From: a virus
Taxonomy: Duplodnaviria; Heunggongvirae; Uroviricota; Caudoviricetes
IMG/VR virus record: IMGVR_UViG_2531839468_000018
Location: 1 to 23,016 of that record
Length of the DNA: 23,016 nucleotides
Direction: 5' to 3' (one strand)
Shown here: piece by piece, positions 1 through 23,016 of the stretch
How positions within the stretch are numbered: the first letter of the stretch is position 1
Layout of the letters: each line of letters begins with the position of its first letter
Notes under the pieces: generated by a model
What the model saw: only the letters and a program-made list of their open reading frames with translations
Database searches by the model: none
Told to the model about the DNA's origin: nothing
Translations under genes and position numbers: made by a program

Positions 1-10187: not shown

Positions 10188-10404
10188 CCCTTCCCTTATG
10201 GCTAGATTGCGAGAGGTGCTTAACGCGATTTTCAGCGCCCCCCGATCTGGAAAATCCAGAATCCCCAAATATCAGCAAGGAATTTTCTTGCGTAATCAAC
10301 ATCGTTTTTACCTATTAAATCATTACACAGAAAGCCTTTCTGTAATGTCTCTCACTAAACTGTGAACCGCCCCGGGTTTCCTGGAGAGTGTTTTATCTGT
10401 GAAC

Positions 10405-11292
10405 TCAGGCTGCCAGATCATCGTTTCCGATGGAAGCATAATAAGCTTTTTCTGCTTCTGCCGGGGGAGTATGGCCCAGCCTTTCCAGCAATCGTCGATT
10501 GTTATACCAGTCCACCCACGTGAGTGTGGCCAGTTCCACTTCTGCACGGTTTTTCCAGCTCTTACGGTGTATTACCTCCGCTTTGTAAAGACCATTGATG
10601 CTCTCCGCCATCGCGTTGTCATACGAGTCGCCAGTACTCCCTGTTGATGCCAGTAATCCGGCTTCCTTAAGCCGCTGCGTGTAGGCCAGCGATACATACT
10701 GAGAACCTTTATCACTGTGATGGATTGTGCCGGACGGCCGACGGGCCCACAACGCCTGCTCCAGTGCATCCAGCACGAATGTTGTTTCCATGGATGATGA
10801 GACCTGCCATCCCACGATGTATCCGGCGAACACATCAATGATGAACGCCACATAAACGAAGCCCTGCCATGTGCTTACCCAGGTAAAATCAGCCACCCAC
10901 AACTGGTCTGGACGTTCTGCCACGAACTGACGGTTTACGCGGTCGCATGCGGCAACGGCTTTCCGGCTGACGGTAGTGCGGACCTTTTTACCCCGGAGAA
11001 CACCGGCAAGTCCCATAACCGCCATGAGACGTGCCACAGTGCATCTGGCCACTCTGATACCTTCCCGTAACAACTGACGCCAGACTTTACGCACACCGTA
11101 TACCTTGTGATTTTCATCGTATACGCGCTGTATCTCTTTCTTCAGCCAGTCATCGCGCTGCGCACGGGCACTGCGTTTATCCGGATGATGTCGCTGTTGC
11201 TGACAGTGGTAATACGTTGACGGGGCAATATGCAGTTCGCTGCATAGCGGTCCGACCCCGTACTGCTCACGCAGCTTATCCAGCAGCGGCAT
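10405..11292 (-). CDS. IS629-like transposase OrfB
   Basis: [40 protein letters not shown]... with DDE integrase core (..WVADFTWVSTWQGFVYVAFIIDVFAGYIVGW..HSDKGSQYVS..YDNAMAESINGLYKAE..). Confidence 0.85.
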   Translation of the reverse strand: MPLLDKLREQYGVGPLCSELHIAPSTYYHCQQQRHHPDKRSARAQRDDWLKKEIQRVYDENHKVYGVRKVWRQLLREGIRVARCTVARLMAVMGLAGVLRGKKVRTTVSRKAVAACDRVNRQFVAERPDQLWVADFTWVSTWQGFVYVAFIIDVFAGYIVGWQVSSSMETTFVLDALEQALWARRPSGTIHHSDKGSQYVSLAYTQRLKEAGLLASTGSTGDSYDNAMAESINGLYKAEVIHRKSWKNRAEVELATLTWVDWYNNRRLLERLGHTPPAEAEKAYYASIGNDDLAA

Positions 11293-11618
11293 TATTTTTT
11301 CCAGAGGCGGTCGAACTCCGCCTTCGCAAAATAAGCGGAAGCCTGGCGAAGGATATCGTTACTGCGGCGCAGTTCACGATTTTCACGCTCCAGCTCTTTC
11401 AGACGCTGACGTTCAGCGGTGGTGAGCCCTCCATCACCGCCCCCGGTATCCCGCTCATGCTGGCGAACCCAGACACGCAGAGTCTCCGGCGTACAGCCAA
11501 TCTTTGGAGCAATGGAACAAATTGTCGCCCATTGTGAGTCATATTCGCCCTGACTTTCCAGAACCATACGGGCTGCCCGTTGACGGACTTCAGGGGAAAA
11601 ACGAGTATTTTTAGTCAT
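11292..11618 (-). CDS. IS629-like transposase OrfA (HTH / leucine zipper)
   Basis: [61 protein letters not shown]...; ATGA overlap with orfB. Confidence 0.85.
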
Positions 11619-11975
11619 CCTGTTTACCTCTTTCTCAGGGAGTTTAGTCTCCAGGATTCCCGGGGCGGTTCACTTTCACTAAACACGAGAATGATCGGTT
11701 TTATGTCGGATCAGATGCTAGAAACAGCACCACGTCTCACAAGGGCTGTAAGCGATGAAACCAGTGTTTATGCGGGTGCAGGTCAAAATATAGGCCAAAA
11801 TCCATTTAACATAATAATCGTAATATGCACTAAGGAACACATAGAACGCCTTGAATTGATGTATCAGGGGAAAAGTGATGGATTTTTTACGTAGGAGCAC
11901 GAGAGGGCTTCTGTTGACTTTTGTGTGCTATGAAATATAATTAAAGGTTTTTGTTTTTATCGTGTGATGTAGTGG

Positions 11976-12414
11976 ATTACACAGGGGGATAGATTAAATG
12001 GTGTTCTGTTTATACAGGTTTATTTGTTAGATCAACAATTTGGCATTTCTAAACAGATGTTTGAACGTTGCCAAATGTATTGACAACACAAGAAAAGGGC
12101 TTGCTATGCCACGCATTACACGGAATAAGGCTGTAAAAACAAAATAAATTTTAAAATTTGCACAAACGAGAAAACTCGTTCAGAAACAAGCAGAACAATT
12201 TTTAGCCAACAATTTCTGATGGTGCTCTGTAAGCCGCATTACACAAGGCTTTGCGAAAGTGATGTAAAAGTGAAGAAAGTAAGAATTGCACTTTAAGCTA
12301 CTTTTCATTGGATTTTTTAGTATGGAATTACACAGGAATAAGTTAGGGATATTCTATGATTTACACAGGGAATATAGGGGGATTATGGCACACACATAGA
12401 AAGGCATTACACAG
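11976..12414. repeat. Dispersed direct copies of a 9-11-bp motif ATTACAC(A/G)G(G); further copies at 10321, 12996 and inverted copies 12952-13075
   Basis: Copies at 11976, 12115, 12238, 12317, 12359 (ATTTACACAGG) and 12406; three share the extension ACAC(A/G)GGAATA(A/T)(A/G). Confidence 0.6.
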
Positions 12415-12498
12415 AGTGAGTGCTATGTGACAAATGGATGTAACGAGAGGTTACATTCAGCTATCTGAAATGCTCTCTGTAAGAAAGTTGGTAGTAAC

Positions 12499-12607
12499 GG
12501 TAGGTCATAGTGAGCTATGGGGTAGGTCACTGTGAACTAGGGGGGTAGTTCACTATGAGCTAGGGGGTAGGTCATAGTGAGCTAGGGGGTAGGTCACTGT
12601 GAACTAC
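12499..12607. repeat. Five head-to-tail 22-23-bp repeats (GGTAGGTCAYWGTGARCTAGGG), each with an internal dyad; iteron/operator/centromere-like
   Basis: Units at 12499-12520, 12521-12543, 12544-12565, 12566-12587, 12588-12607; immediately followed by a ~70-bp tract that is almost pure A/T (12610-12680). Confidence 0.8.
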
Positions 12608-13694
12608 AATAAGACTATTAATAAAACTATATTAGATTATTAATTAGATCATAATAATAATATTCTTTATATCTATATATATGATCTTTTGCCTTCCGGC
12701 GTTAGCTTCACTCTCTGGCAAGCAGCCTTACTCCGCTACCTTTCGGGCTTCGTGGCTGGCCCGTTCCGCTCACACCGAAAGCAAAGCGTTACTTTCTTCG
12801 TGTAACTATCGTTGGCGGTAACGCCCACGAAGAAATACTATTGCGCTGTGCGCAGAAGAGTAATCACCTAACCAATCATACTGATTGCTTACGTGTTAAC
12901 TCTATCTCTCTACTCTTAATTACCCTCCTACATTTAATAACTCTGTTATTCTCTGTAGTTGTGTAATTACTCGAAGAGAGAGCGGCTAAAGCTCAATTAC
13001 ACTCTGCTTTCCTCGTGTAATTTCACTAAGCCTCAATACAATTCCACTTTCTACATTCTGTAGTCGTGTAATTGTTTTCGGTGGAAAAGCCAGAGGCGAC
13101 ACCGAAAGAGAATTCTGATCTTATTAATCTTATCTATCTTAGTTATCTTACTTACTTTATCCACTTTATTATTAATAATAGCTTTATAAGCTCTGTGTAG
13201 CTCTCTGACGCAAGAAACAGCATTCAGGAAGGGAATCACCTTAGAAAAGTGTTCTTTGCGTCATAATGTGTTTTATGAAGGATTCAGAGGTGTTTCATAA
13301 CAGGAGTGTATAGAGGATACTTTAGGTAATTAAAAATAAGGGGTCTAAATGCTTCTCTAACAGCATTAAGCAGGGTAGGGAATGGAAACGCATTGCCTAC
13401 ATATATAATCTCACTACAGGGCTTTACAGAGCGTTTTATAAAGTGACTCTCTATCTTATATCTACCATTACCTTTTCATATACCTAACAAATACAAAATA
13501 AGCCCCTTAAATAAGCCTCTGGCGAGCTAAACAACCTCTACATAAGAGAATGTATTGCTTTTATCAAAACTTCGTTAGAACGTGTTTTAGAGCGTTTTAG
13601 ACAATAATGAAGAATAGCACTACACAGGAGAGCACGAATTGCTAAGAAAAAATGTAAGTGCATGAAAAAGATCAGATTTTTTATGAAAAGGGTA

Positions 13695-13723
13695 TTGACA
13701 AATGTTTCTTTATATGTAATAAT
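13695..13723 (+). promoter_or_regulatory. Sigma-70-like promoter (TTGACA, 17 bp, TGn-AATAAT) upstream of the early gene train
   Basis: Perfect -35 TTGACA at 13695-13700; extended -10-like TGTAATAAT ending 13723; first gene starts at 13834. Confidence 0.4.
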
Positions 13724-13833
13724 AGGTATTAGAGGGACAGAAAAACATTCTTCTCTAAATAATCAAAATCAATGCACTTTGAAGCCGTCAGGCTTGCAAG
13801 GTGTTTTTCTTTTAACTGAATAAGGAGTTTTTT

Positions 13834-14022
13834 ATGAAATGGTTTACCCCGGAGCACGTCATCTCGGCATTTAAAAAAGGTGAGCTAACACGCCACCAAA
13901 TAGTAATGAATCGTAATATGGCAAGGAGTCGAGGTTATCCAGAGCGAGCAGCTTGCTTCAATGAAGCACTCAAGATTATTGATGAATTAAGAAAAAATGA
14001 AAAAGAATCTGAAACAGAGTAA
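13834..14022 (+). CDS. Small hypothetical protein (62 aa)
   Basis: ATG 6 nt after consensus AAGGAG; first ORF of a co-directional train. Confidence 0.55.
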   Translation: MKWFTPEHVISAFKKGELTRHQIVMNRNMARSRGYPERAACFNEALKIIDELRKNEKESETE

Positions 14023-14041
14023 AGAATAGAAGGAGAAAACT

Positions 14042-14209
14042 ATGAGCGAAACCAAGAAACCAATTCCGCGCACTTACCTACACGTTGACCCTGAAATCTT
14101 CAAGGTTTTATTTGCTGAAGCCAAGAAAAGGCAAATTATGGTCAGTGATTTGATGTTAGAAATCATTACTGAAGCAGCAGAGAACATCAAACAAAAAAAG
14201 GGTAAGTGA
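14042..14209 (+). CDS. Small DNA-binding protein, probable ribbon-helix-helix (Arc/CopG-like) regulator (55 aa)
   Basis: ATG 14042, 6 nt after AAGGAG; MSETKKPIPRTYLHVDPEIFKVLFAEAKKRQIMVSDLMLEIITEAAEN: basic N-terminal strand then two short helices; below the ORF-track cut-off. Confidence 0.5.
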   Translation: MSETKKPIPRTYLHVDPEIFKVLFAEAKKRQIMVSDLMLEIITEAAENIKQKKGK

Positions 14210-14260
14210 TCCTCATTCACTTTAGTAGCGCATTAAGCGTGATTTATAAGGAGATTTTTA

Positions 14261-14950
14261 ATGATTAATCAACTAACTTTTACAAAACACTATGACACGT
14301 TTGATAATGTATCAAAGATTTATTCTGATAAATTCCCTCAAGGAAAAGATTTAGAACTATTACATATTGTGCTTTATTTTCGATTCCTTAGTTATCAGGA
14401 AAACAACCTTAATTGTTATGAAAGTCACGAAACATTAGCTAAGATTTTTAAGTCTTCAGCGTCAACAATTAAACGTAAGATAAACGATCTTAAAGAGATG
14501 GGATTATTAGAAACATCCCCACATCCTGATCCGTATATTTCATCTTTGATTTACAATGCTCTCCCTCTCACAGATGCACATATTACTCCCCCAGGAGAAT
14601 CATCACTCTCTGATCTTTCTGAGGCAGAAGAAGCACAGGAACAACCTAAAGGCCATAAACAGCCTTCTTTTGATGTTCTTGATGATTGGGATGCGCCTTT
14701 GCCGTGGGAGACGGAAGAAACACCTGTTTCATCAAGTGAAAAGGTAGCTAATGATAATGAGGAGGATGTGTTAGAGAATTTTGCCTCTCTTATCTGCCAG
14801 CAGAAACACACCAGAACAGGAGGGGCATCATTTATAGAATTTGCAAATTCACTAGCTTATAGACACGGGCTAAAACGACCAAATGGTATTGAGGCATATT
14901 TTTCTAAGAATTACCCAAATGTGTATGATGACTTTGATATTCCATTTTAA
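14261..14950 (+). CDS. Winged-helix DNA-binding protein, replication-initiator/replisome-organiser-like; acidic C-terminal half ending in an SSB-tail-like DDFDIPF
   Basis: ATG after TAAGGAG; N-terminal ..CYESHETLAKIFKSSASTIKRKINDLKEMGLLE.. is a wHTH signature common in phage O-like initiators; last residues YDDFDIPF* resemble E. coli SSB C-terminus DFDDDIPF. Confidence 0.6.
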   Translation: MINQLTFTKHYDTFDNVSKIYSDKFPQGKDLELLHIVLYFRFLSYQENNLNCYESHETLAKIFKSSASTIKRKINDLKEMGLLETSPHPDPYISSLIYNALPLTDAHITPPGESSLSDLSEAEEAQEQPKGHKQPSFDVLDDWDAPLPWETEETPVSSSEKVANDNEEDVLENFASLICQQKHTRTGGASFIEFANSLAYRHGLKRPNGIEAYFSKNYPNVYDDFDIPF

Positions 14951-14961
14951 TAAGGAGGGTT

Positions 14962-15240
14962 ATGATTCAATATTTAGTAAAAAATCAAGTAGACAGAATT
15001 CAGTGTAATGACACAGGAAAACGCATCTACGAAACACTTGCTTACCTCTATAAAGGAAAGCCAACACCGCTAAAATATAGCGATGTGTTACACCGAGCAG
15101 GGTGCTCTGAAGATGGTTTAAAATTCTGGCTGAAACAGCTATCAAATTTCGGTGTTATAGAGATTAAAGAATTATCTTTCTCTACATTCAATCTCAAAAG
15201 ACTGGATAAAGAAATAGTATTCATCTATTCCACTCTCTAA
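14962..15240 (+). CDS. Hypothetical protein (92 aa), possible small wHTH
   Basis: ATG after AAGGAGGG; ..KYSDVLHRAGCSEDGLKFWLKQLSNFGVIEI.. Confidence 0.5.
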   Translation: MIQYLVKNQVDRIQCNDTGKRIYETLAYLYKGKPTPLKYSDVLHRAGCSEDGLKFWLKQLSNFGVIEIKELSFSTFNLKRLDKEIVFIYSTL

Positions 15241-15372
15241 AATCTCTCTATGTAATTAAAATATAAAAGGAAAACATTATTATGATAGTAGCTATGTATT
15301 GGTTATTGTTCTTTCTCACGTTAGAAACATATTTCGGGGTGTTTTCCTTTAAAAGAAAAGGAAAAGTAAATA

Positions 15373-15780
15373 ATGGCAAAAAGAAAAAACAACGTTGTTA
15401 AGAAAATCGGTGATTCAGCTTCTCTTCTAAGTAAACCTAAATCTATTCTAAGACGTAAAGACTTTAAAGAGCTAGTTACGCTCTCCAAGCAAAATAGCGC
15501 CCCTGGCGAATGGAAAACAGAGATCATAGAACATTCTCCCTCTGTGCCTTGTGGAGATGAATTTAACGCCTTACAAGAAATCTTATCTTCAACACCTGGC
15601 GTATTCTGGAAACCTAGAAAAAGAAAAGAGTATATTGTTGATAGCTCTGATTTACGCAAATACCAGATTTTAGGATTTGAAGACTATAACCACTACGTTG
15701 GTTATCTCGCCACCAATGGCCTAAATAATTTAGTTCCTGAATTCCATTTAGATAATGATGATCACTATGGAGACTTTTAA
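15373..15780 (+). CDS. Hypothetical protein (135 aa), basic N-terminus
   Basis: ORF with ATG start in the co-directional train; MAKRKNNVVKKIGDSASLLSKPKSILRRK... Confidence 0.5.
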   Translation: MAKRKNNVVKKIGDSASLLSKPKSILRRKDFKELVTLSKQNSAPGEWKTEIIEHSPSVPCGDEFNALQEILSSTPGVFWKPRKRKEYIVDSSDLRKYQILGFEDYNHYVGYLATNGLNNLVPEFHLDNDDHYGDF

Positions 15781-15781
15781 T

Positions 15782-16117
15782 ATGAACAAAAACACGTATG
15801 ACACAATTTATTCACTAATTAATTATTATGAGGATGATTACCTCCTGCCTTTAAACCGTGCTGAACTTGAAGCACACAAAAACTCCACGCCAGCGGCACT
15901 AAATGAGGCGTTTAAACACTGGGATTTAGCTGTGAATGCCTTTGAGATGCTCTGTAAGCGTGTAGAGATGCTCTGTAAGCGTGAAAACGCATACCTGACA
16001 GCCGATCAGATATGGGAGCTATCAAACTGGATAGAAGATATTGAATCTGATGTTCGCTATGTGGGAGATGGCCTTATCGAACTCGCTCAACGCTTAGCCG
16101 TTATCACAGAAGAATAA
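15782..16117 (+). CDS. Hypothetical protein (~111 aa) containing an in-frame 21-bp tandem duplication
   Basis: ORF track 15755-16117; preferred start ATG 15782, 8 nt after GGAGA; duplicated EMLCKRV/EMLCKRE from GAGATGCTCTGTAAGCGTG x2 at 15944-15983. Confidence 0.5.
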   Translation: MNKNTYDTIYSLINYYEDDYLLPLNRAELEAHKNSTPAALNEAFKHWDLAVNAFEMLCKRVEMLCKRENAYLTADQIWELSNWIEDIESDVRYVGDGLIELAQRLAVITEE

Positions 16118-16144
16118 AAAAGCAACAAAAAGTTGTAAAATATC

Positions 16145-16173
16145 TTGACATTTCATCTATTGTATGTTAATAT
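16145..16173 (+). promoter_or_regulatory. Strong sigma-70-like promoter (TTGACA, 17 bp, TGn-TAATAT) heading a ~200-nt leader
   Basis: Perfect -35 at 16145-16150, extended -10 TGTTAATAT at 16165-16173; same architecture as the 13695 promoter. Confidence 0.5.
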
Positions 16174-16306
16174 AATTATATAGGGTGATTATTTTTCCTT
16201 TATTGGTTCGATATTAAAAATTCTTCTTGTCGTTAAAGGGGAGTAAAATCTCCGCTCCCCGCTTCTCCTCCTCCTTAAGTGTCATTATTACCTCTTTTTT
16301 CCTTTG

Positions 16307-16334
16307 TTATGCATACATCTTGGAGTATGCATAA
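16307..16334. promoter_or_regulatory. Perfect 9-bp inverted repeat TTATGCATA-N10-TATGCATAA (operator-like)
   Basis: Arms 16307-16315 and 16326-16334, in the leader between promoter and terminator. Confidence 0.4.
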
Positions 16335-16365
16335 CATAGGGTAATTACATAGGTACAAGTTAATA

Positions 16366-16399
16366 AAAGGCGGCTCTAAATGCTGCCTTTTATTTTGCC
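16366..16399 (+). terminator. Intrinsic terminator inside the leader (tR'-like)
   Basis: Stem AAAGGCGGC / GCUGCCUUU (one G-U pair), 7-nt loop, then TTTTATTTT. Confidence 0.6.
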
Positions 16400-16404
16400 C
16401 GTTA

Positions 16405-16422
16405 TACAACTTAAAAGTTGTA
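16405..16422. promoter_or_regulatory. Perfect palindrome TACAACTT-AA-AAGTTGTA (operator-like) just upstream of the late genes
   Basis: 8-bp arms with 2-bp spacer, 37 bp before ATG 16459. Confidence 0.4.
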
Positions 16423-16458
16423 TTTCTTACTTTAAACAAGGTAACAAGGTTTATATAA

Positions 16459-16671
16459 ATGTTGTTCTTAAATGATAAAGAGCAAATCATCAAGTATCGC
16501 GATGAAATGCTAAAGATCAATCCACAAATTACCGAAATGGTAGCTAAATACGCTGGGTGTTCTGTCGAGGAAGTAGAAAGATGTGTTGAAAAATATTTTT
16601 CTCCTTCTTCTCCGTCTACACCTTCCCTTAATGAATTAATCAAATTAAAAGCTAAGGAGATTACTAAATGA
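16459..16671 (+). CDS. Hypothetical protein (70 aa)
   Basis: First ORF after the leader terminator; stop overlaps the next start (ATGA). Confidence 0.5.
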   Translation: MLFLNDKEQIIKYRDEMLKINPQITEMVAKYAGCSVEEVERCVEKYFSPSSPSTPSLNELIKLKAKEITK

Positions 16672-17030
16672 TTATTGATTTAGACACTCTGTTTCCAGTT
16701 CGAAAGACTTTCACAGATATTGTAAGTTATTGTACTGATCCGTTTGCCTCTGTAGAAAACAAGGTTTTTGCTTCTCTTCCTGCTGATGTTGAATGCGGAG
16801 ACTTGATCACCAGCACGGGCGCTAAATATGTATCAGGAGATGATATCTATGTTGTTATGAGTGAATTTTTAACGGCTGGAGCAAACAAGCCTGTAGATGT
16901 TTTACGTAGCAATGCTGGGCTTGTATGCATTAAAGCTGATGCGCTGAATGCTGTAAGTGAAGCAGCAAAAACAGCATTAATTAAAAAAGGCTTCCAGCTT
17001 GAAGGGTTCCATTCTGTTTTCACTTCTTAA
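16668..17030 (+). CDS. Hypothetical protein (120 aa)
   Basis: ATG after TAAGGAG; translationally coupled to the preceding ORF. Confidence 0.55.
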   Translation: MIIDLDTLFPVRKTFTDIVSYCTDPFASVENKVFASLPADVECGDLITSTGAKYVSGDDIYVVMSEFLTAGANKPVDVLRSNAGLVCIKADALNAVSEAAKTALIKKGFQLEGFHSVFTS

Positions 17031-17048
17031 TAAAAGGAATAATAATAA

Positions 17049-23016: not shown

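What the first reader, a model, noticed from the sequence alone, without database searches (positions are those of the whole stretch)
10321..11684. IS629-like element inserted into the element's repeat-rich control region, beside an imperfect ATTACACAG palindrome and without a perfect target duplication
Seen: the IS is exactly 1310 bp with intact ORFs. Its flanks read CTG and CTT, and both flanks contain TCACTAAAC (10352-10360 and 11676-11684). It separates one ATTACACAG site (10321-10347, part of a 27-bp imperfect palindrome) from the other copies. Inference: the insertion may have uncoupled a regulatory or origin region, possibly immobilising the element or altering its control.
Basis: partly seen in the sequence, partly recalled or inferred. 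Interest (0 to 1): 0.4.

Follow-up and report, generated by a model that had tools for sequence, protein, structure and literature searches.

The report
IS629 insertion in a phage-satellite island
An ordinary, intact IS629-type insertion sequence has recently landed in the gene-poor arm of a 12-kb island that looks like a parasite ("satellite") of phi92-like phages. It sits about 140 bp from the island's copy of the phage genome-end signal, and the repeats beside it belong to the island, not to the insertion.

Summary
The IS spans 10363-11672 (1310 bp). It has 25-nt inverted repeats, intact orfA and orfB, and the IS3-type frameshift pseudoknot. Its flanks read CTG and CTT, TCACTAAAC lies on both sides, and ATTACACAG sites lie on both sides.

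More than 20 IS-free homologues read ...TCACTAAACTTTCACTAAAC.... So the TCACTAAAC pair is a native 11-bp tandem, and the target was CTT. The left copy of the duplication carries one mismatch (T to G). Identical IS copies elsewhere have perfect 3-bp duplications. The IS event itself is ordinary.

The host element (9061-22479) is a 12.1-kb island at thrW, and relatives occur in about 13% of complete E. coli genomes. It has an integrase, an iteron origin with a wHTH initiator-like gene, and diverged copies of the capsid, tape-measure and tail-tube-initiator genes of phi92-like phages. At 10201-10273 it carries a copy of those phages' genome terminus (40/40 nt; the phi92 terminal-repeat end falls at 10220|10221). 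A sister lineage carries the phAPEC8-type version at the same place.

The IS sits 142 bp inside that site, in the island's most conserved gene-free block, and adds 11% to its length. The origin is intact. Loss of mobility is plausible but untested, because about 20% of relatives replace this block with a resolvase gene.

The parts
9035..9080 (+). 3' part of tRNA-Thr (thrW). The attL core repeat ACTCCTATTATCGGCACCAT is at 9061-9080.
   Evidence: Aligns to the 3' end of annotated tRNA-Thr in L001, L004 and L066. A 20-bp exact repeat occurs at 22460-22479. ARAGORN finds no full tRNA in the window.
9686..9844 (+). Conserved 52-aa ORF of the island (WP_000788777 family), function unknown.
   Evidence: Annotated in all relatives. 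No Pfam, PHROG or NCBIfam hit.
10115..10186 (.). 10-bp phased A/T-rich repeats (AAATAGCCAT-type), variable in copy number, immediately left of the terminus mimic.
   Evidence: TRF period 10. One 10-bp unit is missing in L003, L004, L008-L010 and L066.
10201..10273 (.). Copy of the phi92-type phage genome terminus. Box 1 is 10207-10232 (TTGCGAGAGGTGCT|TAACGCGATTTT) and box 2 is 10263-10273 (CCCCAAATATC). The phi92 terminal-repeat end corresponds to 10220|10221.
   Evidence: 44/46 identical, with 40/40 exact, to phi92. The annotated DTR-L is 1-343 and DTR-R ends at the last base of the record, which aligns to 10221. Box 1 is invariant in divergent Stephanstirmvirinae phages and in the islands. 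62 phage records match, all 145-154 kb.
10275..11969 (.). Swappable module that holds the IS: 382 bp without the IS. Its left ~250 bp is the most conserved gene-free stretch of the island.
   Evidence: Replaced by a 179-aa serine recombinase gene in L005, L016, L020, L025, L031, L047, L053 and L060, with divergence starting right after box 2. Pairwise diversity is 0-0.017 in the block against 0.025-0.06 in the flanks.
10288..10362 (+). First 25 codons of a 97-aa ORF (TTG start, AAGGA 6 nt upstream) that the IS cuts. The rest is 11673-11894.
   Evidence: Intact in IS-free copies and annotated in L010 as WP_224171306.1. Homologues occur only within the family. The C-terminal third is not conserved, with a stop, frameshifts and replacements. 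Coding status is unresolved.
10321..10347 (.). 27-bp imperfect palindrome containing the first ATTACACAG.
   Evidence: Read directly. Invariant in 16 haplotypes except one substitution in L017.
10352..10360 (+). First TCACTAAAC of a native tandem pair.
   Evidence: Empty sites read TCACTAAACTTTCACTAAAC.
10360..10362 (.). Left copy of the 3-bp target duplication, reading CTG (expected CTT).
   Evidence: Empty site is AAACTTTCAC. Other identical IS copies have perfect 3-bp duplications.
10363..11672 (-). IS629/IS1203-type IS3-family insertion sequence, 1310 bp. IRR is at 10363-10387 and IRL at 11648-11672. orfA is 11292-11618, orfB is 10405-11292, and the frameshift pseudoknot is 11221-11337.
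11673..11675 (.). Right copy of the target duplication (CTT).
11676..11684 (+). Second TCACTAAAC of the native tandem.
11914..11941 (+). Sigma-70-like promoter (TTGACT-16-TATAAT, 11/12) reading into the ATTACACAG array. A terminator-like hairpin precedes it at 11891-11914.
   Evidence: These are consensus matches only.
11976..12414 (+). Array of six ATTACACAG-type sites, all in the same orientation.
   Evidence: Positions are conserved in relatives and the motif is not enriched in phage muut.
12499..12690 (.). Putative replication origin: 4.9 copies of a 22-bp iteron, then an AT-rich stretch.
   Evidence: A relative with a different wHTH protein has different 22-bp iterons.
14042..14209 (+). 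55-aa ORF, 100% identical to gp095 of phage muut.
   Evidence: 242 nt at 99.6-100% identity to Justusliebigvirus muut and inny.
14261..14950 (+). 229-aa wHTH protein, replication-initiator-like.
   Evidence: PF13730. PHROG replication initiation families, best 5.8e-9. 26-27% identical to muut gp094 at the syntenic position.
17049..18077 (+). Major capsid protein homologue (gpE/HK97 type).
   Evidence: PF03864 at 3.7e-16. 20-25% identical over the full length to myophage capsid proteins, including Justusliebigvirus.
18381..20210 (+). Tape-measure-like protein (609 aa).
   Evidence: phrog_16051 at 2.7e-53. The N-terminal 42 aa are 71% identical and a 226-aa stretch is 32% identical to the Justusliebigvirus tape-measure protein.
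20246..20959 (+). Dit-like / tail-tube-initiator homologue.
   Evidence: PF21821 at 3.4e-29. 61% identical over 205 aa to the phage tail tube initiator protein.
21041..22405 (-). Tyrosine integrase.
   Evidence: PF00589, phrog_1. Annotated in relatives.
22460..22479 (+). attR core repeat.

Best explanation
Shown:
- An intact 1310-bp IS629/IS1203-type IS3-family element transposed into the target CTT of a 12.1-kb island integrated at thrW.
- The left copy of the 3-bp duplication now reads CTG.
- The TCACTAAAC pair, the palindrome and the ATTACACAG array are native island sequence.
- The insertion is private to this genome: it is absent from 5,426 complete E. coli genomes.
- It is recent: an IS-free copy differs by only about 8 positions over 12.1 kb.

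Inferred, with good comparative support:
- The island is a satellite-like parasite of phi92/phAPEC8-like virulent myophages (Stephanstirmvirinae).
- It has an integrase and att sites, an iteron origin with a wHTH initiator-like gene, and phage-like GC content.
- It carries diverged copies of the helper's capsid, tape-measure and tail-tube-initiator genes.
- It carries a 73-bp copy of the helper's genome terminus, which would let the helper terminase cut and package island DNA.

Inferred, weaker:
- The IS lies 142 bp inside that cut site, splits the conserved block next to it, cuts a family-specific 97-aa ORF, and lengthens the island by 11%.
- It is silent while the island sits in the chromosome, but it probably lowers or abolishes helper-mediated packaging or transfer.
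- It does not touch the origin.
For: The IS:
- IS anatomy and identity.
- Empty site in more than 20 IS-free homologues.
- Perfect 3-bp duplications at other identical copies.
- No complete E. coli genome has this junction.
- L066 is 99.87% identical and IS-free.

The island:
- att repeats.
- Island gene content.
- Homology to Justusliebigvirus proteins (tail tube initiator 61%, tape measure 32-71%, capsid about 21%, 55-aa ORF 100%).
- GC is 38.7% against 37.4% for muut.
- The family matches in 733 of 5,426 genomes, at several att sites.

The terminus copy:
- 40/40 nt identity spanning the annotated phi92 DTR end.
- Box 1 and box 2 are invariant across divergent phages while their flanks diverge.
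- A sister island lineage (L011) carries, at the same position and with the same box spacing, a version that matches phAPEC8-type phages near their record ends, with two copies per record.

The block:
- Conservation of the block that was hit.
Against: - No experiment or virion-derived read shows that the island is packaged. None of 29 metagenome contigs ends at the cut site.
- Only one of the two phage terminal-repeat boundaries is copied. No mimic of the phi92 left end and no second box 2 was found.
- About 8 of roughly 45 relatives replace exactly this block (10275-11969) with a resolvase gene and are otherwise complete, so the block is not universally required.
- The block has no RNA-family match and no significant predicted fold.
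- The capsid homology to the proposed helper is weak (about 21%).
- No portal, protease, terminase or known satellite hallmark genes were found.
Confidence: 0.6

Rival explanations
1. The insertion is functionally neutral. The IS landed in a dispensable, swappable cargo module of the island, and the island's mobility and control are unaffected apart from the extra length.
For: The stretch 10275-11969 is replaced by a serine recombinase gene in about one in five relatives that are otherwise complete. Other ISs sit in the same arm in other strains: IS600 in L004 and ISKpn26 in ET82. 62% of IS629 copies in O157 lie in prophage-like DNA (PMC3271280).
Against: Within the lineages that have it, the block is the least variable gene-free stretch, and it is kept even in remnants joined to other DNA. 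It abuts the terminus copy.
Confidence: 0.3
2. The main effect is the knock-out of a small island-specific protein gene: the 97-aa ORF starting at TTG 10288, cut after codon 25.
For: The ORF is open in most IS-free copies, has AAGGA 6 nt upstream of its start, and is annotated by PGAP in some genomes.
Against: There is a premature stop in L022 and L028, 3' frameshifts in L023 and L033, and a replaced 3' end in L071 and L072. Substitutions are 6 synonymous, 10 non-synonymous and 1 stop. There is no homologue outside the family and no domain hit.
Confidence: 0.2
3. The 73-bp phage-like sequence is not a packaging or cut site. It could be a captured phage regulatory sequence (an early promoter or leader in the terminal repeat) or simply a recombination scar.
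For: Only one terminal-repeat boundary is copied. Phages and islands clearly exchange DNA, as the 242 nt identical to muut show.
Against: Box 1 straddles the annotated physical end of phi92 exactly, and it stays invariant where the flanks diverge among phages and islands. A second island lineage has the phAPEC8-type version at the same place. In the island nothing obvious lies downstream of a leftward promoter.
Confidence: 0.12
4. The island is only a decayed prophage remnant, so nothing functional is left for the IS to disturb.
For: PGAP and the older literature treat such regions as cryptic prophages. Many copies carry ISs or truncations, such as the capsid gene cut in L001 and the Dit gene cut in L005.
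Against: The same compact ~12-kb gene order with open reading frames recurs in hundreds of genomes. It occurs at different att sites, with different integrases, with matching iteron and initiator pairs, and with helper-type-specific terminus copies.
Confidence: 0.1
5. The TCACTAAAC copies on both flanks are an IS-generated 9-bp duplication, or the IS is longer than 1310 bp.
For: Both flanks carry the 9-mer. The flanking G and C extend the inverted repeat by one base.
Against: All IS-free homologues already have both copies, 2 bp apart. Identical IS copies elsewhere end at the same bases and have 3-bp duplications.
Confidence: 0.01

Closest known systems
IS629 / IS1203 (IS3 family, IS150/IS51-like group) insertions in prophage-like DNA of E. 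coli and Shigella
   Same: 1310 bp with TG...CA inverted repeats. orfA and orfB are joined by a -1 frameshift with the ALIL pseudoknot, and orfB has an rve DDE domain. It makes a 3-bp target duplication and prefers prophage-like regions.
   Different: This site is not occupied in any complete E. coli RefSeq genome. One base of the duplication differs. The IS is 95% identical to the IS1203-labelled copy compared here; no ISfinder reference was available.
Satellite P4 (helper P2)
   Same: About 12 kb, integrates at a tRNA gene with a tyrosine integrase, has its own replication module, and carries a copy of the helper's packaging site so that the helper terminase packages it.
   Different: None of P4's hallmark genes (Sid, Psu, Delta, Epsilon, alpha primase) is present. 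The mimicked signal is a boundary of a short direct terminal repeat of a virulent 146-150-kb myophage, not a cos site. The island carries its own capsid, tape-measure and tail-initiator homologues.
PLE of Vibrio cholerae (helper ICP1)
   Same: A chromosomal island that exploits a virulent myophage. It is small and integrase-bearing, and relies on the helper for most virion parts.
   Different: There is no sequence or gene-content similarity. PLE remodels the helper's own coat protein rather than encoding a capsid homologue (as cited in PMC12846349).
Capsid-forming PICIs (cf-PICIs)
   Same: A satellite that encodes its own major capsid protein.
   Different: cf-PICIs encode a full head module (portal, protease, adaptors, small terminase) and use only helper tails. 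Here only a capsid homologue is found, together with tail genes (tape measure, Dit), and no portal, protease or terminase.
Concatemer-junction / terminal-repeat packaging signals of DTR phages (T7/T3 type)
   Same: A short conserved sequence at the boundary of a direct terminal repeat, where the genome end is made.
   Different: The cutting mechanism in phi92-like phages has not been worked out, as far as I know. The role of box 1 and box 2 is inferred from position and conservation only.

Membership tests
IS3 family, IS629/IS1203 group | Length about 1.3 kb with terminal inverted repeats ending TG...CA | tested here: met
   1310 bp. The 25-26-nt inverted repeats are 92% complementary.
IS3 family, IS629/IS1203 group | Two overlapping ORFs (HTH orfA, DDE/rve orfB) joined by a programmed -1 frameshift | tested here: met
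   PF01527 in orfA and PF00665 in orfB. ALIL pseudoknot at 119 bits. Identical copies are annotated with a programmed frameshift.
IS3 family, IS629/IS1203 group | 3-4 bp direct target duplication | tested here: inconclusive
   The flanks are CTG and CTT and the empty site is CTT, so 2 of 3 bases match. Identical copies elsewhere give perfect 3-bp duplications. Only 21 of 47 IS629 copies in O157 genomes have perfect duplications (PMC3271280).
IS3 family, IS629/IS1203 group | High nucleotide identity to the IS629 reference sequence | not testable with these tools
   No ISfinder or reference record was available. The IS is 95.0% identical to a PGAP 'IS1203 family' copy, and 4,370 E. coli records match at 95-99%.
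Phage satellite (generic definition) | Integrase and att sites; excisable island | tested here: met
   Integrase at 21041-22405. 20-bp att repeats. Excision itself was not tested.
Phage satellite (generic definition) | Own replication module | tested here: inconclusive
   A wHTH protein matches PHROG replication-initiator families (5.8e-9), with 22-bp iterons and an AT-rich stretch nearby. The iterons differ where the protein differs. No primase or helicase was found.
Phage satellite (generic definition) | Lacks a complete set of virion and lysis genes | tested here: met
   Only capsid, tape-measure and Dit homologues are present. There is no portal, terminase, sheath, tube or lysis gene.
Phage satellite (generic definition) | Carries the helper's packaging signal | tested here: met
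   40/40 nt identity across the phi92 DTR end. The boxes are conserved, and the phAPEC8-type version occurs in a sister lineage. This is a sequence-level test only.
Phage satellite (generic definition) | Helper-dependent induction, packaging and transfer | not testable with these tools
   This needs infection experiments. The metagenome contigs gave no virion-end evidence.
P4-like satellites | Hallmark genes Sid, Psu, Delta, Epsilon, alpha primase-helicase; P2-type cos | tested here: not met
   No such hits in Pfam, PHROGs, NCBIfam or PADLOC.
PICI / cf-PICI | AlpA or Stl regulator, Pri-Rep, small-terminase or redirecting genes; for cf-PICI a full head module (portal, protease, adaptors) | tested here: not met
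   None were detected. A capsid homologue is the only head gene.

The most novel reading that the evidence does not exclude
The host island belongs to an undescribed, widespread family of phage satellites; relatives match in about 13% of complete E. coli genomes. The family parasitises virulent 146-150-kb phi92/phAPEC8-like myophages. It copies one boundary of the helper's direct terminal repeat as its packaging signal, and it carries diverged capsid, tape-measure and tail-tube-initiator genes. Different island lineages are matched to different helper genera. This window would then hold a natural IS629 knock-in 142 bp inside that signal.
Probability: 0.4. Interest if true: 0.75.

Novelty: new member of a known kind. 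Interest (0 to 1): 0.35.

Why it matters
On its own, the IS event is routine. IS629 copies pepper the prophage-like DNA of E. coli and Shigella, and an imperfect duplication is common.

It matters because of where it landed. The comparison it prompted points to a compact island family tied to phi92/phAPEC8-like virulent phages, which are being developed for therapy. If these islands are satellites, they could interfere with such phages and move DNA between strains.

The copied terminus (box 1 and box 2) also gives a concrete candidate for the unknown packaging and cut signal of this phage group. The IS-bearing and IS-free copies differ by about 8 positions and form a ready-made natural pair for testing what the conserved block next to that signal does.

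Tried and rejected
- Rfam search of the window and of an IS-free copy. Only the IS frameshift element, an unrelated IS009 RNA upstream, and the tRNA were found.
- RNA folding of the conserved block on both strands gave z-scores of -1.6 and -1.2, so there is no support for a structured RNA.
- Search of 72,556 plasmids with the block found no match, so there is no link to plasmid oriT, par or res sites.
- The 127-aa ATG ORF across the site is broken by a 1-nt deletion in L008 and L032, and the substitution pattern shows no clear coding signal. The shorter 97-aa version remains unresolved.
- A second cut site: GAGAGGGCTT lies 377 bp from box 1 in block-type islands and would give a terminal repeat of phage-like length. 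It is absent from resolvase-type islands, and no phi92 left-end or inverted box 2 copy exists. I kept this only as weak speculation.
- Metagenome and viral-contig scans for island contigs ending at the cut site found none. Contigs of about 12.5 kb simply break at the att/tRNA repeats.
- By eye I compared the palindrome and repeats with XerCD (dif/cer), DnaA-box, IHF, integrase arm-site and CsrA (GGA) motifs. None fitted, and I ran no computation for these.
- ATTACACAG as a helper-phage motif: not enriched in muut, with 3 hits in 146 kb.
- Outward promoters at the IS ends: none found by the consensus scan.
- Literature searches for satellites of phi92/phAPEC8-type phages found none. The O157 Sakai and EDL933 prophage papers did not let me equate this island with Sp1, Sp2 or CP-933H.
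- Source organism: not identified. The junction is absent from complete E. coli RefSeq genomes.
Full report
**1. The observation**

- An element with ends TGAACCGCCCCGGG.../...CCCGGGGCGGTTCA occupies 10363-11672, which is 1310 bp.
- On the minus strand it has an open 108-aa orfA (PF01527) and a 295-aa orfB (rve, PF00665).
- The Rfam ALIL frameshift pseudoknot scores 119 bits at 11221-11337.
- Copies 100% identical to it occur in several E. coli chromosomes and plasmids, annotated as IS3 family transposase with a programmed frameshift.
- It is 95.0% identical to a copy that PGAP labels IS1203 family. IS1203 is an IS629 isoform, and IS629 subtypes differ by 4-5% (PMC3271280).
- The flanks are CTG and CTT, and TCACTAAAC occurs exactly at 10352-10360 and 11676-11684.
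- Exact ATTACACAG sites lie at 10322, 11976, 12327 and 12406. With one mismatch allowed there are 18 matches against 5.4 +/- 2.2 expected, and 10 of them lie between 9637 and 13627.

**2. IS-free homologues settle the flanks**

The two flanks are contiguous in many genomes.
- KSC64 (L001), 2022E04-002 (L002) and a gut-metagenome contig (L066, 99.87% identical over 12.1 kb) all read ...CTCTCACTAAACTTTCACTAAACACGAG....
- So do all other IS-free relatives aligned.
- The TCACTAAAC pair is therefore a native tandem with an 11-bp period, not a product of the insertion.
- The target was CTT. The right copy is CTT and the left copy reads CTG.
- Three of four identical IS copies checked elsewhere have perfect 3-bp duplications at the same boundaries (GTA, GTT, GTT). 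The boundaries are therefore right, and one base differs here.
- The cause could be a later point mutation or an error in gap repair. I cannot tell which.
- An imperfect duplication is not unusual: only 21 of 47 IS629 copies in four O157 genomes have perfect duplications (PMC3271280).
- Recombination between two IS copies is excluded, because both flanks come from one site.
- None of 5,426 complete E. coli genomes has this junction.
- The window differs from L066 at about 8 positions, so the insertion is private and recent.

**3. What the IS landed in**

The host element runs from a 20-bp repeat at 9061-9080 (the 3' end of tRNA-Thr, thrW) to its copy at 22460-22479. That is 13,419 bp, or 12,106 bp without the IS. 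The DNA upstream in the window (1-9034) is a mosaic of other ISs.

Gene content and arrangement:
- The island has a tyrosine integrase and a 229-aa winged-helix protein that matches phage replication-initiator families.
- It has a gpE/HK97-type capsid protein, a tape-measure-like protein and a Dit-like protein.
- Several small ORFs have no match in any library.
- Between the 52-aa ORF at 9686-9844 and the first gene of the right arm at about 13660, about 3.3 kb (IS-free) has almost no annotated genes in any relative.
- This arm contains 4.9 copies of a 22-bp iteron followed by an AT-rich stretch (12499-12690). A relative with a different winged-helix protein has different 22-bp iterons. This is the likely origin, and it lies 827 bp to the right of the IS, intact.

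Distribution:
- Relatives of the island match in 733 of 5,426 complete E. coli genomes.
- They occur at thrW, at another tRNA gene, within a LysR-family gene and at the thiM riboswitch, with different integrases.

**4. The link to phi92-like phages**

Three independent lines tie the island to Stephanstirmvirinae, virulent myophages of 145-154 kb.

(a) Proteins.
- The Dit-like protein is 61% identical over 205 aa to the tail tube initiator of a Justusliebigvirus.
- The tape-measure-like protein shares 71% identity over its first 42 aa and 32% over 226 aa.
- The capsid protein aligns over its full length at about 21%.
- The genes lie in the same order as in the phage.

(b) DNA.
- 242 nt (14030-14271) are 99.6-100% identical to phages muut and inny. 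This stretch covers a 55-aa gene and the start of the next gene.
- That next gene in the phage encodes a winged-helix protein 26-27% identical to the island's.
- GC content is 38.7% for the island and 37.4% for muut.

(c) The genome terminus.
- Window 10201-10246 matches phi92 at 44 of 46 positions, with 40 of 40 exact at 10207-10246. 62 phage records of this group carry the sequence.
- In the phi92 record the left direct terminal repeat is annotated as 1-343, and the right one ends at the last base, 148612.
- The match runs from inside the repeat across its inner boundary. The last 26 bases of the phi92 record align to 10221-10246. The phage's physical end therefore corresponds to 10220|10221, inside GAGAGGTGCT|TAACGCG.
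- Aligning phi92, Citrobacter phage Tr1 and three uncultivated phage contigs with the islands shows box 1 (TTGCGAGAGGTGCTTAACGCGATTTT) to be invariant.
- A second box (CCCAAATATC), about 31 nt further on, is also conserved, while everything around them diverges.

A sister lineage gives further support.
- L011 lacks the phi92-type sequence.
- At the same position, and with nearly the same box spacing, it has a variant (TTAACGCG...CTCAAATATC).
- That variant matches 65 phAPEC8-type (Phapecoctavirus) records at 81% over about 85 nt. In several of them it lies within about 360 bp of a record end and is present twice per record.
- Helper-type-specific versions of the same site at the same place in the island are what a packaging or cut signal predicts.

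**5. Where exactly the IS sits**

- The insertion point is 142 bp inside the cut-site equivalent and about 90 bp beyond box 2.
- It lies in the least variable gene-free stretch of the island. Mean pairwise difference is 0-0.017 from 10183 to about 11795, against 0.025-0.06 on either side.
- The same stretch is kept almost unchanged in two remnants where the left end of the island is joined to unrelated prophage DNA.
- However, the stretch 10275-11969 is a swappable module. In about 8 of roughly 45 relatives it is replaced, starting right after box 2, by a 179-aa serine recombinase gene, and those islands are otherwise complete. So the block is conserved where present but not universally required.
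- An ORF crosses the site: 97 aa from TTG 10288 with AAGGA upstream, annotated in some genomes. The IS cuts it after codon 25.
- This ORF has no homologue outside the family. Its last third carries a stop, frameshifts or replacements in several copies. Its first two thirds are invariant at the DNA level and so give no information about coding. Its status is open.
- RNA-family and folding tests gave nothing, and there is no plasmid match.

**6. The ATTACACAG array**

- The sites are real and enriched, all in the same orientation, and their positions are conserved among close relatives.
- They are not enriched in the phage.
- Six lie between a strong sigma-70-like promoter (11914-11941) and the iterons.
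- The factor that binds them is unknown.
- The IS raises the distance between the first site, inside the palindrome, and the next from 342 to 1654 bp.

**7. Most likely mechanism**

- Shown: a routine copy-out-paste-in insertion of an IS629-type element into CTT, recent and private to this genome.
- Inferred with good comparative support: the host is a satellite-like island that uses a copy of the helper's terminal-repeat boundary to be cut and packaged by phi92-type terminase. It replicates from its own iteron origin and supplies its own variants of capsid, tape-measure and tail-initiator proteins.
- Inferred, weaker: the IS splits the conserved block next to the signal and adds 11% to a unit that probably has to fit a small capsid. 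This would reduce or abolish transfer while being silent in the integrated state.
- The neutral reading (a dispensable module) is a serious rival.
- The origin is not affected, and I found no promoter reading out of the IS.

**8. Comparison with known systems**

- The IS is a member of the IS3 family, IS629/IS1203 group. All features tested are met, except that the duplication matches at only 2 of 3 bases.
- The island works like P4 in size, tRNA integration and helper packaging-site mimicry. It works like PLE in using a virulent myophage as helper, and like cf-PICIs in encoding its own capsid gene.
- It fails the hallmark-gene tests for all three families.
- Full-text searches found no paper linking satellites to phi92/phAPEC8-type phages. 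That is absence from one library, not proof of novelty.

**9. Verdict**

The finding as stated is an ordinary IS insertion, correctly observed. Its suggestive flanking repeat is explained away by the empty sites.

Noticed in passing
window 9061-22479 (island); 10201-10273 (terminus copy): The host island looks like an undescribed satellite of phi92/phAPEC8-like virulent myophages. It carries a copy of the phage terminal-repeat boundary and diverged capsid, tape-measure and tail-tube-initiator genes, and has phage-like GC content. Relatives match in 733 of 5,426 complete E. coli genomes.
   Followed up: yes
L011 4137-4219 (NZ_AP045771.1): A sister island lineage has, at the same position, a variant of the terminus signal. 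It matches 65 phAPEC8-type phage records near their ends, with two copies per record. This suggests island lineages are matched to different helper genera.
   Followed up: partly
window 14030-14271: 242 nt are 99.6-100% identical to the virulent phages muut and inny. The stretch covers a 55-aa gene plus the start of a winged-helix gene. This indicates very recent DNA exchange between island and phage.
   Followed up: partly
L005 10416-11092; also L016, L020, L025, L031, L047, L053, L060: In about one in five relatives the stretch equivalent to window 10275-11969 is replaced by a 179-aa serine recombinase (resolvase/invertase) gene. The replacement begins right after box 2.
   Followed up: partly
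L073 (Logan contig SRR3132457_1086), last base: A short-read contig of a different island variant ends exactly at ...CACTAAACTT, the insertion point of the window's IS. This may be an independent repeat insertion at the same site (a hot spot) or an assembly coincidence.
   Followed up: no
proteins P0017 and P0014 (Shigella sonnei), equivalent to window ~10293-11684 and ~11782-11980: S. sonnei carries IS-free deletion variants of the same block. One lacks about 84 nt centred on the insertion point, which could be an IS-excision scar. This is speculative.
   Followed up: no
window 10354-10361 and 11641-11648: The target (ACTAAACT) shares an 8-mer with the subterminal part of the IS left inverted repeat (GAGACTAAACTC). 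IS3-family elements are known to favour sequences resembling their ends. The match is short and may be chance.
   Followed up: no
window 11914-11941: A near-consensus sigma-70 promoter (TTGACT-16-TATAAT) sits just after a terminator-like hairpin. It reads into the ATTACACAG array and the iterons, where no ORF follows, so a non-coding transcript is possible.
   Followed up: no
window 10134-10170: The 10-bp AAATAGCCAT repeats next to the terminus copy vary by one unit between otherwise near-identical islands (L066, L003, L008-L010).
   Followed up: partly
window 13328-13349: A 21/22 match (AATTAAAAATAAGGGGTCTAAA) to the gene-free region that precedes the right terminal repeat of phi92. It is marginal (E = 3e-4 in a small local search).
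   Followed up: no
window 1-9034; 3735-3933: The DNA left of the island is a mosaic of other ISs (ISCro1/IS66-type, IS2 and others) and includes an Rfam IS009 RNA match at 214 bits. Only the 3' part of tRNA-Thr is present at 9035-9080, so another element sits between thrW and this island.
   Followed up: partly
L004 10973-12129; L005 20077-21386; L001 19231-20393; H102: Other family members carry other ISs. IS600 and ISKpn26 sit in the same gene-free arm, IS1203 sits in the Dit-like gene with a perfect ATC duplication, and IS3 truncates the capsid gene. The family is a frequent IS target.
   Followed up: partly

Follow-up and report, generated by a model that had tools for sequence, protein, structure and literature searches.

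What purpose is served by more than two kilobases of gene-free DNA in a virus-derived sequence? Such a stretch occupies positions 11673-13833 of the window, by which we mean the whole 23,016-nucleotide DNA analysed here (IMG/VR record IMGVR_UViG_2531839468_000018). It very probably represents the control region of a small parasitic E. coli DNA island. Together with 9845-10362, we read this 2.2 kb with good confidence as the cis-acting control region of a ~12-kb element at thrW, in a model that combines an iteron origin with a satellite way of life.

A gene-free region within an island at thrW

The region holds no credible open reading frame, as the preliminary description had stated. That description also mentioned a single weak minus-strand ORF, where two are present, both starting from GTG (60 aa, 11718-11900, and 62 aa, 13051-13239). 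A further ORF of 104 aa starts from TTG inside IS629. Candidate hidden small genes (ORFs of at least 25 aa, sought in the window and one relative) were short, unconserved and without context, and were rejected. None of the genomes among the matches listed carries a RefSeq annotation for the region. The non-coding total of ~2.7 kb that had been proposed, counting 9845-10362, is matched in KSC64 and MB06234, relatives that lack the interruption and show 100% identity with the window there. The interrupting IS629 copy is flanked by a 3-bp ACT target duplication and is missing from loci L001 and L002, whose sequence is in other respects 100% identical. An ALIL frameshift pseudoknot at 11221-11337 falls within this insertion.

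The surrounding island measures 12.1 kb, or 13.4 kb including IS629, and its site is the tRNA-Thr gene thrW. Its two attachment cores (Table 1) form a direct repeat with 20 of 20 positions identical, and the window from 9035 on aligns with the final 46 nt of tRNA-Thr in MB06234 and KSC64. IHF consensus sites occur at 9088 and 22484, and none were found away from the att sites. Besides the integrase and att repeats, the island carries only a subset of structural genes, and these are homologous to genes of phi92-like phages.

Table 1. Features of the island and its non-coding region, in window coordinates
Feature	Position	Strand	Remarks
Left attachment core ACTCCTATTATCGGCACCAT	9062..9081	+	3' end of thrW (tRNA-Thr) remnant; left island border
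Tandem 10-bp repeat ATAAATAGCC, 3.7 copies	10134..10170	+	Left non-coding part; Tandem Repeats Finder score 67
40-bp sequence	10204..10243	-	40/40 identical to phi92 (NC_023693) 318-357
IS629, 1,310 bp	10362..11672 (approx.)	-	Insertion splitting the non-coding region; outside the system
Sigma-70-like promoter, TTGACT-16-TATAAT (predicted)	11914..11941	+	11/12 consensus matches; reads rightward into ATTACAC zone and iterons
Left cluster of ATTACAC(A/G)(G/A) sites	11976..12412	+	11976, 12115, 12238, 12327, 12360 (TTTACAC variant), 12406
Relic non-cognate iteron, type E (TGTAACGAGAGGTTACA), and GGTAGTAACGG	12437..12498	+	L024 and L031 use the type E unit as active array
Five type A iterons, 22 bp, GGTAGGTCAYWGTGARCTAGGG	12499..12609	+	Proposed array for N-terminal domain of 229-aa initiator
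A/T tract	12608..12690		83 bp, 88% A+T; two GATC sites; proposed DNA-unwinding element
Block R1, ~430 nt	12691..13115	-	G+C-rich, highly conserved, strongly folding; three inverted ATTACAC copies
Two tandem copies of G(T/C)GTTTTAGA	13582..13601	+	Upstream of operon promoter; block conserved in both lineages
Main rightward operon promoter, TTGACA-17-(TG)TAATAAT (predicted)	13695..13723	+	11/12 matches; extended -10 TG
Leader hairpin, then UUUUUCUUUU	13774..13814	+	13-bp stem at 13774-13804; dG -17.5 kcal/mol, z -3.6
Small protein, 55 aa	14042..14209	+	Ribbon-helix-helix-like by eye only
Proposed replication initiator, 229 aa	14261..14950	+	N-terminal HTH_36 type A, acidic linker, C-terminal domain ending DDFDIPF
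Major capsid protein, gpE-like	17049..18077	+	Phage_cap_E 3.7e-16; 22% identity, full length, to inny_96
Tape-measure-like (609 aa) and Dit-like (237 aa) proteins	18381..20959	+	PHROG 16051 2.7e-53; Dit_like 3.4e-29
Tyrosine integrase	21041..22405	-	Island right end; Phage_integrase 1.7e-17; annotated by RefSeq in relative L002
Right attachment core	22461..22480	+	20-bp repeat partner; right island border

A probable iteron array matched to the type of the proposed initiator

The five tandem 22-bp dyad units reported earlier are borne out by Tandem Repeats Finder (4.9 copies of the 22-nt unit GGTAGGTCACTGTGAGCTAGGG, 12499-12606, score 144) and by a TCAYWRTGA dyad in every unit, the units starting at 12499, 12521, 12544, 12566 and 12588. 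With a period of 22 bp, such sites all lie on the same side of the helix, like the iterons of R6K, pSC101 and RK2. The tract that follows is real, although calling it almost pure A/T slightly overstated its composition (Table 1). It follows the cognate array in each of the five iteron types and is the least conserved block (90.3%), as a constraint on composition and not on sequence would predict. The locus thus contains at least three direct repeats of 17-23 bp at about two helical turns, with an A/T-rich unwinding element adjoining them, as expected of an iteron origin.

This reading draws support from covariation. In 32 of 32 non-identical loci the iteron type beside the A/T tract equals the N-domain type of the downstream 229-aa protein, with five types of each (A-E); these loci are phylogenetically non-independent, and the independent support comes to about nine recombinant backgrounds, the match being kept across nine combinations of C-terminal type and right-hand module. 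Such covariation points to a cognate initiator. The HTH_36 match of the protein is marginal (E 1.7e-5, 24.9 bits against the Pfam cut-off of 25 bits); against PHROGs it matches PHROG 270, ‘replication initiation protein’ (5.8e-9), and other O-like and DnaD-like families. No sequence match was found in the PDB, and NCBIfam added nothing. The two C-terminal types are otherwise unrelated, and both end in D-x-(I/L)-P-F; the tail of E. coli SSB reads ...MDFDDDIPF. The reading that fits the repeats best is that of iterons in a replication origin paired with the island’s own initiator, and the theta-type origin proposed in the preliminary description gains support from the covariation, the PHROG initiator matches and the SSB-like tail. 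Its suggestion that the adjacent winged-helix protein binds the array also fits, that protein being the proposed initiator. The upstream type E unit at 12437-12498 is apparently a leftover of another origin specificity. Across the 32 loci, relic iterons keep the fixed order E-A-D-B-C, and relatives carry 2-6 iteron copies.

Other functions for the repeats have to be weighed against this origin. They could form an operator array, with the HTH protein acting as a transcription factor for the island promoters and taking no part in replication. RefSeq does name the protein ‘transcriptional regulator’, ‘helix-turn-helix domain-containing protein’ or ‘hypothetical’, dyad-symmetric sites are typical of operators, a repressor-operator pair would also give covarying specificities, and a promoter-like site lies upstream at 11914. 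However, the array is 1.1 kb from the operon promoter and abuts an A/T tract whichever of the five types is present, the protein matches replication-initiator families best, and the SSB-like tail points towards contacts with the replisome. A phage would, moreover, have little reason to cut an operator, even though a cut anywhere is lethal to the element, and we regard this function as improbable. The initiator matches and the tail, which resembles SSB and not a terminase-binding motif, also speak against the repeats being a packaging recognition site, at which the 229-aa protein would behave like a small terminase, its HTH on the pac repeats and its C-terminal part on the large terminase of a helper. 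Small terminases do combine an N-terminal HTH with a modular layout, and satellites such as SaPIs encode their own; phage packaging would, in addition, be borrowed here, given the 40-bp match to a phage terminal-repeat boundary described below. Yet searches of Pfam, PHROGs and NCBIfam tied the protein to no terminase family, and the phage-shared candidate packaging sequence lies elsewhere, at 10204-10243, which makes a packaging role for the repeats quite improbable.

A partition centromere of a plasmid-like maintenance system had been called equally possible, and tandem repeats near small ribbon-helix-helix or HTH proteins do recall parC/parS loci. This claim finds no support: no ParA, ParM or TubZ NTPase occurs among the island proteins, the island, which has an integrase and att repeats, is inserted at thrW, and 858 of the 860 matching places in complete genomes are chromosomal. 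We consider a centromere extremely improbable. The 55-aa protein has no family match in Pfam, PHROGs or NCBIfam.

The iteron origin taken alone would be ordinary. Like the theta origins of R6K, pSC101, RK2, F and P1, and like lambda O with ori-lambda, it has direct repeats at about two turns and an adjacent A/T-rich tract, and a cognate winged-helix initiator is proposed for it. In lambdoid O proteins the N-terminal domain likewise determines specificity and the C-terminal domain recruits the replisome, the division of labour that we propose here. Unlike these systems, the region has no DnaA boxes (TTWTNCACA); lambda-type origins lack them too, and the origin reading survives their absence. 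The origin further differs in lying 1.65 kb from the initiator gene, with other modules in between, and neither inside nor adjoining that gene. The element is normally integrated, its proposed initiator ends in an SSB-like tail, and it retains relic iterons of other specificities in a fixed order.

Block R1, ATTACAC sites and predicted operon control signals

The origin model leaves two elements unexplained: block R1 and the ATTACAC motif. R1, which is present in 439 genomes, folds strongly, with a minimum free energy of -159.8 kcal/mol (z -9.5) on the minus strand and -130.1 kcal/mol (z -5.7) on the plus strand. Its G+C-rich half, 12691-12870, is 98.6% identical across 16 loci, above the neighbouring genes, and is the most conserved non-coding block. 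As a hairpin-rich segment next to the A/T tract, it is reminiscent of the single-strand initiation sites of RSF1010 oriV (ssiA/ssiB) and of plasmid R1, and block R1 is a candidate single-strand priming signal or structured RNA.

The preliminary count of at least eight copies of ATTACAC(A/G)G holds for the 7-mer core; the longer form has four exact copies in 11673-13833. The core occurs 12 times in the 23-kb window, against an expected 3.0 +/- 1.8, a number reached in 0 of 100 shuffles, and ten of these 12 copies fall in the non-coding region. On the plus strand they lie at 10322, at the left-cluster positions of Table 1 other than the 12360 variant, and at 12996; those on the minus strand lie at 12961, 13015 and 13066. 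The longer TCTGTAGTYGTGTAATT repeat pair described at 12952 and 13057 is real. Positions of the left cluster are conserved in relatives, and the second lineage of satellites has only 2-3 copies, none of them inverted. A phage origin for the motif was considered and rejected, since phage inny shows no enrichment (29 copies, ~30 expected).

Both elements enter a wider reading, in which much of the 2.2 kb would consist of structured non-coding RNA or single-stranded DNA signals with the minus strand of R1 at its core, and in which the ATTACAC/GTGTAAT copies would pair with one another, in the manner of the CI RNA immunity of P4. The stronger minus-strand fold and the conservation of the G+C-rich half of R1 favour it, and one-sided changes in R1 preserve minus-strand pairing in eight of ten cases. 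The left and right ATTACAC copies would be mutually complementary on one transcript. The non-coding region of PLE, a phage satellite of Vibrio, is reported to encode a regulatory sRNA. R2, the second-lineage counterpart of R1, folds well too (z about -4.8). R2 is, however, without strand asymmetry and gives no reliable alignment with R1, and the second lineage lacks inverted ATTACAC copies. Nor is R1 bracketed by a clear promoter or terminator. Rfam 15 gave no match in 11673-13900 at the gathering score, and a permissive search to E 5 returned one chance miRNA match (E 2.5) and no other. Compensatory changes were found in 0 of 134 predicted R1 pairs, because the sequences are 94-100% identical. 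We hold this reading to be tentative and on the unlikely side, while noting that it is compatible with the iteron origin.

The region also has predicted transcription signals. The promoter at 11914 lies in 11673-11983, a block with ~95% conservation across both satellite lineages. At the right end, the alignment is invariant from ~13510 on. Tandem Repeats Finder reports GCGTTTTAGA in two copies in L019 and L024, and the tandem pair at 13582-13601 is a possible regulator site. The -35 hexamer TTGACA of the predicted operon promoter is conserved in both lineages. Between this promoter and the first gene lies a G+C-rich hairpin followed by a U run, with a stem that is invariant and a loop that varies between lineages. 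This arrangement resembles an intrinsic terminator, and 13774-13814 could provide an attenuator or an antitermination checkpoint.

Relationship to phi92-like phages and to known satellites

Virulent phi92-like phages encode nucleases in which two N-domains, 82-99% identical to those of the initiator, are fused to a MUG113/T5orf172 (GIY-YIG-type) nuclease. The domain pairs found are A+C, B+C, D+C and E+C: inny_184 has E (88% over 145 aa) with C (91%), muut_154 has B (88%) with C (91%), and Mt1B1_P17 QNJ49226 and a BI-EHEC ORF have D (82-86%) with C. The A+C pair comes from a 145.7-kb metagenomic phage that shares 616 bp with window positions 14030-14645 at 99.5% DNA identity; its gene has an 8-bp deletion and a frameshift in the sole available assembly. 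The DNA common to phage and satellite is 97.6-99.5% identical and includes the neighbouring 55-aa gene; the 55-aa protein is 100% identical over 53 aa to inny_185, the neighbour of the phage nuclease gene. Judged by their sequences, these phage nucleases appear to copy the DNA-binding domain of the satellite initiator. No A, B, D or E iterons were found in the 147-kb inny genome. Six regular-expression matches to type C iterons in inny were rejected, being GGCGGGAAATGGTTTCCCGCC hairpins in 5' leaders with differing flanks.

The structural genes tell of the same phages. The capsid protein is a distant homologue of the phi92-like head protein, and the tape-measure-like and Dit-like genes are homologous to the adjacent genes inny_105 and inny_106, with their order kept. 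Identity is 61% in the case of inny_106, whereas inny_105 is matched at 71% over the first 42 aa and at 30% over 308 aa. In the left non-coding part, the ATAAATAGCC repeat also occurs in relatives L005, L019 and L024, and the 40-bp sequence occurs in satellites of both lineages with 0-3 mismatches. Its phi92 counterpart, 318-357, straddles the inner end of a 343-bp direct terminal repeat (DTR-L, annotated 1-343), and a 201-bp piece of inny around its own copy (138625-138661) has matches of at least 95% in 57 phage records. PhageTerm gave a DTR of 342 bp for the related phage BME3 (PMC12210895). The 40-mer is therefore a candidate recognition or cut site for the terminase of a helper phage; known cos sites, both lambda cosN and P2/P4 cos, were absent from the island. 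IS629 lies between this candidate packaging site and the origin, and the copy in this window may therefore be impaired. The match emerged only by direct comparison with the whole phage genome. Megablast of the region against phages gave no DNA match, and blastn a single match of 46 bp (E 1e-3). As a separate observation, 13328-13349 and inny 137363-137384 are identical at 21 of 22 positions, but 1 of 20 shuffles scored equally well, and we count this match as unproven.

We are now able to propose a model. The repeats, their covariation with the initiator, the sequence identities and the domain architectures are directly observed; from them we infer protein binding, DNA melting, factor recruitment, phage induction, cleavage and packaging. 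The island would live as a satellite, with virulent phi92-like phages (Stephanstirmvirinae) as its helpers. The 14261-14950 protein would bind the five type A repeats through its N-terminal winged-helix domain and melt the adjacent A/T tract, its SSB-like tail would recruit replisome or priming factors, and the hairpin-rich block 12691-13115 may guide priming. The operon promoter and leader terminator in 13510-13833 would keep the island silent until induction, and the left part, with its copy of the helper terminal-repeat boundary, would likely provide the packaging site. Contact between initiator and iterons would be the target of the phage nucleases that reuse the initiator’s DNA-binding domain, which would explain the five interchangeable specificities and the relic iterons. 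We lean, with some reservation, towards a fuller account of a widespread E. coli satellite family of virulent phi92-like phages (Justusliebigvirus, Phapecoctavirus), in which the phages repeatedly capture the initiator domain and the 55-aa gene to make two-headed origin-directed nucleases, and the satellites swap among five types and leave E-A-D-B-C relics, their control region also containing a copy of the helper cut site and a structured 430-nt priming or regulatory-RNA element.

The closest parallel is PLE and its phage ICP1. According to Barth et al. 2020, as cited in PMC8263062, the ICP1 nuclease Odn (a RepA_N-like domain with T5orf172) cuts the iterons of the PLE origin; within a large non-coding region, the type of the PLE origin varies together with the N-domain of RepA (PMC8263062). 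The E. coli island likewise appears to be an integrated satellite of a virulent myovirus, with its proposed origin in a large non-coding region, semi-palindromic iterons, and a proposed initiator that combines a shared C-terminal part with an N-terminal domain covarying with the type of origin. The phi92-like phages, like ICP1, encode a chimeric nuclease that joins an initiator-like DNA-binding domain to a T5orf172/GIY-YIG-type nuclease. The differences are as clear. The initiator matches HTH_36 and the O-like/DnaD-like PHROG families only, with no RepA_N match in the island, and the system would therefore be PLE-like in its working, yet no PLE. MUG113 is the best nuclease match here, the phi92-like nucleases carry two tandem DNA-binding domains (a variable one and C), unlike Odn, and there are five specificities in place of two. 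Also unlike PLE, phage and satellite share the near-identical DNA described above, and capsid, tape-measure-like and Dit-like proteins are encoded on the island itself.

PICIs, cfPICIs and P4-like elements are integrated islands of similarly small size that carry an integrase and a replication module of their own and depend on helper virions, and cfPICIs, like the E. coli island, encode their own capsid proteins. Their helpers are temperate, whereas the homologous phages here are virulent myoviruses of 145-150 kb, and their gene content is unrelated; no alpA, pri-rep, Stl-type repressor, terminase small subunit, sid/psu/delta or cos site was found in the island. In the searchable literature we found no description of this satellite/nuclease system; the term ‘origin-directed nuclease’ appeared only in Vibrio papers, and no paper tied satellites to phi92, rV5, Phapecoctavirus, Justusliebigvirus or Stephanstirmvirinae.

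The system would be a second, independent conflict of the PLE/ICP1 type, in which an origin is targeted by a nuclease that copies the satellite initiator, in an E. coli setting where genetics is easy. Its five-way modular specificity, near-identical shared DNA and ordered relics record an arms race with unusual clarity. Judging from titles, both the phi92-like phages and Phapecoctavirus fall within genera under evaluation for phage therapy and biocontrol, and if the islands restrict phages as PLE does ICP1, host range would be predictable from the types of island and phage nuclease combined.

Finally, the distribution of the region is broad within the species: parts of it were found in 733 of 5,426 complete E. 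coli genomes, including O26, O103, O111 and O104:H4 strains. A contig scan for relatives outside Escherichia, made with two exact 8-residue peptides and hence not exhaustive, returned three loci, two of which are Escherichia and one a MAG labelled Bacillota, a label that may be a wrong assignment.

The thrW island and its non-coding region

The window is E. coli chromosome beside thrW (tRNA-Thr), where a 20-bp direct repeat, ACTCCTATTATCGGCACCAT, at 9062-9081 and 22461-22480 borders an island of 13.4 kb (12.1 kb minus IS629; Table). IHF consensus sites (WATCAANNNNTTR) lie right after both 20-bp att cores, at 9088-9100 and 22484-22496, which fits integrase-mediated recombination. A second, different island upstream of 9035 (window 1-9034) is integrated in tandem at thrW, and the Rfam family IS009 (213.9 bits, 3735-3933) falls within this unrelated neighbour. 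IS629, inserted at about 10362-11672 with an ACT duplication, splits a non-coding region that is continuous in KSC64 and MB06234, at about 2.7 kb. The ALIL pseudoknot, the programmed-frameshift element of IS629, is found in its expected place (11221-11337, 119 bits).

Parts of the non-coding region are carried by 733 of 5,426 complete E. coli genomes, nearly always on the chromosome. A one-genome-per-species scan returned an Escherichia-only family plus one MAG labelled Bacillota, a label that may be wrong, and megablast of the region against the phage collection gave no match. In some relatives a serine recombinase of 180-185 aa (Resolvase domain plus HTH; L004:3331-3870, L006:3194-3751, L028, L029 and L032) lies on the opposite strand immediately left of the region, where it may serve multimer resolution; it is absent from the window's island. 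A tandem 10-bp repeat, ATAAATAGCC (3.7 copies, 10134-10170), is kept in relatives.

The preliminary description had reported a tandem 22-bp dyad array, an A/T tract and no credible ORF, and repeat, composition and ORF analyses confirmed all three. Tandem Repeats Finder recovered 4.9 copies of a 22-nt unit, GGTAGGTCACTGTGAGCTAGGG, at 12499-12606; the five units start at 12499, 12521, 12544, 12566 and 12588, each with a TCAYWRTGA dyad, and an A/T tract of 83 bp (12608-12690, 88% A+T) follows directly. The ORF search found no credible ORF in the non-coding region, and RefSeq annotates no feature there among the genomes listed by the searches.

Features of the island, repeat units of the five types and two-headed phage nucleases (L numbers denote compared loci)
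Feature	Position	Strand	Remarks
52-aa ORF	9686-9844		
Non-coding region	9845-13833 (less IS629)		
Two copies of G(T/C)GTTTTAGA	within 13510-13833		
Strong promoter	13695-13723		TTGACA-17-TGTAATAAT
Leader hairpin, then U run	13774-13814		dG -17.5; between operon promoter and first gene (13834); conserved
Operon of small genes	from 13834	rightward	
229-aa HTH_36 protein	14261-14950		
gpE-like major capsid protein	17049-18077		
609-aa tape-measure-like protein	18381-20210		
Dit-like protein	20246-20959		
Tyrosine integrase	21041-22405	- (leftward)	
Type A repeat unit			GGTAGGTCAYWGTGARCTA
Type B repeat unit			ACCCCTATCAAnnnTGATA
Type C repeat unit			TAGGAAATGAGTTCC
Type D repeat unit			CCCCCACAGAATTCTGTTA
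Type E repeat unit			TGTAACGAnnnGTTACA
inny_184	L033:2414-3517		first domain type E, 88% over 145 aa; second type C, 91% over 93 aa
muut_154	L034:1228-2226		first domain type B, 88%; second type C, 91%
Mt1B1_P17 QNJ49226	L035:1414-2400		first domain type D, 82%; second type C, 85-88%
BI-EHEC, unannotated ORF	L036:1414-2379		first domain type D, 86%; second type C, 90%
Metagenomic phage (145,728 bp)	L054:5001-6054		first domain type A; second type C

Repeat types and the proposed modular initiator

Relatives carry differing repeats at exactly the same position, with an adjoining A/T tract in all of them. The HTH_36 protein encoded downstream has five N-terminal types, which are combined with either of two C-terminal types, and the N-terminal type is that of the array closest to the A/T tract in all 32 non-identical loci (A 12, B 3, C 8, D 4, E 5). 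This covariation is maintained in nine backgrounds that differ in how N-type, C-terminal type and right-hand module are combined: types C and E are each found with both C-terminal types, and type A with both right-hand modules. To the left of the active array there are one to four relic copies of non-cognate repeats, whose order is E-A-D-B-C throughout; the window's own relic is of type E (12437-12460, in the relic segment 12437-12498). In some loci a second array is retained complete, along with a separate A/T tract; relic examples are L003:4859-5205, L010 and L030.

The 229-aa protein, the proposed initiator, matches PHROG families for replication initiation, O-like and DnaD-like proteins (best E 5.8e-9), and its layout follows the same modular logic as the lambdoid O proteins. 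Both C-terminal types, otherwise unrelated, share a D-x-(I/L)-P-F terminus (DDFDIPF, EDFDIPF or DSLPF; DDFDIPF in the window, encoded at 14930-14950) that resembles the E. coli SSB tip, ...MDFDDDIPF. Replication proteins, among them PriA, the chi subunit and primase, use this SSB tip as their docking peptide.

Together, the repeats, the A/T tract, the covariation, the initiator-family matches and the SSB-like tail make it likely that the region is an iteron replication origin, at which a modular initiator would bind the array and drive replication; the origin reading raised in the preliminary description is thus supported. Covariation would be expected equally of an operator array for a transcription factor, but that explanation leaves the A/T tract, the initiator-family matches and the SSB-like tail unaccounted for, and we consider it unlikely. 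That the repeats form a pac array served by a small-terminase-like protein is conceivable but improbable, given that no terminase family was matched and that the sequence common with a phage genome end is located elsewhere. The same description had also offered a partition centromere, which is very improbable with its NTPase missing.

Structured block, leader and dispersed motif

To the right of the A/T tract lies R1 (12691-13115, about 430 nt), a G+C-rich block whose folding is far above that of shuffled controls (z of -9.5 on the minus strand versus -5.7 on the plus strand). Its first 180 bp, at 98.6% across 16 loci, form the most conserved non-coding block; in the same comparison the C-terminal half of the initiator and the 62-aa gene each reach 92.7%. 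The second satellite lineage has a counterpart, R2, which cannot be aligned with R1 and also folds well. No compensatory changes were found in R1, because divergence is too low, and R1 had no match in Rfam. A single-strand priming signal beside the A/T tract, the putative unwinding tract, would fit, in agreement with the layout and the SSB-like tail; ssiA/ssiB of RSF1010 and the G-site of plasmid R1 are precedents for such signals. A structured RNA is equally open as a reading.

The final 330 bp (13510-13833) are conserved in both lineages. Here the leader hairpin looks like a promoter-proximal intrinsic terminator, such that antitermination or induction would be needed.

A dispersed ATTACAC(A/G)G motif had been reported in at least eight copies. 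Enrichment of the ATTACAC core held up, with 12 copies in the window versus 3.0 +/- 1.8 expected and 10 of the 12 in the non-coding region; the longer form did not, with only four exact copies within 11673-13833. All core copies left of the repeats are on the plus strand, and three of four to the right are inverted. Their positions are conserved among relatives, but no more than two or three copies occur in the second lineage. Comparison with Escherichia phage inny led us to reject ATTACAC as a phage motif.

Phage relationship and putative origin-directed nucleases

A tblastn search with the initiator matched a single phage in the collection, inny, a virulent 147-kb myovirus (genus Justusliebigvirus, subfamily Stephanstirmvirinae). 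The island's Dit-like protein is 61% identical to inny_106, its 609-aa protein resembles inny_105 (71% over the first 42 residues, 30% over a 308-aa stretch), and its capsid protein can be aligned along its entire length with the head protein inny_96 (22%); island and phage have these homologues in the same order. These likenesses suggest that the island is a satellite of such phages, and so does window 10204-10243, in the left non-coding part, which is identical at 40 of 40 positions to phi92 318-357. That phi92 stretch spans the inner end of the direct terminal repeat annotated there (343 bp); in the related phage BME3, PhageTerm gives terminal repeats of 342 bp (PMC12210895). This 40-mer occurs in both satellite lineages with 0-3 mismatches, and the 201-bp inny segment that surrounds the copy in that phage matches 57 phage records at ≥95%. 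Because the common sequence straddles a genome-end boundary, the 40-mer is a strong candidate for the place where a terminase recognizes or cuts DNA during packaging. Two further window segments, 13328-13349 (21/22) and 13579-13591 (13/13), match one spot at inny 137356-137384, within a 1.8-kb phage non-coding region near the terminal repeat; these matches are borderline, since 1 of 20 shuffles scored equally.

In the matching phage protein, inny_184 (367 aa), two HTH_36 domains precede a nuclease domain (MUG113, 25 bits against a cut-off of 22.3; T5orf172 below threshold; PHROG 681 'endonuclease', 3.9e-18), whose homologues are annotated as homing or GIY-YIG endonucleases. Virulent Stephanstirmvirinae phages carry chimeras of this kind, in which a pair of initiator-like HTH_36 domains (E+C, B+C, D+C or A+C; Table) is fused to a nuclease of MUG113/T5orf172 type. 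Among close phage relatives with flanks 98-99% identical, the first domain is the sole difference. The metagenomic phage has such flanks relative to inny, and its type A copy shares 99.5% DNA identity with window 14030-14645 over 616 bp; its A+C gene has an 8-bp frameshifting deletion (one assembly). A type E satellite and inny likewise have 626 bp in common at 97.6% identity. The captured segment takes in the satellite's 55-aa gene (14042-14209), whose product is 100% identical over 53 aa to inny_185 (inny 120587-120769), directly upstream of the nuclease gene, so that the phage may also express a copy of a satellite regulator.

The architecture of these phage proteins, DNA-binding domain plus nuclease, is that of Odn, the origin-directed nuclease of phage ICP1, in which a RepA_N-like domain is joined to a T5orf172 nuclease that cuts the origin iterons of the Vibrio cholerae satellite PLE (PMC8263062). 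On this likeness we infer that phage 'origin-directed' nucleases target the iteron arrays, and the five specificities and relic iterons would record a satellite-phage conflict. Iteron origins as a kind of element are already known, as is origin conflict in PLE/ICP1, and in PLE the origin type and the RepA N-domain covary within a large non-coding region (PMC8263062). The present case differs in its host, E. coli, in its protein families, in having five specificities rather than two, in its nucleases with two DNA-binding heads, in the near-identical DNA common to phage and satellite, and in that the satellite itself carries capsid and tail-related genes. Within the searchable literature, of which coverage is incomplete, 'origin-directed nuclease' appeared in Vibrio work only, and nothing was found linking satellites with phi92, rV5, Phapecoctavirus, Justusliebigvirus or Stephanstirmvirinae. 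This context lifts the probable origin well above routine interest.

The inny genome itself yielded no A, B, D or E iterons, and six loose-pattern matches to type C were rejected as unrelated leader hairpins. That hairpin, GGCGGGAA(A/G)TGGTTTCCCGCC, occurs at inny 127797, 130682, 131563, 133871, 135605 and 136464 (L039), between promoter-like sequences and the ribosome-binding sites of small early genes, and looks like a repeated phage leader element.

What the first reader, a model, noticed from the sequence alone, without database searches (positions are those of the whole stretch)
14261..14950. Winged-helix initiator-like protein ending in an SSB C-terminal tail mimic (DDFDIPF)
Seen: the 229-aa protein ends ...NYPNVYDDFDIPF*. 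Established: E. coli SSB ends ...DFDDDIPF, and that acidic tip is the docking peptide for many SSB-interacting proteins (for example the pol III chi subunit, PriA, RecQ, ExoI). Inference: an element protein with a DNA-binding wHTH head and an SSB-tail-like end could recruit or compete for host SSB-interactome proteins, either to load the host replisome at the element origin or to titrate host repair/replication factors. I am not aware of this combination being a described feature of a known initiator family.
Basis: partly seen in the sequence, partly recalled or inferred. Interest (0 to 1): 0.7.

Follow-up and report, generated by a model that had tools for sequence, protein, structure and literature searches.

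The report
Origin-binding initiator with SSB-like tail
A small mobile element in E. coli encodes a DNA-binding protein that most likely starts the element's own replication. The protein ends in the same short peptide that the host's single-strand-binding protein uses to dock replication and repair enzymes, so it probably borrows that docking signal to bring host machinery to its origin.

Summary
ORF 14261-14950 (+) encodes 229 aa ending ...NYPNVYDDFDIPF*.

The protein has three parts:
- an N-terminal winged-helix domain;
- a disordered acidic linker of about 50 aa;
- a small four-helix C-terminal domain, followed by the tip.

It most likely binds an origin. Five 22-bp dyad iterons (12499-12606) abut the most AT-rich tract of the element (12607-12683). 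Across related loci I saw at least nine iteron types, and each pairs with its own N-terminal module. The two are separate cassettes, 1.4-1.6 kb apart, in a backbone that is otherwise 93-97% identical.

The tip is under selection. In 18 divergent C-terminal clusters the last residue is F in 16, the one before it is P in 13, and the one before that is I or L in 15. Codons vary synonymously. The last three positions carry far more information than those upstream.

The exact heptapeptide [DE]DFDIPF also ends genuine phage SSBs and two phage primase-helicases. No helicase or primase was recognised in the element.

The initiator role and a functional tip are well supported. Docking onto host SSB partners such as PriA, PriC, DnaG or chi is inferred and untested. 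I found no paper describing an initiator with this tip. I class it as a new variant of a known kind.

The parts
14261..14950 (+). Gene for the 229-aa initiator-like protein, stop codon included
   Evidence: SD AAGGAG lies 8 nt upstream (repeat D17). Present in 594 of 5426 complete E. coli genomes.
14312..14599 (+). N-terminal winged-helix DNA-binding module, about aa 18-113, type A
   Evidence: Pfam HTH_36. PHROG replication-initiation and O-like families. AlphaFold pLDDT about 90. Foldseek top hits are RepA initiator NTD 4pql/4pt7/5kbj, E about 0.01.
14555..14599 (+). Hinge motif YNALPLTDAHITPPG (aa 99-113), the most conserved stretch of the family and a junction where modules are exchanged
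   Evidence: D105, H107 and P111 are invariant in A1. N and C modules are recombined on either side of it. Its function is unexplained.
14600..14758 (+). Disordered acidic and Pro-rich linker (aa 114-166), containing FDVLDDWDAPLPW
   Evidence: pLDDT below 50 for aa 115-165. Homologues carry an internal DD[ILV]P[FC]xWDxPxY motif here.
14759..14926 (+). Small four-helix C-terminal domain (aa 167-222)
   Evidence: pLDDT about 90 in the full model; mean pLDDT 82 in the model of the domain alone. No fold match in the PDB. Divergent but alignable across C-module types.
14927..14947 (+). SSB-type C-terminal tip DDFDIPF
   Evidence: The same heptapeptide ends genuine phage SSBs and two primase-helicases.
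12499..12606 (.). Five 22-bp iterons (GGTAGGTCAcTgTGAgCTAGGG), each a dyad of about 17 bp; the proposed binding sites of the protein
   Evidence: Iteron type co-varies with the N-terminal module in every locus examined.
12607..12683 (.). AT-rich tract (87% AT, two GATC sites), the proposed DNA-unwinding element
   Evidence: It overlaps the most AT-rich 70-nt window of the element, 12616-12685 (0.90).
12435..12455 (.). Orphan iteron of another specificity (type B, TGGATGTAACGAGAGGTTACA)
   Evidence: Identical to the reference copy of the L022 type-B array.
13695..13723 (+). Promoter-like site (TTGACA-17-AATAAT with TG) ahead of the operon that holds the gene
   Evidence: A consensus match only.
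13834..14209 (+). Two small genes (62 aa and 55 aa) upstream in the same apparent operon
   Evidence: Syntenic in related loci. No family match.
9056..9080 (+). attL: 25-nt copy of the 3' end of tRNA-Thr (thrW)
22460..22479 (+). attR: 19 of 20 nt repeat of the thrW 3' end
21041..22405 (-). Tyrosine integrase of the element
   Evidence: Pfam Phage_integrase.

Best explanation
The protein is the replication initiator of a roughly 12-kb element integrated at thrW.

Proposed steps:
1. Its N-terminal winged-helix module, probably as dimers, binds the five dyad-symmetric 22-bp iterons at 12499-12606.
2. This promotes opening of the adjacent AT-rich tract.
3. The C-terminal part hangs on an acidic disordered linker of about 50 aa and ends in ...DDFDIPF-COOH. 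The tip copies the docking peptide of host SSB.
4. The origin-bound initiator therefore presents several SSB-type tips at the origin. These tether one or more host SSB-interacting proteins. The most useful for an element with no recognised helicase, loader or primase gene would be PriA or PriC (which lead to DnaB loading), DnaG, or the chi-psi arm of the clamp loader.

Shown: the gene, the domain layout, the conservation of the tip, and the iteron/AT-rich site with its co-variation with the N-terminal module.
Inferred: replication activity, and any contact between the tip and host proteins.
For: 1. Initiator identity.
- PHROG replication-initiation families (phrog_270, 5.8e-9), O-like and DnaD-like loader families match.
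- Pfam HTH_36 matches.
- The best PDB fold matches are the iteron-binding RepA NTD and its DNA complex.

2. Origin.
- Five phased 22-bp dyad iterons sit directly beside an 87% AT tract that overlaps the most AT-rich 70-nt window of the element.

3. Specific recognition.
- At least nine N-terminal module types each sit with their own iteron sequence at the same position.
- Against L017 and L034 the backbone is 93-97% identical except for two separate cassettes, the iteron array and the N-terminal module, which lie 1.4-1.6 kb apart.

4. The tip is under selection.
- F in 16, P in 13 and I/L in 15 of 18 divergent clusters, with information peaking at the last three residues.
- Codons vary synonymously or conservatively (ATT/ATA/CTA/CTT, CCA/CCC, TTT/TTC) in four different downstream contexts.

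5. The tip is of SSB type.
- It contains DIPF, the part of SSB-Ct that is resolved in partner complexes, and IPF is required for function (PMC10143822).
- Ten Pfam-SSB-like phage proteins in IMG/VR end in exactly [DE]DFDIPF.

6. Precedent for the tip on replication proteins that are not SSBs.
- Two primase-DnaB-like helicases end in DDFDIPF, and an SF2 helicase ends in FDDDIPF.

7. Need for host factors.
- No helicase, loader or primase was recognised in the E. coli element, nor in the minimal resolvase + iterons + initiator elements of Serratia and Erwinia.
Against: - No binding or replication data exist, and docking could not be run with these tools.
- The tip follows a helix directly instead of sitting at the end of a long flexible tail as in SSB. 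Only the domain as a whole is tethered.
- Acidic content upstream of IPF varies. One type ends QIEQSTIPF.
- Two apparently full-length family representatives lack the tip, and two others end IKF and IAF.
- The iterons lie 1.65 kb from the gene, which is unusual for Rep/ori pairs.
- No DnaA box lies in the origin core.
- In six loci outside E. coli the IPF codons lie in a shared 26-nt block together with the next gene's ribosome-binding site. Part of the conservation could therefore be at the nucleotide level.
- Matches to initiator families are modest, and NCBI annotates the protein only as a transcriptional regulator.
Confidence: 0.5

Rival explanations
1. The protein is the initiator, but the [IL]PF tip docks onto something other than the host SSB interactome. 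Candidates are a helper-phage protein such as a helicase loader, an element protein such as the neighbouring 92-aa winged-helix-like protein, or the protein's own DNA-binding domain as an auto-inhibitory latch.
For: - C-module type and the downstream 92-aa and 135-aa genes change together.
- The tip abuts a folded helix.
- The acidic content is variable.
- From general knowledge, not tested here: SSB's own tip is known to fold back on its OB domain.
Against: - The co-change of the C-module and the downstream genes is explained by simple linkage, because they form one contiguous block.
- Identity of the heptapeptide to real SSB tips would be an unexplained coincidence.
- The minimal elements in Serratia and Erwinia lack the 92-aa gene but keep the tip.
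Confidence: 0.2
2. The protein is a master repressor or sensor of a phage satellite and not an initiator. The repeats would be operators. The SSB-like tip would be bait for helper-phage proteins that normally grip the SSB tail, such as recombinases of the Red-beta, Sak or Erf type, so that infection pulls the repressor off the DNA.
For: - The element looks like a satellite: it has capsid, Dit-like and tape-measure-like genes plus an integrase, but I recognised no terminase or portal.
- SaPI2 Stl2 is de-repressed by phage recombinases whose C-terminal domain works with the SSB acidic tail (PMC11846896).
- Repressor/operator pairs also co-vary.
- NCBI names the protein 'transcriptional regulator'.
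Against: - The array overlaps neither strong promoter-like site (11914-11941 and 13695-23); it lies 560 bp and 1.1 kb from them.
- Five phased sites flanked by the most AT-rich tract of the element is origin architecture.
- The family matches are to initiators, not repressors.
- The gene sits inside a co-directional operon and is not divergently transcribed.
- The same cassette occurs in capsid-less minimal elements.
Confidence: 0.12
3. The tip is a beta-sliding-clamp-binding motif, in the manner of the Hda hexapeptide QLSLPL or of RK2 TrfA's clamp-binding motif (recalled), and not an SSB mimic.
For: - DFDIPF has the x-hydrophobic-x-hydrophobic-P-hydrophobic pattern of the hexapeptide clamp motif.
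- Clamp motifs are often C-terminal, and at least one plasmid initiator uses one. Both points are general knowledge and were not tested here.
Against: - Gln, the hallmark first residue, is nearly absent: Q occurs once in 18 at the relevant position.
- The hydrophobic residue at -4 is present in only 6 of 18.
- Pro at -1 is strongly conserved although it is a free position in clamp motifs.
- The tail equals real SSB tips.
Confidence: 0.07
4. The tip has no function of its own. It is carried along in a short conserved junction (IPF codons, stop, ribosome-binding site, ATG) that serves translation of the next gene or recombination between modules.
For: The 26-nt block TACCATTTTAACCAGGAGGATTATG is shared by six loci that have different C-modules and different downstream genes. 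The hinge is a second conserved junction.
Against: - E. coli types keep [IL]PF with different codons and three other downstream junction sequences.
- Observed changes are synonymous or I/L and D/E.
- The ribosome-binding site lies after the stop codon.
- The motif matches a known functional peptide exactly.
Confidence: 0.05

Closest known systems
Bacteriophage lambda O protein and ori-lambda
   Same: Both have an N-terminal winged-helix domain that binds an array of dyad-symmetric iterons next to an AT-rich tract, then a flexible acidic or Pro-rich linker, then a C-terminal part that brings in the helicase-loading machinery. PHROG 'replication initiation O-like' families match. Specificity cassettes are exchanged among relatives, as they are among lambdoid phages.
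   Different: - No Pfam Phage_rep_O match.
- The origin lies 1.65 kb upstream of the gene, not inside it.
- No P-like loader gene was recognised.
- The C-terminus carries an SSB-type tip. I do not recall lambda O having one, but I did not check.
RepA_N initiators of staphylococcal plasmids (pSK41/pTZ2162 RepA; PDB 4pql, 4pt7, 5kbj)
   Same: They are the best structural matches for the N-terminal domain. From general knowledge: a winged-helix NTD that binds iterons as dimers, plus a separate host-specific C-terminal domain that contacts host primosome proteins.
   Different: - The fold match is weak (E about 0.01, 16% identity).
- There is no Pfam RepA_N match.
- The C-terminal domain has no detectable structural relative.
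- Host recruitment is proposed to work through a short linear motif, not a folded DnaD-like domain.
C-terminal tip of bacterial SSB (SSB-Ct, ...DFDDDIPF)
   Same: The protein ends in D-I-P-F-COOH with acidic and aromatic residues just upstream. The IPF core is what partner proteins grip (PMC10143822). The exact heptapeptide [DE]DFDIPF ends genuine phage SSBs.
   Different: - The carrier is a double-strand DNA-binding winged helix, not an OB fold. There is no Pfam SSB match and no OB fold in the model.
- The acidic run is shorter.
- The tip follows a folded helix.
Acidic, Phe-terminated C-terminal tails of T7 gp4 helicase-primase and gp2.5
   Same: This is a precedent for a replication protein that is not an SSB carrying the same kind of tail as the SSB, so that both dock on one partner (general knowledge; the tails are mentioned in PMC12339929). 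Here I found phage primase-helicases and an SF2 helicase ending in host-type SSB tips.
   Different: - The T7 tails act within the phage's own replisome and do not have the bacterial IPF signature.
- Here the tail copies the host signal and sits on an origin-binding initiator.
Rep-ori modules of phage-inducible chromosomal islands
   Same: Both are integrated, satellite-like elements with an integrase, an initiator and cognate iterons that differ between alleles.
   Different: As far as I recall, PICI Rep proteins carry a helicase domain. This protein has none, and the element also carries a lambda gpE-type capsid gene and a Dit-like tail gene.

Membership tests
SSB-Ct-type docking peptide (functional motif class) | Phe as the very last residue, so that its free alpha-carboxylate is available | tested here: met
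   The protein ends ...IPF*. F is terminal in 16 of 18 divergent clusters.
SSB-Ct-type docking peptide (functional motif class) | Pro at -1 and Ile/Leu at -2 (the IPF/LPF core) | tested here: met
   P in 13 of 18 and I/L in 15 of 18. IPF is stated to be required for SSB-Ct function (PMC10143822).
SSB-Ct-type docking peptide (functional motif class) | Acidic residues, and often an aromatic one, just upstream of the core | tested here: met
   The window protein ends DDFDIPF, with net charge -4 over the last 10 residues. This is variable in the family, from 0 to -5.
SSB-Ct-type docking peptide (functional motif class) | Presented on an intrinsically disordered tether | tested here: inconclusive
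   A 50-aa disordered linker precedes the C-terminal domain, but the tip itself follows helix 219-224 directly.
SSB-Ct-type docking peptide (functional motif class) | Binds the SSB-Ct pockets of chi, PriA, ExoI, RecQ, DnaG and similar proteins | not testable with these tools
SSB protein family (Pfam PF00436, OB fold) | OB-fold domain that binds single-stranded DNA | tested here: not met
   No SSB hit in Pfam at E up to 0.1. The model shows a winged helix plus helices and no OB fold.
Iteron-binding replication initiators (lambda O-like, plasmid Rep-like, functional class) | Winged-helix DNA-binding domain of the initiator type | tested here: met
   HTH_36 at 24.9 bits against a cut-off of 25. 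Nine PHROG replication-initiation, O-like or loader families match. RepA NTD gives the top fold hits.
Iteron-binding replication initiators (lambda O-like, plasmid Rep-like, functional class) | Array of phased direct repeats next to an AT-rich unwinding element in the same element | tested here: met
   Five 22-bp repeats at 12499-12606 and an 87% AT tract at 12607-12683.
Iteron-binding replication initiators (lambda O-like, plasmid Rep-like, functional class) | Initiator and iterons form a matched specificity pair | tested here: met
   At least nine module types each have their own repeats. The two cassettes are non-contiguous in a conserved backbone.
Iteron-binding replication initiators (lambda O-like, plasmid Rep-like, functional class) | Supports origin-dependent replication | not testable with these tools
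   This needs an experiment.
Pfam Phage_rep_O (PF04492) / RepA_N (PF06970) | Significant match to the family profile | tested here: not met
   Neither family appears among Pfam hits at E up to 0.1. No NCBIfam family matches.
Beta-clamp-binding motif (QL[SD]LF / QLxLxL) | Gln at the first position and hydrophobic residues at the fixed positions | tested here: not met
   Q occurs once in 18 at -5. A hydrophobic residue at -4 occurs in 6 of 18. The conserved Pro falls on a free position of the motif.

The most novel reading that the evidence does not exclude
A family of mobile-element initiators assembles a replisome at a DnaA-box-free origin by displaying several copies of the host SSB docking peptide on double-stranded DNA. 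This would trick the replication-restart primosome (PriA or PriC, then DnaB-DnaC) or primase into treating the opened origin as an SSB-coated fork. More broadly, the SSB tip would be a portable recruitment tag that phages and satellites graft onto initiators, helicases and even a TIR-domain protein.
Probability: 0.3. Interest if true: 0.75.

Novelty: new variant of a known kind. Interest (0 to 1): 0.6.

Why it matters
How small elements with no recognised helicase, loader or primase gene get a host replisome onto their origin is known for only a few model plasmids and phages.

An initiator that carries the host SSB docking peptide would be a simple route that uses a short peptide motif, and it is directly testable with tail mutants, peptide competition and host pocket mutants.

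It would extend the SSB interaction hub from single-stranded DNA to a site-specific protein bound to double-stranded DNA.

It would also give a defined, swappable origin/initiator cassette with at least nine specificities. The element is present in about 11% of complete E. coli genomes.

Tried and rejected
- tblastn of the whole protein against the phage and plasmid collections found no match, and the C-terminal 43 aa against the phage collection also found none. The family is confined to chromosomal islands and IMG/VR prophage-like contigs.
- NCBIfam gave no family.
- Rfam on 9-23 kb found only the IS3 frameshift pseudoknot, so it does not explain the ORF-poor 2 kb.
- DnaA-box and IHF scans of the origin region found only one 8/9 DnaA box, 470 bp from the AT tract.
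- The acidic Phe-terminated tail of the neighbouring 135-aa protein (...DDHYGDF) is not conserved in its homologues, so I dropped it.
- K-12 CP4-6 shares only the intF site, not this cargo.
No complex with host proteins could be modelled.
- Literature searches for an SSB tip on an initiator found nothing.
- I considered and rejected an OB-fold SSB, a clamp-binding motif, and a C-terminal degron. The degron was rejected from recalled ClpX C-motifs and was not tested.

Full report
**1. The observation**

The ORF at 14261-14950 (+) translates to 229 aa ending ...SKNYPNVYDDFDIPF*. A strong Shine-Dalgarno sequence lies 8 nt upstream. It is the only one of 86 ORFs of at least 40 aa in the window that ends in PF.

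**2. The setting**

The window is E. coli chromosome. The gene sits in an element bounded by direct repeats of the 3' end of tRNA-Thr (thrW). attL is at 9056-9080 and attR at 22460-22479. That gives 13.4 kb, which includes a 1.3-kb IS3-family insertion at 10362-11671.

Gene order in the element:
- a 52-aa ORF;
- about 2 kb with few ORFs;
- genes of 62, 55, 229 (the finding), 92, 135, 120, 70 and 120 aa;
- a lambda gpE-type major capsid protein;
- genes of 67 aa and 609 aa, the latter a tape-measure-like PHROG;
- a Dit-like tail protein;
- a tyrosine integrase on the other strand.

I recognised no terminase, portal, helicase, loader or primase. The query region 13500-16200, which holds the gene, occurs in 594 of 5426 complete E. 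coli genomes. The protein has no tblastn match in the phage or plasmid collections. K-12 CP4-6 uses the same integration site but carries different cargo.

**3. Anatomy of the protein**

AlphaFold with a 17-sequence alignment gives these parts:
- a confident winged helix-turn-helix at about aa 18-113 (pLDDT about 90);
- a disordered acidic and Pro-rich linker at aa 115-165 (pLDDT below 50);
- a confident four-helix domain at aa 167-224;
- the tip.

Evidence on the N-terminal domain:
- Pfam gives HTH_36 at aa 33-83, E 1.7e-5, just under the cut-off.
- PHROGs gives nine replication families, led by 'replication initiation protein' phrog_270 at 5.8e-9, plus O-like and DnaD-like loader families.
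- Foldseek against the PDB ranks the staphylococcal plasmid RepA initiator N-terminal domain and its iteron complex first (4pql, 4pt7, 5kbj), ahead of MarR/ArsR regulators. The scores are weak, with E about 0.01.

The C-terminal domain has no structural relative. No curated NCBIfam family exists.

**4. The family is modular**

A search of 1.84 billion representative proteins finds only 38 relatives. Genome and viral scans place them in Escherichia, Enterobacter, Serratia, Buttiauxella, Citrobacter and Erwinia.

Sequences show several unrelated-looking N-terminal modules and several C-terminal module types. Most are joined at a nearly invariant hinge, ALP[LF]TDAH[IV]xPP (D105, H107 and P111 invariant). 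The modules are shuffled among E. coli elements: A+C1 in the window, and A+C2, B+C2, C+C2, C+C1 and F+C1 elsewhere.

**5. An origin and its pairing with the protein**

At 12499-12606 there are five 22-bp repeats, GGTAGGTCAcTgTGAgCTAGGG. Each contains a dyad of about 17 bp, and they are spaced at two helical turns. They are followed at once by a 77-nt tract of 87% AT with two GATC sites. This tract overlaps the most AT-rich 70-nt window of the whole element.

Related loci carry a different repeat array at the same place, and the repeat type follows the N-terminal module:

| N-terminal module | Repeat sequence | Loci |
|---|---|---|
| A | TAGGTCACTGTGAGCTA | 11 of 11 |
| C | CCTAGGAAATGAGTTCC | 5 of 5 |
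| D | TCAGGCACTATACCGGA | 3 of 3 |
| B | TGTAACGAnnGGTTACA | all type-B loci checked |
| F | ACCCCCACAGAATTCTGTTA | both type-F loci |
| other modules | further distinct repeats | L006, L009, L010, L023 |

The window differs from L017 and L034 only in two separate cassettes: the repeat array and the N-terminal module. The 1.4-1.6 kb between them, and the rest of the backbone, are 93-97% identical. A concerted swap of two non-contiguous cassettes is strong evidence for specific recognition.

Phased dyad repeats next to an AT-rich tract is the layout of ori-lambda and of iteron plasmids. No DnaA box lies in the core. The array overlaps neither strong promoter-like site, which argues against an operator role.

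**6. The tip is under selection**

Near-identical E. coli variants change only D to E and I to L.

In 18 representatives of divergent C-terminal clusters:

| Position from the end | Residue | Count | Information |
|---|---|---|---|
| 0 | F | 16 of 18 | 3.7 bits |
| -1 | P | 13 of 18 | 3.05 bits |
| -2 | I or L | 15 of 18 | 2.8 bits |
| -3 to -9 | varied | - | at most 1.9 bits |

Two apparent exceptions are truncated fragments. Two full-length representatives lack the tip, and two others end IKF and IAF.

At the DNA level the three codons vary synonymously or conservatively (ATT/ATA/CTA/CTT, CCA/CCC, TTT/TTC) across four different downstream junctions.

One caveat. In six loci outside E. coli the IPF codons, the stop codon, the ribosome-binding site and the ATG of the next gene form a shared 26-nt block between different flanks. 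Part of the conservation may therefore reflect a recombination or translation junction. The codon variation in the E. coli types argues that this is not the whole story.

As a control, the acidic Phe-terminated end of the neighbouring 135-aa protein is not conserved in its homologues.

**7. The tip is of SSB type**

SSB-Ct is DFDD+DIPF. IPF is required, and only DIPF or IPF is seen in complexes with ExoI and RecO (PMC10143822). The window protein ends DDF-DIPF.

A scan of IMG/VR for [DE]DFDIPF followed by a stop gave 25 hits:
- 11 members of this family;
- 10 SSB-like proteins (two checked against Pfam SSB, PF00436) that end in exactly this heptapeptide;
- 2 primase-DnaB-like helicase fusions (BT4734-like_N + PriCT + DnaB_C, 626 and 805 aa);
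- 2 small unknown proteins.

A capped scan for FDDDIPF followed by a stop gave 120 hits:
- 50 canonical SSBs;
- many alternative phage SSB families;
- an SF2 helicase (two hits);
- a CAP12/Pycsar-type TIR-domain protein;
- a few unknown proteins.

The peptide is therefore a real SSB tip variant. It also recurs on phage replication proteins that are not SSBs.

A clamp-binding motif fits poorly. Gln is almost absent, and the conserved Pro falls on a free position of that motif.

**8. Mechanism proposed**

- Supported by sequence evidence, though no binding was measured: the N-terminal module reads a matched iteron array next to an unwinding element.
- Shown: the protein carries a conserved SSB-type tip, and the C-terminal part is tethered by a flexible acidic linker.
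- Inferred: several initiator molecules on the array display a cluster of SSB tips at the opening origin. These tether host SSB-interacting proteins.

The element has no recognised helicase, loader or primase. The same holds for the minimal resolvase + iterons + initiator + DUF6998 elements of Serratia and Erwinia. The useful partners would therefore be PriA or PriC (leading to DnaB loading), DnaG, or chi-psi. Recruitment suits a site-specific DNA-binding protein better than titration does.

**9. Rivals**

- The tip binds a helper-phage protein, an element protein, or the protein itself.
- The protein is a satellite repressor whose tip is bait for helper recombinases that grip SSB tails (compare SaPI2 Stl2, PMC11846896).
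- The tip is a clamp-binding motif.
- The tip is junction hitch-hiking.

Each is scored in the rival section. None explains the whole body of evidence as well, but only experiments can settle the partner.

**10. Comparison with known systems, and novelty**

In function it resembles lambda O/ori-lambda and RepA_N initiators: a DNA-binding head, a linker, and a host-recruiting C-terminus. It does not meet the Pfam profile of either family, so I do not file it as a member.

The tail meets the sequence-level criteria of an SSB-Ct peptide. Partner binding is untested.

T7 gp4 and gp2.5 give a precedent for shared tails, as general knowledge. A 2026 preprint notes an FDDDIPF tip on a phage SSB-like protein (10.64898/2026.04.29.721553).

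I found no description of an initiator with this tip. I class it as a new variant of a known kind, with interest 0.6.

Noticed in passing
window 11672-13830: About 2.1 kb between the IS insertion and the operon has no convincing ORF, yet it is 93-97% conserved between elements with different iteron types. It holds five copies of ATTACACAGG (11976-12416), a near-consensus promoter-like site at 11914-11941 (TTGACT-16-TATAAT) pointing towards the iterons, and paired repeats TCTGTAGTTGTGTAATT (12952 and 13057). The function is unknown; candidates are a second factor's binding sites, a packaging site or an RNA. Rfam found nothing.
   Followed up: partly
window 14555-14599 (aa 99-113): The hinge YNALPLTDAHITPPG is the most conserved stretch of the family, more so than the tip, across otherwise unrelated N-terminal modules. 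It coincides with a module exchange point. Module type F lacks it. Its role is unexplained.
   Followed up: partly
window 14660-14700 (aa about 134-147), and the homologues aligned in A1: Many family members have an internal SSB-tip-like motif in the disordered linker ([FL]DD[ILV]P[FC]xWDxPxY, for example LDDIPFA and FDDLPFVW). The window version is FDVLDDWDAPLPW. This may be a second docking motif or a relic of an older C-terminus.
   Followed up: no
L050 (906-929, - strand) and L051 (12338-12361, + strand): Two unrelated phage primase-DnaB-like helicase fusion proteins (626 and 805 aa; BT4734-like_N, PriCT, DnaB_C) end in DDFDIPF, a host-type SSB tip on a replicative helicase.
   Followed up: partly
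L068 (5725-5748, + strand); L113 and L141: A 291-aa protein with a CAP12/Pycsar-effector TIR domain on a viral contig ends in FDSFDDDIPF. A 577-aa SF2 helicase (ResIII + Helicase_C) ends in DDDFDDDIPF. SSB tips therefore occur on several kinds of protein that are not SSBs.
   Followed up: partly
window 9081-22479: The element encodes a gpE-type capsid protein, a Dit-like tail protein, a tape-measure-like 609-aa protein and an integrase. I recognised no terminase, portal or protease. That is the profile of a possible phage satellite of an undescribed type. It is present in about 11% of complete E. coli genomes.
   Followed up: partly
L005 6564-11209 and L009 7355-13537: In Serratia and Erwinia the iteron + initiator cassette sits in a much smaller element with a serine resolvase, a DUF6998 protein and a short hydrophobic peptide gene, and without capsid genes. 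The replicon cassette therefore moves between element types.
   Followed up: partly
window 12435-12455; L014 2016-2113: An orphan iteron of another specificity (type B) sits just left of the type-A array in the window. One locus (L014) carries full type-C and type-A arrays side by side with a type-A protein. These look like traces of cassette replacement.
   Followed up: partly
window 15944-15983: A perfect 21-bp tandem duplication lies inside the 120-aa ORF and gives the repeated peptide EMLCKRV/EMLCKRE. It is also present in L012.
   Followed up: no
window 9035-9080: The left end of the element abuts only a partial copy of thrW (no tRNA was called in the window), with IS66- and IS2/IS3-type sequences and other cargo to the left. 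Several islands are therefore stacked at this tRNA site in the source strain.
   Followed up: partly
L004 10757-10805: The Buttiauxella homologue ends ...SRFEISF*, but a second in-frame ...RIPF* lies 9 nt beyond its stop codon (TAA GAA TAA CGA ATA CCA TTT TAA). This suggests a recent disruption of the usual tip.
   Followed up: no

Follow-up and report, generated by a model that had tools for sequence, protein, structure and literature searches.

Promoter, structured leader RNA, and intrinsic terminator ahead of the capsid genes of a satellite-like island in Escherichia coli: a candidate antitermination-controlled operon

In P4, a constitutive promoter is followed by an untranslated leader, and transcription terminates before the genes. 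The C4 family of Rfam covers the CI RNA of P4 together with the C4 RNA of P1 and the CB RNA of N15, leader-derived RNAs that confer immunity by promoting premature termination. The put RNA of HK022, a constitutive element of about 70 nt with two defined stem-loops, makes RNA polymerase resistant to termination in cis. In lambda (NC_001416), the stop codon of Q is followed after 42 nt by the late promoter, TTGACT-17-TAAATT, transcription starts at AACGATGGG, and a 194-nt RNA extends to the terminator tR'. In Pseudomonas aeruginosa, AlpA bypasses promoter-proximal intrinsic terminators in two operons, alpBCDE and PA0807; one or two terminators stand immediately before the first ORF of its target operons, and this small protein loads at the promoter (PMC7969949). 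In the Shiga-toxin phages, the StxS small RNA (sRNA) derives from the PR'-tR' transcript (PMC7547250).

Here, we describe a locus of this kind of layout ahead of the capsid genes of a chromosomal island of E. coli. The elements in question are present and exceed what chance would supply; their RNA structure is conserved, and the architecture that they form is found family-wide. A first-pass annotation of this DNA had proposed antitermination control in the manner of PR'-tR'; the layout and the logic of that proposal stand, the layout being kept across genera, but the mechanism is unproven. The control design is a known one. For the island family, no published description was found in a literature search, and no Rfam family matches the leader RNAs (no match to any leader, at the gathering score and at E<=5 for the window and also for 8 relatives).

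The island and its distribution

The window, by which we mean the whole 23,016-bp stretch of DNA that was analysed, contains an integrative island of ~10.5 kb, and the same segment is a discrete island in other E. coli strains. It adjoins tRNA-Thr in KSC64 and MB06234, while the NC101 copy adjoins tRNA-Gly and differs in its integrase. From left to right, its features are as follows:

Roughly 11900-22500: AT-rich segment (about 36% GC) of the E. coli chromosome
Left end: region with few ORFs, in which a 22-nt iteron occurs 4.9 times (12499-12606) and ATTACACRG motifs are repeated; the iterons and other repeats fitting an origin are located at 11976-12606
After the iteron region: promoter at 13695, three small ORFs, and a 229-aa HTH protein (Rep-like) that resembles phage replication initiators
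After the 229-aa HTH protein: p92, p135, and p111, then the leader region, then p70, p120, and the capsid gene
Capsid gene: major capsid protein of 342 aa, lambda-gpE-type (Pfam Phage_cap_E, E = 4e-16)
3' of the capsid gene: p67, then a protein of 609 aa with a match to a tape-measure PHROG, then a Dit-like protein
Last gene: tyrosine integrase, on the strand opposite to the gene array

No terminase, portal, protease, or lysis genes are present in the island, and none of the proteins encoded in 50,697 phage genomes is more than 25% identical to its capsid protein. Since the island has its own capsid protein and no packaging machinery, it likely depends on a helper phage, and we read it as a satellite-type element, not as the decayed remnant of a known prophage. 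The leader region occurs in 307 of 5426 complete E. coli genomes (about 6%), O26 and NC101 among them, and homologues of the capsid protein and of p135 are found in Klebsiella, Enterobacter, Citrobacter, Cronobacter, Serratia, Sodalis, and others, those of p135 being abundant in Klebsiella. Existing annotation of the island family consists only of 'hypothetical protein' and 'major capsid protein'. A metagenome scan yielded 28 gut DNA contigs, none of which showed the terminal overlap that would indicate a circular form.

Promoter, leader RNA, and terminator in E. coli

The leader region and the start of the capsid block carry these features:

16145-16173, + strand: sigma-70 promoter with -35 element TTGACA (16145-16150), 17-nt spacer, and extended -10 element TGtTAATAT (TG at 16165-16166, TAATAT at 16168-16173)
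16180-16398, + strand: predicted terminated leader RNA of about 219 nt, without a conserved ORF
16238-16260, + strand: hairpin 1, in which GGGGAGU (16238-16244) pairs with GCUCCCC (16254-16260) across a 9-nt loop
16261-16279, + strand: C/U-rich single-stranded tract GCUUCUCCUCCUCCUUAAG, containing CCUCCUUA, as read from the sequence
16301-16340, + strand: hairpin 2, with arms at 16301-16316 and 16325-16340 and an 8-nt loop
16362-16398, + strand: intrinsic terminator with a 13-bp stem (16362-16374/16382-16394), a 7-nt loop, and a U tract, reading UUUUAUUUU overall
16404-16423, + strand: post-terminator hairpin, with 9-bp arms at 16404-16412 and 16415-16423 around AA
16435-16461, + strand: ribosome-binding region of the first capsid-block gene, with a tandem AACAAGGT repeat, an AU-rich spacer, and the ATG at 16459
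ATG at 16459: start of the first capsid-block ORF, which encodes 70 aa and is conserved in relatives

Much of this had been anticipated by the first-pass annotation. The near-consensus promoter TTGACA-17-TGnTAATAT, the GGGGAG..CUCCCC hairpin at 16238-16260, and the first downstream ORF at 16459 are all present as described, and the strong intrinsic terminator that it placed at 16366-16399 was recovered at 16362-16398. Its 9-bp repeat at 16307-16334 also exists, but its size had been understated, as the arms are 16 nt long and span 16301-16340, and the palindrome at 16405-16422 that it called perfect is an inverted repeat of 9+2+9 at 16404-16423 that is not strictly perfect.

The promoter scores 10/12 with its extended -10 element, and its -35 element begins 27 nt past the upstream stop codon in the window. 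The predicted start of transcription, at about 16180-16183, falls inside a conserved 'ATAGGG'. When both strands of the 23,016-bp window were counted, the pattern TTGACA-N14-TGNWANNNT had exactly two matches (13695 and 16145, both on the + strand) versus 0.06 expected, two or more matches arose in none of 100 shuffles, and both matches head an operon. The -35, TG, and -10 elements are unchanged across 38 E. coli variants, and the promoter probably fires without an activator. A blastn search of the promoter and start region against the 50,697 phage genomes returned matches at chance level only. Mimicry of a known helper's late promoter was considered and is unsupported, as no phage in this set resembles the region. 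No other promoter-like site was found on the + strand between 16174 and 17017, and transcription into the capsid block, whether begun at 16145 or arriving from the early operon, must therefore cross the terminator.

This terminator, at -17.3 kcal/mol, with a pair probability of about 1.0 and 8 U in 9, ends 60 nt before the first capsid-block gene, and its 9-bp core and U tract never vary in the 38 variants. It escaped a consensus scanner, probably because part of the U run is taken up into the maximal stem, and was found in a separate hairpin scan. No competing antiterminator pairing was detected; the best duplex with the 5' arm of the terminator reaches -8.6 versus -17.3 kcal/mol, and forbidding the terminator costs 12.8 kcal/mol. 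A riboswitch or a classical attenuator was rejected on these grounds, because mutually exclusive terminator and antiterminator helices are lacking, and the lack of an alternative helix favours instead a trans-acting or processive mechanism.

The structure of the leader RNA was assessed by folding and by comparison of 38 distinct leader versions drawn from E. coli genomes, IMG/VR proviruses, and gut metagenomes. Over the 281 nt 3' of the promoter, the fold has a z of -5.7 versus dinucleotide shuffles, none of 200 shuffles being as stable. Variable positions are rarer in the promoter and stems (10/109) than elsewhere (45/205; Fisher p = 0.005), and it is mainly the loops and the linkers (16273-16300 and 16349-16365) that collect substitutions and indels (of 1, 6, and 17 nt). 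Hairpin 1 has a pair probability of 0.93-0.97, all 7 of its pairs are invariant in the 38 variants, and a 1-nt deletion sits in its loop. The 16-nt arms of hairpin 2 are 94% complementary, with 12 contiguous perfect pairs and a pair probability of about 1.0, and its stem changes frequently at one position only, 16327, where A>G in 17 of the 38 variants leaves the pair in place as U·G. The other frequent stem change, 16406 A>G, falls in the post-terminator hairpin. With G at this position, as in 32 of 38 variants, the RNA has a G·U pair and the DNA loses its symmetry, so that the 'perfect' inverted repeat of the window at 16404-16423 is the minority allele. In both hairpins, a U-A or A-U pair becomes G·U, a change that keeps the RNA helix and breaks the DNA palindrome, and the constraint therefore acts on RNA.

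These variants bear directly on two other readings of the locus. The repeats could function in the DNA, as a repressor operator, a packaging (cos/pac) site, or a replication element, and the 9+2+9 inverted repeat at 16404-16423 does resemble the binding site of a dimer; a packaging signal must, moreover, exist somewhere in an island that lacks a terminase. However, this repeat is asymmetric in the DNA of the 32 variants whose RNA still pairs as G·U, hairpin 2 behaves likewise, and compensatory changes occur in relatives. The leader, the promoter, and the origin-like region also have no phage similarity (blastn, 50,697 genomes), unlike a shared cos site, and the origin-like iterons and repeats sit elsewhere, at 11976-12606. 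We regard a role at the level of DNA as very improbable. Attenuation by a leader peptide, in which a small leader ORF would couple translation to termination, is harder still to credit. The 1-, 6-, and 17-nt indels found among close variants break every reading frame, which argues that there is no leader peptide, and they destroy the 37-codon TTG-initiated frame that can be read by eye from 16227; that frame has no Shine-Dalgarno sequence, and no alternative between terminator and antiterminator exists.

The CCUCCUUA motif of the C/U-rich tract matches the 3' end of 16S rRNA and is in this sense anti-Shine-Dalgarno-like. Variants whose C/U-rich tract is rearranged retain CCUCCUUAAG, and conservation of the tract is limited to the E. 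coli leader type. At the other end of the region, the AACAAGG proximal to the Shine-Dalgarno sequence can pair with UGUUGUU just 3' of the AUG.

Leaders of relatives and of the early operon

Relatives were retrieved from genome, provirus, and assembly collections with the capsid protein as anchor, and those examined came from E. coli, Klebsiella-type, Enterobacter, Citrobacter, Kluyvera, Buttiauxella, Scandinavium, Serratia, and Sodalis. Gene order is kept in all relatives retrieved, and all have an ORF-free gap of 340-990 nt between an ORF of ~70-115 aa and a first capsid-block gene of ~70 aa. The layout within the gap is that of a promoter, an ORF-free leader of 280-950 nt, at least one terminator, and then the capsid genes. 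In nearly every lineage, TTGAC(A/T) with a TG-extended -10 element opens the gap 15-90 nt past the upstream stop codon, with the start region TA(T)AGGG, and an equivalent promoter occurs at the same position in relatives of 7 or more genera. Every gap has one or more terminators of the hairpin-plus-T-run kind, usually 30-130 nt ahead of the ATG. In two relatives, L003 and L019, the last terminator is so close to the ATG (about 32-45 nt) that an independent promoter plus a 5' UTR would not fit between them.

As far as sequence comparison can tell, the leader architecture is conserved without detectable sequence homology between lineages. An nhmmer profile built from 17 leaders of a long type (584-688 nt) found no match in the leader of the window or in five other types. 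Short U/C-rich blocks that by eye appear shared among leader types are not significant, and homology is not claimed for them. Within the long type, an alignment spanning 7 genera gave 92 predicted pairs that are 92.5% paired versus 41-48% in slid controls, with double-sided changes at 34 pairs versus 8-12, and none of 500 shuffles reached the observed values, the structure being derived from the very alignment on which it was evaluated. The covarying helices include two tandem terminators with compensatory stem changes. Helix 12 is a covarying hairpin just 3' of the second terminator, in the position of the post-terminator hairpin of the window, and helix 13 pairs the Shine-Dalgarno region with the first codons, analogous to the pairing around the start codon in the window. 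Because structure 3' of the terminator covaries, the read-through RNA itself appears to be under selection.

The same comparison helps to weigh a different reading, in which the locus is primarily an sRNA gene whose product, the RNA of about 219 nt or a fragment processed from it, would target mRNAs of the island, a helper phage, or the host in trans, for example through the exposed CCUCCUUA. A strong promoter and a strong Rho-independent terminator with a long U tail are the standard build of such a gene, its structure is conserved, the single-stranded C/U-rich tract is kept in aligned variants, and StxS provides a precedent for a terminated late-promoter RNA with an acquired sRNA function (PMC7547250). 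This reading fits less well with leaders that span 280-950 nt and a long-type profile that misses the other types, unlike a trans-acting RNA with conserved targets, and it does not account for the covarying structure downstream of the terminator, which implies that the read-through RNA matters, or for a downstream operon that has no promoter of its own; nor does the leader match any Rfam sRNA family. An sRNA gene in the first place is possible, although clearly short of probable, and it may coexist with gating by the terminator; the terminated RNA may in any case also act as an sRNA.

The arrangement seen at the capsid block recurs upstream, and a further terminator lies within the late operon:

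13695-13723, + strand: second promoter, TTGACA-17-TGtAATAAT, heading the early/replication operon (11/12 match with TG)
13774-13813, + strand: terminator-like hairpin of 12 pairs plus a bulge (13774-13804), then UUUUCUUUU
18094-18128, + strand: intrinsic terminator inside the late operon, 9 pairs (18094-18118), then GCCTTTTTTT (T7)

An identically built promoter at 13695 had been proposed in the first-pass annotation, and the site is indeed one of the two pattern matches and is also followed by a terminator-like hairpin. This hairpin ends about 20 nt before the first early ORF (13834), and the early leader consists of a 5' hairpin, then the terminator-like hairpin, and little else. The hairpin recurs in the Klebsiella-type, Enterobacter, and NC101 relatives, with stem bases that have changed yet remain paired, and other relatives have a different GC hairpin plus a U run at the position of the early-leader terminator. 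The start regions of the two promoters are alike (early UAGAGGG versus late AUAGGG); between their -35 and -10 spacers, compared by eye in the window and 5 relatives, only TATGT beside the -10 element is common.

The terminator at 18094 starts 17 nt past the stop codon of the capsid gene, and of 9 relatives checked, 8 have a GC-rich hairpin plus a T run at the corresponding place. From 12000 to 19000, 10 terminator-like sites were found versus 4.4 expected. The island thus presents a gene array in one direction, with two consensus promoters and at least three intrinsic terminators that interrupt it, and the early operon (13695-16117) lacks its own terminator ahead of 16362. This last fact would suit a fixed attenuator or insulator, a terminator that simply ends the early operon, and with it early transcripts, and passes a constant fraction of polymerases into the capsid block by leakiness alone, with no regulated antitermination. 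No antiterminator protein was found, and a terminator after a capsid gene is a common way of setting protein ratios without antitermination. Yet a consensus promoter directly before a strong terminator would be wasteful if expression were merely to be low, the long-type leaders carry tandem terminators, a large leader structure with covariation persists across several genera, and both operons share the build of promoter plus terminator. A purely passive attenuator or insulator seems to us unlikely. We infer that the promoter is constitutive, that the terminator is efficient in vivo, and that read-through is regulated and not merely leaky.

A candidate terminator gate and its known counterparts

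The explanation that we prefer is that the terminator gates the capsid operon and that opening the gate requires processive antitermination by a trans-acting factor, a proposal that we consider about evenly poised between right and wrong. In this scheme, the promoter at 16145-16173 would fire and give a folded RNA of about 219 nt that stops at the terminator at 16362-16398. The capsid, tape-measure-like, and Dit-like genes would be expressed only by polymerase reading through the leader terminator, since the capsid block has no other promoter, and the same polymerase would then have to pass the second terminator, after the capsid gene. Relief would most likely come from a trans-acting factor, encoded by the island or supplied by a helper phage, which would modify RNA polymerase while it is at or close to the promoter or the 5' leader. 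The early operon at 13695 is apparently gated likewise, and one factor could open both. It is the serial terminators, together with the same build at two operons, that point to processive antitermination.

The source of such a factor was sought among the proteins of the island. Two of them, p135 and p111, had been put forward as candidate activators in the first-pass annotation, and a Q-like identity is not supported for them: neither these two nor any other small ORF of the island has a Pfam match even at E<=5. No island ORF matches the Q or AlpA family in Pfam, PHROGs, NCBIfam, or PADLOC (the PADLOC and NCBIfam runs left out p53, p62, and p55), the Q antiterminator families being Pfam PF03589, PF06530, and PF06323, and none matches a winged-helix family or Pfam Phage_AlpA. 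An exhaustive HMMER search with p111 gave 8 matches, all small uncharacterised proteins except for one 721-aa repetitive protein. Its AlphaFold model (pLDDT 92.5) is a generic three-helix bundle without a PDB or BFVD structural match at E<=0.001 (Foldseek), and the model of p135, at pLDDT 55, is too poor for use. In most relatives, and at both promoters, TA(T)AGGG occupies about +1 to +8, where it might be compared with a -10-like pause element. The hexamer before GGG has no T at its last position, versus AACGAT-GGG in lambda, and to judge from the motif the case for a pause element is not convincing.

Taken as a whole, the two operons appear to be held shut by terminators and not by a recognisable repressor. 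A bolder and rather doubtful extension of this view is that the leaders constitute an undescribed class of large, fast-evolving, structured cis-regulatory RNAs (220-690 nt), with covarying helices and conserved loops in the long type, by which the island senses its helper, polymerase being made terminator-resistant at both promoters by a factor from the helper, by a lineage-specific factor of the island, or by the leader RNA itself in the manner of put. If this were true, replication and capsid genes would be switched on together, and the divergence of leader types would reflect the matching of specificity between island and helper. Identification of what opens the terminators would reveal the induction signal of a new family of mobile elements, and it might bring to light an antiterminator or an RNA-based control element of a new kind. 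New Rfam families could be founded on the leader RNAs, and pathogenic E. coli might contain the short terminated RNA as an abundant sRNA.

With respect to the known systems, P4 CI, P1 C4, and N15 CB share with the island a promoter, a leader, and early termination in a satellite-like element without an obvious protein repressor. The island differs from P4-type RNA immunity in that it has no clear complementary triplet of the seqA/seqB/seqC type and in that its leaders precede capsid genes as well as early genes; the C4 family gave no match at E<=5 over 11800-18400. As in HK022, structured RNA lies directly 3' of two promoters and 5' of terminators, but the early leader has little beyond its 5' hairpin and terminator, and likeness to put is not established. 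StxS has no sequence relationship to the island leader; what it shares is the principle that a late promoter under antitermination control yields a terminated by-product, which can itself function as an RNA. The closest parallels in layout are AlpA and the late unit of lambda. The island has the two-operon layout with promoter-proximal terminators that is known for AlpA, alpA-family genes being also those of Gram-negative PICIs, but no Phage_AlpA or winged-helix ORF. It differs from the lambda late unit in having no Q homologue by sequence or fold and no demonstrable -10-like pause element, in an early operon that is built like the late one, whereas lambda early transcription uses N and nut sites, and in being an element of ~10.5 kb without terminase, portal, or lysis genes, which is not a phage. 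It nevertheless parallels the layout of the lambda unit (Q, PR', qut, 6S RNA, and tR'), in that the end of a gene is followed within 27-42 nt by a promoter, then by a short untranslated RNA, and then by an intrinsic terminator, and its morphogenetic genes, like those of lambda, lie past that terminator without a promoter of their own. The resemblance of the island to lambda and to AlpA is one of design, not of family membership.

Island borders and the repeat region

The promoter, leader and terminator ahead of the capsid block are contained in an integrative island of ~10.5 kb (window 11900-22500), whose left end and its surroundings carry the following features (window coordinates):

3735-3933: IS009 RNA match (214 bits), further upstream of the IS3-family element
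10322: fifth copy of the motif ATTACACRG, outside the ORF-poor region
10405-11618, minus strand: IS3-family element with an ALIL frameshift pseudoknot (Rfam, 119 bits), adjoining the left end of the island
11976-12414: four copies of ATTACACRG, within the ORF-poor region
12499-12606: 22-nt tandem unit GGTAGGTCACTGTGAGCTAGGG, 4.9 copies

There is no tRNA gene in the window, and the island's usual tRNA-proximal junction has therefore been rearranged here. The islands of strains NC101 and MB06234 are nearly identical, yet they occupy different sites (tRNA-Gly and tRNA-Thr, respectively) and their integrases differ (406 and 425 aa), which indicates that the integration module is exchangeable. The tandem repeats and four of the ATTACACRG copies fall in an ORF-poor stretch of ~1.7 kb; in the whole window the motif is present five times, against 0.35 expected. 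This region, which shows no similarity to phage DNA, is probably a replication origin, a set of recombinase arm sites, or both.

Early operon and its small proteins

At the head of the early operon (window 13695-13833), the promoter is built like the one in front of the late leader, and it is likewise followed by a potential stop signal:

13774-13813: terminator-like hairpin, just 5' of the first early ORF

Klebsiella-type and Enterobacter relatives retain this hairpin, in which compensatory changes have occurred. The early genes of the island have strong AAGGAG ribosome-binding sites. One early product, the 55-aa protein p55 (window 14042-14209), is 100% identical to the product of L003:4155-4319, a locus from a related island, whereas the neighbouring early proteins of the two are only 23-63% identical; judged from these sequences, such identity amid diverged neighbours suggests that p55 either was exchanged recently or is strongly constrained. 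On visual inspection, the p55 sequence resembles a ribbon-helix-helix DNA-binding protein, and no Pfam model matched it. Within the p111 ORF, a perfect 21-nt tandem duplication (window 15944-15983) adds a VEMLCKR heptad, of which p111 homologues hold 0, 1 or 2 copies, and the second helix thus tolerates length variation.

Leader RNAs and terminators of the late operon

Two features of the late operon bear on the leader and on the genes downstream of it:

16261-16279: exposed C/U-rich tract of the leader, containing CCUCCUUA
18094-18128: strong intrinsic terminator inside the operon, 17 nt 3' of the capsid gene stop

We take CCUCCUUA to correspond to the anti-Shine-Dalgarno end of 16S rRNA. CCUCC is also found in a hairpin loop of many, but not all, long-type leaders (such as the helix-9 loops of L006 and L020). 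These leader RNAs (~600-690 nt; L005, L006, L007, L009, L015, L017, L020 and L044-L055, for example L005:6776-7400) are common to islands of Buttiauxella, Kluyvera, Scandinavium, Citrobacter and Enterobacter, and combine covarying helices, an 18-bp long-range helix and two terminators with the invariant motifs AUUCGAAU near the 5' end, a UUCCCAUAG loop, GUUCCGAAGG and GUCAGAC. Rfam does not contain the long-type leader, a candidate for a new RNA family.

The position of the post-capsid terminator is kept in eight of the nine relatives checked. A weak Rfam L20_leader match at 18009-18134 (E = 0.35) looks like a chance match, most likely to this hairpin.

Structural genes and relation to known phages

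The island's structural genes code for a gpE-like capsid protein and for tape-measure-like and Dit-like proteins; genes for terminase, portal and lysis are missing. The literature searched yielded no description of the family. Compared with the proteins of 50,697 phage genomes, its capsid protein reaches at most 25% identity, and the island may represent an undescribed type of phage satellite.
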